64,000 nt of DNA from Armatimonadota bacterium (lineage in GTDB: Bacteria > Armatimonadota > UBA10988): the NCBI GenBank assembly GCA_016235455.1, contig JACRKZ010000032.1, positions 1 through 64,000 on the forward strand, in the 5' to 3' direction. A program made the translations under genes and the position numbers. The notes under the pieces are model-generated. The model worked only from the letters and a program-made list of their open reading frames with translations, made no database searches and was not told the DNA's origin. This document shows, one piece after another, positions 1 to 64,000 of this stretch. The stretch's first letter is position 1. Each line of letters begins with the position of its first letter.

Positions 1-18
1 CCCCACTACACTTCGCCC

Positions 19-1224
19 ATGCCGTCACCAACGATCAACCACGAGAAGGCCATTGCCCGCGACTGGGCCCTGCTCAGCGGCCTGACCTTCTGCTTCGCCT
101 GCGGGTTCGCCGTGTACAACGGCATCTTCGCCAACTTCATCCGCGAAGACCTGGGCGTCGGGCCGAGCCAACTCGGCTGGCTGGAGTCACTGCGCGAGGT
201 GCCCGGCCTGCTCACCGCGTTCACCGCCGGCACGCTGGTGGTGCTGGCCGAGACGCGGCTGTCGTTCCTGGCCATCGCGGTCTGCGCGCTGGGCGTGGGC
301 ATCACCGGCTATGCCTGGAACTTCCACTCACTGGTGGCCATCGTCGTGCTGTGGTCGGTGGGTGGGCACATCTGGTTCTCGCTGTCGCCGGCCATCATCA
401 TGACGCTGGGCCAAGGGCAGGATTCGGGTCGCCACCTGGGCCGCATGGGCTCGGTCGGCGCACTCGGCACGCTGCTCACGCTCGGGCTGACCGTCGGCTT
501 CAGCCAGTGGTACAAGACGGCCCATCCCGGTGGGCACATGCCCTACCGCACGCTGTTCCTCATCGCCGGCGGAATGATGTTCGTCGGCGCGCTGCTGGCT
601 CTGCGCATCTCGCATCGCGCCTGCACCCAGGGCGAACGCGAGCGGCTGGTATGGCGCGGCGAGTACCGCCTGTACTACCTGCTGACCTTCCTCGAAGGCT
701 GTCGGCGGCAGATCTTCACCACGTTCGCCCCGTTCGTGCTGATCGTCGTGTTCCACACGCCCGTGCAGACCATGCTGATGCTGGCCTTTGTCAACGCGGC
801 CGTGTCCATGGTCTGCGCGCCGCTGGTCGGCCGGTGGATCGACCGCTGCGGCGAGCGGTATGCGCTGACGCTCTACAACCTGTGCCTGATCGCGGTGTTC
901 TGCGGCTACGCATGGTTCCTCGACGTGCGCATCCTCTACGGCCTGTTCGTGCTGGACAACCTGCTGTTCAGCTTCGGCCTGGGCATCACGCTGTACCTCA
1001 ACCGCATCGTCCGGCCCGGCGACCTGACGCCCAGCCTGGCCATGGGCACCACCATGAACCATGTCGCCGCCGTGCTCGTGCCGGTCACCGGCGGGATCCT
1101 GTGGAAGACCATGGACAACTACCGCATCCCGTTCTGGATCGGCATCGCTGTGGTCATCTGGTCGCTGCTGGCCGTGCGGCGGCTGCCGGGCGGCGAGATC
1201 ACCGGCCCAGTTGGCGAGCGATGA
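19..1224 (+). CDS. MFS transporter
   Basis: 401 aa, about 12 hydrophobic segments, MFS motif-A-like GRWIDRCGER in the C-terminal half; TACACT 6 nt upstream of the ATG. Confidence 0.85.
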   Translation: MPSPTINHEKAIARDWALLSGLTFCFACGFAVYNGIFANFIREDLGVGPSQLGWLESLREVPGLLTAFTAGTLVVLAETRLSFLAIAVCALGVGITGYAWNFHSLVAIVVLWSVGGHIWFSLSPAIIMTLGQGQDSGRHLGRMGSVGALGTLLTLGLTVGFSQWYKTAHPGGHMPYRTLFLIAGGMMFVGALLALRISHRACTQGERERLVWRGEYRLYYLLTFLEGCRRQIFTTFAPFVLIVVFHTPVQTMLMLAFVNAAVSMVCAPLVGRWIDRCGERYALTLYNLCLIAVFCGYAWFLDVRILYGLFVLDNLLFSFGLGITLYLNRIVRPGDLTPSLAMGTTMNHVAAVLVPVTGGILWKTMDNYRIPFWIGIAVVIWSLLAVRRLPGGEITGPVGER

Positions 1225-2445
1225 CCCGACCAAACTCACGCGCCGAGTCGTAGTTCTCGGCGGTGATGATCCGGCCGTCCACCACCACGTCGTCGTCGGC
1301 GATGGCCGGGTTGCCCATCGAGCGGCCTCGCACCATCGTCGCGCCGGCCAGGCGCTCCACCTGCATGCGCACCGTGGCCTGGTTGTCCGCATAGTGTGTG
1401 CCTTGGTAGGTGGAGCCGGGCGATCCGCCGTCGTAGGCCGAGACGGTCCGGCCCGCAATGGGACTGCGGCCATCGACCCGCGCCCAGGCCAGCACAGTCA
1501 CGCCGTGGCAGATGGCGGCCAGCACCTTGTCGCCGCGTACCGCCTCCTCGACCAGCCGACCGGCCGCTTGGCGCACCGCTGCCGGGACGTTGAAGGCGGG
1601 GTTGTCGAACACGCCGGTATAGGTAGGCTCATACATCACCGCGCCCCACCCGCCCACGAAGCCGACGGCGTCGTAGTCGGCCATGCGCGCGTCGGTGATG
1701 GCCAGGTCGGGCATCACCAACCCGCCGTCGGCGCCCTGGCCGGAGTTGGCATGCGGGCGGCAGGTGTCACGCCGTGCCGCGGCCACCGTCACCGTGACGC
1801 CGGCCTCCTCCAGCGAGCGCCGCGTATCGCCATACTCGCGGTAGTAGAAGTCCTGGTTGGCGATAACCAGCAGCACGCGCCGAGCGGCGGTCGGTGCCGT
1901 GGTCGGCGTCGCCGCGAGGGCCGCGGCGCGTGGCAGGCCGTTGACGATGGCCTGCACCAGTGCGGCCGGCGAGTTCCAGTCCCGGCCGGTGACCAGCCCC
2001 ACCTCGCTGACGGCGGGCTGATCGACGATGGTGGCGCCCGCGGCGGTGACCCCACGACGAGCTTGCCCAGCGCCGCCGACGCGCCGACCAGGGCCCGCGC
2101 GGCACGGTTGAACGGCGTGTCGGTGGTCAGGTCCAGCAACCCTAGTCCAGTCGCGCCAAGCACCACCACGCCGTCGAACTGGTCGTAGGCCAGGTCGGCA
2201 ATGGCCACGTCGGGCGTCACCGACGTACCGCCACCTTGGGGGTCGGGCTGGCACGGGTCAGTGGTCAACGCAGCCACGGTCACCTTGACGCCGGAGGCTT
2301 CGAGCAAGCGTCGGACCGGCGCGTACTCGGCGTGCCAGAAGTCGCGCGCGGTGAGCACCAGCACGACCCGCGACGGCGGCGCCGGCTGGGCGCTGACGGC
2401 GCCCAGGCCGATGAGGATGACGGCCAGGTGGCAGGCGTAACGCAT
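1199..2445 (-). pseudogene. Secreted tandem DJ-1/PfpI-family protein, frameshifted near 2050
   Basis: ORF 1789..2445 gives a signal peptide and PfpI domain 1 (DFWHAEY...DGVVVLGA...GKLVVG). ORF 1199..2254 continues in another frame (VTAAGATIVDQ...) with a complete domain 2 (DFYYREY, FVGGWG, AAICHG, VVVDGRIITA). Confidence 0.75.
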
Positions 2446-2537
2446 CGGTAGCTCCTCGTAGCGAGCATTGTGTGGCGCGACGGGCGGCGAGGCAGGATCG
2501 CCGCGGCAGAGAGCGAAGCGGCCAACGGGAGACCACG

Positions 2538-3692
2538 ATGCGCCTATTGCTCGCCGTGTTGGCCGTCCTGCCCCTGTCCGCCGCCGAACTGGCCGTCAGC
2601 ACCACGCCCCAGCTCACCGCGGCCATCGCGCGCGCCCAGCCAGGCGACGAGATCGTGCTCGCGCCGGGCGACTATGAGCCTGGTGTGCGCGCGGCCGGGC
2701 TGCGCGGCACCGAGGGCCAGCCGATCACGCTGCGCGGCCGCGACCAGGCTCGTCCTCCGCTGTTTCGCGGCGGTAGCGTGGCCCTCCATCTCAGCGATCC
2801 GGCGTGGGTCACGCTGCAGGATATCGCCGTGGAGTCCATGCGCGACGGCGGGCTCAACATCGACGACGGCGGCAGCGCCGACACCCCGGCCCACCATGTC
2901 ACGCTGCGCCGCGTCACCGTGCGCGATGTCGGCCCCACGGGCAACCGCGACGGCATCAAGCTGTCGGGAATCGACGACTTCACGGTCGAAGGCTGCCTTG
3001 TGGAGCGCTGGGGCAACAGCGGCTCGGCCATCGACATGGTCGGCTGCCACCGCGGGCTCATCGTCGGCTGCACCTTCCGCGAGGGGGCCAGCCCCAATGC
3101 CAGCGGTGTGCAGGCCAAGGGCGGCTCGGCCGACGTGACCATTCGCGCCTGCCTCTTCCAGCAGGCTGGCGGGCGGCCAGTCAACCTGGGCGGATCCACC
3201 GGGCCGGCCTTCTTCCGGCCAGCGGATGCCCCCCACGAGGCCAAGAACCTGACGGTCGAGGGCTGCCTGTTCCTCGGTGGGTTCGCGCCGCTCTGCTTCG
3301 TCGGCGTCGATGGCGCGGTGGTGCGCTGCAACACCATCGTCGACCCGGGCCGCTGGGCGCTGCGCATCCTTCAGGAGTCGACCGACCCACGGTTCACCAA
3401 GTGCCGCGCTGGCCGCGTGACCGACAACATCATCGTCTTCCACGCCGCGCAATGGGCGTCGGGCGGGGTCAACATCGGCGGCGGCACCGAGCCGGGCAGC
3501 TTCGTCTTCGAACGCAACCTGTGGTACTGCGTCGACCGCCCCGCGGCCAGCCGGCCGAGTCTGCCGTCAACCGAGACCGATGGCGTCTATGGCCAGGACC
3601 CGCGATTCCGCGACGCGGAGCAGGGCGACTACCGCGTGGCCGACGACGGGCCGGGCCAGGGCAAGGGCTTCGAGGCGCTGCCTGCACGCTGA
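2538..3692 (+). CDS. Secreted right-handed parallel beta-helix protein (pectin lyase-like fold)
   Basis: GGAG RBS, signal peptide MRLLLAVLAVLPLSA, AQPGDEIVLAPGDY start motif, PbH1-type repeats, DPRF...GDYR C-terminus. Confidence 0.8.
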   Translation: MRLLLAVLAVLPLSAAELAVSTTPQLTAAIARAQPGDEIVLAPGDYEPGVRAAGLRGTEGQPITLRGRDQARPPLFRGGSVALHLSDPAWVTLQDIAVESMRDGGLNIDDGGSADTPAHHVTLRRVTVRDVGPTGNRDGIKLSGIDDFTVEGCLVERWGNSGSAIDMVGCHRGLIVGCTFREGASPNASGVQAKGGSADVTIRACLFQQAGGRPVNLGGSTGPAFFRPADAPHEAKNLTVEGCLFLGGFAPLCFVGVDGAVVRCNTIVDPGRWALRILQESTDPRFTKCRAGRVTDNIIVFHAAQWASGGVNIGGGTEPGSFVFERNLWYCVDRPAASRPSLPSTETDGVYGQDPRFRDAEQGDYRVADDGPGQGKGFEALPAR

Positions 3693-3917
3693 GACACCGC
3701 GTGCGACACACCCGATGGTGCTGCGTGCCCCATACACGGCGTAGCACAAAGAACGCAGACAGACTGGCAGGTGACGCTGCCGCCGAACAGCATACTCGAC
3801 GCCTGGCAGATCGATCTTGGGCGGTCTGGCCGGCGACGCCTCGCCTGGGAGGGCGGACCTCCAGGTCTGCATTGCCCGACGGAAGCTCGTGAGATGCGTA
3901 CCAGGAGGGCGATCGCG

Positions 3918-6626
3918 ATGTGCAGGTGGACGAGGCTATGTGCCGTGATCCTGCTGGCCAGCGCCCGGCTGGCCGCCGCGCCGGCCGAGCCGGCGTCGGT
4001 CTCCGACACGCTGGTCGCGCAAGGCCTGGCCGACACCAGCGGCTGCGAGTACCGCTTCGTCGACGGCGGCGGCCGGCGCTATCAGGCCTGGGTGCCACCC
4101 ACCGGCTCCGGCCCGCTGCGCGCCATCGGCTGGGATGGCGTGGCCCGGCCGGTCGATGCCGTGCTCGGCGCGTCGCCACTCGTGGCCGACGCGGAGTACC
4201 TGGAAGCGGCCGCGGGCGAGCTGCCGACGTTCGACCTGGACGATGCAGAGCTCGGCCCGTGGCGCATCGTCGACCCGCGGGAGCCGCTCGACGTGCCGCA
4301 CTCCCCGCTGGCGGCGTGCCTCTTGTGGCGGGCTGGCCGGCCCGTGGAGGCCAACCGCGCCTGGGCCGCGTGGCAGGCCGGAGCATTCCAGCCCGCGAGC
4401 ATCGCGCCGCCGCCGACCGACGGCTACCTGACCGCGGCTCAGAGCTGGATCAGCGCGCTCTACCGCCGCGCCACCGACTGCCACGCGCGCGCCGACGACG
4501 CCGAGGCACTCGCCGCGCTGCGACTGCTGACGCGGGCCATGCCGCTGGTCGAGGCCGAAGCCAAGCGGCGCGGCCTGCGCCTTCCGGCCGCAGCGTTTGG
4601 GCTGCCCGTAGTCCGCGGCTACCTCGACGATCTGCCCGATGCGCCGGCCCTGCTGGCTGACCAGGAACGCCGCCTCCTGCCCGCGGCGGCGCCCGCCGAC
4701 CCCATTGAGGCACTCATCGCCGGCCTCGATGAGCTGACGCCGGACCGCGCCTGGCCCGACGATCCGGCGCGGCTCGGCGCGGGACCCGAGGCGCTCATGG
4801 CGCAGGGCACGGCCGCCGTGGAGCCGCTGCTCCGCTGCCTGGCCGACGACCAGCGGCTGACCCGCGGGTTCACGGTCAACTCACGGTTCCGCGGCCACCA
4901 GTACCCCGTGCCGGTCTGGTCGGTGGCCCATCGCCTGTTGGCGGCCATTCTCGACACCACCTTCGGCGAGCGCACCGGCGCGGGGCCGGAGGCCCGCGCG
5001 GCGCTGACCGAGCGCGCCACGACCTTCTGGCGCAAGTACGGCGGCCTGCCGCTGAGCGAACGCTGGTACCGCATCCTGGCCGACGACGCCGATCGTGCCG
5101 GCTGGCTGGAGGCGGCGGATCGCCTCACCCGCCGCGACGACCACGGCCGACTGGCCGGCGAGCCGCTGCGCGGCAAGCGCGGGCCGTCGGTGGCCGACCT
5201 GTTGACCCGCCGTATGCGCGAGTGCGCGCTGGGCGCGCGCACGCCCGACTGGAACGATCCGGCCGGCTACGGCTACCTGCTGGCGCTGGCGCTGGGCACC
5301 TGGCAGGGACCGGCCAGCCTGCCCGAACTGCGCTGGATGAGCAGCCGGCTGGCCGTCGTTGGCGGCTCGCCGGACAACCCGACCTACGATCTCCGCCTGG
5401 TGACGCTGTGCGAGAGGCGCGCCGCGCTCGGTGACGCGACCGCGCTGCCGGAGTACGCGAGCTGGGTCCAGCGCGTGGGCGTCCTGGCACAATGCCCCGT
5501 GCAGGCGTTCGAGCTGTTCTGGCGCCATCCCGACCACCCGGCGCTGGCCACCGCGTCGCGGCGGCTGTTCGAGGAGGCCAAGTCGCCCTGGAACCCGGCC
5601 ACGCAGCCGGCGCGTTGGCTGCTCGCCGCGCGCGACCCTGGCCAGGCTCCGCTGCTCGCGGTGCCGGCCTGGCGGCGGGGCTGGCTCGCGGCGCTGAGCA
5701 ACCGCGAGCAGAGCGACGGTGGCCGCATCTGCGACCAATTGGCGCACCTGCTGTCGAGCACCTGGGGCCTGCCGCCCTGCGATCTGGACTGGCCGCTCGA
5801 CCGGCGCGACCAGGCCGTGGCCGCCTGTGCCTCGGTCGTGCGCCGCTATGGGCCACGGTTCCGCGGCGTCGAGGTGCCCAACGCCTACCTGACGCGCGCC
5901 TGGCGCGCCGTGCTCGACCTGCCGCGGCTCGAGCGTCCCGCGGAGCAGGCCGATGTCGATGCCGGCCGCGCGGTCTTCGCCCTGGGCCACCAGCGCGCCA
6001 CGCGCGTCGTCGCACTGCCGGCCCAGCCAACCGGCGTGGTCTGGGTGCAGCCCGACGGCGCCGCCGGCCCGGGCCAGGCGCAGCAGGCCGAGGAGCGTCT
6101 GGAACGCGGCGGCTGGCGACGCTACATCGGCTACGTGGGCGAGTTGGGCATGGCCATGGTGCCGGCCGAGCAGATCGAGTACGCCGCACCGCCGAACGAA
6201 CACTGGACCAGCTTGGGCGGTGGCCTCGATGCCCGCCTGCTGGGGCCGGAGCCCGACCAGCCGACCAGCGTGACGCTGTGGCTGCGCAACCGCCGCGCGG
6301 TGCCCCTGCGCACGCACACCGTCTGGCTGCGCCCCACGGCCGAAGGGCTGGCCGGGCTGCGCCAGGGCATCGTGTTGCAGGTGACCGGCCGGCCGAGCAA
6401 CCCGCCGGCGCCGGTGCTGGAAGCACGGCGCGGCTTCCCCGATGCCGGTTGGCTGCGCGATCTGGCGCCGGGCGAGACGCTCAACGCCGGCCGGCTGGAC
6501 CTGCGCCGCGTGTATGGCGAGTTGGCGCCCGGCGTGTACAGCGTGCTGCTCGATGTGTCGGGCGTGACGGGCCGGTCGTTCGGCGCCGACCGGGTTTGGA
6601 CCAGGGTGACCGTGGCCGCACCGTGA
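3918..6626 (+). CDS. Large secreted hypothetical protein
   Basis: AGGAGG RBS before ATG 3918, signal peptide, ~900 aa open frame with GC3-biased codons; no family recognised. Confidence 0.75.
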   Translation: MCRWTRLCAVILLASARLAAAPAEPASVSDTLVAQGLADTSGCEYRFVDGGGRRYQAWVPPTGSGPLRAIGWDGVARPVDAVLGASPLVADAEYLEAAAGELPTFDLDDAELGPWRIVDPREPLDVPHSPLAACLLWRAGRPVEANRAWAAWQAGAFQPASIAPPPTDGYLTAAQSWISALYRRATDCHARADDAEALAALRLLTRAMPLVEAEAKRRGLRLPAAAFGLPVVRGYLDDLPDAPALLADQERRLLPAAAPADPIEALIAGLDELTPDRAWPDDPARLGAGPEALMAQGTAAVEPLLRCLADDQRLTRGFTVNSRFRGHQYPVPVWSVAHRLLAAILDTTFGERTGAGPEARAALTERATTFWRKYGGLPLSERWYRILADDADRAGWLEAADRLTRRDDHGRLAGEPLRGKRGPSVADLLTRRMRECALGARTPDWNDPAGYGYLLALALGTWQGPASLPELRWMSSRLAVVGGSPDNPTYDLRLVTLCERRAALGDATALPEYASWVQRVGVLAQCPVQAFELFWRHPDHPALATASRRLFEEAKSPWNPATQPARWLLAARDPGQAPLLAVPAWRRGWLAALSNREQSDGGRICDQLAHLLSSTWGLPPCDLDWPLDRRDQAVAACASVVRRYGPRFRGVEVPNAYLTRAWRAVLDLPRLERPAEQADVDAGRAVFALGHQRATRVVALPAQPTGVVWVQPDGAAGPGQAQQAEERLERGGWRRYIGYVGELGMAMVPAEQIEYAAPPNEHWTSLGGGLDARLLGPEPDQPTSVTLWLRNRRAVPLRTHTVWLRPTAEGLAGLRQGIVLQVTGRPSNPPAPVLEARRGFPDAGWLRDLAPGETLNAGRLDLRRVYGELAPGVYSVLLDVSGVTGRSFGADRVWTRVTVAAP

Positions 6627-6633
6627 GCCCCGC

Positions 6634-6663
6634 TTGACGGCGCACGTCAGCGGAGTCTACAGT
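6634..6663 (+). promoter_or_regulatory. Sigma70-type promoter
   Basis: TTGACG-18 nt-TACAGT upstream of a GGAG RBS and ATG 6693. Confidence 0.6.
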
Positions 6664-6692
6664 CGCTGCTGACGTACCCAGGGAGACCAGCC

Positions 6693-9050
6693 ATGGACGT
6701 ACGCTCACGGCGGCCGGCGGTCGCGATGCTCGCGCTGATGGCCTGCGCGGCTTGCGGCCTGGCGTTCCAGTCGTTCGAGTGGTGGGGTGGCGCCCAGCAC
6801 TACCGCCTGCTGCGCGAGGCGCTGGAGCCTTACGGGCTGCCCGAGCCGGCGTTGCTGGCACTGCGTGCCGGCGCAGACAGCCAGGACGGCATCGCCAGTG
6901 AGAAGTTCACCGCTTCGCCCCAGAACCACGCCGACGACAACGAGTTGGCCAAGACCAGGCAGTATGTGGCCGACCAGCTCGGCCGGGCCATGCTGTTCGC
7001 CGAGAAGGCCTGGGCCCGGCCCGATGCCGCGGACAAGCAGAGCGGTGTCTACAAGGTGTTGTTCCGCCTGGGCGAGGCACTGCACACCGCGCAGGACTTC
7101 TACTGCCACTCCAACTACGTCGAATACACGCTGGCCAAGAAGCTGCCGTTCGAGCCCGTCGACTGGGCCAGGATCCCACCCGAGGTGCGCAGCGGGCAGT
7201 TCTACTGGAGCAGCCTCACCGCCAACGAAGGTACGGCCATGTCCGCGCCGCCGGAGTTGCCGGTCGGGGTCGGGCTGGAGAAGGTGCGCGTACCCACCGC
7301 CGAGCTCGACCGGCTGGTCGAGCAGCGGCGCCGGCTCATCGAGCAACTGGGCGGCAAGTACCGCTTCCACAGCGATACCGAGTTCCGGGGCCGGCTGATC
7401 AACGGCAGCTACCAGGCCGCGCTGGACTACGTCACCGACGGGCGCGACCTGCTGCACTACGAACTGGCCAAGGACCACGACGCCTCGCTGCAGGGCCGCG
7501 TGCAGTCGCCGGGCGGCAACACGCTGTTTGCCCTGGCCGGCCGCCTGGCCATGCGCGACACCCAGCGTCAATGGCTGGCCTTCGAGACGCGCCTGCAGAC
7601 CGATGCGGAGCACGCCAGCCATGCGCCTTGGATCCTGGCCGCGCTCAAGGGCCGACCTCGACCCTTGGTCACCATCCAGCAGATCACCGTGCAGTCACCA
7701 GTCAAGCCGGGCGCCTTGCTGTCCGGCTCGGTGCGGCTTGAGGTGAGCGGTCTGACCGGGCTCACGGCCGACCCGACGGCGCCGATCCGGCGAGCCACGC
7801 GGCTCGGCGGCACGCTGGACAAGGGCTTCCAGCGGCGTGACCTGGCGGTGCCGGGCGACGGCGTGATCGACGTGCCGTTGGCGCAACTGGGCCTCAAGGC
7901 ACCCGACGAGGCAGGCCGCTTCACAGTGAAGCTCGAAGCCGCTCTGGAGGGCGACCCGCAGCCCGAGCACACCAGCCTCAAGAGCGCCGAGGCCGAGGCC
8001 CGCACCGACGCCGCCGCGCTGGGCGACCCAGGCTTCCCTTACGTGGACGACTTCTACGGCCCGGGCAAGTGGGTGCAGGGCGAGGACGAAGCACCCACCA
8101 AGCCCGGCGAGGCGCCGATCACCTGGGAAGGCAAGCAGTACGGTCTGGCCAAGTGGAGCCTGACCCCGACCACGTATGCCTACAGCGCGCACGCCAAGAA
8201 CGGCGCCGGCCAGCCCACCGAGGATTTCGAGGCCACCTGGACCTTCGATCGGCCGCCGGCGGTCATTCTGCCGGGCCAGGAGGTGGTGCTGCGCGCCCAT
8301 GGCACGGCCAACTCGGGCAACCGCACGCCCTACTGGTTCATGGGCACCTTCAGCGTCGACGGCATGGGCGACGAGTACCCCAAGCCGACGGTCACCGCCG
8401 GTCTGGTCGGGCTCGATGAGAAACGCCGGATCGGCTGGAATGCCGCGGCCGATTCCGAGTTGCGCTTCCGCATGCCCGGCCGGCGCGGCACCAACGGCTG
8501 GCTGACCATCGACGCCGGCATCCTGTACGACTTCGTCCAGGGCCTGCCGGGCGGGCGCGTCTACTACCTCCACTACCGCTGGCAGAAGCTCGAGCCCGGC
8601 GAGTTGCCGCGCCTGGCCACGACGCCACCGACCACGCCGCCCACCACCACCACGGCGCCGCCGACCAGGCCGCCCGCCGCGACCGAGGCCGACCGCAAGC
8701 AGGCCGCGGAGCACCTGCGGCGCGGGAGCGACCTGGCCGACGACGAGAAGTGGGCCGCCGCCGAAGCCGAGTACCGTGCCGCGGTGAAGCTCGATCCCGC
8801 CATGGACGATGCCTGGTCGGCGCTGGGCGAAGCACTGGGCGAACAACGCCGCTGGGCCGACGCGGTCGGCGCCTACCGTCAGGCGGTGGCTCTGTCGCCG
8901 CAGGACGCTGAGTACCGTGGCGACCTGGCCTGGGCCCTGCTCCGCGCCGGCCGCCGCGCTGACGCGGTCACCGAGGCCCGCGAGGCGCTACGGCTCGGGT
9001 TGAAGGACCATCAGGTGCTCGACGAACTCAAGCTCAAGCGCGCCCCTTGA
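6693..9050 (+). CDS. Secreted HET-C/VWA7-N-like (Zn phospholipase C/P1 nuclease fold) protein with C-terminal TPRs
   Basis: Signal peptide; motif LGEALHTAQDFYCHSNYVE plus NHAD and LAKD; Pro/Thr linker; three TPR-like repeats at the C-terminus. Confidence 0.7.
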   Translation: MDVRSRRPAVAMLALMACAACGLAFQSFEWWGGAQHYRLLREALEPYGLPEPALLALRAGADSQDGIASEKFTASPQNHADDNELAKTRQYVADQLGRAMLFAEKAWARPDAADKQSGVYKVLFRLGEALHTAQDFYCHSNYVEYTLAKKLPFEPVDWARIPPEVRSGQFYWSSLTANEGTAMSAPPELPVGVGLEKVRVPTAELDRLVEQRRRLIEQLGGKYRFHSDTEFRGRLINGSYQAALDYVTDGRDLLHYELAKDHDASLQGRVQSPGGNTLFALAGRLAMRDTQRQWLAFETRLQTDAEHASHAPWILAALKGRPRPLVTIQQITVQSPVKPGALLSGSVRLEVSGLTGLTADPTAPIRRATRLGGTLDKGFQRRDLAVPGDGVIDVPLAQLGLKAPDEAGRFTVKLEAALEGDPQPEHTSLKSAEAEARTDAAALGDPGFPYVDDFYGPGKWVQGEDEAPTKPGEAPITWEGKQYGLAKWSLTPTTYAYSAHAKNGAGQPTEDFEATWTFDRPPAVILPGQEVVLRAHGTANSGNRTPYWFMGTFSVDGMGDEYPKPTVTAGLVGLDEKRRIGWNAAADSELRFRMPGRRGTNGWLTIDAGILYDFVQGLPGGRVYYLHYRWQKLEPGELPRLATTPPTTPPTTTTAPPTRPPAATEADRKQAAEHLRRGSDLADDEKWAAAEAEYRAAVKLDPAMDDAWSALGEALGEQRRWADAVGAYRQAVALSPQDAEYRGDLAWALLRAGRRADAVTEAREALRLGLKDHQVLDELKLKRAP

Positions 9051-9082
9051 CCAGGAACGCATGTTTGCACTAGACTCGACGC

Positions 9083-9844
9083 ATGGGACAGCACAGTGCC
9101 ATCGAGTGGACACACGCTACCTGGAACCCGGTCACCGGCTGCAGCCCGCACAGCGCCGGCTGCGCGCACTGCTATGCCCAGCCCATCGCGCTGCGGTTGC
9201 AGGCCGATGGGCAGCCCAACTACCGGCGCGGGTTCGAGGTGACCACCCAGCCGCAACTGCTCGACCAGCCGCTGCACTGGCGACGGCCGCGGTGGGTGTT
9301 CGTCTGCTCCATGGCCGACCTGTTCCACCATAGCGTGCCTGAGTCGTTCATCGCGTCTGTGTTCGAGACCATGCGGTCCGCCGAGCAGCATGTGTTCCAG
9401 GTCCTGACCAAGCGTGCCGAGCGGCTGGCTGAACTGGCGCCGAAGCTGCCCTGGCCGGCGCACATCTGGGCCGGAGTTACCATCGAACGCCGGGACTACG
9501 CCTACCGCGCCGACCTGCTGCGCGCCGTGCCGGCGGCGGTGCGCTGGCTGTCGTGCGAGCCGCTGCTGGGGCCGTTGCCCGACCTCGATCTGACTGGCAT
9601 CGACTGGGTCGTGGCCGGTGGGGAGAGCGGGCCACGGGCGCGGCCCATGGCGCTGGATTGGGCGCGTGGGCTGCGCGACCAGAGCGCCGCGGCGGGTGCC
9701 TCGTACTGGCTCAAGCAGCTCGGCGGCTGGCCCGACAAGCGCGGTGGCGAGCAGGCCCGGCTCGACGGTCGGCTGCACACACAGCGGCCGGAGCCGGTGC
9801 GGACCAGACAGCTCGCGCTACCGGGCTTCGACTTCAGCGATTGA
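9083..9844 (+). CDS. DUF5131 (phage Gp37/Gp68-like) protein
   Basis: SAIEWTHATWNPVTGC-x6-C-x2-CYA, FVCSMADLFH, FQVLTKR, LSCEPLLG, DWVVAGGESG. Confidence 0.9.
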   Translation: MGQHSAIEWTHATWNPVTGCSPHSAGCAHCYAQPIALRLQADGQPNYRRGFEVTTQPQLLDQPLHWRRPRWVFVCSMADLFHHSVPESFIASVFETMRSAEQHVFQVLTKRAERLAELAPKLPWPAHIWAGVTIERRDYAYRADLLRAVPAAVRWLSCEPLLGPLPDLDLTGIDWVVAGGESGPRARPMALDWARGLRDQSAAAGASYWLKQLGGWPDKRGGEQARLDGRLHTQRPEPVRTRQLALPGFDFSD

Positions 9845-9870
9845 CAACGATATCAGACTCCACCTACAGT
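9841..9870 (+). promoter_or_regulatory. Sigma70-type promoter for the DUF1097 gene
   Basis: TTGACA-18 nt-TACAGT; the -35 overlaps the DUF5131 stop codon. Confidence 0.65.
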
Positions 9871-9947
9871 GCGCGCACCGGGTCCACACGCGCCGCGAGG
9901 GTCGACACAGCCCTGGCTCGACAACGGCCCCCGGGTTGGAGTGAGGG

Positions 9948-10466
9948 ATGAGTTTCAAGCAGTTCCTGCCGATCCCTATCGGCATCGCGTTCCTGGCCGC
10001 CGCGTTGATGGTCATCGACCTGGCCAAGCCGCCGTTCCTGCTGACCTGGATCACCTTCCAGGCCTGGGCCATGTACTTCCTGGCCGGTTGCACGCTGCAG
10101 GGCGGCGCCAAGGTCATGCTCGGCTACCTGGGCGGCGCCGTGGCGTCGATGGCGATCATCCTGCTGGCCGGCGTGTTCGCGCCGTTGGGCCAACTGGCGC
10201 TGCCGGTCGCCGTGTTCATCGTGGTCATCTTCGTCATCTCGGCCGAACGCGTGCCGATGTTCGACTTCGTGCCGTCCTGGTTCGTGGGCGCGGGCGTGTT
10301 CTTCGGGCTGGTCACCCACTTCACGTTCCCCATCGGCACGTCGCTCATGGGCAAGTTCGGCCTGAGCACGGCCTATCTGATGGTCTCCTGCTTCGTGGGC
10401 ATGCTGTTCGGCATCGCCACGGTCTACGGGCGGACCAAGTACGAGGCCTCGCTGGCCACCGCGTAA
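9948..10466 (+). CDS. DUF1097-family membrane protein
   Basis: 172 aa, about 6 TM segments, TWITFQAWAMYFLAG and FVPSWFVG motifs. Confidence 0.75.
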   Translation: MSFKQFLPIPIGIAFLAAALMVIDLAKPPFLLTWITFQAWAMYFLAGCTLQGGAKVMLGYLGGAVASMAIILLAGVFAPLGQLALPVAVFIVVIFVISAERVPMFDFVPSWFVGAGVFFGLVTHFTFPIGTSLMGKFGLSTAYLMVSCFVGMLFGIATVYGRTKYEASLATA

Positions 10467-10478
10467 CACGCACTGCAA

Positions 10479-10516
10479 CGGATGACCCACGAGCGGCACA
10501 GCCCGTGGGTCATCCG
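10479..10516 (+). terminator. Hairpin after the DUF1097 gene
   Basis: CGGATGACCCACG / CGTGGGTCATCCG 13-bp perfect stem; no U-tract. Confidence 0.5.
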
Positions 10517-10546
10517 ATGCGGTCCGACCGATGCTACACTGGTCAC

Positions 10547-12727
10547 ATGACCAAGCTCCACGCACTCGTCCTCGGTCTGGCCGTGGCCGCCGCCGCGCTG
10601 GCCGCCGATCCAGCGCCGGCCGCCAGCGCGGCGCTGTACATCGACACCGACACCACGCTGTCGTCCAAGACCATGGGCTTCGGCTTCCAGTGGGACCCGA
10701 ACGACGTCTGGGACTACACCGACGCGCAGTGGGCGAGGGTCTATGAGCGCGTCGACTTCCTGCGGCCGCGGTTCGTGCGCGTCTGCACCGGCGGCGGCCA
10801 CTATTGCCGCGGCTTCAATGCCCAGGGCGAGCCAGTCTACACCTGGGACAGCGCGCCGTTCAAGCGCCTCCGACGCATCCTCGATTACTGCCAGGCGCAC
10901 GATGTCGAGGTGATGCTGGGCGAGTGGGGGCCGCCGTTTGGCATGGCGCAGGACGACCCGCGCTGGTCGCGCCTCATCGCCGACTGCCTCGATCATCTGG
11001 TCGTCGCGTGCGGCTACACCTGCATCCGCTACTACAACAAGATCAACGAGCCGCGCGGCGACTGGGCCAGATACCAGACCTGGCTCTCGGCGCAGCGCAG
11101 CCTCCACGACGAACTGCGCCGGCGCGGGCTGCTGGGCCGCGTGATCCTCGTCGGGCCAGACCACTCCGAAGGGACGGCAGCGCTCGACTGGGTCGACTTC
11201 ATGCTGCGCGACGGCGCGGAGCTGTTTGGCGCGTATGAGACCCACTGGTACGCGCGCAGTGACACCGAAGTCGTCGCCGGCCGCCTGGAGCCCGCCTTGC
11301 GCGGCGCGCGCGCCATGGTCGACCAGCGCGACCCCCAGGGCCGCGCCAAGCGCTTCTTCATGGGCGAGGCCGGCACGGCCGAATGGCTCAACGGGCGGGA
11401 CAGCAACCGCTACATCCGGGACTACGCCTACGGCGTCTACATGGCCGACTATGCGGCGCAGACCATGCGCGCCGGGCTTGACGGCGTCTCGGCCTGGATG
11501 CTCGACGACCCGATGCACCAGCAGCCCGGCAGCCACCCGCCCGGCGGCGTACCCAGCGGCGACCCCAAGGTCGACTTCGACTTCAAGGTATGGGGGATGT
11601 GGAACACCCTCGGCAGCGCCATGGGCACGCCAGAGGACGAAGCGCTGCGGCCCTGGTTCTACACCTGGTCGCTGGTCAGCCGGCTGTTCCCGCGCGGCGC
11701 GCGCACCGTGGCCTGCACCGACCCGCATCTGCCCGGCGTGCGCCTGGCCGCGGCGGTCATCCGTGGCCAGCGCGGCGATGACCTCAGCCTGATGCTGGTC
11801 AACGACACCGCCACGCCACGCGAACTGCGCGTGGTGCTGCCCAATGCGCGCGGCAGCGTGGCGCTGACCGAGTACCGCTACTTCGAAGGCCAGCGCCCAG
11901 TCGATGCCAAGGGTTTCCCGGTGCCCGCGGGCACGCGCCGCGAGGTGCGGCTGGCCGCCGGCGAGACTATCAGCCTGCCGGGGCAAGGCGTGGTCTTCCT
12001 GACCACGCTCGACCAGCCCAAGGCCCTGGCGCTGGGCAGCGGCGCTGTGCCGCCGGTGACCTGGATCGGGCTGACCAACCCCTGCCAGACCGTGCCCGTG
12101 GGCGGCAGCCTGCAACTGACCGCCGACACCGACCCGCGCGGCCGGCCGATGCGCTGGACGGTGACCGACACCAAGGGCCTGCCGACGAGCCTGGCCACCA
12201 TCGACGCCGGCGGCATCATCCACGCCAAAGGCCTGGGCCGCGTGCGCGTGGTGGCCAGCGCGGGCGCGGTTTCGGCATCGCTCGAACTCGACCTGGCCCG
12301 CGACCGCGTCCTCACCGACCCGTTGGACGACTGGCACCTGACCCACTCGCATGGCGGCGGGCTGGTCTTCGACACCATCAACAACCAGCTCTTTGACGGC
12401 GATCCCTCGCGCGTCAAGCGCAACACCGACGTCCCACTGACCGTGGTCTACCACTACCCCGGCCTGACCGACTTCGTGGCGCGCGTGTATGTGGTGGGCG
12501 AACTGGGCAACAAGCTGACCGTCGCGGCCTCGGCCGACGGCACCACCTGGGCCGAGGTGCCGGTGACCGCCGAGCCGCTCGTGCCGACGGGCAGCGGCTT
12601 CGCGCGCACCACGCTGCGGCCGGCGCGGCTGCCGGCAGGGACCAACTACCTGCGCTTTGAGCTGGCCAACGACACGGTGGTCTGGTCACCGCAGTTGGCC
12701 GAGGTGAAGCTGGTGGCAGCGCGGTGA
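10547..12727 (+). CDS. Secreted clan GH-A glycoside hydrolase-like protein (GH30/GH39-like) with Ig-like and galactose-binding-like C-terminal domains
   Basis: Signal peptide MTKLHALVLGLAVAAAALA; INEP acid/base and FFMGEAG nucleophile-like motifs; Big_2-like LATIDAGG segment. Confidence 0.65.
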   Translation: MTKLHALVLGLAVAAAALAADPAPAASAALYIDTDTTLSSKTMGFGFQWDPNDVWDYTDAQWARVYERVDFLRPRFVRVCTGGGHYCRGFNAQGEPVYTWDSAPFKRLRRILDYCQAHDVEVMLGEWGPPFGMAQDDPRWSRLIADCLDHLVVACGYTCIRYYNKINEPRGDWARYQTWLSAQRSLHDELRRRGLLGRVILVGPDHSEGTAALDWVDFMLRDGAELFGAYETHWYARSDTEVVAGRLEPALRGARAMVDQRDPQGRAKRFFMGEAGTAEWLNGRDSNRYIRDYAYGVYMADYAAQTMRAGLDGVSAWMLDDPMHQQPGSHPPGGVPSGDPKVDFDFKVWGMWNTLGSAMGTPEDEALRPWFYTWSLVSRLFPRGARTVACTDPHLPGVRLAAAVIRGQRGDDLSLMLVNDTATPRELRVVLPNARGSVALTEYRYFEGQRPVDAKGFPVPAGTRREVRLAAGETISLPGQGVVFLTTLDQPKALALGSGAVPPVTWIGLTNPCQTVPVGGSLQLTADTDPRGRPMRWTVTDTKGLPTSLATIDAGGIIHAKGLGRVRVVASAGAVSASLELDLARDRVLTDPLDDWHLTHSHGGGLVFDTINNQLFDGDPSRVKRNTDVPLTVVYHYPGLTDFVARVYVVGELGNKLTVAASADGTTWAEVPVTAEPLVPTGSGFARTTLRPARLPAGTNYLRFELANDTVVWSPQLAEVKLVAAR

Positions 12728-14656
12728 TTACCGGGCCGACACCACCCGACCCGATTGCGGCGCCATCTCCAGCGTCACCCGGCCGTCCGCGGCCGCCACG
12801 GTGCCATGACCCACATCGTTCAGCGCGCCCGCCAGGTCGGTGGCGACCGTCGCCTCCGCCGGGCTGGCGCCGGGATTGACCACGACCAGGCCCCGCTCGA
12901 ACCGCCGCACCGTCACGCCGCCCACGCGCTCGGCCGGGCCGTGCGGCGCACCCAGCCGCACCGCTGCCAGCTCGATGCTGAGGGGGCGCGTCTCGGCGCG
13001 TTCGTCCAGCGACAGGTTGTCAGCCCAGGCGCAGCCCGCCAGCCTGGCACTGGCGTAGGCGTACAGCGCGGCGTCGGCCACGCGGTCGAGCGGCTGCTTG
13101 CCCAACGCGGTCAGCACAATGGGCACCTTACCCGCGCGCACGGCGTCGGCCTGGCGCAGGCGCAGCCAGTTGAGCTCGGCCCAGGTCGCGGTCGCCTCGG
13201 CCGAATCGTAGCCGAAGGGCCGGCCCTCCAGCATCTGCGCGTCGCAGTAGCGCCAGTGGTCGCCCATGATGCCCGTCACGGTGTTCTGCACCACGATGCG
13301 TTGCGGGTCATAGGCCTTGACCAGCCGGTAGATGTCGGCCTGCAGCTGCTCCCAGGCGGCGGTGTTGGTGAGCGCCGGAACGGGATGATGATGCTTGCCG
13401 TGGCACTCGGGCGTGGGGCCGGCCAGGTCGATGAACACACCGTCGAAGCCCAGTTCGAGGAGCATCTTCACCTGCCGCAGCGCCGCCTCGCGCAGGCCGG
13501 GCTGGTGCAGGCAGGTATTCAGCAGACCGGGATGGCCATGCTCTTTGCCCCAGGCATCCCGCTGCGGCTGGCCGTCGGCATCGAGGCAGATCCAGTCGGG
13601 ATGATCGCGCAGGTCGCGCGTCTCGTGGTCGATCGACTCGGTCCACTCGCTGTAGACCTGCCCGCCGCCGGCCACCTGCCGCGCGGTGTCCAGCAGGCAG
13701 GTGTAGGTCACGTAGTGCAGCACCTTGATGCCGGCGCGGTGGCAGCGGTCCAGCGCGGCCTTGTCCGGCGTGCTGCCCAGGATCAGCGGGTAGCGCGCCA
13801 ACGTCGACATGACGACGGTGTCGGTCCACTGCGCGGCCGGCCGGTAGTAGAGCTGGTACTGCTCGACCGAGCGCAGCCAGTCGGGCGCGGGCTGACCGTA
13901 GTCGACCGGTGGGCCGGTAGGCACGACGGGCAACCCATGCGCCTCGGCGGCCGCGGCGCAAGCGCGCGCGCCATCCGCCTCGTCGACGATGGCCAGGCCG
14001 AAGCTGGCGTCGTGCGAGTCGCCTCGGCCGACCTGCACCGAGCGCGGCAGCGCTTGGATGAAGCAGCCGACCTCGGCCGCCTGGGTGGCGCCGTGGCCCC
14101 AGGTGTTGGTCGGCAGCAGCGCCAGCCCGGCGCCGCCGTGGGGCAGCCAGAGCCAGTCGCGCGCGGGCAGCGTCTCCCAGTGGGCGCGGTCGAACGGTGT
14201 CTCAGCCGCCTCGGGCGAGGCAAAGCGGTCGGTCGCCCAATCGCACGACCAGTAGTAGTAGTCATCGCCCGGCTCGCCCAGCCGCCGCAGCCGACTGACC
14301 ACAAACACCGCCGGCACGTCGCGCTGGACGGTGGCCTCCAACTCCAGCCGCCGGTCGCCCGCCACGGCGAAGCTCAGCGCAGCGCTGGCGCGCTCGGGCC
14401 CGTTGGTCAGCGCAGGCGGCTCGGCGCATGGTTGCGGGGTGGCCCAGCCTTTGCCTTGCAGGATGGACAGGCGCAGCCGCGCGACTCGGTCGCCGCGCCG
14501 CAACTCAAGGCCAGCATCGGCGTGTCCAACCGTCAGCACCTGCTGACCGCAGACCACCATGGCATCGCCGTTGGCAGCGGCCGTCGCGCTGGGCGCCTGG
14601 GCCGACAGCGCCGACACCCATAGGAGCAGGAGCAGACTGCCCTGCCGCACAGCCAT
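12728..14656 (-). CDS. Secreted putative glycoside hydrolase (GHL15-like TIM barrel), paralog A
   Basis: Signal peptide; GIKVLHY, HPDW, GFDGVFID, MLE motifs and C-terminal RRFERGLVVVNP; ATG overlaps the upstream TGA. Confidence 0.6.
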   Translation of the reverse strand: MAVRQGSLLLLLWVSALSAQAPSATAAANGDAMVVCGQQVLTVGHADAGLELRRGDRVARLRLSILQGKGWATPQPCAEPPALTNGPERASAALSFAVAGDRRLELEATVQRDVPAVFVVSRLRRLGEPGDDYYYWSCDWATDRFASPEAAETPFDRAHWETLPARDWLWLPHGGAGLALLPTNTWGHGATQAAEVGCFIQALPRSVQVGRGDSHDASFGLAIVDEADGARACAAAAEAHGLPVVPTGPPVDYGQPAPDWLRSVEQYQLYYRPAAQWTDTVVMSTLARYPLILGSTPDKAALDRCHRAGIKVLHYVTYTCLLDTARQVAGGGQVYSEWTESIDHETRDLRDHPDWICLDADGQPQRDAWGKEHGHPGLLNTCLHQPGLREAALRQVKMLLELGFDGVFIDLAGPTPECHGKHHHPVPALTNTAAWEQLQADIYRLVKAYDPQRIVVQNTVTGIMGDHWRYCDAQMLEGRPFGYDSAEATATWAELNWLRLRQADAVRAGKVPIVLTALGKQPLDRVADAALYAYASARLAGCAWADNLSLDERAETRPLSIELAAVRLGAPHGPAERVGGVTVRRFERGLVVVNPGASPAEATVATDLAGALNDVGHGTVAAADGRVTLEMAPQSGRVVSAR

Positions 14657-15579
14657 CACGGCTGCGCCACCTGATAGACCCGCGCGTAGTCGACCTCATA
14701 GACGAACGGCGCCTTGGCCGGCGAGGGATCGCCGCCCGGCCCGCCGAGCGCCAGATTGAGGATGAGCGCGTGCTTCTCGGTAAACGGGTGCACCACGGTG
14801 GCGAAGTCGACCCGGGGGTTGGTGGCGACCTCGTGGGTCACCTCGTTGAGCAGCTCGTAGTCGCAGAAGATCTGCGTCCTCTCGGCCGAGCCGACCAGCT
14901 TCCACACATGGAACTTGGCCAGCCAGTCGGGGTCCTTGCCCACGAAGTAGCTGATCTTGGGTTTGTTCTTGTCGGGCTGGTTGGGGCTGTCGTAGCTGTG
15001 CCAGTGGGCGCCCCACCGTTGTGTGGTGCCCCAGGCGAAGTTGGCCAGCACGCGCCCGCCGTAGCATTCCATCAGGTCGACCTCGCCGCCATGCGGCCAG
15101 ATGCCCGGGCCCGTGGTCCAGATGGCAGGGAAGTAGCCTGGCTGCGGGGTCAGCCGCGCACGCACGGTGATGATGCTGGTCGAGAGCTGCCAGTCGAACT
15201 TGCCCCAGGTGTTGAGCGACGACGAGGTGTATTCGGCGAACTGCCGTGACCGCTTCCAGTCGTTCGACTTGGGGTCGTAGTTGGGGTTCGGCACGCGCTC
15301 GCGCCGGCCCTCGATGACCAGCAGGCCGTCGCGGCAGACGGCGTTGTCGGCCTGGTACCACTGGGCCTCGTTGTTGCGACAGAAGCCCTTCTCGAAGTTC
15401 CACTTGGCGGCATCGGGCGGGCCGTTGCGGTCGAACTCGTCGTTCCATACCAGGCGGTAACCCGGTATGGCCTCGACGGTGACCTCGGGCCGGAAGGCTG
15501 GGCCATCGGGCGTGGCCGGCTGACACCGGCCGGCCGACACGGAGAGGCAGAGCACTAACGCGGGCAGCAGCTTGGTCAT
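14656..15579 (-). CDS. Glycoside hydrolase family 16
   Basis: LVWNDEF, NNEAQWY, PAIW, catalytic GEVDLME, FHVW, LILNLALGG, VDYARVYQ. Confidence 0.9.
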   Translation of the reverse strand: MTKLLPALVLCLSVSAGRCQPATPDGPAFRPEVTVEAIPGYRLVWNDEFDRNGPPDAAKWNFEKGFCRNNEAQWYQADNAVCRDGLLVIEGRRERVPNPNYDPKSNDWKRSRQFAEYTSSSLNTWGKFDWQLSTSIITVRARLTPQPGYFPAIWTTGPGIWPHGGEVDLMECYGGRVLANFAWGTTQRWGAHWHSYDSPNQPDKNKPKISYFVGKDPDWLAKFHVWKLVGSAERTQIFCDYELLNEVTHEVATNPRVDFATVVHPFTEKHALILNLALGGPGGDPSPAKAPFVYEVDYARVYQVAQP

Positions 15580-15646
15580 GGTCGTCCTCACTCGTTGCGG
15601 CCTGGGTTCGCCCGGCTCAGTGCGGATCCTTCGCCAGCGCGCCGGT

Positions 15647-17620
15647 CTAGCGTCCAGGCTGAGCTGGCGGCGCGACCCGATGCGCACTGGGCGCCCGCTC
15701 GCGCCGCAGGTACAGCACCCGACCCGACCACGGCGCCATGGTGAGCGTCACGCGGGTGCCCACGGGCGTCACCGGCCCATGGCCCAGGTCGACATACGGC
15801 CCTTGCACTGGGAAGGGCAGCGTCAGCTCAAACGGCTGGTCGGACGGGTTCAGCAGCACGATCCCGCCCTGAAAGCGCCGGAGCCGCACCGGCCCGACCG
15901 TCGCCATGGCGCCGAATGTGTACTCCATGCGCAGGTCGGCCAGTTGCGCGCTCAGCGCGCGCGCATCGTCGCGGGCATCGAGGCTGAGGCTGTCGGCCCA
16001 GGGGAAGCCCGACAGCCGCGACCAGGCATAGGAGAACAGCGCGGCGTCGGTGATCCGCTCGGTCGGGACCTTGGCCAGGTTGCTGACCACCATGACCGCC
16101 TTGTCGCTGCCCCACACGCCGGCACGCGCGCGAGTCAGGTGGTCGAGCTCGGTAAACGGATAGGCCAGATCGGCGGACTCAGCGCCGTAGGGCCGATCCT
16201 CGACCAACTGCGCATCGCAGATGGGCCAACGGCTGTCGACCACACCGAGGCCGTGGTGCAGCACCACGACCTTGTCCGACGTCGAGCGCTTGGCCGCGGA
16301 GTAGACACGATCCAGCACGATCTGCCACTGGAACGCGTTGCTGACCGCCGCCAACTCGTGCCGGTGCCGACCCAGCCGCGCGCCGTAGCAGTCGGGGACA
16401 GGACCGGCGCGGTCAACGACGATGCCGTCGAAACCCAGCGCCATGAGATCGCGCACCTGCTGCTCAGCCGCGTTGACCAGATCCGGTTGGTGCAGGCAGG
16501 CGTAGTAGCCGCCCGGCTGGCCATGCGCCTTGCCCCACTCGTCGACCCGCGGCTGGCCGCGTTCATCGAGGCACAGCCAGGCGGGATGGCCCGCGCGGTC
16601 GAGCGACTGGCACCCGGTCGGCGAATCGGAGACGCGCGCGGGGTCGAACAGGACCGCATACGACACGCGGCACAGCACCCGCGCGCCGACGGTGTGGCAG
16701 CGGTCGATCAGCGCCTTGTCCCCGGCGTTGGCGATGACCAGCTCGTAGCGGCCGAGCTTGCCCCGAACCACCTCGTCGGTCCAATCGGCCGCGGGGCGGT
16801 AGTAGACGTTGAACTGCTCCAGCAGACGCATCCAGATGGGCGCCTCGGCGCCGAATCCGCGCGGACCTGTGGTGACCAGGACATCCCGCACACGCCGCAC
16901 GGCGGTGGCGACATCGGTCATGGCCTCGGGGCGGTCGGCGAAGGTCACGGCGAACGATGCGCCCAGCGCATCCCCCGGCCCCAGCAGCGCGGCGCGCGGC
17001 AGTGCCGACAGGTAGAAGCCCACCCGCGCCGCCTCGCTCGCGCCATGGCCCCACAGGTTGGTCGGCAGCACGCCGAGCCCGCCCTTGTCGCCCGGCAGCC
17101 AGAGCCACTCGCGGTGCGGCAGCGACTCCGCCTTGGCGCGGTCGAACAGCGTCTCGCTCGGCCCGCCGACGCCGGGCCAGACATAGCGGTCCGCGGCCCA
17201 ATCGCACGACCAGGCGAAGGACTCAGTGGAGATGTCGCCCTTCAGGCGGCGCAGCGAACTGGTGACATGCACGATGGGCTCGGACCGCCGCGCCATGAGG
17301 CCGACAGTCATCTCGCGCTCGCGGTCCAGCGGGTAAGTCACCTCCACCGACAGCGCGTCGGGGCCGTTGGTGATCTTCGGCGGCCTCGACTGCGCCGGCC
17401 TGGCCCAGCCACCGCCCTGAGCGATGGCCAGCGACCAACGCGCGCACTGCTCGCCGCGACGCAACTCCAGGCTGGCGTCGGCCAGGCTGATGACCATCGA
17501 CAGTTCACCAACCCGCAGGCCGCTACCGCCCGGCGGCGCCAGGACGGCCGTCGTCTGGGCCGTCAGAGCACGCCCGGTGAGCAACAGCCCGAGAAGCAAC
17601 CACGCGGCGCGAGTTGCCAT
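15647..17620 (-). CDS. Secreted putative glycoside hydrolase (GHL15-like), paralog B
   Basis: Colinear similarity to 12728..14656 (WSCDWA, LPTNxWGHGA, YYRPAA, GFDGIVVD, RRFQGGIVLLNP). Confidence 0.6.
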   Translation of the reverse strand: MATRAAWLLLGLLLTGRALTAQTTAVLAPPGGSGLRVGELSMVISLADASLELRRGEQCARWSLAIAQGGGWARPAQSRPPKITNGPDALSVEVTYPLDREREMTVGLMARRSEPIVHVTSSLRRLKGDISTESFAWSCDWAADRYVWPGVGGPSETLFDRAKAESLPHREWLWLPGDKGGLGVLPTNLWGHGASEAARVGFYLSALPRAALLGPGDALGASFAVTFADRPEAMTDVATAVRRVRDVLVTTGPRGFGAEAPIWMRLLEQFNVYYRPAADWTDEVVRGKLGRYELVIANAGDKALIDRCHTVGARVLCRVSYAVLFDPARVSDSPTGCQSLDRAGHPAWLCLDERGQPRVDEWGKAHGQPGGYYACLHQPDLVNAAEQQVRDLMALGFDGIVVDRAGPVPDCYGARLGRHRHELAAVSNAFQWQIVLDRVYSAAKRSTSDKVVVLHHGLGVVDSRWPICDAQLVEDRPYGAESADLAYPFTELDHLTRARAGVWGSDKAVMVVSNLAKVPTERITDAALFSYAWSRLSGFPWADSLSLDARDDARALSAQLADLRMEYTFGAMATVGPVRLRRFQGGIVLLNPSDQPFELTLPFPVQGPYVDLGHGPVTPVGTRVTLTMAPWSGRVLYLRRERAPSAHRVAPPAQPGR

Positions 17621-17640
17621 GGTGTCCCCCCTGCTCTTAG

Positions 17641-18648
17641 CTACTTCTCGGCCGGCTTGGGCTCGGCCAGCGGCACCAGCACCCAGCGGCTCTCACCATC
17701 GGTGCCGTTCTGGATGCGCGCGCCGCGAATACGCAGAGTGGCCGGCTTGTCGTCGGGCCCCAGCGCAAAGAACAGCCGCACTGCGCGCTCAGCACCTGCC
17801 GCCAGCGGCATGTCCATCACCTTGCCGGCCTTGGCCATGACCAGCGTGACCTTGTCCACCTCGGTCTCGTCTTCCAGCACCAGCACCGCATCGAGCGCGG
17901 CCCAGCTGATCTGCAGCGGCGCGGCCACATCGTTGCGCAGCGTGATGGTCACCGCATGCCAGACCTTGCCTTCGTCGAGTTGCACGTCGGCGATCTGGTC
18001 GGTGGCGCGCGCGCTGGCATCGACGCGCACGCTCAGGTTGCCGATGACCGCCCACTCGGCCAGCTTGGCCGCCAACTGCGGCAGTGGCGTCAGCCCGGTC
18101 TCGTCCTTGGGGTCGGCCCAACCAGCCGGCAGCTTGCCGATCTTGCCCGCCACGGCGTAGCGGATGACCGGGTCCGCGTCGTCGTTGGGCAGAATGATGA
18201 GCTTGGCGATACTCACCTTGGCCGGTAGCGGAATGACCGCATAGCAGCGGATCTTCTGCGCCGGCTTGAGCTGCATGGAGACGATCTCGCCCGTGTCCTG
18301 CTTGGCGTAGTCGCCCGAGTACTCATGGTTGTTCTGCTCGGTGTCCACGGCGGTCATGCGGATCGAGTCGAAGCGGAACAGCCACTCCACCTTCTGCGCG
18401 TTCTGCACGGCGAAGTAGACCCGTAGCAGCTTCTCCTCGGCGCCGCAGGGCCGCGCGTTCTCACCCAGGCGCACCGGGCTGAGCGTGTAGTCGACCTTCT
18501 CGAGCGTGAACTGCAGCGGGTACTCGCGATTGATGGCATACGGCTTGCCGAACTCGCCGTCCGGGCCAGGTCGCTGGTCGACCTGGGCAGCCACAAAGGA
18601 CACCGGCAGCAAGGCCAGGAGCAGTAGCGGCAGCAGCTTGGCGGACAT
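17641..18648 (-). CDS. Secreted hypothetical protein with two DUF4352-like Ig-fold domains
   Basis: GGAGGT RBS, signal peptide; two segments with V-x-N...L-x-(P/A)-x-(Q/A) patterns. Confidence 0.6.
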   Translation of the reverse strand: MSAKLLPLLLLALLPVSFVAAQVDQRPGPDGEFGKPYAINREYPLQFTLEKVDYTLSPVRLGENARPCGAEEKLLRVYFAVQNAQKVEWLFRFDSIRMTAVDTEQNNHEYSGDYAKQDTGEIVSMQLKPAQKIRCYAVIPLPAKVSIAKLIILPNDDADPVIRYAVAGKIGKLPAGWADPKDETGLTPLPQLAAKLAEWAVIGNLSVRVDASARATDQIADVQLDEGKVWHAVTITLRNDVAAPLQISWAALDAVLVLEDETEVDKVTLVMAKAGKVMDMPLAAGAERAVRLFFALGPDDKPATLRIRGARIQNGTDGESRWVLVPLAEPKPAEK

Positions 18649-18681
18649 GGACACCTCCCCAGTGAGCACTGCCCAAACGTA

Positions 18682-18718
18682 ACAGGCGGCCGCCCCGAGT
18701 TCAAGGGCCGCCGCCTGT
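18682..18718 (-). terminator. Rho-independent terminator
   Basis: ACAGGCGGC/GCCGCCTGT stem followed by TACGTTT on the minus strand, just downstream of 18740..19387. Confidence 0.55.
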
Positions 18719-18739
18719 CCGTTCGAGCTGAACCGTCGG

Positions 18740-19387
18740 CTAGTTGGCCGGTCGCGGCTGCGGCTCGGGCATCTTGATCGCCACGGTGGCGACCTTGGTG
18801 GCCTCGACATACTGAGCCAAGGTGCGGTTGCCCTGCGCGATGACTTCCCAGTTCTTGGCGCTCGCGGCCTTCATGATCTGCGCCTGGGCGGCGATGGTGA
18901 CCGCGTAGGTCCGGTCGCCGGCCTTGACCTTGAGCTTGTTGCCCTCCACGGCGATGATCTTGCCGATGATCGGCTTGGGGGCGTCGGCTCCCTGGCCCTG
19001 CGGCCCGCGCATCATGCCCACGCGGAAGGCCAGCGCCTTGATCATGGCTTCGGCGTTGGGATTCTCGGCGCTCTCCTTGGCAAAGGCCAGGCTGCGCGTC
19101 TCAAACGCTTCGCCCGCGGCCACCGGCGCCACGGCGACCAGCGCCTCGACCTCGATCGCTGCGGCCTCGACGCGGGTCACCACGCCAAACCGGGTGTCGC
19201 CGGTCAGCTTGAGCTCGGTGGTAGTGGGGTTCTGGCCCCGGCCCTTGACGGTCAGCGCCGTGGCGCTGATGGCGTCTGCCGTGCCATACGCAAAAGCCGG
19301 CTTGGCGTCTTGGGCACGCACCGGCGCGCTGTGCAGCAGCGCCGCACAGGCCGCGGCGCCGGCAAACAACATGGCTCGTCGCTTCAT
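18740..19387 (-). CDS. Secreted hypothetical protein (DUF5666-like OB repeats)
   Basis: GGAG RBS, signal peptide; repeated G-x-I-x-A-(V/I)...L-x-VK beta pattern. Confidence 0.6.
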   Translation of the reverse strand: MKRRAMLFAGAAACAALLHSAPVRAQDAKPAFAYGTADAISATALTVKGRGQNPTTTELKLTGDTRFGVVTRVEAAAIEVEALVAVAPVAAGEAFETRSLAFAKESAENPNAEAMIKALAFRVGMMRGPQGQGADAPKPIIGKIIAVEGNKLKVKAGDRTYAVTIAAQAQIMKAASAKNWEVIAQGNRTLAQYVEATKVATVAIKMPEPQPRPAN

Positions 19388-19690
19388 CGTTCTCTCCCTC
19401 GGTGGTCGTTACGCGCGTCGGCGGCGAAACGTACGACTGGAGCCGATGCGTTGACCAGATTGAAGGTTCGACGCCGCGTGGGCGACACCTGTTGCCCCGG
19501 CGCAGCCGCCGATGAGTCGGTGCGCATATCGTGGGACGAGAGGCCAACGCCACCGCCGGCCGCCCTGCGGCGGATTGGCCATGGCGGCTGGTCGAACTCG
19601 CTCTCGTGGCCCTCGATGACCCCGACCGCGAACCGCCGCAGCGGCACGACGCACAAGCGACATGGGTCTATACTGTCTGGCGAGGATGCC

Positions 19691-20653
19691 ATGTCAGACA
19701 CACCGCGCCGGCCCGAATGGCTGAAGATGCCCTACCCCGACGGCAGCAACTTCCGCGACCTCAAGGGGCTCGTCGGCGACCAGAAGCTGCATACCGTGTG
19801 TGAATCGGCCCGCTGCCCCAACATCGGCGAGTGCTGGAACCATCGCACGGCCACCTTCATGCTGCTGGGCGATGTGTGCACACGCAGTTGCGGCTTCTGC
19901 AACATCGCCACCGGCCGGCCGGGACCCGTGGACGAAGGCGAGCCCGAGCGCGTGGCCGAGGCCGTGGCCTATCTGGGCCTGCGCTATGCCGTGCTGACGT
20001 CGGTCAACCGCGACGAGCTGCCCGATGGCGGCGCCGGCATCTATGCGCGCACGCTGACCGCCATCCACCGCGTGCTGCCCACCTGCCAGGTGGAAGTGCT
20101 CATCCCCGACTTCCGCGGCGACGAGCCCGCGCTGCACACCGTGCTCGACGCCGACCCCTGCGTGCTCAACCACAACGTCGAGACGGTGCCACGTCTCTAC
20201 TCGTACGTGCATCCGCAGGCCAAGTACGACCGCGACCTGACGCTGTTCCGCCGCAGCCGCGCCTACCGGCCCGACATCCCCGTCAAGACCGGGCTCATGG
20301 TCGGCCATGGCGAGACCTTCGAGGAGTGCGTGTCGCTCATGGCGGACCTGCTGGCGGCCGGCGTGAGCACCATGACCATCGGTCAGTACCTGCGGCCGAC
20401 GCCCAAGCACCTGCCCATCGTGCGCTACTGGTCGCCCGCCGAGTTCGCCGACCTGCGGCGCGCCGGGCTCGACCTGGGCTTCGCGCACATCGAGGCCGGG
20501 CCGCTGGTGCGCAGCAGCTACCATGCCGCCGAGCAAGAGGCGGCCGCTTCGGGCAAGGAGTTTGGGCCGGTGACCAGCGAGCAGCCGACGCGCGCACCGG
20601 GCGAGGCAGGCCGGCGGGGGCTGGCGGTGCGGCCGGCTCCCGCGGACCGCTGA
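19691..20653 (+). CDS. lipA: Lipoyl synthase
   Basis: RPEWLK, CESARCPNIGECW (Cx4Cx5C), CTRSCGFC radical SAM motif, NHNVETV, GPLVRSSY. Confidence 0.97.
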   Translation: MSDTPRRPEWLKMPYPDGSNFRDLKGLVGDQKLHTVCESARCPNIGECWNHRTATFMLLGDVCTRSCGFCNIATGRPGPVDEGEPERVAEAVAYLGLRYAVLTSVNRDELPDGGAGIYARTLTAIHRVLPTCQVEVLIPDFRGDEPALHTVLDADPCVLNHNVETVPRLYSYVHPQAKYDRDLTLFRRSRAYRPDIPVKTGLMVGHGETFEECVSLMADLLAAGVSTMTIGQYLRPTPKHLPIVRYWSPAEFADLRRAGLDLGFAHIEAGPLVRSSYHAAEQEAAASGKEFGPVTSEQPTRAPGEAGRRGLAVRPAPADR

Positions 20654-20686
20654 GCGACCCGTCGCCGAGCCTGGTCGCGTTGAGGG

Positions 20687-22285
20687 TCAGCCACCATCGT
20701 CGACGGCGCGCGTTGCTGGCTGCTGAGCAGCGCCCGGTGCGCTGCGTCCCTGGACCTTGCTGAGTTCGAGTAGCGCCTTCAGTTCGCGCACGATCTCAGG
20801 GCGCTCAAAGTAGAGATTGACCCTCTCCCCCGGATCGGTTACCAGGTTGTACAGCTGGCCCGGCGCATCGGGGGCGGTATCCGGCAGAGCGAAGGGCTTC
20901 ATCTCCGCGCCATCGTAGTTGTTTCCGCCCGAGCCGCGGTGATCCAGGTACTTCCAAGGCCCTCTGCGGATGGCGAGCGCCAGGCTCATGGTCTCGTGCA
21001 AGGTGTAGGGCCGAGGCTCCGCGCCGTTGGCCCGGCCGAGCATCACGGGCAGAAGGTCGAAGCTATCCTCGGCGGCGTTGGCCGGCAACTCCGCGCCGGT
21101 GATGGCCGCGCACGACGCCATGATATCCGTGAGGCAGGCTACCTGGTCGCTGCTGCTGCCGGCGGCGATCCGCCCCGGCCAGCGCACGATGAAGGGCACG
21201 CGATGGCCGCCTTCCCACTGGTCGCGCTTCACACCGCGCCAGGGCCGCGCGCCGTCATGACCGTAGTCCGCGCGCATGTGTACGACGCTTGTGGTTTCTG
21301 GCCCGTTGTCGCTGGAGAACATCACCAAGGTGTTGTCGGCCAGGCCAAGCTCATCCAGCGACCGCATCAGTTCGCCGACAATGAAGTCGAGTTCATGGAT
21401 GAAGTCGCCATGCGGACCGGCCTTCGTACTCCCTTGGAACTGCTTCGCCGCGAACGAGGGCAGATGCACCGCGCTCATCGAGTGCAGCAGGAAGAACGGC
21501 TTGTCAGGCTGGGTCTGCGCGTGCTTCTCCAGGAACTCGCGGCTCTTCCTGAGGAACACCATGTCCAGTTCCTCAAGGTCGTAGTCCGGGGCAATCAGGC
21601 CCGCGCGGTTGTCGAAGGCATATGGATGCTTGGGCAGCTTCGACTTGTCGAGCAGCCCCGTCGGCGGCACGGGTATGCGATCGCCGTCGATGAAGGCATA
21701 GAGGTAGTCGGTGGCCGGGCAGCACGCAGTGCCGAAGAACTGGTCGAAGCCGCGGTGGATCGGCGCGTCGGGAATGGGTCGCGAGTAATCGATCTGCTTC
21801 ACGCCATCGACGCCACCCTTGGTGATGCGCTGGCCGTCCTTGTCCAGGAAGCTCAGCCCGACGTGCCACTTGCCCGTCATGGCCGTGGCGTAGCCCTGCT
21901 GGCGGAGCATCTGCGGCAGCGTCAGCCGATCCGCCTCGATGAGACAGGGACCACCCACGCCTTCGAAAACACTGCGGTAGGGGATGCGGAAGGCCATGCG
22001 CCCGGTGAGCAGGCTGTAGCGGCTGGGCGTACAGACCGCGGCGGGAGCATGCGCGTCGGTAAAGCGCATCCCTGCGCGGGCCAGCCGATCCAGGTTCGGC
22101 GTGGGCACCTTGGATTGCGCGTTGTAGCAGCCGACATCGCCGTAGCCCAGGTCGTCCGCGAGGATGAACAGGATGTTGGGCTTCTTGGGCGGCGCGGCCT
22201 CGGCCCGGGCCGTGCCCAGCGACGCCATGGGCAGCGCGGCGAGGAGCGCGAGGGTCCGCTTGAGGCCTGGTTTCTTGCGTGCCAT
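20687..22285 (-). CDS. Arylsulfatase (S1 family, formylglycine-dependent)
   Basis: PNILFILADDLGYGD, CTPSRYSLLTG, GKWH, SSDNG, WEGGHRVP. Confidence 0.95.
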   Translation of the reverse strand: MARKKPGLKRTLALLAALPMASLGTARAEAAPPKKPNILFILADDLGYGDVGCYNAQSKVPTPNLDRLARAGMRFTDAHAPAAVCTPSRYSLLTGRMAFRIPYRSVFEGVGGPCLIEADRLTLPQMLRQQGYATAMTGKWHVGLSFLDKDGQRITKGGVDGVKQIDYSRPIPDAPIHRGFDQFFGTACCPATDYLYAFIDGDRIPVPPTGLLDKSKLPKHPYAFDNRAGLIAPDYDLEELDMVFLRKSREFLEKHAQTQPDKPFFLLHSMSAVHLPSFAAKQFQGSTKAGPHGDFIHELDFIVGELMRSLDELGLADNTLVMFSSDNGPETTSVVHMRADYGHDGARPWRGVKRDQWEGGHRVPFIVRWPGRIAAGSSSDQVACLTDIMASCAAITGAELPANAAEDSFDLLPVMLGRANGAEPRPYTLHETMSLALAIRRGPWKYLDHRGSGGNNYDGAEMKPFALPDTAPDAPGQLYNLVTDPGERVNLYFERPEIVRELKALLELSKVQGRSAPGAAQQPATRAVDDGG

Positions 22286-22510
22286 ACCATCCGTCCTTCG
22301 ACTGCTCGGGGGCTCGTCCGGCGGCCCTGCCCACAGATGCTACCACCAGTGTCAAACGGTTGCTCCGCGCCGGCGGCGGCGAGGCAGATCGTGTGGCCGA
22401 CGGCCCGAGCGCCGGGGTCGGCTTCTTGGCCGAACGGCTGCATCGCACTACACTGTGGAACATGGTGTCGCACCTGGAGCCGAAGATGGTTCGTCGTTGG
22501 TGGTGGTTGA

Positions 22511-24355
22511 ATGGCAACCGCGCAGCCCAAGTCGCCCGTGAGTTGGACCGCAACGCTCGAGCCCACGCCGGCCCGGCCCGGCGAGGTGGTCGTCCTGCGG
22601 CTCGAGGCCACCATCGGCGCACCGTGGCACATCTACGGCACCGACAAGGTCGAAGGGCCGGTGGCCACCTCGTTCGCCCTGGCCGCGGCCTCGCCGCTGA
22701 CCACCGACGGCGGGCTGCTGCAGAGCGAGCCCAAGCGCAAGCATGACGAGGCCTTTGGCGTCGAGGTGACCTACCACGAGGGCACCGTGACCCTGCGCCA
22801 GCCGCTGCGCCTGCCCCGCAGCGCACGCCCGGGCGACCTCACCGTAGCCGGCACGGTGCGCTTCCAGGCCTGCACCGACAAGAGCTGCCTGCCGCCAGCC
22901 AAGGCGCCCATCTCCGTGCCGCTGAAGGTGGAGGCGGGCGCCGTGCGCGCCGAGTACGCCAAGCCGCCGGTCGCGCCCAAGACCGTCGCGCCACCGGCGC
23001 CGACCAGGAAGCCCGCGGCGGCCACCTCGACCGAAGGCACCGCCGATGTGGCGCGACGCGCGGGCCTGTTGCGGTTCCTGCTGGTGGCCTTCCTGGCCGG
23101 GCTGGCCGCGCTGCTCACGCCGTGCGTGTTCCCCATGATCCCCATCACGGTCAGCTTCTTCACCAAGCAGGCCGGCGACAACCCGCGCAAACGCGTCTCG
23201 CTGGCGCTGTTCTATGGTGCGGGCATCATGGTCATGTACACCGGGCTGGGCCTGGTCATGGCGGCCACCATGGGCGCCACCGGCGCGCAACGCGTGGCGG
23301 CCAATCCGTTCGTCAACCTGTTCTTCGCCGCGCTGTTCATCTTCTTCTCGATCAGCCTGTTTGGCTACTTCGAGCTGCAACTGCCCTCGGGCCTGGTCAA
23401 CCGCAGCAGCCGCATGGGCTCGGCCGGCGGCTACCTGGGCGCGCTGTTCATGGGCCTGACGCTGACCCTGGCGGCGTTCACCTGCACGGTGCAGTTCGTG
23501 GGCGGCGTCCTGGTCTGGGCGGCCAACGGCGAGTGGGTGTGGCCCATCCTGGGCATGGTCAGCTTCTCCACCGCCTTCGCCGCGCCGTTCGTGCTGCTGG
23601 CGCTGTTCCCCCAGTACCTGGCCTCGATGCCGCGGTCAGGCGGCTGGCTGCACCACACCAAGGTGGTGCTGGCCTTCATTGAGGTCGGCGCGGCGCTCAA
23701 GTTCATCTCCAACGCCGACCTGGTCTGGCAGTGGAAGGTGCTCAGCCGCGAGCTGGTGCTCGGCAGTTGGTCGGCGCTGTGCTTCCTCACGGCGGTCTAC
23801 CTGTGGGGTCGACTGCGCATCGCCGACGGCGACTGCCCCGACCGTGTCAGCCGCGGGAGGCGCACGCTGGCCGGGGTATTCGCGCTGCTCTGCGTCTATC
23901 TGGCCTGGGGCCTGACCGGCGCGCGCCTGCAATCCACCGCCGAGGCGCTGCTGCCGCCGGCGGGCTACGGCCGCGGCGCCCAGGCCGCCGAGACCGCCTG
24001 GACCACCGACTACGACGTCGGCCTGGCCAAGGCCCGCGAGAGCGGCCAGGTGGCGCTGGTGGACTACACCGGTGTGACCTGCACCAACTGCCGCTGGATG
24101 GAGCAGAACATGTTCCCCAAGCCGGCCGTGGCGCAGCGACTGGCCAAGATGACGCTGATCCGGCTCTACACCGACCAGGGCGACCGGGCCGAGCAGTACC
24201 GCGACATGCAGGTGGCCAACTACAAGACCATCTCGCTACCGTTCTATGCGGTCGTCGCGCCTGACGGCACGACACTGGCCACCTTCGACGGCATGACCCG
24301 GGACGAGGCGGCGTTTGTCGCGTTCCTGGACAAGGGTTTGGCAGGCGGCAAGTAG
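22511..24355 (+). CDS. dsbD: DsbD-family thiol:disulfide interchange protein (true start possibly 22486 via a frameshift)
   Basis: DsbD-N (WHIY, QACTDKSCLPP), TM domain (LTPCVFPMIP, FTCT), thioredoxin CTNC. Confidence 0.85.
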   Translation: MATAQPKSPVSWTATLEPTPARPGEVVVLRLEATIGAPWHIYGTDKVEGPVATSFALAAASPLTTDGGLLQSEPKRKHDEAFGVEVTYHEGTVTLRQPLRLPRSARPGDLTVAGTVRFQACTDKSCLPPAKAPISVPLKVEAGAVRAEYAKPPVAPKTVAPPAPTRKPAAATSTEGTADVARRAGLLRFLLVAFLAGLAALLTPCVFPMIPITVSFFTKQAGDNPRKRVSLALFYGAGIMVMYTGLGLVMAATMGATGAQRVAANPFVNLFFAALFIFFSISLFGYFELQLPSGLVNRSSRMGSAGGYLGALFMGLTLTLAAFTCTVQFVGGVLVWAANGEWVWPILGMVSFSTAFAAPFVLLALFPQYLASMPRSGGWLHHTKVVLAFIEVGAALKFISNADLVWQWKVLSRELVLGSWSALCFLTAVYLWGRLRIADGDCPDRVSRGRRTLAGVFALLCVYLAWGLTGARLQSTAEALLPPAGYGRGAQAAETAWTTDYDVGLAKARESGQVALVDYTGVTCTNCRWMEQNMFPKPAVAQRLAKMTLIRLYTDQGDRAEQYRDMQVANYKTISLPFYAVVAPDGTTLATFDGMTRDEAAFVAFLDKGLAGGK

Positions 24356-24490
24356 CCTACGGAAGCCGCACGCTGCTGGTAACGATGGCGCCAACCCTCA
24401 CCTAACGCGGTTTGGCCCAGCAACGGGCGAGCCCAGGCCTGCGTCGGTCGATGGCCTACACGCCGTGTAGCACGACCGCAGCGTGCGACT

Positions 24491-24529
24491 CGGAGGCGCG
24501 GAGGTGCAGGGGGCACCTCCGCGCCTCCG
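24491..24529. terminator. 17-bp perfect hairpin between convergent genes
   Basis: CGGAGGCGCGGAGGTGC-AGGGG-GCACCTCCGCGCCTCCG. Confidence 0.6.
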
Positions 24530-24535
24530 GGGGTC

Positions 24536-26248
24536 TCACCCCACCGGCACCAACTCCACCGCCGCCAGGTGCAGCGGCGCGCCGTCGGGGATGGTGACCG
24601 CTGCCAGCCGCAGGACCTGGTCCGCGCCGGCCTCCAGCGTCACGCTGCCGAGCGACGTGGCGTGCTCGGGGAAGTACTGGCTGCGCGGCGATGTCACCGG
24701 CGTCTCGGCATCGAGCGTGCCACTCACCACCTGGCCCGCCACCTCGCCGCGCACGGTCTGGCCGGTGGGCGCGGGCTTCTCCTGCCAGGGCGAACAGAGC
24801 ACCACGCGCACGTCATACTTGCCCGCCACATGGTTGCCAAAGCGCCACGACAGGCTGTCGCGCGTGTCGCGCCAGTTGCTCAACGAGCCGGTGCGCGTGG
24901 CCGCCAGGGCGCCGTCGATGTCGCTACCCACGTGTCGTTCGGCCAGGTAGCCGGGCAGCACGATGCGGCCGTCGGCACGCTGCCAGAGGGTCTCATCGAT
25001 CTCGGGCGGCCCGGTGAGCTGCAGCGCAATGACCGAAACATCGGCGTCCGGTGCGGCCTCGGGCAGGGCGAGGCGCAGCGCGTAGCGGCTGAGCCCAAAG
25101 TCGTGCGTCTCGGCGAACAGCAGGTCCTCCTCGGGCTGGGCCAGCAGCCAGGCGCGGTCAACCGGTGTCTGGAGGCCGAGGATCTCTATCTCGGGCTGCC
25201 ACTCGGTGACCAGCAAGTAGAGCCTATCGCCGCGGACCGTCACGCGACCCCACTCAAACTCCGCGGCGAACGGGCTGGCCGACGTACCGTAGATGGCGTC
25301 GCCGTTGACGTCCATCCAGCGGCCTACGGCGCGCAGTAGCTCAGTGCTCGGGCCGGGAATCTCGCCCAGCGCCGTGGGCCCGACGTTGAGCAGGTAGTTC
25401 ACGCCCTTGCTGGCCAGTTCCACAAGCAGGTGCAGCAGTTCGCGCGTCGTCTTCCAGTGGTGGTCGTCGCTGCGGTAGCCCCAGGTGTCGTTGAGCGTGG
25501 CCGGCGTCTCCCAGTCGCCCGAGACCGGGCCGAGCGGGATCTGGTTGTCGCCCAGACTGCCATAGTCGCCCACATCGTGGCCGACACGGCCGCTGACCAG
25601 GCAGTCGGGCTGCAGGCTATGCACCAGATCGCCCAGCGACTCGCTCTGCTCGCGGCTGATGACCACGGGCGTATCGAACCAGATCAGGCCGATCGGGCCG
25701 TACTGGGTCAGCAACTCGCGCACCTGCGGCTTGACCTTCTCCTCCAGGTACTGGGCGAAGCGGTCCGCCTCGACCGTCTGGCTCCACCAGGGCGTGCCGC
25801 CAGCCTCTTCCCAGTGGCCGGCGCCGCCAGGGGCGTGCCAGTCCTGGGCCTGGGAGTAGTAGAAGCACAGGCGCAGGCCGTGCCGGCGGCAGGCCTCGGC
25901 CAGCTCGGCCATCGGGTCGCGCCCGAACGGGGTGGCATCGACGATGTTGAAGGGGTTGCAGGGCGAGTGGTACATGGCGAAGCCGTCGTGGTGCTTGGCG
26001 GTGATGACCAGGTACTTCATCCCGGCCGCCGCGGCCAACGCCACCCAGGCCTCGGCGTCGAAGCGCGCGGGGTTGAACTGCCCGGCCAGCGCCTCATACT
26101 CGTCGAGTGGGATCTGGCCGTTGCGCAGCACCCACTCGCCGAGGCCGGACACCGGCTTCCCGTTCCACTGGCCCGCGGGCAGGGCGTAGAGCCCCCAGTG
26201 GATGAACATGCCAAAGCGCGATTCGCGCCACCAGGTCAAGTCGGCCAT
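24536..26248 (-). CDS. Alpha-L-fucosidase (GH29)
   Basis: RFGMFIHWGLY, ITAKHHDGF, IWFD nucleophile, TLNDTWGY, LLNVGP. Confidence 0.95.
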   Translation of the reverse strand: MADLTWWRESRFGMFIHWGLYALPAGQWNGKPVSGLGEWVLRNGQIPLDEYEALAGQFNPARFDAEAWVALAAAAGMKYLVITAKHHDGFAMYHSPCNPFNIVDATPFGRDPMAELAEACRRHGLRLCFYYSQAQDWHAPGGAGHWEEAGGTPWWSQTVEADRFAQYLEEKVKPQVRELLTQYGPIGLIWFDTPVVISREQSESLGDLVHSLQPDCLVSGRVGHDVGDYGSLGDNQIPLGPVSGDWETPATLNDTWGYRSDDHHWKTTRELLHLLVELASKGVNYLLNVGPTALGEIPGPSTELLRAVGRWMDVNGDAIYGTSASPFAAEFEWGRVTVRGDRLYLLVTEWQPEIEILGLQTPVDRAWLLAQPEEDLLFAETHDFGLSRYALRLALPEAAPDADVSVIALQLTGPPEIDETLWQRADGRIVLPGYLAERHVGSDIDGALAATRTGSLSNWRDTRDSLSWRFGNHVAGKYDVRVVLCSPWQEKPAPTGQTVRGEVAGQVVSGTLDAETPVTSPRSQYFPEHATSLGSVTLEAGADQVLRLAAVTIPDGAPLHLAAVELVPVG

Positions 26249-26252
26249 CGGA

Positions 26253-28709
26253 CTACCTTTCCACTCGCCAGCGCCGGGGCGGATCCACCGGCTGCGCCTG
26301 GCCCAGGCCGGCCAGGTTGAGCCCGCGCAGCTTGAGGTGGCCACCGAGCACCTGCAGTTCGAGATCGATGCCGGTCTCGTCCGGCGCCTGCCGCAGCGTG
26401 CCCCAGGACTCGCCGGTGGACCAGAACCAGCGCACCGGCTTCTCGGCCGGGGCGAAGATCATCTGGCCGGTGACCGCCGACCAATGGAAGCCGGTCAGCG
26501 CCAGAACCGCGCCCCACGAGGCCATGGCGCGCGCGTAATGGTGGCCGCACTCCGCCTCATCGAACGGGCTGCGCCGGGCGCCGTCATAGCGCGCTCGGAT
26601 GGCGCTGATGCACTCCAGCCCATGCTCGAGCTGGCCCTCAATGAGCATGTGCACCGCGGCGGCATACTCGAAGCCGGTCATCACTTCGTTGAAGTACGGG
26701 AACGGTCGCCGGGGACGGCGTCCACGCGGGTAGGTGGCCATGACCAGCGCCGATTCGTCGTTCAGGGCGAAGCTGCGCATGTGGTTGAACTGGCCAAACA
26801 GGTCGCGCTTGTAGTTGTGGCGGTAGATGGCTTCCAGTGTGGCCTTGACATGCTCCGGGTCGAGCAGCGGCCCGAGCCCGGCCAGGCTGGCCAGGTACTG
26901 CCCGACCAACTGGTCGACCAGACAGCCCGCGCCGAGTTGCAGCACGGGGTCGCTCAGGTCCTTGGCGCCCATATCTGCCTGAAGGCCGGGCGCGATAGGT
27001 CCGGTCGGCGGCACCACCTGATGCTCGTAGTACTCGCCGTTGAACAGGTTGCCATCGACCCAGGCGCTGCCCGCATCGAACAGCCGGCGGCATTCGTTGG
27101 CGAAGTCCGGCTCGCCCAGATGCCGCGCCATTTCCTCGCCGGCGCGCAGCGCGCCGAGGTACCAGGCGGCCATCTGCGGGTTCGGGCCGAAGTACTCGAC
27201 GTCCATGGTGTTGTGCTGGCAGCCTTCCATGACGCCGTCGCGATCGGCATCCCAGCCGCCCTCGATCCAGCAAAACTCGATGGCACGACGCGCCGCCGGC
27301 CACAGCCGCCTCAGCCACTCGTCATCGCCCGAGAGCTGCCATTCGCGGTACAGCTTGATGAGGCAGCCCATCTGCCCGTCGGCCGCGGCGATGCCGAACT
27401 CCTGCGCGCGGCTCAGCGGCAGGTGCACGCGGAAGCTCATCAGGCCGTTCTCGGCGGTGCAGCGGTCGAACTCAATCTCGCGCAGGCCGCGCGCCAACTC
27501 GCCGAACAGGTGCGCCGTGGCCGGCTCGTAGTTCCAGACATGCGTGCAGGTTCCGTGACAGCAGCCAGCGCGGTCGCCGCAGCCTTCCCAGGCGTACATG
27601 CAGCCATCCTCGGTGCGGAAGGTGGTCTGGCTGCGCAACGCGGTCAGGTTGCATAGCGCGGCGTCCTTGACCACGCCCGGCAGGTCGCTGTCAGCCACCG
27701 CGCCGACGAAGGCCAGCGTGTCGCGTTCGAGCACGGGCAGGTCGGCGGCCACGGCGGCGGCGGCCGACCAGGCATCGTCATGCCGCGTGGTGTACCAGTT
27801 GCCGATGCGGTTCGGGCCGTCCTCGCGCGGGGTCCAGGTCATCCGGTTGGGGAAGTGCCAGCAGAGCAGGAAGGTCACTGGCACCTCGCCGCCGGGCGGC
27901 ACCTCGACGCGCACGGCCAGCGAGGCCTGCGGGTTGGCCTGTCCGCTGGAGTCGCGCTCGTCGAGCCGGCCGTCGTCGCTCCAGTCGTCCCAGAAGTCGA
28001 GCAGCGTGTCGCCCCAGGAGAGCTGCGCCCAAGCGGTGCGCGCCGTCACCTCGCCCTCGGACGGCGTAACCAGCGCCAGGCTGCCCCACTGCTCCGCTTC
28101 GGGGTCCACGCCGGCGCTGTCACAGAACAGCCCGCGCAGGCCGTCGGCCTCGCGGTAGACGTTGCGGTTGCCCTTCGACTCGCCGGCACTGCCGTCGCGG
28201 CCGACGAAGTTCTCAAGGCCGAGACATACCGCCGCGGGCTGCGGCTGGTCGGTGGGGTTGATCAGCACATAGCGCAGCACGGCGGTGGGCAGGCCACTGC
28301 GCTCGGCATCGGTGGGGATCAACGGGTTGAAAGCCTCCAGCCGGACATTGACTGGCACGGCCGGGTCGGAGAGCAGGACCTGGCCAAAGGGATAGGCGGC
28401 CAGGAACTCGCCGGAGCGGAAGCGCGGCAGGCCATGGTTGGCCGCAGTGGCGCCCGACGCGCCCTCATAGTGCGGGCGCAGAACGCTTTCCAGCGCGCGC
28501 GAGGCGGTCGGGGTCCACAGCGAGGCAAACGCCCAGCGCGGCGCAAAACCCTTGGCCGGGCGGTTGACGATCTCCCAATCCCGCAGGTCGCCTCGGCCGC
28601 CGAGGCTGACCGTGCCCGTGCCAATGCCGCCCAGCGGCAGCGCGATGCGCTCCAGGTGATCGGCATCGTAGCGCGTCACCACCGGCCAGCGCGGATTGCC
28701 CAGAACCAT
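26253..28709 (-). CDS. GH116 beta-glucosidase / glucosylceramidase-like
   Basis: LPLGGIGTG, AWEG, CTHVWNY, AAADGQMG, HNTMD, ECGHHYARAM. Confidence 0.9.
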   Translation of the reverse strand: MVLGNPRWPVVTRYDADHLERIALPLGGIGTGTVSLGGRGDLRDWEIVNRPAKGFAPRWAFASLWTPTASRALESVLRPHYEGASGATAANHGLPRFRSGEFLAAYPFGQVLLSDPAVPVNVRLEAFNPLIPTDAERSGLPTAVLRYVLINPTDQPQPAAVCLGLENFVGRDGSAGESKGNRNVYREADGLRGLFCDSAGVDPEAEQWGSLALVTPSEGEVTARTAWAQLSWGDTLLDFWDDWSDDGRLDERDSSGQANPQASLAVRVEVPPGGEVPVTFLLCWHFPNRMTWTPREDGPNRIGNWYTTRHDDAWSAAAAVAADLPVLERDTLAFVGAVADSDLPGVVKDAALCNLTALRSQTTFRTEDGCMYAWEGCGDRAGCCHGTCTHVWNYEPATAHLFGELARGLREIEFDRCTAENGLMSFRVHLPLSRAQEFGIAAADGQMGCLIKLYREWQLSGDDEWLRRLWPAARRAIEFCWIEGGWDADRDGVMEGCQHNTMDVEYFGPNPQMAAWYLGALRAGEEMARHLGEPDFANECRRLFDAGSAWVDGNLFNGEYYEHQVVPPTGPIAPGLQADMGAKDLSDPVLQLGAGCLVDQLVGQYLASLAGLGPLLDPEHVKATLEAIYRHNYKRDLFGQFNHMRSFALNDESALVMATYPRGRRPRRPFPYFNEVMTGFEYAAAVHMLIEGQLEHGLECISAIRARYDGARRSPFDEAECGHHYARAMASWGAVLALTGFHWSAVTGQMIFAPAEKPVRWFWSTGESWGTLRQAPDETGIDLELQVLGGHLKLRGLNLAGLGQAQPVDPPRRWRVER

Positions 28710-28816
28710 GTGTGCAGACTCCCTTGAGGCCATACCATAGCCGATCCGCGGCTGCGGCGCCACGCTCTCCGTGGCGGTACCCGAGCGGATTGGCTACACT
28801 TGTCGTGGAGCCTGCC

Positions 28817-31408
28817 ATGCAACGCTACATGCCGCTCGTTCTACTGCTCGCCCTGCCGCTGCGGGCGCAGCCGGTACCGGTCACCCTTGACTCGGCGACC
28901 CGCCACCAGACGATACTCGGCTGGGGCGCCACGGCCGCGCGCATGGATCTGCCCGACCGGCTGCGCGCCGCGGTGCTCGACGAGGCGGTCAACGACCTGG
29001 GCCTGACTCGGCTGCGCTTCGAGATCCCGCGGCGCGAGTGGGAAGACGCGGTCAATGACGACAACGACCCGTACCACGTCAGCCCGGCCGCCTTCCGAAG
29101 CGCCGAGATCGATCGGTTGGCGGAGGATTGGGTACTGCCCTTCAGGCAGCGGGTGGAGGCGCGGCGCGAGCCGTTCAACCTGTACATCAGCCCGTCGTTC
29201 TTCGACGGCGGCAGCTCGGGCACGGCGCCGGCCTGGCTGCTGGGCAGCCCGGCCGAGTACACGGAATGGGCCACCGCCTTCATCGTGCACCTGCGCACCA
29301 AGTACGGCCTGGTGCCCGACCTCTATTCGATCTGCAACGAGGCCGGCAACAACAACGGCTTCGACCCGCGAGCCATGGCGGCCATCGCCCGCGAACTGGG
29401 CCCGGCGCTGGCTCGCCTCGGCCTCAAGACTCGGCTGGAATATCCCGAGTGCGTCAATCCCGAGACTACGGTGCGCTACCTCCAGGCTATCGCCAAGGAC
29501 GAGGACGTCTGGCCGTGGATCGGCGTGCTGTCCTATCACCTCTACGGCGAGTGCAGCACGCGGCCGACGATCCGCGACCTGGGTCTGGCCCGGCATGTGC
29601 CCACCGCGCAGACCGAATTCATGGGCACCACCATCAACGACCTGTACCGCGACCTCACCGACGGCGGCTGCTCCTACTGGGAGCACTATGTGCTGAGTGG
29701 CCGGCAGACCAACGGCCAGGTGCACAACGGCTGCTACCTGGGCACCGAGCCCATGGGCACGGCCTTCGCGCGCTATCCGCACTACTGGATGTTCCGGGCC
29801 GTGATGCACTACGTGCGGCCGGGCGCGGTGCGCATCGCGGCGACGTCGCCGGAGCCCACGGTCGGCTGCCTGGCCTTCGACCAGGGCGGCGGGGTGACGG
29901 CCATCGTGCTCAACACCCGCGGCGGCGGCGACCGCCAGGTGGCGCTCACCGGTCTACCCGCGGGCCGCTATGGCGTGTGCCAGAGCCAGCCCGGCCTGCC
30001 CTATCGCGAACTGGGTGTGCAGACCGTGACCGCGGGCTCACCGCTGTCGCTCAACGTGGCCCGTGACTGCGCGCTCACGGTCTACCCCTACAGCGGGGTC
30101 AACCAGGCGCCGGTCGTGACCGATGCGGTGGCCACTCCGAGCTGGCTGGCGAGCCCCCGCGACGCGCTGATGCTCAGCGCCCAAGGCACCGACGCGGAGT
30201 CCAACGCCATCACCTGGCGCTGGTCGGTCATCGCCCAGCCGGCCGGCGCGGCGGCTGCCCTGGCCAGCCCCGACTCGGCCAAGACCGGCGTGACCGGGCT
30301 GACGGTGCCTGGCGAGTATGGATTCGCGGCAGCCGCCAGCGATGGCGCCGGCACCGGGCGGCGCGAAGTGTGGGTGCGCGTGAACGACCGCAACCAGCCT
30401 CCGTCGACGCCCGACCTGCACTACCGGTTGCCCGTGACGCTGGCCCTGCCGGCCACGCAGACCGAACTGCGCGGCTGGTCGATCGACCCCGAGGGTGATG
30501 CGCTGACCTACGCCTGGACCATCGTCAGCCAACCGGCCGGCGCCGCCGCGCGGCTGGCCACACCTGACAAAGGTCAGACCAAGCTCGATGGGCTGACCAC
30601 CGCGGGCGTCTACCGCTGCCGGCTGACCGCCTCCGACGGCACGAGCACCGTCAGCAACACCATCGACGTCACGGTCCATCCGGACCTCAAGCCACCGGTG
30701 ATCAGCGCCGTGCAGGCCTGGCCGGCAGCCCTGGTGCAGCCAGCCGCCAGCAGCACCCTGACCGTGAGCACCAGCGACCCGCAGGGCGGCGCCGTCACGC
30801 ACTGGTGGTCGGTGCTGGCCGCCCCGGCCGGCGCCAAGCCGTTGTTCACACGTCCGGGCAGTGCCAAGACCGATGTCGCCGGGCTGGAGCTGCCCGGCCA
30901 GTACACCTTCGAAGTGGCCGCCATCAACCAGACCAAAACGACCCGAGGTCGGGTCGCGGTGACGGTGACCGCGTCGGCAACCGCGCCGACTCCGGTTGGC
31001 GCGCAGCCCTTGGTGCCCGGTGTGGTTCCGCCGGGCCAGCCGGGCGGCGCGCAACCCATCGGCGGCCAGCCAGCAGGCGGTCAGCCCGGCGGGGCCGCGC
31101 CAGCCACCACCGGCCAGCCCAGCGACCCGCCCCAACCCACGACGCGCGATGACCGCGTGATCACCGCGCGCGGCTATACGTTGGGGCGCGTGAGCGCGAT
31201 CGGTCCGACCTGGATCGAGGTCACTTCGGATAGCGGAGCCACGGCCCGGTACATCCCCGAGTGGCACGGCGGCATGCCGGCCAACGGCGGCGGGCCGGAC
31301 AAGGCCGTGGTGGCACAGATCCAGGCGCTGGCGGTCGGCGCACGCGTTCGTGCTGATTGGCATGTCAACGACCACATCCGCCTGGAGCAGATCCGGGCCG
31401 TGCCGTAG
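28817..31408 (+). CDS. Secreted GH30-like hydrolase with three PKD/K319L-like repeats and a C-terminal small domain
   Basis: TRHQTILGWG, ICNEA and QTEF clan GH-A motifs; repeats N-Q-x-P...D-x-E...W...QPAG...GL-x-x-(P/A)G-x-Y. Confidence 0.7.
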   Translation: MQRYMPLVLLLALPLRAQPVPVTLDSATRHQTILGWGATAARMDLPDRLRAAVLDEAVNDLGLTRLRFEIPRREWEDAVNDDNDPYHVSPAAFRSAEIDRLAEDWVLPFRQRVEARREPFNLYISPSFFDGGSSGTAPAWLLGSPAEYTEWATAFIVHLRTKYGLVPDLYSICNEAGNNNGFDPRAMAAIARELGPALARLGLKTRLEYPECVNPETTVRYLQAIAKDEDVWPWIGVLSYHLYGECSTRPTIRDLGLARHVPTAQTEFMGTTINDLYRDLTDGGCSYWEHYVLSGRQTNGQVHNGCYLGTEPMGTAFARYPHYWMFRAVMHYVRPGAVRIAATSPEPTVGCLAFDQGGGVTAIVLNTRGGGDRQVALTGLPAGRYGVCQSQPGLPYRELGVQTVTAGSPLSLNVARDCALTVYPYSGVNQAPVVTDAVATPSWLASPRDALMLSAQGTDAESNAITWRWSVIAQPAGAAAALASPDSAKTGVTGLTVPGEYGFAAAASDGAGTGRREVWVRVNDRNQPPSTPDLHYRLPVTLALPATQTELRGWSIDPEGDALTYAWTIVSQPAGAAARLATPDKGQTKLDGLTTAGVYRCRLTASDGTSTVSNTIDVTVHPDLKPPVISAVQAWPAALVQPAASSTLTVSTSDPQGGAVTHWWSVLAAPAGAKPLFTRPGSAKTDVAGLELPGQYTFEVAAINQTKTTRGRVAVTVTASATAPTPVGAQPLVPGVVPPGQPGGAQPIGGQPAGGQPGGAAPATTGQPSDPPQPTTRDDRVITARGYTLGRVSAIGPTWIEVTSDSGATARYIPEWHGGMPANGGGPDKAVVAQIQALAVGARVRADWHVNDHIRLEQIRAVP

Positions 31409-31422
31409 GCCGGACCCAAACA

Positions 31423-31451
31423 AGCAGGCCGGGCGCTGGGCCCGGCCTGCT
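31423..31451. terminator. Probable bidirectional terminator
   Basis: AGCAGGCCGGGC/GCCCGGCCTGCT 12-bp stem between convergent genes. Confidence 0.6.
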
Positions 31452-31517
31452 CTCTGGGGGGGTCGTGTTCTATCTGGTCCTGGCCCGGCCGGCTACGCAG
31501 CCGGGCCAAACTGTGTC

Positions 31518-31949
31518 CTACTGGACGCCCGGCTGCATGGGTTGACCAGGCATGCCGCCACCGGGCATTCCGCCGCCCGGCATGCCGCCGCCGGGCATAC
31601 CCGGCATCTGCGGCGTGGGCATCGGCAGGTCCTTCTGCGCCAGGACCGCCAGGGTCTTGGGGTCGAGCCGGAAGATGCGGTTGCTGATCACCACGTAGAT
31701 GCAGTCTGTCGCTACCGCGATGACCGGAGTGTTATTGGCGCCGGGCGGCATGCCCATCATGGGCATACCCATGCCGGGCATTCCCATGCCCATGCCCATG
31801 CCACCTGGGCGGTTGCCTTGGCCTTGACCGCCCTGGCCTCCGCCAGCCTGGCCGCCCCACGGTCCCTGCGCTACCGCCGCGGCGCACAGGCCGAGCACTA
31901 CCAGCAAGGTCCAGCCGTAAACCGTCTGCTTCTTGCGATCTGCCATCAT
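31518..31949 (-). CDS. Small secreted Met/Gly/Pro-rich protein
   Basis: AGGAG RBS, signal peptide ending AVA, GMGMGMGM and (GGGMP)3 repeats flanking a short beta-strand core. Confidence 0.75.
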   Translation of the reverse strand: MMADRKKQTVYGWTLLVVLGLCAAAVAQGPWGGQAGGGQGGQGQGNRPGGMGMGMGMPGMGMPMMGMPPGANNTPVIAVATDCIYVVISNRIFRLDPKTLAVLAQKDLPMPTPQMPGMPGGGMPGGGMPGGGMPGQPMQPGVQ

Positions 31950-32038
31950 CGTTCTCCTGCTCGCGCTTCAGCCTGGCCTCTGCGGCTGCGCTGATAGATA
32001 GATGGTACCCGAACGCCGTAGCGCTCGGACAGTGTGGC

Positions 32039-32058
32039 GCATGACAATACTGTCATGC
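32039..32058. promoter_or_regulatory. CusR/CopR-box-like palindrome
   Basis: GCATGACA-ATAC-TGTCATGC perfect inverted repeat resembling the E. coli CusR box ATGACAAttTTGTCAT. Confidence 0.7.
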
Positions 32059-32102
32059 ATCCTGGGCTTGAGAGAGTCACTCCTAAGGCATAGAGTTACA
32101 CC

Positions 32103-32789
32103 ATGCGCGTGTTGCTTGTCGAAGATGAAGAGCGCATCGGCCAGTTCGTGCGCCGTGCGCTCACCGAGCAGGGCTTCGTCGTGGACTATCTGGTCGACGG
32201 CGACGAGGCCTGGGCCGCCACGCGTAGCCAGAGCTACGACGCGCTGGTGCTCGACATCATGCTGCCCGGCCGCGATGGCTTGAGCATCCTGCGCAACCTG
32301 CGCGAGCAGCGCGACGCCGTGCCGGTCATTCTGATGACCGCGCGTGGCGAGCTGCACGAACGGCTCGAAGGCCTCAATCTGGGCGCCGACGACTACCTGG
32401 TCAAGCCGTTCTTCGTCGAGGAACTCGTGGCGCGGCTCCATGCCGTCTGCCGCCGCGCGGGCGGTGAGAAGCTCAGCCGCCTGCAGGCCGGCGACCTGAC
32501 GATCGACCTGCTGACGCGCGAGGTGCGCCGCGGCGAGCAGGCCCTCGACCTGACCGGCCGCGAGTTTGCGCTGCTCGAGTACCTGATGCGTCAGCCAGGC
32601 CGCGTCATCCCGCGCACGCAGTTGCTCGGGCATGTCTGGGGCTACGACTTCGATCCCGGCTCCAACCTCGTCGACGTCACGGTGCGTCGGTTGCGCCGCA
32701 AGATAGAGCGGCCCGGCGAAGAGGCGCTGCTGGAGACCGTGCGCGGCGTCGGCTATCGCATGAGGCAGGTCGTGGAGGCCGGTGCATGA
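32103..32789 (+). CDS. OmpR-family response regulator (CusR/CopR-like)
   Basis: MRVLLVED, LDIMLPGRDG, GADDYLVKPF, LTGREFALL, HVWGYDFD, TVRGVGY. Confidence 0.93.
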   Translation: MRVLLVEDEERIGQFVRRALTEQGFVVDYLVDGDEAWAATRSQSYDALVLDIMLPGRDGLSILRNLREQRDAVPVILMTARGELHERLEGLNLGADDYLVKPFFVEELVARLHAVCRRAGGEKLSRLQAGDLTIDLLTREVRRGEQALDLTGREFALLEYLMRQPGRVIPRTQLLGHVWGYDFDPGSNLVDVTVRRLRRKIERPGEEALLETVRGVGYRMRQVVEAGA

Positions 32790-34303
32790 AGCGCCGACTG
32801 TCGTTCCGCGCGCGTATCGCGCTGCTCTCGGCGACCATCTCGGGCCTGGTGCTGGCGCTGTTCGCGCTGGGCTGCTTCGCGCTGGTGCGCAGCGCCGATC
32901 TGGGCTCGGTCGACCGCGATCTGCTGCGCATGGCCCAGCCGCAGGTGGACCGCCGGCTGCCCGACGAGCACTGGCAGCGCATGCAGGCAGCCATCTCAAT
33001 GCTCGGCGGCCCGGAGCAGGACCTGGCCATGATGGTCGTCGACCGCAACGCCCGGCCCATCGTCCAGTCGCCCAACTGGCCACGCCAGTTCAGTGCGTCG
33101 CAGCTGCCCCTGCCCAGCAGCGTCGGTCTGCGCCGCCGTCCGCCGATGCCCATGCAGCCGCCGCCGCCACCACTCGATGGCGGGCCGCCGCCGCTCGACG
33201 GCGGGCCGCCACCGCCCGATGACGAGGTAGGCGGACCGGGCGGACCGGGCGCCGTCATCGACACACGCCCACCGGAGACGGAGACGCGTCACGCCGACGG
33301 CCATGCCTACCGACTGGCGGTGGTGGGCAATGCCGACGTGACGCTGGCCGTGGCGCTGCGGCTCGACCATTTCGAGGCCGGGCAACACCAACTGGCGCTC
33401 GGGCTGCTGCTGGGCTGGCTGGGCGCGCTGCTGGGCATCGGCGCCGGCGGCTGGGTCGTCGCCGAGCAGGCCATGCGCCCGGTCCACAAGATCTCGGCCA
33501 CGGCCGAACGGATCACCGCCAGTCGGCTCGACGCACGCATCAACCCCAGCGGCATGGGCGAGGAGTTTCTCGGTCTGACCAACCTGCTCAACCAGATGCT
33601 CGAGCGCCTGCAGCGCAGCTTCGAGCAGGCCAACCGCTTCTCAGCCGACGCCGCGCACGAACTGCGCACGCCGTTGACCATCCTGCAGGGCGAGCTGGGC
33701 GTTGCCATCCAGGCCGCTCCCGACGGCTCGGAGTTGCAGGAGTCGCTCACCGGCATGCTCGACGAGGTACATCGGCTGGCCGGGCTGGTGCGCAAGCTGC
33801 TGCTACTGGCCGAGGCCGACGCCGGTGAACTGCAGATCGACCGCCGGCGCGTGGACCTGGCGGAACTGGTCCGTGATGCCGCCGAGGACGCGGCCATGCT
33901 GGCTCCGCACCTTAAGGTTGCCGCGCAGATCGAGGTGTCGGCCGTGGTCCTGGGCGATCGCGACCTGATCGGCCAGGTGATCAGCAATCTGGTGACCAAC
34001 GCGGTGCGCTACAACCGGCCCGACGGGCGTGTGGCGCTACGCTTGTCGACCCATGAGCAGACGGCGCGCGTGGTGGTAATCAACACCGGCCCCGGCATCG
34101 CGCCGGAACAGCAAGGCCGCGTGTTCGAGCGGTTCTTCCGCGCCGATCCGTCGCGTACGCGCGCGGCGGGCGGCGTGGGCTTGGGCATGAGCCTGGCGCG
34201 GGAGATCGCCCGCGCACACGGCGGCGATCTGGCCATCGCGGATGGGCGCGCCGATCGGACCGCGTTCGCCCTGACGCTGCCTCTGGCGCCGCCCGGCAGC
34301 TAG
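32786..34303 (+). CDS. HAMP sensor histidine kinase (CusS-like)
   Basis: Two TMs, HAMP, FSADAAHELRTPL H-box, NLVTNAVRY, VFERFFRAD, GVGLGMSL; ATGA overlap with the regulator. Confidence 0.93.
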   Translation: MKRRLSFRARIALLSATISGLVLALFALGCFALVRSADLGSVDRDLLRMAQPQVDRRLPDEHWQRMQAAISMLGGPEQDLAMMVVDRNARPIVQSPNWPRQFSASQLPLPSSVGLRRRPPMPMQPPPPPLDGGPPPLDGGPPPPDDEVGGPGGPGAVIDTRPPETETRHADGHAYRLAVVGNADVTLAVALRLDHFEAGQHQLALGLLLGWLGALLGIGAGGWVVAEQAMRPVHKISATAERITASRLDARINPSGMGEEFLGLTNLLNQMLERLQRSFEQANRFSADAAHELRTPLTILQGELGVAIQAAPDGSELQESLTGMLDEVHRLAGLVRKLLLLAEADAGELQIDRRRVDLAELVRDAAEDAAMLAPHLKVAAQIEVSAVVLGDRDLIGQVISNLVTNAVRYNRPDGRVALRLSTHEQTARVVVINTGPGIAPEQQGRVFERFFRADPSRTRAAGGVGLGMSLAREIARAHGGDLAIADGRADRTAFALTLPLAPPGS

Positions 34304-34452
34304 CGCGCCAGCAGTACCAACAGCGCCATGCAGGCAACAAGATTGGCGGCCAGCCAGCGCGGGTCGGCATCGCCGAGCACCTTGGCAGTCACGCTCAGCA
34401 GCGAGTGCCGAGCAGCGCGACCGGTCCGCATCAACCTCTGTGTCATAGTCAT
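34300..34452 (-). CDS. Putative 50-aa single-pass membrane protein (below the ORF track cutoff)
   Basis: MTMTQRLMRTGRAARHSLLSVTAKVLGDADPRWLAANLVACMALLVLLAR*; C-terminal hydrophobic helix; stop overlaps the kinase stop (CTAG). Confidence 0.4.
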   Translation of the reverse strand: MTMTQRLMRTGRAARHSLLSVTAKVLGDADPRWLAANLVACMALLVLLAR

Positions 34453-35173
34453 GCCCGATTCGAGTCAGATCGCCGACGGGAGTTGCCGGCCATACCGACT
34501 CTTCTGGCACCAGATCCGCCTGGCAGATGGCCAGGATTGGCCCATTCGCCAATGTGACGCAACCGTGAACGGAGTCGCGACTCCAACGCCAAGGCAGAGG
34601 CGCTCGGCGCGCCTCGCGAGGGTTGGCAGATGACCACGGCGACACGAGCGGCGAGCACTACGGTGGCGATGGAAGTAGGCGCGGCCTTGACCCGCCGCAC
34701 GCCTTCCGTCAAGCCCTCGCTGGGCTCGCGGCGCAACGCCTCCGACGACCGCCGACCGCTCTACAACGCGCCCATGAGCGACACCGTTGCCCGCGCCGCA
34801 GCGCTCGGCGTCCACGACACGCCATCCATCTACCACCGCGACCAGCCACGGATCATTGGCGCGCTGTTGGATGCTTACAGCTAGCGCCGCGCCACAGCAG
34901 CCGCTCACGGGACCTGCTGGCGCCGCCTCCGGGCGCACCGGCGGCCCATTGCGTCCCGTCCCTACCGTTCAGACATGCCGCACGCCGCAGTCGCACGCCT
35001 GGCCCTGGCGCGGCTGACCAGATCCACGCCGCATCGCGTCATGTCCGTTGGTCCAATTCCAGTTGATCTTCACACTGCGACATGTTATAGCCCTTCTGTA
35101 AGGCTCATTGCTCGTACGATTCGGCACGCCGGCTATCGTTCCCGGTGATGAGTCGGCCAGAGGGGCCAGCGCG

Positions 35174-36322
35174 ATGAGTTTGGACACCATTGCCGTCATC
35201 TCTGTCGGACCGACGGGCGATGCCCGGGCCAGCCGCATTGCCAGCCACATCCACGACCTGAGCCCGACGACGACCATTGTGGGCGCCGGTGGCAGCCAGC
35301 TGGGCCGCGTCGCCCATCACTTGCTGTGCGACACGTCGCAACTCAGCGTCTGGGACAGCACGGGCCTGACCGCACAGGTCCGCGGGATCACACTGGGCAA
35401 CTACCGCCCACAGGCCTGGGTATTCGTCGATTCCTGGCGTGTGGTGCCCGTGCTGCGGTCGATGGGCCTGCTCGCCAACGGCCATCGGGTGGCCTGCTTC
35501 GGCGCGCTTGACAGGGAGAGCCGACGCGACTGCTCGCCGATCGTCGCTGAGTTCCTGGAAGCGGTGGCCGGCCTCGCCCACGTGTGGGTCAGCACCGACT
35601 ATGACTGGGAGCACGCCCTCCTGGCGGCGTCGGGGCAATGCGATGCCTTCTGGCTGGGCCACTGGGCAGCGCAGGGCGCGCATGACTGGCAACTGAGCCA
35701 TCTGGAGCGTCACAGCAGCAACAGGCTGGTGCTATTGCCAGGCGGGCGCGCGGCTGAGGTCGAGGCGTCGCTGCCGGTCTTCCTGGCCGCGGCGCGCATT
35801 GTCTGCGCGGCACAGCCCCGCCTGATGGCCGCCGTGTGCACCGCGCCCGATGTCGATCCTCACCTGTATGCACGCCTGACAGCCATGCACTTCCCGGTCG
35901 CGGAACTGATCCATGGCACTGGCGCCTCCACCCGCTACCGAGCGATGCATGACTCAGCGGTGGCGTTGGTGTGCAGTGGTACGGCCGCGCTCGAGGCAGC
36001 CATGCTCGGCACACCGATGGTGGTCGCGTACGACGCGCCGCCACACATCAGGCAGCGCTATGTGGCTCGTCGCGCGCTGGGCCAAGTGCCCGAGTTGCTG
36101 TCGCTGCCCAACGTCATTCTCGGCAGCAGCCACGTGCCTGAACTGCTGGCGGAGCCGGCGCCGCAGATCGCGCTGGCAGTGCTGGGCATCCTGCGCGACG
36201 CCTCGGCGGCGGGCCGGGCCATAGAGGTGGCCAACCGACTGGCCGCACAGCTCTGCCCGGCGGGCGCGGAGCGCAGGTTGGTGGCGTTGCTCACGGGCCT
36301 GCTCAAGGTGGAGGGAGACTGA
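35174..36322 (+). CDS. Divergent LpxB-like (GT19) glycosyltransferase
   Basis: VGPTGD...VGAGG, FVDS, LGH, LLPGGRAAEV, SGTAALEAAMLGTPMVVAY, LSLPNVIL..VPEL align with LpxB motifs. Confidence 0.7.
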   Translation: MSLDTIAVISVGPTGDARASRIASHIHDLSPTTTIVGAGGSQLGRVAHHLLCDTSQLSVWDSTGLTAQVRGITLGNYRPQAWVFVDSWRVVPVLRSMGLLANGHRVACFGALDRESRRDCSPIVAEFLEAVAGLAHVWVSTDYDWEHALLAASGQCDAFWLGHWAAQGAHDWQLSHLERHSSNRLVLLPGGRAAEVEASLPVFLAAARIVCAAQPRLMAAVCTAPDVDPHLYARLTAMHFPVAELIHGTGASTRYRAMHDSAVALVCSGTAALEAAMLGTPMVVAYDAPPHIRQRYVARRALGQVPELLSLPNVILGSSHVPELLAEPAPQIALAVLGILRDASAAGRAIEVANRLAAQLCPAGAERRLVALLTGLLKVEGD

Positions 36323-39249
36323 TGGTGACACACAACAGCAACTCGGCGCCTCGCTTCATCGAGGCCGGCCAAGCCCTCCTCAAACTCGACCCAGAGGCCC
36401 CCCTGCACGAGCAGGGCAAACGCGTCTACGCACAGGCCATGGAGTCGGCGTGCGATCTGCCTGTGCAACTGGCCCTGGTCTGGGCGCCGCCGCTCGGTCT
36501 GGACGAACACCGGCACGCCGAACTGCTGGCGGGCATGCGTGAGGCGGCCATGGGTGAAGTCGCGGAGGACGAGGACCAAGTGCCGCCCATGCTCGGCTGC
36601 ACGGCGCCGTGGGTGCTGGGCGGAGCCGCACCGATCGCCCATCAGGACAGTGTCGTGGTCACCGTGCTGCGGGCTCGTACGGAGTACTTCTCGGTGCTGC
36701 TCGGTGTCGGCGAGGATGCCGTCCAGTCGCCCGAGGCAGCAGCGCTGCTGGCCTGTGCGCGGGCCGACATCAGCGCCGCGTCGATGGCGCGATGCGACGG
36801 CCTGGTGCTGTCCATCCTACCGGGCCTGCGGCACGGCGCGGACGGTGACACCGACCGGCTGCGACCCACGGACAACAGCGACGCGCGCCTCGTCAAGCAG
36901 ATCCTGGCCGTGCTGGGCTCGTCGGGTGCCAGCACCTTCAGCGTCTTCGGCGGCAGCAGCGCGGACCGCTCAGGCGGTCGCGTGAGCTGGCAGTACGCCA
37001 TGTTCCGGCCCTTCCGGGACAGCGTCGTGGTGGCCAAGGTGATGACCCGGCTCAACTTCGGCATGGGCATCAGCCACGGGTTCAGCCTGGAGCCCAATCC
37101 CATCCGCGTCACAGGCGCGGAGCCGGATGAGACCCGCATCATCGCCGAGCTTGACGGCCAGCCCGCCGGCCAGCGCGTGCGCATGTCGCCCCAGCAGCCT
37201 GTCATCCTCGGGCTGATGGACGCACAGCTGGTGTACGGCCCACAGAAGCTGTATATCAACGGGGAGAACGACGAGCAGGCCATCGTCAACTGGCCGGTGG
37301 CCTCCAGCGGCATCGCCCACGAGATGAGCCTGACCCGGGCCGGCGCACTGCGAGCGGTCGATGAGGCCAGTCGACAGGTCGCCATCCGTGGCATGTTGGC
37401 CCGACCCAAGTTCGCACTGGCTATCGCCTGCGCGGGCCGCGCGTCCGTGGTCGACGACCCGGGCCTGCCCAGGCTGGAGTCGGAGCGACTGCGCCGACTG
37501 TGGGGCGACCAGGTCACCGTGACCGGATTCTATGCGCGCGGCGAGCTGTGCCGCACGGCGGGCCACGCTGACTACGCCGAGAACTACGCCTATGCGCTGC
37601 TGGTGATCGATGACGAGCTGTACCCGACCGTTCGCATGCGCCAGCGCCTGTCGTTCATCGACGACATGCGGCTGCGCCTGGCGGCCGCGGTCTCCGAGGC
37701 CCGCCAGGCCACCAGCCCCGAGGAGGTGGTGATCCGTGCGCTGCGCGCCCTGGAGCCGCCGCACGCTTCGCCCGGCGGCTGGCCGGCGCTGGGCGGCATG
37801 GTCAGCATGCTGCAACCCATGACCGGCGCGCAGCAGCACATCGTGGGCTACAAGGCCACCAGCCGCTGGGACGCCATCCGCCAGGCCACGAACGTATCGC
37901 GCACCGGTGATGACCAGGACATCCTCTCGCTCGTGCTCAACAGCGACGAGCCGCAGTTCATCCCCAACTCGCTCACCGACCCACGAGTCAGTCGCTTCCG
38001 CATGAACCTGGCCAAGCCGGGCCCCTCTGATACCGGCCCGGGTGTTCAGGGACAGGTGGTGATGCGGCTGGTCCATCCGCGCACGCACATGCCGATCGGC
38101 ACGCTGCAGGTAGAACTGCCGCTGGGCTACGCGCCAATGCCGATCGAGATCCGCATCGTGGCCGACTACGCGCGGCAGATCTCCGCCGCGTTCTGTGAGG
38201 CCGTGGAGCAACGCGAACGCATCAACCGCCTGACCCGGCTCGCGGCCCTGGTGCTCAAGACGGATCTGTCGGACGCCCTGAGCACGCTGGCCAAGGTGGC
38301 ACGCGAAGCGCTCTCGGGTGACTGGTGTTGCCTCGGCGTCACTGGCCTGCCCTGCACGGCGACCGCCGACACCCCGCCCAAGGCCATCGAGTTGATCGCC
38401 AACTGCGATCCGGTGGCCGCCGAGCAGTGGGCCGACGACAACGGCCATCGCTACGCGTCATCGCGCTGCCCGGCATGGCCCTCGCCGGCGCTGGTCCAGA
38501 TCATGGTCGGCCCGGCCCTCGCTGAGCAGCCGTTCGGCGTAGCGGCGATGCGCTACCTGCTGGCCCAACTGGTGAGCGTGGTCAGCATCGGCCTGGCGCG
38601 CGAGAGTACACGGCGCGTGCCGTCACTGGCGGAAGAGGAGTACCGCGTGGTCAAGCGTGTCCACGACCTGCTCGACCACCACGCCAGTGCGCTCCTCGAT
38701 CTGGCCGACACCGAAGGGCACACCGAGGCAATCGTGCGCAGTCGCTGCCGCAACCTCTACGGTGACCTGACCGAACTGCGCGATCTGGTGCGGAACCTGG
38801 TGGCACCGCTGGGCTACGCCCGACGCGACACGCGGCGCCAGGTGCGCACCGTCGACCTCTGCGAGTTGGCCGGCGCCGCCGCTGCGGACTGGCGTCGCCG
38901 CACCGGGCGGCGAGCCGAACTGGCCATGCCACGCTCATTGCCGGTGTTGGTCACCGAGGTACCGCTGAAGCAGGCGCTGCTGTGGCTGCTGCGCATCTTC
39001 GAGGCGCTGCCGGGCACCTCGGTGCGCATCGCCGTAGCCGCCGAACCGCCAGCGGGCGTCGTAACTATCACGCTGTCACCCGACCCGGGCGATGCCCCTG
39101 CCGCAGCCGGCGCGGCCGGCGACGACAACTCAACCAAGCGGGCGCTGTACGTCTACCAGGCTGGGCGAGCCGCCTTGGGCTTTGGGGGCTCGCTGGAGCG
39201 ACCCGACCACCACTGCTACATCTTGCGCATACCGTACGACCCCGGCTAA
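36322..39249 (+). CDS. FIST-domain signal protein with GAF and degenerate histidine-kinase-like C-terminus
   Basis: FGGSSAD, SHGF, IAELDGQPA, ACAGR, GFYARGE (FIST N/C); GAF-like DPR...IGTLQVE; HDL and VDLCEL but no N or G boxes. Confidence 0.7.
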   Translation: MVTHNSNSAPRFIEAGQALLKLDPEAPLHEQGKRVYAQAMESACDLPVQLALVWAPPLGLDEHRHAELLAGMREAAMGEVAEDEDQVPPMLGCTAPWVLGGAAPIAHQDSVVVTVLRARTEYFSVLLGVGEDAVQSPEAAALLACARADISAASMARCDGLVLSILPGLRHGADGDTDRLRPTDNSDARLVKQILAVLGSSGASTFSVFGGSSADRSGGRVSWQYAMFRPFRDSVVVAKVMTRLNFGMGISHGFSLEPNPIRVTGAEPDETRIIAELDGQPAGQRVRMSPQQPVILGLMDAQLVYGPQKLYINGENDEQAIVNWPVASSGIAHEMSLTRAGALRAVDEASRQVAIRGMLARPKFALAIACAGRASVVDDPGLPRLESERLRRLWGDQVTVTGFYARGELCRTAGHADYAENYAYALLVIDDELYPTVRMRQRLSFIDDMRLRLAAAVSEARQATSPEEVVIRALRALEPPHASPGGWPALGGMVSMLQPMTGAQQHIVGYKATSRWDAIRQATNVSRTGDDQDILSLVLNSDEPQFIPNSLTDPRVSRFRMNLAKPGPSDTGPGVQGQVVMRLVHPRTHMPIGTLQVELPLGYAPMPIEIRIVADYARQISAAFCEAVEQRERINRLTRLAALVLKTDLSDALSTLAKVAREALSGDWCCLGVTGLPCTATADTPPKAIELIANCDPVAAEQWADDNGHRYASSRCPAWPSPALVQIMVGPALAEQPFGVAAMRYLLAQLVSVVSIGLARESTRRVPSLAEEEYRVVKRVHDLLDHHASALLDLADTEGHTEAIVRSRCRNLYGDLTELRDLVRNLVAPLGYARRDTRRQVRTVDLCELAGAAAADWRRRTGRRAELAMPRSLPVLVTEVPLKQALLWLLRIFEALPGTSVRIAVAAEPPAGVVTITLSPDPGDAPAAAGAAGDDNSTKRALYVYQAGRAALGFGGSLERPDHHCYILRIPYDPG

Positions 39250-39266
39250 CCGACCAGCCTGGCGCT

Positions 39267-40835
39267 TCAGCGCCCCACTTCCGCCACCAGCACATAGCCG
39301 TCCGCCGCACCGGCCAACTCGGCCTGCCGCGGCGCGATCAGCGGAGGACGCGTGGCCGCTGGATCGACCGGCGCCACGCCGGTGCCCACGATTGCCACGC
39401 GCGTCTCGCGCCGAGCCATGGCCAGCGGGCCGTCCACGCCAGGCAGCAGCGACCCGAACAGCAGGTCGCCCAGCGTCTCGGAGTAGATGGCGAAGTACGG
39501 GCCGCCACCGCCCTCTGGGCCGGTCCTGACCCAAGCATCGGGCGACTCGACGAAGGCGAACGCGGCACTGCCCACCACCGCCACGCGCCGGCCGCCGAGC
39601 AGGCAGGCGCCGTCGATGCGGCTGCTGTTGGGCTTGTCCTGGGACGGCTGGAACGAGGCCACATGGGTGGCGGCGTAGACTTCGGCCTTGGCGGTATCGA
39701 CTGCCAACAGCCAGCCATAGCTGCCCGCGCCCGCGCCGGCCAGGGAGTCGACAAAGCCCTGCCTGACTGGCGCCGGCTGGTCGAGGTTGGTCGGCTGGCG
39801 CCCGAAGACGCTGTTACCGCCGTCGCTCTGCCCCCAGGCCAGCACCTTGCCCTCGGCCAGCGGCGTCAGGCCGCGGACGCTGCTGTCGGCGACCAGCCGG
39901 TAGGCGTCGGGACCCACCTGCCGGCCGTCCCAGCGCCAGTACTGCCACTGTGCCCGGCCGACACGGTCGTAGGCCGTCAGAAGGGGCCGCTGCCAGGGCT
40001 CGCGACCGGTGAAGGCCGGCTCGTCGCCGCCGGTGTAGATGCGGCCCTGCCGCGGGTCTGCCGCCAGGAGCATGCCGCCCTTGGTCGGCCCGAGTTCGCG
40101 CGCCGCACCCGACCCGGCGTTGAGCGAATAGAGCCGGCCGTAGGCCTGAGCCACCAACTCCCTCTCACCGAGAATGCGGAACCGCGCGCCGACTCGCCCG
40201 CCAACCGGCCGCTCGACATCGGCGGCCTGCCGCTCGCCGCGCTCGAACACAGCGATCCAGTCGACCGCGGTCAAATCGGCGCGGCAGCGCATGACGAACA
40301 GGGCACTGCCGCCAGCAGCCATGGGCGAGGGCGGTCCCAGCTTGGCACCAGGCTGAGGGCGCGCCCAGTTGACGAAGGGATCGCGGCCCAGGCCACCCAG
40401 GTACAGTGCCCCATCGGCGCCGACCGCGGCTGAGGTGAAGACACCCATGCCCCAGCCCAGCCGTACCATGGCCTCAACCTTGGCCAGGTCCGGGCTCAGC
40501 CGCCACACGCAGCCGGCGCGGTTGGGGTTGGCGTGGTCGAGCAGGTGTCTGCCCGGGTCCGACCAGACCGGCGCGTCGCGGTAGTTGTCCGGCCCCCAGA
40601 CACGCGCGCCGGGCAGGCGCGGTCCCCAAGCGTTGCCGACGGCCAGCAGCGCGCCGCTGGGCTGGTAGCAGGCGGCCACCAGCTCTTCGGCGCCCGGGCC
40701 GCCCAGCCAGGTCGAGGCGATGATCTTGATCGCGCCGTCGGAGCCCTTGGCGCGAGCCGAGAGCTGGTGGTAGCGCGTCTCCTGGGCACCCAGGCAGGCG
40801 CCCATCAACAGCACCACCACCAGCACTCGTCGCAT
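39267..40835 (-). CDS. Secreted beta-propeller (SBBP-like) protein
   Basis: Signal peptide; ASTWLGGPGAE, VGADGALYLGG, terminal ADGYVL. Confidence 0.6.
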   Translation of the reverse strand: MRRVLVVVLLMGACLGAQETRYHQLSARAKGSDGAIKIIASTWLGGPGAEELVAACYQPSGALLAVGNAWGPRLPGARVWGPDNYRDAPVWSDPGRHLLDHANPNRAGCVWRLSPDLAKVEAMVRLGWGMGVFTSAAVGADGALYLGGLGRDPFVNWARPQPGAKLGPPSPMAAGGSALFVMRCRADLTAVDWIAVFERGERQAADVERPVGGRVGARFRILGERELVAQAYGRLYSLNAGSGAARELGPTKGGMLLAADPRQGRIYTGGDEPAFTGREPWQRPLLTAYDRVGRAQWQYWRWDGRQVGPDAYRLVADSSVRGLTPLAEGKVLAWGQSDGGNSVFGRQPTNLDQPAPVRQGFVDSLAGAGAGSYGWLLAVDTAKAEVYAATHVASFQPSQDKPNSSRIDGACLLGGRRVAVVGSAAFAFVESPDAWVRTGPEGGGGPYFAIYSETLGDLLFGSLLPGVDGPLAMARRETRVAIVGTGVAPVDPAATRPPLIAPRQAELAGAADGYVLVAEVGR

Positions 40836-40842
40836 GGTCAGC

Positions 40843-42231
40843 TCACTTGTAGCCGGGCAGGAACTCGGCCTCGGCGTCGAACAGCTCGAGCGTCATGCGC
40901 TGCGCCTCGTCGGGCGTGCACACGGCGGCCACGAGCGGATCGAGCATCATGGCGTAGATGGCGGCCTGCTTGCTGCGCTCCACGGCCGCTTTGGCCGCCA
41001 GATCGAACATGGACATGTTCGACCGGCAGATGGCCGCCATCTGCTCGGGCAGGCGCCCGAACCGCGTCGGCTGAACGCCGTTCTGATTGATAACGCAGGC
41101 CACTTCCACGCAACCTTCGTGGTCCAGGTTCTCGATGAGCCCGCCGCGGTTGGCCACGTTGCCGTAGATGACCACCGGCTGGTTCTTCTCGCGACCTTCA
41201 ATGATCCACGAGGCGTACTCCCACGAGCGCTTGAGCTCCATCGTCTCCTCGCCCGCGGCGACCTTGATGCGGCGCTCGTCACAGGCCTTGCGCCAGCCCG
41301 GCCAGCAGTCGGCGTAGAAGCTGCTGCCGCCGAGATAGCCGTCGCGGCAGTAGCGCTTGAGCACTTCGGGCCGCTTGCGGTAGTACGGCAGATACTCCGA
41401 CAGATGGCCACTGGACTCGGTGATGAAGGCGCCGAAATGCAGCATCATGTCGCAGCGGACGGGGTCAGCCTCCCAGAACGGGCCGCCTTCCTCGCGCGCC
41501 TTCTCCATCAGCACCGGGTACAGGTCGGCGCCGTTGTGCTCCAGCTTGGTGAACCAGGCCAGATGGTTGACGCCGGCGCATTCCCAGACCATCTCCTCGG
41601 ACGGCACGCCGGCCCAGTGGGCCAGATGGTGGCTGGTGCCCTGCACCGAGTGGCACAGGCCGACCACCTGCATTCGGCTCACGCGCTGCGCGGCCAGACA
41701 CATCATGCTCATGGGGTTGGTGTAGTTGAGGACGATGGCGCGAGGGCATAGCTCCTCGGCGTCGCGCAGCATATCCAGGAACACGGGGATGGTGCGCAGA
41801 CCCTTGAACAGCCCGCCGGGCCCGATGGTATCGCCGATGCACTGGTCGACGCCGTACTTGGCGGGGATGTCGTTGTCGTGACGCACGCAGCCGAGCCCGC
41901 TGACCTCGATGCAGTTGACGATGTAGTGGCTGCCCGGCAGCGCCTCGCGGCGGTCGGTGGTGGCCTTCACGGTCCACACATCCGACTTGCCAACGCCGTC
42001 AAGCACCCAGTTGACCAGCTTCTCGGCGATGGCCAGCCGCTCAGGATCGATATCAACCAGCCAGATCTCACCGCCCTGGCTGCCGGGGATGAGGGCCACG
42101 TCCTTCATCAGATGCTCGGTGAAGCCGCTGCCGGCACCCATCATGGTGATGCGCAGCGGGCGCTTCATGGCGCCCTTCAGGCCGATCTCTTCCACGTTCT
42201 TCGTGTCGTCGCGTACGCTCTCGCGTGCCAT
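40843..42231 (-). CDS. melA: GH4 alpha-galactosidase
   Basis: GAGS NAD-binding, DTIGPGG, NYTNPM, GLCHSV, GVNHLAW, ESSGHLSEY. Confidence 0.88.
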   Translation of the reverse strand: MARESVRDDTKNVEEIGLKGAMKRPLRITMMGAGSGFTEHLMKDVALIPGSQGGEIWLVDIDPERLAIAEKLVNWVLDGVGKSDVWTVKATTDRREALPGSHYIVNCIEVSGLGCVRHDNDIPAKYGVDQCIGDTIGPGGLFKGLRTIPVFLDMLRDAEELCPRAIVLNYTNPMSMMCLAAQRVSRMQVVGLCHSVQGTSHHLAHWAGVPSEEMVWECAGVNHLAWFTKLEHNGADLYPVLMEKAREEGGPFWEADPVRCDMMLHFGAFITESSGHLSEYLPYYRKRPEVLKRYCRDGYLGGSSFYADCWPGWRKACDERRIKVAAGEETMELKRSWEYASWIIEGREKNQPVVIYGNVANRGGLIENLDHEGCVEVACVINQNGVQPTRFGRLPEQMAAICRSNMSMFDLAAKAAVERSKQAAIYAMMLDPLVAAVCTPDEAQRMTLELFDAEAEFLPGYK

Positions 42232-42426
42232 GGGAACTCCTTATCGCTGACCTGGCGCTGTATCTGGTCTCGCCGGCCAACCCGCGCACGGGCCACGGCC
42301 CATTCGCCTTCGCCGGGCCACCTCCTACGGTGCCTTGTCCAATCTACCGCCATACACGCCGACCACCCGCCGACGCTTGCCTGTAACCACTTCTTGAGTC
42401 ATCCTCTAGGGATACAGGAGAATCCG

Positions 42427-43575
42427 ATGGTCGACTGGAACGCCTACCGCGCCGACTGGCCGTATCTGGCCGAGGGCAGCCTGTGGCTGCAGCATGCCGG
42501 CATCACGCCGCTGAACCTGCGTGTCATGCGCTCGGCCACGCGCTACATGGAGGAGTTCGCCAAGTCGCCCGGCCCGACCTATCGCCGCCTGTGGCATGCC
42601 GCCACCGATGGCGCGAGAGACAAGGTGGCCGCGTTCCTGGGCACGACCAGCGACCGCCTGGCACTGGTCAAGAACACCAGCCAGGGCATCATCCTGGTGG
42701 CCGAGGGGCTCAGCCTGCCCGCTGGCGCCAATGTCGTCACGTTGACCGGCGAATTCCCGTCCAATCGGCTGCCCTGGCGCAACCTGGAGCGCCGCGGAGT
42801 CGAGGTCCGCACGGTGCCGGCTGATGCGCACGGGCACTGTGACACCGACGCGGTGGCCGCGGCCATGGACGCGGGCACCGCCGTGCTGGCGGTGAGTTGG
42901 GTGCAGTACATCGACGGCTACCGCCAGGATCTGGCCTCGTTGGCCGAGCTGTGCCAGCGCTGGGGCGCGTTCCTGGTGGTCGACGCAATCCAGGGCGCGG
43001 GCGCCTTGCCGCTGTTCCTCGACGGTCTCGACGCGGTCATCGCCGGCGGGCACAAGTGGCTGTGCGGCACCGAGGGCGCCGGGTTCCTGTACCTGTCGCC
43101 ACGCCTGCTGGACGCGCTGACGCCGTGCAACGTGAGCTGGGGCTCCGTGGGTGACTGGATCTTCCGCGCCGGCGAGGAGTTGCTGGCGGAGGAGTCCCTG
43201 CCGCCGCTCAAGCCCACGGCCGAGCGCTTCGAAGAGGGCACGCCGAACGTCTGGGGCCAGATCATGCTGGGCGAGGCCGTGGACATGCTGTCCGAGATCG
43301 GCCTGCCGACCATCTGGCAGCGCATTGTCGCCGTGCAGGACCATTTCATTGAGGCTGCGCGCGCCAAGGGCTATCGGATCGACTCCAGCCTGCTCCCCAG
43401 CCAGAGATCGGGTATCATGGCCTTGGCGCACGAGCGGCACACGCCCGCGGAAATCGTGCGCGCGCTGGCCACCGACAACATCACCGCCATCCAGCGTGGC
43501 CAGGCGGTGCGCATCGCGGCCCACTTCTACATCAATGAGAGCGACATGGATCGCGTGGTGGCGGCCCTGCCTTAG
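42427..43575 (+). CDS. Class V PLP-dependent aminotransferase/lyase (no desulfurase Cys)
   Basis: AGGAG RBS; KNTSQG, EFPSN, VDAIQ, GGHKWL, RFEEGT; lacks the RxGxHC catalytic Cys. Confidence 0.85.
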   Translation: MVDWNAYRADWPYLAEGSLWLQHAGITPLNLRVMRSATRYMEEFAKSPGPTYRRLWHAATDGARDKVAAFLGTTSDRLALVKNTSQGIILVAEGLSLPAGANVVTLTGEFPSNRLPWRNLERRGVEVRTVPADAHGHCDTDAVAAAMDAGTAVLAVSWVQYIDGYRQDLASLAELCQRWGAFLVVDAIQGAGALPLFLDGLDAVIAGGHKWLCGTEGAGFLYLSPRLLDALTPCNVSWGSVGDWIFRAGEELLAEESLPPLKPTAERFEEGTPNVWGQIMLGEAVDMLSEIGLPTIWQRIVAVQDHFIEAARAKGYRIDSSLLPSQRSGIMALAHERHTPAEIVRALATDNITAIQRGQAVRIAAHFYINESDMDRVVAALP

Positions 43576-43606
43576 CAGATGCCGCCCGTCTGTCGATACC
43601 GTGTGT

Positions 43607-44899
43607 ATGACGAAAGAGACTATGACCCAAGACCAATCGCTGGACCAGATGACTCCCTCGCCGGACGATCGCGAGCGGGCCATTCTGGTCGGACTCGACC
43701 GGCCCGGCCTGCATGGCGGGCTGCTCGAACGCTTGGAGGAGCTGTCGCTGCTGGCCGAGACGGCCAACTGCGACACCGTGGCCTCGGTCACCCAGGCGCG
43801 CGCCAAACCCGACCCCAAGACCTACATCGGCAAGGGCAAGGTCGAGGAACTGGTCGCCGCGGTCGAGGAGTACGAGGCCGATGTGATCATCGTCGACTCC
43901 GAGCTGCCGCCCTCGCAGTCGCGCAACCTGGCCGAGGCCGTGCAGCGCAAGGTGGTCGACCGCACGCAACTCATCTTGGACATCTTCGCCCGCCGCGCCA
44001 GCACCCGCCTGGCGCGCGACCAGGTGGAGTTGGCGCTGCTGCAGTACTCGCTGCCGCGCCTCAAGCGCCTGTGGACCCACCTCAGCCGCATCGAGGGTGG
44101 CGTGGGCATGCGCGGTCCCGGCGAGCGCCAGATCGAAACGGACCGGCGCCTCGCCCGCGAGCGCATCCATCGGCTCCAGCAGCGGCTGATCGAGTCCGAG
44201 AAGCAGAAGTCGGTAGCCAGCGCCGGTCGGCAACGACACTTCACCGCCTCGCTGGTCGGCTACACCAACGTCGGCAAATCCACGCTGATGAACGCCCTGA
44301 CCGACGCCGGCGTGTTCGTCGAGGACCGCCTGTTCGCCACGCTCGACGCCACCACGCGCCGACTGGTGCTCGATGGCGAAGAGATCCTGCTGTCCGACAC
44401 CGTCGGCTTCATCCGCGACCTGCCGCACGCGCTGGTGGCCAGCTTCCATGCGACGCTGTCCGAGGTGCGCGAGGCCGACCTGCTGCTGCACGTGGTCGAC
44501 ATCGCCAGCCCCGAGCTCGAAGAGCAGATCGAGTCGGTGCGCACGGTGCTCGAGGAGATCGGCGCCCAGGATCAGGCCACGCTGACCGTCTTCAACAAGG
44601 TGGACGCGCTGGAGGACGGACTCAGCGCCGAGGGCATCGCCAACCGCTTCGGTGGCGGCGTGCTCATCTCGGCGATCACCGGCCAGGGCCTCGACGAGCT
44701 GCGCCAGACCATGCTCGACCGCTCACGGGCGCTGCATCGCCCGGTGGAACTGCTGATCCCCTACTCGGACGGCAAGTCGGCGTCGTTGGTCGAGCAGCAC
44801 GGGCAGGTGCTCGAGCGCGAGTATCTGGACACCGGCACGCGGATGCGCGTGCTGCTGGCACCCGCGGATCTGTCGCGCCTCGAGAACTACGTGCTCTGA
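43607..44899 (+). CDS. hflX: GTPase HflX
   Basis: YIGKGK, DRTQLILDIFARRA, RGPGE, GYTNVGKS, LFATLD, DTVGF, NKVD. Confidence 0.97.
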   Translation: MTKETMTQDQSLDQMTPSPDDRERAILVGLDRPGLHGGLLERLEELSLLAETANCDTVASVTQARAKPDPKTYIGKGKVEELVAAVEEYEADVIIVDSELPPSQSRNLAEAVQRKVVDRTQLILDIFARRASTRLARDQVELALLQYSLPRLKRLWTHLSRIEGGVGMRGPGERQIETDRRLARERIHRLQQRLIESEKQKSVASAGRQRHFTASLVGYTNVGKSTLMNALTDAGVFVEDRLFATLDATTRRLVLDGEEILLSDTVGFIRDLPHALVASFHATLSEVREADLLLHVVDIASPELEEQIESVRTVLEEIGAQDQATLTVFNKVDALEDGLSAEGIANRFGGGVLISAITGQGLDELRQTMLDRSRALHRPVELLIPYSDGKSASLVEQHGQVLEREYLDTGTRMRVLLAPADLSRLENYVL

Positions 44900-45177
44900 T
44901 TGGGCAGGCCAACCCAGCGCCGTATCCGTCGGCGGAGCGTCTTGCGCCAGCCGCGGATGGTGCCGATGACCACAGGGCCAGCGCAGAACCAGATCAGGAT
45001 GCCATCGAGCAACTGGCGCGGCTTGATGCGGCGGATCTCGCCTTCCGATGCCCATAGCAGGCTGAGGCCGAGCAGGATGCCGATGGCCAGCGAACCGATG
45101 AGCGCGGGCACGTAACACCAGACCCGGTCCATCCGGCACTGGCGTGGGCTGCGGTCGGCGGGCTCGGCCATGGTCAT
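44887..45177 (-). CDS. Small membrane hypothetical protein
   Basis: 96 aa, two hydrophobic segments, directly downstream of the HAD gene. Confidence 0.5.
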   Translation of the reverse strand: MTMAEPADRSPRQCRMDRVWCYVPALIGSLAIGILLGLSLLWASEGEIRRIKPRQLLDGILIWFCAGPVVIGTIRGWRKTLRRRIRRWVGLPNQST

Positions 45178-45181
45178 CGCC

Positions 45182-45991
45182 TCACTTGAACCAGCCGCGC
45201 GTGCGCGCGTTGGTCAGCAACTCCCAGACACCCTCGCCAGCCTCGGACTCGGCGACCACGCCGCCGGTGGCGCGCACGGCGGCTTTGATCTCCTCGTCGC
45301 CATTGCTCACCGTGGCGCTCCGCAGGCCGTGCCGGCCGTCGAGCATGGTGATGTCGTTGGCGCTATCACCGATGGCCAGCGCCTGGTCGGGTCGGAAGCC
45401 GCGCGATGCCGCGGCGTGGGCCATGCTGCCGCCCTTGGTGGCGGTGCCAAGGATGATGTGCGCCAGCGTGCGGTTGCGGCTGGTCGTGGCCAGTGGCAGA
45501 TCAGCCGACCACTCGGCCAGTAGCAGACGGGCCTGCTCCGCTCGCTCGGCGTCGGGCAGGTGGATCTCCAGGCCGTAATCGCCCCACAGGTACCAACGCA
45601 CCGGCGTCAGGCCAGCGCTCTCCAGCCGCAGCCGCCAGGCATGTTGCCGCTCGGCCAACTGGCGGGTCAGTTCGGCCATTTCGTCGTAGCGCGCGCGGTT
45701 CCACTCCTCGTCGGGCTCCATGGCATCGTCGCCGATCCAGTAGATGAATGTCTCGCGCGCCACGATGTACGACGGGAACGGGTCGCCCCAGGCCAGGCCC
45801 TGGGGGATGAGCAGGTCGCGCATGTCCCACCATGGCCGGCCGGAGACGATACCGACCTCGACCTCGTGCTCCCGCAGCCAGCAGAGGATGTTCTGCGTAT
45901 GCTCGGGCACGCCGCTCTGGCCGTCGCGGTGGCTGTACAGCGTCCAGTCGAAGTCCATGCCGACCATGCGGATATCGGGCCGCTCGGTCAT
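45182..45991 (-). CDS. Cof-type HAD hydrolase
   Basis: DFDWTL motif I, SGR motif II, KG, IGDSANDITML motif IV. Confidence 0.88.
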   Translation of the reverse strand: MTERPDIRMVGMDFDWTLYSHRDGQSGVPEHTQNILCWLREHEVEVGIVSGRPWWDMRDLLIPQGLAWGDPFPSYIVARETFIYWIGDDAMEPDEEWNRARYDEMAELTRQLAERQHAWRLRLESAGLTPVRWYLWGDYGLEIHLPDAERAEQARLLLAEWSADLPLATTSRNRTLAHIILGTATKGGSMAHAAASRGFRPDQALAIGDSANDITMLDGRHGLRSATVSNGDEEIKAAVRATGGVVAESEAGEGVWELLTNARTRGWFK

Positions 45992-48900
45992 CGGGCCGAC
46001 CCCAATCGCGTCAGCAGATCGCCAGCCTCCAGCCGCAATCGGGCCGGCAGGAGGGGATCGGGCAGCCAGTCGCTGGTGCGATAGCCGCCGGCATTGGGGA
46101 TGACCATCAGGTCGCGCACTTTCTTGAGCAACAGCTCGATGCGCGGCGCCAGCGCCGGCTTGTCCGCCGCCAGCTTGGCCAGCGCGGCGAACACTTCGTA
46201 GTCTTCGATGCCGTCGCGGGCCTGTTCGAGCCGGATGGACGCCACTGGCTCCGTGCGGCCCAACGGCTCACCGGGATAGGCCAGGTAGCCATCACCGTTG
46301 GGGTACCGGATGTTGTAGCTCTTGCCCTCGCCCGGCTCGTCGGCCTGCTGGATGAAGCTGTGCCAGCCATAGCGGTACGGATCGTAGGTGTACCACGACA
46401 GGCCCCAGAACTCGTAGCCGCTCACGTCGTGGGCGAAGCAGTACCAGGGCAGCATCCGCTCGCAAGCGGCGTACGGCGTATCAATCTCCATCTGACCATC
46501 GGTGGTGAACCAGATCTTGTCGCCCGCCCGGCGGCGCGCGGCGATCTCGTCGGTCGGGAAGCAGCCGTACTGACCGACGCCCCAATGGTTGAGGATGCCG
46601 TCCCAGGCCTTGTTGTGACGCCAAGTGCTGCTGTAGACGGTGATGTCGGGCGCCACCTCGCGAGCGTAGCCGATGACCTCGCCCAACCACTTGGTCACCT
46701 CCGGCCGGTCGAAGTGCGGCTCGTCGGAGACGTACAGCGTCAGGTAGCGGCTCCATCCGCGCTGGTGGCAGTGGTCCCAGAGCAGCTTCAGCGCCTGCTG
46801 GTAGGCCGACTTGTACTCGGGCGAAGGATACCGGCAGCCCAGGAAGTCGCGCGGCGGGTAGGCCCAGCCACAGGCGTAGAACACCTCGGGCAGATACGCC
46901 GCGCTCATCTTTAGCTCGTCGAACCGCCGCGTGGCTTCCTTGTCGAAGAGCGTCGCGTCCATGGAGACCTTGCCGTCGCGCAGCTCGAACTTGGGCGACG
47001 GCAGGCTGTCGGGGCAGACCCGATGCTCGGCCATGAACTTCAGCCAGGCGTCGTGATCGCCGCCGGAGCGCAGGTCGTAGATGACCTGCAGCGAGGCCCG
47101 CTCGGGTTGCGTGAACGGCCACACGGTCAGCGTAAAGTCCACGGTCCGCGCGGCGCCGGTGGCCGGCGCAATGACCACCTGGCCCCGGTGCACGCCGGGC
47201 TGAGCGTCGCGCGGCACGGTCATGGTCACCCAGACGGCCTGCGTCTGGTTGGCCCGGAGGTCCAGTGGCTTGTCCAGCGGCAGCAGGTAGTCGGGCCACC
47301 AGCCCTGCCAGCCATCGGTGCGACTCTGACCGTGGGGCTTGAGCCGCTCCCAGGCCTGCGCCTTCTCGTTGAAGTAGCCGCCCGGCTGGAGCACGGGGAC
47401 ATAGCCGACGCGCTCGATCTTCAGCGGCAGGCCGGCACAGGTGGCGCTGAGCTTGACGCCCGCCATGTCGGTGTTGGTGCGCAGGCAAAGCTGGAGCGTC
47501 TCGCGCTCGCCCCGCGTGGCCGCCAGCGGCACGGGCGACGGACCCGCGGCCTGCGGCGGAACCGCGTCGCGCATGGGCTTGACGATCGGGTCGAGCGCCC
47601 ACACGGTGAGCCCGCCACCGGGTCGCGCCCGGCTCTCCATGGCGCCCATGCGGCCTGCCACGGCGCGCCGCAGCACAACGTCGTCGTGCCACACGGTGCC
47701 GTTGTTGTTCATCGTCAGGTGCATCTCGAACGACTTGGTGTCGGGCCCCGAATGCATGATGGAGCCGATGGTGGTCCAGTCGGTGGTGCCGCTGGGCCCG
47801 GTGCCGGTGGACCCGCCACGCTGGCCCGCCCACTCGCCCTTGTCGTCGAGGAAGTGCACGTACAGCGGCGCGGGCCCGGTCAGGCCCTCGGTCTTGACCC
47901 GCGCGGAGTAGAAGTAGTCGGTGTTGGGGTCGCACGGCACAGCCTTGCGCCAACCGACCCACCGCGCCGGCGCGGCCGCCGGGACCACCGAGCGCCCGCA
48001 CCACTCGCCGCGTGCGCCGCCCTTGACCCGCGTGACGCTCACGCCCTCGGCCTGAACGCCCTCGGTGCCGCCCGACCAGGAGGCCGGCTTGTCGCCCGTG
48101 CCGTCCTCGAAGCCGGGGTTGGGCGCCAAGTTGCCAGGCGCGTCCACCAGGTCGGCCATGGTCATGGCACGGCCCGGCAGCTCGACGCCCACGTACACCG
48201 GCAGCGCCAGCCGACAGCGCGCGGGCACATCGATCAGCATGAGGATGCTGTCACCCGAGATCAGATGCGGGATCGGCCGGCTGGTGCGCGGATCCCAGAC
48301 CGCCAGCGGCTCGCCCTTGGGCACCCGCACAGTCAACGCTTTGGCCGGCACCGCCACCAGCGCCGACGCCGCTGCGTCGCCGGTGTTGTAGACGATGGCC
48401 GTGCCGCGGCACCAGGCCTTGGCCAGCGGGCCGGTCGTGGGCCACTCGCCCGGCCCGATCTCTGCCAGCTTGAGCTGCTCGACCGCGCCCACCGTCGCGG
48501 TGACCGCGGGCTTGGCCGCGTCCAGCGCTTCCACCTTGACATCGTCGAACCAGGCCGTGCCCGTGCCAAACAACACAGTGCCGACCGTCAGGCTTTGCGC
48601 GCCGTCGGGCGCGGTGAACTCAATGACCGTCTGCTGCCAGTCGAAAGTGCCCTTGCTCTCGCCCTCAACGCGGTTGATGGCCATGGCGTTGGCGCCGGTG
48701 GCCACATGGATGAACCAGCCCGCGCGGCCCACGACATCGCGGCCCTTGGCCCAGCCGCTGACCCGGTAGCGACGGCCGCCTTGCAGTCCGATACCCGCCT
48801 GGCGCGCGGCGATCCACGTCGATTCCGCGCCGGCGTCGACCTCGACCTTGACGCAGCGCTCCCCGGTGCGCGGGCTTTCCTTGCTCCAGGTGATGCGATG

Positions 48901-49386
48901 CTGTGCGTCGGCGCCGCTCAGATCCCAGGCATCGACCGTGGTCCCGCCCGCCTCGAACGACGCGTTCGCCAATGCCGCCGAGCCCTTGAGATAATCGGGT
49001 ACGGGATAGGCGTCGGGATGGTTCCAGTAGACCCACAGCCGCTGCGAGCCGCCGGCCGGCGCCGCCACCGGCAGCACCAGTCGCGCGCCGTCGGGGATGG
49101 CGCCCTCGGTCAGCCGGCCGTTGGGTCCGCGCAGGTCGAACAGCAACTCCGTACCGGCGTCATCCGTGGCGCGAATGTCCTGCGCCCTGGCGCCCGCCAA
49201 GGGCAGCCCAGTGGCGCCGATCGGCACCTCCACCGGCGCGCCGGCCACGGCCTCGGCGCCCTGGTTGCCCACCTGCACGGCCACGCGCGAGCGCCACAGC
49301 TCGGACCCGCCAAAAGCCAGGTCGGTCGACCAGGGCTGGCCCATCGCCATGCTCGCTGCCGCCACCAGTACCGCCGTCCAACGCAT
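45988..49386 (-). CDS. Secreted DUF4091-domain (GH123-like) protein with two CBM4/9-like modules
   Basis: Signal peptide; NASFEAG and NPGFEDG CBM starts with WFDD/WHDD ends; RGERE, SDEP, GDGYLAYPG, SIRLEQARDGIEDYE. Confidence 0.75.
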   Translation of the reverse strand: MRWTAVLVAAASMAMGQPWSTDLAFGGSELWRSRVAVQVGNQGAEAVAGAPVEVPIGATGLPLAGARAQDIRATDDAGTELLFDLRGPNGRLTEGAIPDGARLVLPVAAPAGGSQRLWVYWNHPDAYPVPDYLKGSAALANASFEAGGTTVDAWDLSGADAQHRITWSKESPRTGERCVKVEVDAGAESTWIAARQAGIGLQGGRRYRVSGWAKGRDVVGRAGWFIHVATGANAMAINRVEGESKGTFDWQQTVIEFTAPDGAQSLTVGTVLFGTGTAWFDDVKVEALDAAKPAVTATVGAVEQLKLAEIGPGEWPTTGPLAKAWCRGTAIVYNTGDAAASALVAVPAKALTVRVPKGEPLAVWDPRTSRPIPHLISGDSILMLIDVPARCRLALPVYVGVELPGRAMTMADLVDAPGNLAPNPGFEDGTGDKPASWSGGTEGVQAEGVSVTRVKGGARGEWCGRSVVPAAAPARWVGWRKAVPCDPNTDYFYSARVKTEGLTGPAPLYVHFLDDKGEWAGQRGGSTGTGPSGTTDWTTIGSIMHSGPDTKSFEMHLTMNNNGTVWHDDVVLRRAVAGRMGAMESRARPGGGLTVWALDPIVKPMRDAVPPQAAGPSPVPLAATRGERETLQLCLRTNTDMAGVKLSATCAGLPLKIERVGYVPVLQPGGYFNEKAQAWERLKPHGQSRTDGWQGWWPDYLLPLDKPLDLRANQTQAVWVTMTVPRDAQPGVHRGQVVIAPATGAARTVDFTLTVWPFTQPERASLQVIYDLRSGGDHDAWLKFMAEHRVCPDSLPSPKFELRDGKVSMDATLFDKEATRRFDELKMSAAYLPEVFYACGWAYPPRDFLGCRYPSPEYKSAYQQALKLLWDHCHQRGWSRYLTLYVSDEPHFDRPEVTKWLGEVIGYAREVAPDITVYSSTWRHNKAWDGILNHWGVGQYGCFPTDEIAARRRAGDKIWFTTDGQMEIDTPYAACERMLPWYCFAHDVSGYEFWGLSWYTYDPYRYGWHSFIQQADEPGEGKSYNIRYPNGDGYLAYPGEPLGRTEPVASIRLEQARDGIEDYEVFAALAKLAADKPALAPRIELLLKKVRDLMVIPNAGGYRTSDWLPDPLLPARLRLEAGDLLTRLGSAR

Positions 49387-49484
49387 AGGGATCTCCGCCT
49401 TCTCAGTTCGCGGAGCGACTCCGGGCTCCTTCCGCGGCGGCTCGCCCCAGAGGAATCGCGCCCGGGGAGTCATAATGGGAGAGC

Positions 49485-51239
49485 ATGGAAGACCTACCCT
49501 TGACCTGCGATGTCATCGTTCTCGGCGCCACCCCGGGTGGCATCATGGCTGCGGTCGCGGCGGCGCGGCGCGGCTGCAGCGTGCTGCTCCTCGAGCGCAC
49601 GGCCCATGTCGGCGGCCTGCCGGCCAACGGTCTGGGCGCGACGGATATCGGCACGCGTGGCGCCACCGGCGGGCTGTTCCTCGAGTTCGTCGGCCGCATC
49701 AAGGCGCACTATGTCAAGGCCTACGGGGCCGCCAGCGCACAGGTCAAGGACTGCTCCGACGGCTACCACTTCGAGCCGTCCGTGGCCGAAGGCGTGTTCG
49801 AGGCCATGCTCGCCGAGCAACCGCGCATCACCGTTCTCCGGCGCCGCCAGTTCGATAGCGCGCCGGCCAACGTGGTCATCGAGCATGGCCAGTTGCGCGG
49901 CCTGACCGTAACCGACCTGGCCAGCGGGCAGCCCGAGACCTATCTGGCGCAGGTGCTCATCGATGGCACCTACGAGGGCGATCTGGCCGCCGCCGCCGGC
50001 TGCCCGTTCGAGACGCGCCGCGAGAGCGCCAACGAGTATCGCGAGCCGCGCGCCGGCGTGCTGTACATCGGCTGGGGCGCCAAGGAGCCCGGCGCGGGCA
50101 GCACCGGCGCCGGCAGCGACACCATCCAGGCCTTCAACTACCGCCTCTGCCTGACCACCCGCGAAGGCAACAAGCGGCCCATCACCAAGCCGGCCACGTA
50201 CCGCCGCGAGGAGTACCTGAGCCTGATCGACGATGTGGCCACCGGCCATCACACCGGCTCGGGCAACCCGCCCAGCGGGATCGGCTGGCTGACCAACATG
50301 GTCACGCTGCCCAACGGCAAGACCGACAGCAACAACCAGCACCTGGCCTTCCTGAGCACCGATCTGCCCGAGGAGAACTACCCCTGGCCCACGGCAAGCT
50401 GGGCCTGGCGCGACGAGTTCGCCCGCCGGCTGCATGACTACACGCTGGGCCTGCTGTGGTTCGCCCAGAACGACGCGGCATTGCCCGAGGCCTTCCGGCG
50501 GGCCTGTGCCGCCTGGGGCCTGGCCGCCGATGAGTATGTCGACAACGACAACTTCCCGCGGCAGGTCTACGTGCGCGAAGGTCGCCGCGTGCTCGGCGAG
50601 CACCTCTTCACCGCGCACGACGCACTGCCCACGGCGCCCGGCCGGCGCCCGCCGCTGCACGCCGACAGCATCACCGCCAGCCACTACGCGCTGGACAGCC
50701 ACGCCCACCACAAGCGCGAGGCCGGCCGCGTCGGGCTCGATGGCTTCTTCAGCTACGGCACGGCGCCATACACCGTGCCCTATGGCGTCATGCTGCCGCG
50801 CCGGGCCGAGAACCTGCTGACGCCGGTGCCGGTGTCGGGCACGCATGTGGGCTTCAGCACGCTACGCATGGAGCCCTGCTGGATGGCCATGGGCCAGGCC
50901 GCCGGCACCGCCGCGGCGCTCTCGGTGCAGTCGGGCCACAGCGTGCGCGACCTCGACCGCGGCTGGCTGCGCGACGCGCTGCTGCGCGATGGCGCGGTCC
51001 TGGTCTACTTCCGCGACGCGACGCCCAGCCACGGGCAGTTCCAGGCGCTGCAGAAGCTGGCGCTGCGCGGGCTGATCGCGGACTGGAACGCCCGGTTGGC
51101 CGAGCCCGTCACGCGCGAGGACCTGGCCAAGTGGTGCGCCGCGCTGGGCATCGCGCCGCCGGCCGACGTCACACCGGGCAAGAGCGCGCGCGGCGAGGCC
51201 ATGGCCGCGGTGGTGGCGCTAGCGGAGCGCCGCGCCTGA
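49485..51239 (+). CDS. FAD-dependent oxidoreductase (PF12831-like)
   Basis: DVIVLGATPGG, DGTYEGDL, YVREGRR, SGTHVGFSTLRMEP, GQAAG. Confidence 0.88.
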   Translation: MEDLPLTCDVIVLGATPGGIMAAVAAARRGCSVLLLERTAHVGGLPANGLGATDIGTRGATGGLFLEFVGRIKAHYVKAYGAASAQVKDCSDGYHFEPSVAEGVFEAMLAEQPRITVLRRRQFDSAPANVVIEHGQLRGLTVTDLASGQPETYLAQVLIDGTYEGDLAAAAGCPFETRRESANEYREPRAGVLYIGWGAKEPGAGSTGAGSDTIQAFNYRLCLTTREGNKRPITKPATYRREEYLSLIDDVATGHHTGSGNPPSGIGWLTNMVTLPNGKTDSNNQHLAFLSTDLPEENYPWPTASWAWRDEFARRLHDYTLGLLWFAQNDAALPEAFRRACAAWGLAADEYVDNDNFPRQVYVREGRRVLGEHLFTAHDALPTAPGRRPPLHADSITASHYALDSHAHHKREAGRVGLDGFFSYGTAPYTVPYGVMLPRRAENLLTPVPVSGTHVGFSTLRMEPCWMAMGQAAGTAAALSVQSGHSVRDLDRGWLRDALLRDGAVLVYFRDATPSHGQFQALQKLALRGLIADWNARLAEPVTREDLAKWCAALGIAPPADVTPGKSARGEAMAAVVALAERRA

Positions 51240-51245
51240 TCCGTG

Positions 51246-52001
51246 TCAGTGCACGCGCACCGGCAGCGTCTTCTCGTACGGTCCGACCTTGACCAGCACC
51301 GAGCCCTGGCCGGACTGCACGCCGACGAACTCGCCATAGGTCGAGATGACGCCGCAGTTGCCGCTCACCAACATGCTCGGCACCACGGTGGGCGGCGCGC
51401 CGCCCAGATAGGCCACGCCGATCTGCCTGGCCATGCCCACGCTGACATCGATGGTCTCGGGCGTCACCTGAATGCCCGTGAAGCCGACCGTGGTGAAGCT
51501 CGTGGGCAGCGGCGCCAGGTACAGGTAGTAGTCCATGCCGCCGGTGATCGTCAGCGTGTAGTACGTCCGCGCCAGGCCGCTGCCCGTCGGCGGCGTGACC
51601 TCCACCCAGTTCGGGCCGGCCACTAACTGGTTCGCGGCAAACGTGCCGTCGCTGCCCGACATGCTGTGCACCGTGCCCGTAGGCTCGGTCTGCGTCACGG
51701 TGCCGCCATTGTCGGTGCCACCCGTGCCGCCACCGCCCCAGTCGGGTGGCGTGGGCGGATCGGTGGTACCGCCGCCGGAGATGACCCGCGACCTGTTGGT
51801 CTTGGGCAGGAAGCGCAGTGAGGCGCCAACCAGCGGGGAGTTGGCGTTGTCGCCGCGGACGATGACGCCCGTGGCCCGACCGAGCCCGCCCAGCCCGCCG
51901 CCCGGCGGAATGCTGCCGCCCGTGAGGCCGGCACAACCCGCCAGCAGGCTGATCGCGACAACCAGCCCAATGGCTGCCAGCACCCGCGGGACTCGGCGCA
52001 C
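51246..52001 (-). CDS. Lipoprotein with carboxypeptidase-regulatory-like and Ig-like domains
   Basis: Lipobox LLAGC, PLVGASL...SDGTF pattern, IQVTP Ig-like C-terminus; starts 3 nt after the regulator stop. Confidence 0.65.
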   Translation of the reverse strand: MRRVPRVLAAIGLVVAISLLAGCAGLTGGSIPPGGGLGGLGRATGVIVRGDNANSPLVGASLRFLPKTNRSRVISGGGTTDPPTPPDWGGGGTGGTDNGGTVTQTEPTGTVHSMSGSDGTFAANQLVAGPNWVEVTPPTGSGLARTYYTLTITGGMDYYLYLAPLPTSFTTVGFTGIQVTPETIDVSVGMARQIGVAYLGGAPPTVVPSMLVSGNCGVISTYGEFVGVQSGQGSVLVKVGPYEKTLPVRVH

Positions 52002-52004
52002 GGT

Positions 52005-53744
52005 CTACTCCAGTGCAGCAAACTCCGCTGTCAGCGGTGGCCAGGCCAGCGCCGTCAGCACTTCGGTCAGCCGGTCTGCACAGCCGGCCGTCGACAGCAG
52101 CGTAAGGCAGCCGCGAACCAGCGTCAAGCGTTCCACGTCGTCGAGCAGCGCTTCTTCGACCTCACTCGCCAACAGCGCCTCGCGCGCGCCCACCCAGCCC
52201 AGCAGACAGGCCTCGGCCGCGTCGCGGTCGCCCAGCGCCGCGGCGCGCGCGCCCAGCACCGAGAGCAACAGCTCGTTCGCCCTGGTTTCACGCGCCAGCC
52301 GCTCGGCTTCTTCAAACAGGGTGGCCGCATCGCGCGCGTCGGCCGCGTCGCGGGCTTGAGCCAGATAGGCCCAGCCCAGTTGCGCGCGCGCGCCGATGCG
52401 CTCGGCTACGGCCGCCACGCGCCGCACCTCGATGCCGGCGGCGGCCCGCTGGCCCAGCGCCCGTTGCGCTTCGGCCACGGCCAGCCGCGCGGTCGATTCC
52501 ATCTTGGCCAGTCCGTGCGCCGTCGCCGCCGCCACGGCCTGCTGCGCGTGGTAGAGGGCCTCGTTGGCATCGCCGGCCCGGCGCGCGGCTTCGCTCTGGG
52601 CCAACTGCGCCAGCAGCTCGGCCCGCACCGAGCCCAGCTCGACCGCCTCGCTCAGCGCCGCGCGGGCCTCGCCGCGAGCCTCGGCGCAACGGCCCAGCAC
52701 CGCCAGCAACTCGGCGCGACAGGCCTGTGCCACGGCCATGCGCTCACGTTCGCCCGTCAGCCGCGCCACCCGCAGCGCGTCGTCCAGCGCCTCCAGCGCC
52801 GCCGGCAGCAGCAGTTGCTGCCGGCGAGCGAAGCCCAGGTTGATGCGCGCCTCGATCAGCTGGCTGACGGCCGCCAGCTCCTCGGCCAACGGCGCGCAAC
52901 GGCGGGCCGACGCCTCGGCCCGCTCGAAATCGTCATGGAGCAGGTACACATTGGTGGTGGCGCCGGCCACGAACACCTCGGCCCAGGCGCGCGACGGCCC
53001 TTCGGGTTGGGCGGCGATGAGCTGCTCGGCCAGGTCCAACTCGGCCAGCGCGGCCTCGCCTCGGCCCAGCGCCTCATAGACATCGGCCCGGCCCAGGCGG
53101 CCCTTCCACTCGCTGTCGAACCGCCCCCCGGCGATGACCGCCTCGAACTCGGCCAGCGCGCGGTCGCGCTCACCCAGCCCGGCCAGCGCCGCGCCCAACG
53201 TCTGATGGGCCGCCCGCTCGCGGTCCGCGTTGCCCGACTCGGCGTAGGCCTGCACACAGCGCTGCATCGCCGCGCGCGTGCCTTCCAGATCGCCGAGTTG
53301 GTAGCAGGCATGGCCTAGCCGGAAGTCGGCGTCGGCAATCAACTGGGGATCCTCGCTACGCGCCGCGAGTTCGGCCATGCGCTGACAAGTGGTGCGAGCC
53401 GCGCCGAAGTCGGGCGGGCTGGACTGGGCCACGGCCAAGGTCAGCATGGCCTCGAGCCGCTCGGCGGCGGCCGCGGGCTCCGGCTTGACCGGCATCGGCG
53501 CGGGCCGGGCCTCGGCGTCGGGCTCGTCGGCGTAGAACCACGCCAAGGGCCGGCCACACACGCGTCCGATGGCCTGCAGACGATCCGCCTGGGCCAGCAC
53601 CTGCCCACTGACATACTGGTAGATGAGGGCACGCGAACAGCCGACGGCCGTGGCCAACTCCGCCAGCGACATGCTGGCGGCATCGGCCGCGGCCTGAATG
53701 CGCCCGCCCAATTCGCGCCGCCCATCGCGGCTGCTCAGATCCAC
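52005..53744 (-). CDS. XRE-family HTH regulator with TPR repeats
   Basis: MSLAELATAVGCSRALIYQYVSG HTH_3 followed by about 10 TPR-like helical repeats; GGAG RBS, GTG start. Confidence 0.85.
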   Translation of the reverse strand: MDLSSRDGRRELGGRIQAAADAASMSLAELATAVGCSRALIYQYVSGQVLAQADRLQAIGRVCGRPLAWFYADEPDAEARPAPMPVKPEPAAAAERLEAMLTLAVAQSSPPDFGAARTTCQRMAELAARSEDPQLIADADFRLGHACYQLGDLEGTRAAMQRCVQAYAESGNADRERAAHQTLGAALAGLGERDRALAEFEAVIAGGRFDSEWKGRLGRADVYEALGRGEAALAELDLAEQLIAAQPEGPSRAWAEVFVAGATTNVYLLHDDFERAEASARRCAPLAEELAAVSQLIEARINLGFARRQQLLLPAALEALDDALRVARLTGERERMAVAQACRAELLAVLGRCAEARGEARAALSEAVELGSVRAELLAQLAQSEAARRAGDANEALYHAQQAVAAATAHGLAKMESTARLAVAEAQRALGQRAAAGIEVRRVAAVAERIGARAQLGWAYLAQARDAADARDAATLFEEAERLARETRANELLLSVLGARAAALGDRDAAEACLLGWVGAREALLASEVEEALLDDVERLTLVRGCLTLLSTAGCADRLTEVLTALAWPPLTAEFAALE

Positions 53745-53812
53745 CAGTGTCTCCGCTGTCCAGCCTGACTATACAGTGCCCCGACTCAACAGCCCTGTGA
53801 CTACCCCTGATC

Positions 53813-54020
53813 AAAAAAGGACATCCGACCCCACAAACCAAACCTTGGCGCGAACCCCGACGCTCCCCTGTCAGAAACTCGCGGCTTGGCTTGTAGGGCC
53901 GGATCGGTACGTCCCCGTAGAGCCGGGACGCCGTAACCAGGCCGCCAGGCCGGCGGTAGAGGCACGCCCTACCTCTTCACCACCGACCGCGCACCGAAGC
54001 TCGTTTCGCTCCAGCCCACT
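53813..54020 (-). ncRNA. Candidate structured RNA (~208 nt), family not recognised
   Basis: Own promoter, four consecutive hairpins with strand-specific G.U pairs, ends in TTTTTT. Confidence 0.65.
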
Positions 54021-54026
54021 GAGTAG

Positions 54027-54055
54027 AGTGTATAGCCACGCTAGACAGATGTCAA
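54027..54055 (-). promoter_or_regulatory. Near-consensus sigma70 promoter
   Basis: TTGACA-17 nt-TACACT on the minus strand, with an AT-rich upstream tract (AACATA x2). Confidence 0.8.
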
Positions 54056-54158
54056 ACACTCCGTTGGTAACATAAACATAAATTCCAAGGAAACTGGACA
54101 GTCTGGCCGCTGGTCGGCGACAGCGGGCGGCGCTACAATCCGCGCTGGAGCAGAGCGC

Positions 54159-56018
54159 ATGCTAGCTGATCGATTTGGCGAGAGCGACCTGGCGGGCCAT
54201 CTGGTGCCCTTGGCGGCCTGGCGGCCCTATCCGCGGGCGAGCGACCGCGACGGCTGGGGCGACCTGGAGCCGGCGCGGGCGGCAGCGCTGGTGGCCGCGG
54301 GTGAGGCGCGGCTGAGCCAGCCCTGGCCGGTGCTGTTGGCCTCGGTGTTCGCCGAGTTCCGCCGCACGGGCAATCGCAGCCACTGGGAGCAGCCCCAGTT
54401 CGCGCGGCGCAGCATGCTGTCCGACCTGGTGCTGGCCGAGTGTGTCGAGGGCCGGGGCCGATTCCTCGACGCGATCACCGACGGCGTGTGGCTGATCTGC
54501 GAGGAGTCGTTCTGGGGCGTCTCGGCCCACAACTGGGGCAAGCGCTGGCCGGACTCGCTCCTGCCCGACACCGCCGAGCGCATCATCGACCTGTTCGCCG
54601 GCGAGACCGGCGGGCTGCTGGCCTGGACGCTGTACCTGCTGGGCGACCAGCTCACTGCCGTCCATCCGGTGATCACCGACCGCATTCGCCGCGAGCTGGA
54701 CGAGCGCATCATCACACCGTACCTGGAGCGCGACGACTTCGGCTGGATGGGCCTGCAGGGCGGCTGGGTGAACAACTGGAACCCGTGGTGCGCCTCCAAC
54801 TGCCTGACCGTGGCCCTGCTCGCCGAGCAGGACGAGCCACGGCGCGGCGCGGCGGCCGCCAAGACGCTGCGCATCATCGAGCGGTTCGTCGCCATGTACC
54901 ATGCCGACGGTGGCTGCGACGAGGGCACGTCCTACTGGGGCCGAGCCGGCGCGTCGTTCTTCGACTGCCTCGACCTGCTCGACAGCGCCACGGCCGGCTG
55001 GCTGAACGTGTGGTCAGACCCGCTGGTGGGCAACATGGGCCGCTACCTGTACCGCTGCCACATCGACCGCGACTGGTACGTCAACTTCGCCGATGGCGGC
55101 GCCCGCGTGGGTGTGGAGGCGCCGCTGCTGTGCCGCTATGGGCGGAAGATAGGCGACTCGGCCCTGGTCGATCTGGGTGTCTATGCCGATCACCTGCGGC
55201 GCGCGGGCCACGAGCCGCCGTTGCGCATCACCTCCATGGGCCGCCGCCTGCCCGAGCTGTTCGACTGCCCGGAGCTGGCCGGCGAACCACGACCGGCGCC
55301 ATACATCGCCGCCGCCTGGCTGGACGGCATCGAGATGCTTACCGCCCGCTCTGAGCCGGGTTCGGCCCAGGGCCTGTTCCTGGCAGCCAAGGGCGGCCAC
55401 AACGCCGAGAGCCACAACCACAACGACGTCGGCCAGTTCATCGTCTTCCAGCACGGCCAGCCGGCGATCATCGACCTGGGCGTGGAGACCTACACGGCGC
55501 ATACCTTCTCGCCCCGGCGCTACGAGATCTGGACCATGCAGTCGGCTTGGCACAACCTGCCGACCCTGGGCGGCGTGCAGCAGAGCGCCGGCCGGCAGTT
55601 CGCCGCGCGCGAGGTCAGCGCCCAGGTCGATGACGACCGGGCCGAGCTGCGCCTGGACCTGGCCGGCGCTTACCCCACCGAGGCCGGCCTGCGCGCCTGG
55701 CATCGCACAACGCGGCTGGAGCGGGGCGACCAGCCCCGCGTCGTGGTGCACGACACCTTCGAACTGGCGGAGCCGCGCGAGGTGCAGCTCAGCGTGATCC
55801 TCGCCCGCGAGCCGCGGCTCACACCCACCGGCTGCGACCTGGCCGGCGAGGCGCCACTGTCCATCGCCTGGCCAACCGGCGTACTCAACGCCAGCATCGA
55901 GGCGGTCGAGGTCACCGACGACCGACTGCGCCCAGTGTGGGGCGAGCGAGTCTGGCGCCTGCTGCTGACCACGACCGGCGCGGTCGAGCGCGGCGACTGG
56001 ACGATGACGGTCGGTTAA
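54159..56018 (+). CDS. Heparinase II/III-family protein
   Basis: IDLFAGET, NNWNPWC, DGGCDEG.SYW, NFAD, KGGHNAESHNHNDVG, SAWHN. Confidence 0.85.
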   Translation: MLADRFGESDLAGHLVPLAAWRPYPRASDRDGWGDLEPARAAALVAAGEARLSQPWPVLLASVFAEFRRTGNRSHWEQPQFARRSMLSDLVLAECVEGRGRFLDAITDGVWLICEESFWGVSAHNWGKRWPDSLLPDTAERIIDLFAGETGGLLAWTLYLLGDQLTAVHPVITDRIRRELDERIITPYLERDDFGWMGLQGGWVNNWNPWCASNCLTVALLAEQDEPRRGAAAAKTLRIIERFVAMYHADGGCDEGTSYWGRAGASFFDCLDLLDSATAGWLNVWSDPLVGNMGRYLYRCHIDRDWYVNFADGGARVGVEAPLLCRYGRKIGDSALVDLGVYADHLRRAGHEPPLRITSMGRRLPELFDCPELAGEPRPAPYIAAAWLDGIEMLTARSEPGSAQGLFLAAKGGHNAESHNHNDVGQFIVFQHGQPAIIDLGVETYTAHTFSPRRYEIWTMQSAWHNLPTLGGVQQSAGRQFAAREVSAQVDDDRAELRLDLAGAYPTEAGLRAWHRTTRLERGDQPRVVVHDTFELAEPREVQLSVILAREPRLTPTGCDLAGEAPLSIAWPTGVLNASIEAVEVTDDRLRPVWGERVWRLLLTTTGAVERGDWTMTVG

Positions 56019-56086
56019 GGCGCTGGACGCTGGACGCGGGCAGGACCGTTGTTGCTTCCCACGTCCCACGCCCAGCGTCCCAGAAC

Positions 56087-56115
56087 TTGACTCCACCGGG
56101 CCGGCGCCGTATCGT
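56087..56115 (+). promoter_or_regulatory. Sigma70-type promoter for aroQ-peptidase
   Basis: TTGACT-17 nt-TATCGT, then a GGAG RBS. Confidence 0.6.
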
Positions 56116-56133
56116 CCCGGTGGAGCATGTGCC

Positions 56134-56580
56134 ATGATGCGTGTCAGGGTCATCCACGGTCCGAACCTCAACCTGCTGGGCAAGCGCGACCCGGAGGTGT
56201 ATGGCAGTCACACGCTCGAGCAGATCAACGCCGAGATTGAACGGCTGGCCGGCGAGTTGGACATGGAAGTGCAGATCAGCCAACACAACAGCGAGGGCGA
56301 GATCCTCGACGCGATCCATGCCTGTTGCGACTGGGCCCAGTGCATCGTGATCAACCCGGCAGCCTACACGCACTACTCCATCGCCATCTGCGACGCCATC
56401 AAGGCGGTGCGGTTGCCGGCCATCGAGATCCACCTGAGCAACATCCATGCCCGCGAGGAGTTCCGCCACCGCAGCGTCACCGCGCCGGTGTGCGTCGGGC
56501 AGATCGCCGGGTTTGGCGTGTCGAGCTACCTGCTCGGGCTCTACGCGGCCCGCGACATCATTGCCAAGAGGTGGCGCTGA
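56134..56580 (+). CDS. aroQ: Type II 3-dehydroquinate dehydratase
   Basis: HGPNLNLLGKRDPEVYG, INPAAYTHYS, EIHLSNIHAREEFRH. Confidence 0.97.
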   Translation: MMRVRVIHGPNLNLLGKRDPEVYGSHTLEQINAEIERLAGELDMEVQISQHNSEGEILDAIHACCDWAQCIVINPAAYTHYSIAICDAIKAVRLPAIEIHLSNIHAREEFRHRSVTAPVCVGQIAGFGVSSYLLGLYAARDIIAKRWR

Positions 56581-57659
56581 TGACGCGTCTGACCCGCGTG
56601 CGCGAGGCTCTGGCCGTCAAGGGCTGCCCCGCTGCGCTGATCACCGAGCCACACGACATCACCTGGCTCAGCGGCTTCCGCGGCAGCAGTGGGGCGCTGC
56701 TGGTCACACATGAGCTGAGCGTGATCATCACCGACTTCCGCTACCGTACGCAGGTGAGCCTGGAGTCGCCCGGCTGGCAGCCGCTGCTCCAAGCCACCGG
56801 CGAGCGCGTGCCCGCCGCGATCGCGCGCGGCATCCGCGAGCTGGGCCTGACGCGCGTGTCGTTCCAGACAGGACACGCCACCCATGCCATGTGGCATACG
56901 CTCAGCGAGGCGCTCGGCGCCGCCGTGGAGTTGGTGCCCGTCAGCGACCTGATCAGCCCGTCCCGCGCGGTCAAGGACGCGGCCGAGATCGCCTGCATCC
57001 GCGCCGCCGCCGCGCTGGCCGACGAGGTCATGGCGTATGCCTGGACCGTGGCCCGGCCCGGCCTCACCGAACAGCAGTTGCGCATTGAACTCGAAGCGTG
57101 CATGCTGCGGCTGGGCTCCGAGCGCGTGGCCTTCGACCTGATCGTCGCCGGCGGGCCCAACAGCGCCAAGTGCCACGCGCGGCCCGGCACCCGCGCGCTC
57201 GAGCCCGGTGACCTGCTGGTACTCGACCTGGGCTGCGTGGTCGACGGCTACCACAGCGACATCACCCGCAGTGCCGCCATCGCCCAGGCCGGCTCCGCCC
57301 AACGAGCCATCTACGCCGTGGTGCACCGCGCCATGACCGCCGGCCTGGCCGCGGTCAGCCCTGGCGCCGTCGGCCGCAAGGTCGACGCCGTGGCACGCGA
57401 TATCATCACCGACGCCGGCCATGGCGACGATTTCGGACACAGTCTGGGCCACGGCGTGGGTCTGCAGGTCCATGAGGCCCCCAATCTGAGCTCCGTCAGC
57501 GAGGATGTGCTGCGGCCCGGCCACATCGTCACCGTCGAGCCCGGCATCTACGTCGAAGGCGTCGGCGGCGTTCGGCTCGAGCAGCTCTGCCTGGTCACCG
57601 ACTCCGGTTGCGAGACGCTCTCCCTGGCGCCGTGTCCCGCCGACCTGCCAATCCTCTGA
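56580..57659 (+). CDS. Xaa-Pro peptidase (M24B)
   Basis: TDFRY, RAVKD, DLG, SDITR, HSLGHGVG..HE, TVEPGIY, GVRLE; TGATG coupling to aroQ. Confidence 0.93.
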   Translation: MTRLTRVREALAVKGCPAALITEPHDITWLSGFRGSSGALLVTHELSVIITDFRYRTQVSLESPGWQPLLQATGERVPAAIARGIRELGLTRVSFQTGHATHAMWHTLSEALGAAVELVPVSDLISPSRAVKDAAEIACIRAAAALADEVMAYAWTVARPGLTEQQLRIELEACMLRLGSERVAFDLIVAGGPNSAKCHARPGTRALEPGDLLVLDLGCVVDGYHSDITRSAAIAQAGSAQRAIYAVVHRAMTAGLAAVSPGAVGRKVDAVARDIITDAGHGDDFGHSLGHGVGLQVHEAPNLSSVSEDVLRPGHIVTVEPGIYVEGVGGVRLEQLCLVTDSGCETLSLAPCPADLPIL

Positions 57660-57855
57660 GCCACACCGATGGCGACACCCCCCCGATCTTGTCGATTATT
57701 TCGACGTTATAGATCCAGATATCCAATTTATCCGACATCGGGCCAAACGCCGCGGGCCCGCTCGCAGAGCGGGATTGGCGCGATCTGGGCGATTCCGAAC
57801 GGGCAGGCCAACTGTTTGCAGTGACCGGTCCGTGAGACGGTGCGGAGCGGCATGC

Positions 57856-58305
57856 ATGGCACGAAACCGACTGCTGATGGTGGTAGGGGTGTGCGCCGGG
57901 ATGGTGGCCGGGCTAGGCGGCTACACGTTCTGGTATGCCAAGGGGTTCTCCTACATGACGAACGACCCCATAGCCTGCGTCAACTGCCACATCATGCGCG
58001 ACCAGTTCGATGCCTGGACGCGGTCGAGCCACCATGCGGTGGCGGTCTGCAACGACTGCCACACCCCGCACGACTTCATCGGCAAGTGGACCACCAAATC
58101 CCTCAACGGGTACCACCACTCCCTGGCCTTCACCGTGGGCGGGTTCCACGAGCCCATCCGCATCAAGCCGCGCAACAAGGCCGTGACCGAACACAACTGC
58201 CGTCGGTGCCACGCACCGATCGTGGACCAGATAGACCGCGCCCATCCAGTCAGCGGCGGCATGTCGTGTCTGAGCTGCCACCGCGATGTCGGCCATCTGC
58301 ACTGA
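57856..58305 (+). CDS. nrfH: Cytochrome c nitrite reductase small subunit
   Basis: N-terminal TM; four hemes CVNCHIM, CNDCH, CRRCH, CLSCH. Confidence 0.93.
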   Translation: MARNRLLMVVGVCAGMVAGLGGYTFWYAKGFSYMTNDPIACVNCHIMRDQFDAWTRSSHHAVAVCNDCHTPHDFIGKWTTKSLNGYHHSLAFTVGGFHEPIRIKPRNKAVTEHNCRRCHAPIVDQIDRAHPVSGGMSCLSCHRDVGHLH

Positions 58306-58314
58306 GGTGAGATC

Positions 58315-59793
58315 ATGAGCGACGAGACGAACGCGACCCCTGAACCCGAAGACGCCCCCGACACGGCGGCCGCGGACCGCCCGAGGCGAGGCGCGGGTGT
58401 AGCCATCCTCCTGGCCGTGGTGTTGGTGACCGCCGGGCTGACGGCCGGCATCGCCGCGCTGCTGATCAACATCCAGGGCAAGAAGGTCGAGGAGAAGAAC
58501 CCGTTCTTCCGGGTCGTCGAGCTGACCGATGACACCGAGGACCCGGCGGTATGGGGCCAGAACTTCCCGCTCCAGTATGACGGCTACAGGCGCACATCGG
58601 AGATGCGCAAGACACGGTTTGGGGGCAGCGAGTCGGTGCGACGGGTGCCCACCAAGGACGACCCACGGGAGTACGTGGCGGGCTCCAAGATCGATGCTGA
58701 CCCGAGGCTCAAGACCATGTGGGCGGGCTACGCCTTCGCCGTGGACTACCGCGAGCGCCGCGGCCATGCCTACATGCTCGAGGATCAGCGGTACACCCAG
58801 CGCCAGGTGGTCAAGCAGCAGCCGGGCACCTGCCTGCACTGCCACGGCTCGATGTACGTGCCCTACAAGACGGCCGGCAACGGCGACATCATCAAGGGCT
58901 TCGAGAAGCTCAACCCGATGAAGTACCAGGACGCGGCCAAGAGCGTGAAGCACCCCATCTCGTGCATCGACTGTCATGAGCCGGCGACCATGCAGCTCCG
59001 GGTGACCCGACCGGGCTTCATCGAAGGCATCCGCGCACTCAAGGCCAAGGAGGGCCACGCCAACTACGACGTCAACCGCGACGCCACGCGCCAGGAGATG
59101 CGCTCGTATGTGTGCGGCCAGTGCCACGTGGAGTACTACTTCAAGGGCGAGGAGAAGCGCCTGGTCTACCCGTGGCGGAACGGTCTGAAAGCGGAGGAGA
59201 TGCTGGCCTACTACGACGCCGAAGGGTTCAGGGACTGGACCCACAAGGAGACCGGCGCGCCCGTACTCAAGGCCCAGCACCCCGAGTTCGAGACCTGGAG
59301 CCAGGGCACGCATGCCAAGGCGGGAGTGGCTTGCGCCGACTGCCACATGCCCTATGCCCGGGTCGGTGCCCACAAGATCAGCGACCACCACGTGCAGAGC
59401 CCGTTGCTCAACATCAACCATGCCTGCCAGACCTGCCACAAGGCCGATGAGGCCGACCTGAAGGCCAGGGTCGACCTGATCCAGGACCGCACGAAGCAGT
59501 TGGAGGACATCGCGCTCGACGCGCTGAGCGACCTGATCGCCGACATCAAGGCGGCTCGCGCCGCGGGCGCCACCGACGCCCAACTCGGCGCCAAGGACGG
59601 GCCCTGGGCCTACCAGCGCCGCGGCCAGTACTTCATCGACCTGGTCTGCAGCGAGAACTCCATGGGCTTCCACGCACCGCAGGAGTCCGCGCGGATGCTG
59701 GCGCAGGCCATTGACTGGCTGCGCCGAGGCCAGAAGGCTGTCCTGCAACTGGACCGCACGGCGGCCACGGTGGCGGCGGCGCCGAAGTCGTAG
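58315..59793 (+). CDS. nrfA: Ammonia-forming cytochrome c nitrite reductase (CXXCH variant)
   Basis: WAGYAFAVDY..RGH, five CXXCH, CGQCHVEYYF, LKAQHPEFE, ENSMGFHAP. Confidence 0.93.
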   Translation: MSDETNATPEPEDAPDTAAADRPRRGAGVAILLAVVLVTAGLTAGIAALLINIQGKKVEEKNPFFRVVELTDDTEDPAVWGQNFPLQYDGYRRTSEMRKTRFGGSESVRRVPTKDDPREYVAGSKIDADPRLKTMWAGYAFAVDYRERRGHAYMLEDQRYTQRQVVKQQPGTCLHCHGSMYVPYKTAGNGDIIKGFEKLNPMKYQDAAKSVKHPISCIDCHEPATMQLRVTRPGFIEGIRALKAKEGHANYDVNRDATRQEMRSYVCGQCHVEYYFKGEEKRLVYPWRNGLKAEEMLAYYDAEGFRDWTHKETGAPVLKAQHPEFETWSQGTHAKAGVACADCHMPYARVGAHKISDHHVQSPLLNINHACQTCHKADEADLKARVDLIQDRTKQLEDIALDALSDLIADIKAARAAGATDAQLGAKDGPWAYQRRGQYFIDLVCSENSMGFHAPQESARMLAQAIDWLRRGQKAVLQLDRTAATVAAAPKS

Positions 59794-59811
59794 GCTGACA
59801 GGATCAGGGCG

Positions 59812-59846
59812 GCGGCGCCGGCGGACCGATGGGTCGCCGGCGCCGC
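59812..59846 (+). terminator. Hairpin downstream of nrfA
   Basis: GCGGCGCCGGCG/CGCCGGCGCCGC 12-bp stem. Confidence 0.5.
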
Positions 59847-60008
59847 GGCCGGTTTGTGCGCGGCGGTCACCGAACCCGGCGTCATCGGCGCTGAAGGTCC
59901 CGCGGCGGGACGGGGGAATCCCGTCGCAGCGGCCCCGCGACGGGCATCGTCCGCGCCACCTGACCGCAGTGTGGCTGGTCGTGGCCAGCCACGCGGAGTA
60001 GCCCATCG

Positions 60009-60872
60009 ATGACGATCTGCCACCCCCACCAGCCCGGGCTCCGGGTTTTGCTGCTTGGCCGGTACGCCGGCTTGTGGCCCGCCAGCGCCGAACCCATGCA
60101 GTTCCCGGCACACTGGGGCCAGCCGCCGGCCATGCAGACCGTCGATCTGCGTCCGCTGCCCGGCGACTACGGCGAAGGCAGCAGCACGCTGGCCCAGTGG
60201 ACCCAGGCCAACCTGGACAAGGACGCTTCCACACCTGACAAAGGCCCGCGCCAACCCGACGGCAGCGGCGCAGTGGCCATCACCGGCGAGCTTCGCCAGT
60301 GGCACAAGGTCACGCTCACCCTCGACGGCCCGTTTGCGCACGAGCGCGACACTGCGCCCAACCCTTTCAACGACTACGCCATGGCCGTGGTCTTCACGCA
60401 TGAGTCCGGCGAGGCGGGCACCAAGTGGCGGGCGCACCTGTCGCCCGACAAGCCCGGCAGATGGACCTACCTCGTGTCATTCGCCAGAGGTCGGCAGGTC
60501 GCCGTTGGCGACGCCCGGGGCGAGGCCGTGGAGCCTTTCGATGGCCGGAGCGGCAGCTTCGCGATCGGGCCGACCGACAAGACCGGCCGCGACTTACGGG
60601 CTCAGGCGCGACTGCGTTATGTGAGCCGACACCATCTCCAATCTGCCGGCTCGCGGGAGTACTTCCTCAAGGCCGGCGCGGACGCGCCCGAGACGCTGCT
60701 CGCGTATGCCGACTTCGACGGCACCCGGCCTGGGCGCAAACGCGAGGCCCGCACCGGCGAAGCAGCTCCAACCCAGTCGCTACACCGCTACGCACCCCAC
60801 GTCGCGGACTGGAAGGTGGGCGATCCGCCCGGCGAGCCCGGAGCGGACCGGCTGGTCGTCGTCCGCAAGTGA
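60009..60872 (+). pseudogene. Internally deleted DUF5060-type protein
   Basis: GELRQWHKVTL..NPF..KWRAHLSPDKPG, FLKAGADAPETLLAY; jumps from DWKVGDP to a C-terminus-like PGEPGADRLVVVRK. Confidence 0.6.
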
Positions 60873-60889
60873 GAAGGAGCAGTTTGGGC

Positions 60890-62185
60890 ATGAATCACCT
60901 TGTTTGGATGCTCGCGAGCGCCCTCGCCGTCACAGCGGGCGCCGAGGAAGCCCCTTCGCGCATCGTCGTGCGCGATGGCCAGTTCATCGACGAGGGAACG
61001 GGTCGACCGTTCACGCCGCTGGGCGCCAACTACTACCGCGTGGGCGCGGTGAGCAGTGGCAAGCAAGGGCATTCCGCGCTCTGTCCACCGTCCTACGATC
61101 GCGCTTACGTCGAGCGGATGATGACCGACCTGGAGGCAAGCGGCTTCAACACGCTCCGCGTCTTCCACTCCTTCCTGATGGGCGAGGACGGGATCCTCGC
61201 CTCGCCGGAGGCTCGCGAAGTGGCGCCGGGCTACGCGGCCAACCTGCTGCACCTCTTGCGGACGGCACGCAGTCACCACGTGCGCCTCATCTTCACCTGG
61301 GACATCTGGAACCCCACCTCTGAATGGTTGGCTGCGCAGCCCCTGCCCGACGAAGCGCGCTCCGGCATCCCGATGACCGGCACGCCTGGCATGCTGGTCA
61401 ATGCGTTTCGCTTCACGCTGCCCGGCGCGCGCACCCGCGCGGGCTGCATCGTGGCGCTCATCGAGGTCATCAAGAAGGCCGATCCCGGCCTGTTGCCGGT
61501 GGTGTTGTCCTGGGAGCTGGAGAACGAGGTCTATTACCGCGTGGACCAAGCACCGTTCGACAAGCGCGAAGGTCGCTTCACCTTTGCCGGCCGGAGCTAT
61601 GCGCTGGATTCCGACGCTGAGTTGCAGGCACTGATGGACGACAACCTGGTCGCCTGGGCCAATCTGTGCGCCGGCGCCATTCGCCTGGTCTCGGCCGGCG
61701 TCTTCTCCTTCGCAGCCGTGGGTCGCGGCGGCCCGGGCACCCTCTCGGCCGACCAGACCAAGGACACCCGCGCGCCGGCCCGACTCATGGCGCTGCTGCG
61801 CTCTGGCCTCGACTTCCTGGACCTCCACCTCTATGCGTGGCGCAACAAGGATCAGGGCTTCGAGCACTTCCTGGCCCGCAACCTGGCCTCGGTGGAGTGG
61901 GAGGAGCTGCGCGCGGCGGCTCGCAAGGCGGGCAAACCGATCTTCTGTGGCGAGACCGGCGTCTTCGCCAACTACCTGCGCCGCGCACCCAACTGGCAGG
62001 AGATCGATCACCCCCTCGGCCTGGCCAGCTTCCGCGATCACCTGCGAGCGATGAGCGGTAACGGGTTCGTCGGCGCCCTCTACTGGCACTACGGCAATCC
62101 CGACACCACTCCCGCCGACGAACACCCCGCGCTGGCCTTGTTCCCCGAGTACGGCAAGTGCCTTCGCGAGGCATGGCAGCGTTGA
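60890..62185 (+). CDS. Secreted GH5-like glycoside hydrolase
   Basis: AAGGAG RBS, signal peptide, PLGANY, GFNTLRVF, WELENE acid/base, DLHLY, KPIFCGETG nucleophile. Confidence 0.8.
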   Translation: MNHLVWMLASALAVTAGAEEAPSRIVVRDGQFIDEGTGRPFTPLGANYYRVGAVSSGKQGHSALCPPSYDRAYVERMMTDLEASGFNTLRVFHSFLMGEDGILASPEAREVAPGYAANLLHLLRTARSHHVRLIFTWDIWNPTSEWLAAQPLPDEARSGIPMTGTPGMLVNAFRFTLPGARTRAGCIVALIEVIKKADPGLLPVVLSWELENEVYYRVDQAPFDKREGRFTFAGRSYALDSDAELQALMDDNLVAWANLCAGAIRLVSAGVFSFAAVGRGGPGTLSADQTKDTRAPARLMALLRSGLDFLDLHLYAWRNKDQGFEHFLARNLASVEWEELRAAARKAGKPIFCGETGVFANYLRRAPNWQEIDHPLGLASFRDHLRAMSGNGFVGALYWHYGNPDTTPADEHPALALFPEYGKCLREAWQR

Positions 62186-62234
62186 TGGCGGCATCGCCTC
62201 GCGTGGCCTCGCGCCCACGCGGATCCGTGTCATA

Positions 62235-62974
<740 letters not shown>

Positions 62975-62978
<4 letters not shown>

Positions 62979-63964
62979 GCCAAACCGAGACCCACAGCGC
63001 CCACGAGCTGTTCCCCACCATCCATGCCGACCTGGCCGAGATCGAGGGCCGGCTGCGCCGCACGGTGCACTCGCGGCTACCGGTGGTGCCCGAGGTCTAC
63101 CTGCACACCGTCCATGCCGGTGGCAAGCGCGTCCGCCCGGCGCTGACGCTGCTCTGCGGCCGGCTGGTGGGTGACGCCGGCGAGGCGACGTTCGACGCCG
63201 CCGTGGCGGTGGAGCTGATCCACCTGGCCTCGCTCATCCACGACGACGTCATCGACGACAGCGGCCGGCGCCGCGCGCGACTGACCGCCAACCGCGTGTG
63301 GGGCAACAAGAACGCGGTGCTCGTGGCCGACTTCACCCACGCCGTGGCCTACCGCCTGTTGACCCAGCGCTGCGCCATCGAGACCGTCGAGCGGCTCAGC
63401 GGCACGGTCGTGCGCATGTGCGAGGGCGAGCTCTGCCAGATGTACAACGAAGGCAGCTTCGAGGTCACCGAGCCGCTCTACTTCGAGATGATCGCCGACA
63501 AGACGGCCTCGCTCATGGCGCTGGCCGGCGAGTTCGGCGCACTCACCGCGGGTGGCACCCGTGAACAGGCCGCCGCCTGCCACGCCTACGGCGAGAAGGT
63601 CGGACTGGCCTTCCAGGTCGTCGACGACCTGCTGGACCTGACGGGCGACGAGGAGCGCATCGGCAAGCCGGTGGGCAACGACGTGCGCTGTGGCCGGCTG
63701 ACTCTGCCGCTCATCCACGCGCTCAACCAGCCGGCTGAACTGGCCGACCCGGTTCGCAGGATCATCGTCGAGCAGCCCACCACGTCGGAGGCCATGCACG
63801 CCCTGCGCGACGCCTTGGCCGCCAGTGGCAGCCTGGCCTACACCGCCGCCACCGCGCAGCGCCTGGCCAACGAGGCCGCCGTGCAGCTCGCCGACTTCGC
63901 GCCGGGCGAGGCGCGCTCGGCACTCGAGGCCCTGGCCGCCTATGTCGTGGCCCGCACTCTGTAG
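62975..63964 (+). CDS. Trans-polyprenyl diphosphate synthase (HepT/IspB-like)
   Basis: GGKRVRP, LIHDDVIDD, KTASL, FQVVDDLLD, GKPVGND; ATGA overlap with menG. Confidence 0.93.
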
Positions 63965-63978
63965 CAGATCGGCGCCGA

Positions 63979-64000
63979 GCACCGCCGCCCGCGGCGGTGC
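63979..64000 (+). terminator. Hairpin at the window edge
   Basis: GCACCGCCG-CCCG-CGGCGGTGC; downstream sequence not visible. Confidence 0.4.

Follow-up and report, generated by a model that had tools for sequence, protein, structure and literature searches.

We found a structured RNA that belongs to a single family-level lineage of the Armatimonadota and is located immediately upstream of the gene for an XRE-HTH and TPR regulator. The element lies in a 64,000-nt stretch of the genome of an Armatimonadota bacterium (contig JACRKZ010000032.1, positions 1 to 64,000), which we refer to as the window, and it occupies 208 nt on the minus strand (positions 53813 to 54020). Its structure is real, conserved, covarying and strand-specific. 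The motif is new to Rfam, and by type it would be a structured 5′ leader or attenuator. We consider the chances slightly better than even that the mRNA for the regulator and a putative lipoprotein carries it as a structured 5′ leader specific to this lineage.

Read from position 54020 to 53813 on the minus strand, the element folds at −114.4 kcal/mol (z = −5.39), and none of 200 shuffled sequences was as stable, whereas its opposite (plus) strand folds at −71 kcal/mol with a z-score of only −0.29. The minimum-energy fold contains 76 pairs. As 15 of these are G.U, the asymmetry in G.U pairing between the strands is real. A sequence-only reading of this region had taken the G.U pairs as a sign of selection at the RNA level, and both the difference in z-score between the strands and the covariation in relatives described below bear this out.

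The fold of the window's genome contains all four hairpins that had been proposed, as well as the run of six Ts behind them, all on the minus strand. H0 (53996–54012; GGAGC/GCUUC) is specific to this genome and is not conserved. H1 (53948–53988) carries a GGGCG loop, which together with its 3′ flank makes up the sequence GGGCGUGC (53969–53962). The sequence of H2 (53910–53930; CGUCCC/GGGACG) is retained in most relatives. The long hairpin H3 (53819–53914) consists of a GGAC/GUCC base, a lower stem of 22 uninterrupted base pairs (53904–53883 with 53844–53823), a GCGAG..UUCGC module, a CUGAC/GUCGG top stem and the apical loop AGGGGAGC (53869–53862). A U6 tract (53813–53818) directly follows the GUCC of H3, a terminator-like shape that is seen in this genome only, and the predicted 3′ end of the RNA lies at this T-run. 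The 5′ and 3′ ends of the fold are joined by only four pairs. Two DNA runs from another study have T7 instead of T6 at 53812/53813 and are otherwise identical to the window over positions 53784–54253. Between the element and the regulator gene lies a spacer (53745–53812, minus strand) that contains, as read from the sequences, a conserved CUGGACAG-CGGAG ribosome-binding region and no promoter-like site.

The promoter TTGACA-17-TACACT, which the earlier reading had also pointed out, is present upstream of the element at 54055–54027 on the minus strand, with its −35 box (TTGACA) at 54055–54050 and its −10 box (TACACT) at 54032–54027. It is the sole promoter-like site across positions 53000–55000 (shuffle mean 0.1) in a scan that recognises sigma-70-type promoters. 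The predicted transcription start is A54020, 7 nt past the −10 box. Within the promoter spacer lies a GTCTAG box (54046–54041).

To compare upstream regions, we read the 600 nt 5′ of 30 regulator orthologs, six from the window's family and 24 from other families. A near-identical promoter, TTGACR-N3-GTCTAG-N5-CTAYACANT, precedes a homologous structured region in all six family genomes, and none of the 24 orthologs outside the family showed such a region behind such a promoter in this interval. The promoter pattern TTGACNNNNGTCTAGNNNNNCTAYACANT occurs in exactly one copy in each of the six family genomes and is absent from the only sister-family genome. A scan of genome contigs that represent 185,579 species by one genome each returned five records only, and their positions are those of the promoters of five family relatives. 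Metagenome contigs yielded four loci, among which L039 is the sole member. The remaining three (L040–L042) were rejected as chance matches, as their downstream sequences are A+T-rich and unrelated to the element. There were no matches to the pattern in viral contigs.

Searches with the element itself gave a consistent picture. Its sequence has one copy in its own genome, and a blastn search of 40 related genomes returned one partial match, in the same genus, upstream of an XRE-TPR ortholog and behind the same promoter. No blastn match was found in phage and plasmid collections. We also built a covariance model on the 3′ half of the element (H2–H3), which scores 100 bits at the element in the window. 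Under strict search filters, it matched six of 151 Armatimonadota genomes, with one copy each and all in the window's family, and none of the 145 other genomes of the phylum. A further match of this model in the window (43347–43459; 21 bits, E = 0.017) is weak and was taken as chance. The element is thus single-copy in all six family genomes and present on one metagenome contig, and it is always located between the same unique promoter and the XRE-TPR ortholog. The resulting set has seven members, namely G000 (the window's own genome, 93% complete), G001, L005, L006, L007 and L008 from the one family, and L039. All are known from sequences of uncultured organisms, and the comparisons below are made on these seven only.

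In each of the seven, the sense fold exceeds the antisense fold in stability by 9–44 kcal/mol, with sense z-scores of −2.6 to −5.6 and 10–15 G.U pairs. The antisense strand is comparably structured in G001 only. The variable arms of H3 have diverged to a mean identity of 43% between members, and their pairing has been kept. When we exchanged H3 arms between members in a test that requires no alignment, cognate arms paired at a mean of −18.8 kcal/mol versus −9.1 kcal/mol for swapped arms, and the cognate arm was the best partner in six of the seven rows, with a tie in the seventh. In an alignment fitted with the covariance model, pairing extends to 89.8% of the cells, and both sides have changed in 15 of 31 pairs. 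None of 500 shuffles reached these values, and slid controls gave 35–49% pairing. As an alignment of this kind is biased in favour of its own structure and the seven sequences are related, we take these figures as support and not as probabilities. The same exchange for the outer stem of H1 gave −14.9 kcal/mol for cognate versus −10.3 kcal/mol for swapped arms, with the cognate arm best in three of seven rows, a weak sign of covariation. H2 shows no covariation (−9.3 versus −8.7 kcal/mol) and is not evident in G001 and L039. The check that had been proposed for the RNA, a look at the regions upstream of regulator orthologs, therefore finds it conserved in six of six family genomes and finds H3 covarying.

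The bases that are invariant in all seven members are GGGCGUGC at the tip of H1, GGGAGCG at the tip of H3, the CCGG base of H3 and a YUGYC-UU tail. The 5′ domain comes in two forms. L005–L008 have a larger domain, with a P1-like closing helix and an AACGG(G/C)C motif, in an element of 228–254 nt overall, and G000, G001 and L039 have a reduced form of 200–210 nt overall. As the 5′ domain differs between these forms, the plan of four hairpins holds within the window's genus but does not extend across the family, where the H1 tip, H3 and the tail alone are common. As plain MAFFT aligned the 5′ half poorly, we claim no family-wide consensus for the 5′ domain.

The same comparison bears on whether the region is selected as RNA at all. 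It could instead encode a protein or leader peptide, or be a palindrome, either by chance or at the DNA level. Two ORFs noted in the sequence-only reading, one of 54 codons opening with GTG (53965–53801) and one of 16 codons, do exist in the window's genome. However, the elements of G000 and G001 differ by indels of 7, 5, 1 and 1 nt, two of the seven members (L005 and L039) have no ORF of at least 12 codons in the leader, and the ORFs of the other members are not homologous and differ in frame and position. The strand-asymmetric G.U pairing and the covariation speak against a palindrome. We therefore find a coding or DNA-level explanation hardly credible.

The RNA does not belong to a catalogued family. 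A search of the whole window against Rfam 15 at gathering thresholds gave no matches, and inside the element there were none at E ≤ 10, in agreement with the earlier statement that it matches no recognised riboswitch, 6S, SRP or tmRNA. At E ≤ 1, the loci of five relatives returned nothing relevant. Two matches to microRNA-precursor models in these loci scored about 27–29 bits against gathering thresholds of 80–95 and were treated as chance. A full-text literature search, judged from its listings, returned nothing relevant to the motif. The Armatimonadota are almost entirely uncultured, and to our knowledge no regulatory RNA has been described for this phylum.

Two known kinds of structured RNA deserve closer comparison. 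The first is a divergent housekeeping RNA such as 6S RNA (RF00013), which is likewise highly structured and about 200 nt long. The RF00013 model finds nothing in the 93% complete genome of the window, which would leave room for a divergent version of the right size. The topology differs, however, as the element is a series of hairpins and not a rod closed by its 5′ and 3′ ends around a central bubble, and it is confined to one family (0/145 other Armatimonadota genomes) and tied to one regulator gene. On these grounds 6S RNA was rejected as an identification, and a housekeeping RNA of any such kind is very improbable. A retron msr-msd was rejected as well, as none of the eight ORFs scanned around the element matches a reverse-transcriptase family and the four pairs between the ends are the only ones that join them.

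The second is a riboswitch for a small molecule or ion, with the 5′ multi-stem domain as the aptamer and H3 with the U-tract as the expression platform. The location in a 5′ UTR together with a terminator-like hairpin would suit a riboswitch, as would the P1-like helix that closes the 5′ domain of L005–L008 and the AACGG(G/C)C motif at its junction. Nevertheless, we consider a riboswitch improbable. The architecture of the 5′ domain differs between the large (L005–L008) and small (G000, G001, L039) forms, with overall lengths of 204–254 nt, and the invariant bases are confined to the two hairpin loops and the base of H3. A terminator stem of 30–35 bp would hardly permit refolding in response to a ligand, none of the riboswitches in Rfam matches, and the downstream genes hint at no ligand.

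We then considered whether the element is a leader or a gene of its own. The upstream neighbour varies among genomes, while the regulator is constantly downstream. In the 600 nt 5′ of the regulator start, the promoter of the RNA is the only one found in G000, L005, L006, L008 and L039, and in L007 none is found by the criteria of the scan. G001 has a second promoter-like site, TCGACC-18-TATAGT, which overlaps the tail of the element; the other six members have none before the regulator gene. In L039, the distance from the tail of the RNA to the GTG start is only about 40 nt. The sequences that follow H3 are T6, TTATAG, TTTGGG, TTTTGG, TTGCG, TTTTTGG and TTTTCC, so that the U-tract has at least four Us in four members, three in one and two in two. 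As the T-run is not conserved, six of the seven members lack a second promoter and the spacer of L039 is so short, the element reads as the 5′ leader of the regulator. The initial description of it as a self-contained gene is not supported.

In G000, GUCC closes H3 and U6 follows, and this version, taken on its own, looks like a textbook unit of promoter, RNA and terminator. A hairpin of about 40 bp before U6 resembles a strong terminator, and this arrangement suits a discrete RNA as well as it suits a leader. A simple terminator scan does not call H3/U6, which we ascribe to the limits that the scan places on stem and loop length. A stand-alone sRNA gene would run from the conserved promoter to H3 and the U-tract and act in trans through its two G-rich loops, with the regulator transcribed from a promoter that the scan does not recognise. 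In its favour are the layout in G000, in which the promoter, the 208-nt structure and the hairpin with U6 follow each other, the U-tracts of at least four Us in four of seven members, the exposure of the invariant loops in the folds, the second promoter-like site at the tail in G001 and the RNA-library contig described below, which lies wholly within the element. Against it, the U-tract is absent or broken in G001, L007 and L005, six of seven members have no second promoter-like site, the L039 spacer is about 40 nt, the CTAG-box promoter is the regulator's own in other families, and the element never occurs away from the regulator gene, with its place between promoter and gene the same in all seven. 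We regard a stand-alone sRNA as unlikely, although it is the alternative that we take most seriously.

Of the options that the sequence-only reading had left side by side, a novel sRNA or attenuator or a translationally locked mRNA, the attenuator fits best. The Shine–Dalgarno sequence and GTG that were proposed to be hidden in H1 are not conserved. By inspection, we found no conserved alternative pairing that would form an antiterminator or sequester a Shine–Dalgarno sequence. The sole candidate, GGUCGGU with ACCGAUC, occurs in G000 and G001 and was not found in the other members.

A metatranscriptomic library contains a contig of 158 nt (depth 3.8) that sits on positions 53844–53987, wholly inside the element, and is near-identical to it. 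Four letters differ, of which three are listed. Of these three, two replace C by U across from a G in the RNA, at RNA positions 66 (H1) and 96 (H2), and the third lies in a linker. Both C>U changes keep a G.U pair on the RNA strand, where the other strand would have A.C. As evidence of expression this is weak, as it is a single contig, carry-over of DNA is possible and differences below a depth of 5 may be errors. In the same run, the only piece with at least 95% identity is the one inside the element; contigs are of low depth, and flanking genes that are not covered are uninformative. Another run contains a relative, at 90–95%, of the promoter and the N-terminus of the regulator.

Additional evidence that the promoter belongs to the regulator comes from other families, where the regulator has its own promoter about 100–130 nt 5′ of its ATG. 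A GTCTAG or ACTAGA box lies within 250 nt of the regulator start in eight of the 24 orthologs from other families (L009, L012, L014–L017, L019 and L022), against a background of 0.06 per 250 nt. As the box accompanies the regulator in these families, the CTAG-box promoter of the element looks like the regulator's own. The GTCTAG box is probably an operator, possibly an autoregulatory one. L039 carries an additional inverted repeat, AGTCTAG-N-CTAGACT, upstream of its promoter (about 1310–1330), and G001 carries a second GTCTAG.

The leaders of these other families have elements of their own. In L012 (3318–3333, minus strand) and L015 (3319–3334, minus strand), a terminator-like hairpin followed by U7 lies between a promoter (TTGACK-18-TATGAT) and the regulator ATG. 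As both are from the same genus, which belongs to another family, they count as a single observation. This hairpin means that attenuation in the leader of the regulator may recur. A different arrangement was seen at L010, L011, L013, L014, L018, L024, L025, L027 and L029–L032, where two or three runs of 5–7 Cs lie 28–61 nt 5′ of the regulator ATG. In several cases these C-runs are within a hairpin loop (e.g., GCAAGCCA...UGGCU(C)GC), and a second hairpin then ends at the ATG. At least two C-runs were found in 12 of the 24 leaders from other families versus none of the six in the window's family. The C-run leaders had no matches in Rfam at E ≤ 0.1. The C-run motif may thus add another uncatalogued leader element to this gene.

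The regulator itself (52005–53744, minus strand) is a protein of 579 aa with a GTG start that matches Pfam HTH_3 and TPR. Its structure model has a mean pLDDT of 93 and contains the HTH domain at residues 1–71, a disordered linker at 81–88 and paired helices up to residue 578; we read the helical region from about residue 89 to 578 as approximately 12 TPR-like repeats. Of 401 sampled Armatimonadota genomes, 102 have an ortholog, among them all 32 in one family, and the N-terminus of the protein is strongly conserved. The protein has no NCBIfam match and no sequence match in the PDB. Genes of the window's family open with GTG or TTG behind GGAG, and those of the 24 orthologs outside it all open with ATG. 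Directly downstream in the window is the gene for a putative lipoprotein of 251 aa (51246–52001, minus strand), with a signal peptide that by eye ends in LAGC and with a Gly/Thr-rich linker. It belongs to no Pfam or NCBIfam family. This gene directly follows the regulator in G000, G001, G002, G004 and G005, and weak matches adjoin regulator orthologs in two other genomes. Of the system that had been suggested for the RNA, the HTH-TPR protein and the lipoprotein, the genetic linkage is supported, as the RNA is always upstream of the regulator and the lipoprotein follows in relatives. The genes neighbouring the element encode the HTH-TPR protein, the lipoprotein and a heparinase II/III-like protein. 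For an ORF of 773 aa elsewhere in the window (57913–60234, minus strand), a Pfam search at E ≤ 0.01 gave no family.

With its XRE HTH at the N-terminus, a TPR domain behind it and an RNA genetically linked to its gene, the regulator recalls RRNPP-type receptors such as those of AimR-AimP-AimX and PrgX/Qa, which have companion RNAs or peptides. The comparison with AimR/AimX had been raised from the sequence, but its basis is only the generic HTH and TPR architecture. Unlike RRNPP receptors, the regulator appears to have about 12 repeats (residues ~89–578), and a fold search found its best matches in generic TPR proteins (LGN, subunits of the APC), with Rap at rank 34. The leader has no conserved peptide ORF, the RNA is located in the 5′ part of the transcript of the regulator itself and not at a downstream target, and the regulator is chromosomal and widespread in a non-Firmicute phylum. 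An RRNPP- or arbitrium-like module was therefore rejected, as it lacks a conserved small ORF and its fold matches generic TPR proteins, even though HTH and TPR are present.

Returning to the leader that we favour, its action can be sketched as follows. Transcription would start at the strong sigma-70-type promoter with the GTCTAG box. The first ~210–260 nt would then fold into a variable 5′ domain that is tipped by the invariant GGGCGUGC loop, followed by H3, a stem of 30–35 bp tipped by the invariant A(C)GGG(G)AGC loop. H3 and the variable U-tract may act as a leaky intrinsic terminator, as a double-stranded target of RNase III, or as both, and in this way H3 would set the read-through to the GUG or UUG start of the regulator and to the lipoprotein gene. 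A stable RNA of about 210 nt could be freed as a by-product.

Both modes have counterparts in well-studied bacteria. The rnc and pnp genes of Escherichia coli have autoregulatory 5′ leaders that are processed by RNase III. Like these leaders, the element places a long near-perfect hairpin of at least 20 bp in the 5′ UTR of a regulatory gene, and RNase III is encoded in the genome of the window (domain match of 105 bits). The combination that marks such leaders, at least about 20 bp of double-stranded RNA in a 5′ UTR and a gene for RNase III, is thus found in G000 with its 22-bp stem, and cleavage of this stem is predicted. The element has no sequence relation to rnc or pnp, it has an additional 5′ domain of several hairpins as well as two invariant G-rich loops, and the gene that it would regulate encodes a DNA-binding HTH-TPR protein and not a ribonuclease. 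The SreA and SreB riboswitch leaders of Listeria also yield stable small RNAs. Similar to these, the element is a promoter-proximal structured RNA with a hairpin and U-tract 5′ of a gene that could act both in cis and as a released RNA, but unlike SreA and SreB it has no Rfam match, no conserved aptamer core and no known ligand.

The two G-rich loops would be the likeliest contacts for a factor acting in trans, either a protein or the 30S subunit. The latter is a candidate because GGGGAG resembles a Shine–Dalgarno sequence. Binding of CsrA to the GGA in the H3 loop was rejected, as no CsrA gene was found in the 93% complete genome of the window. By our reading of the sequences, the two loops share a GRGCGY core. 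A bolder possibility, which we regard as quite improbable, is that a discrete stable RNA presents its two GRGCGY loops on a covarying double-stranded rod to a partner, either the TPR superhelix of the regulator or a dedicated RNA-binding factor, and that the activity or synthesis of the regulator is fed back through its own leader. Under this reading, the C-run motif of the other families could represent a second solution to the same control point. We know of no RNA-responsive XRE-TPR circuit of this kind.

Our comparison uncovered a well-supported new structured RNA motif, and the regulator that it accompanies is present in 102 of the 401 genomes sampled from the phylum. Its reach is limited for now to seven sequences from uncultured organisms, and the regulatory role is predicted. 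The leaders of this regulator differ by family: the one described here has a long structured RNA, others have C-run hairpins, and one genus has a small terminator. As different families have different conserved leader elements, the leader is marked as a post-transcriptional control point of a possible core regulator of the phylum. This makes it a compact model of how leader RNAs are replaced during evolution.
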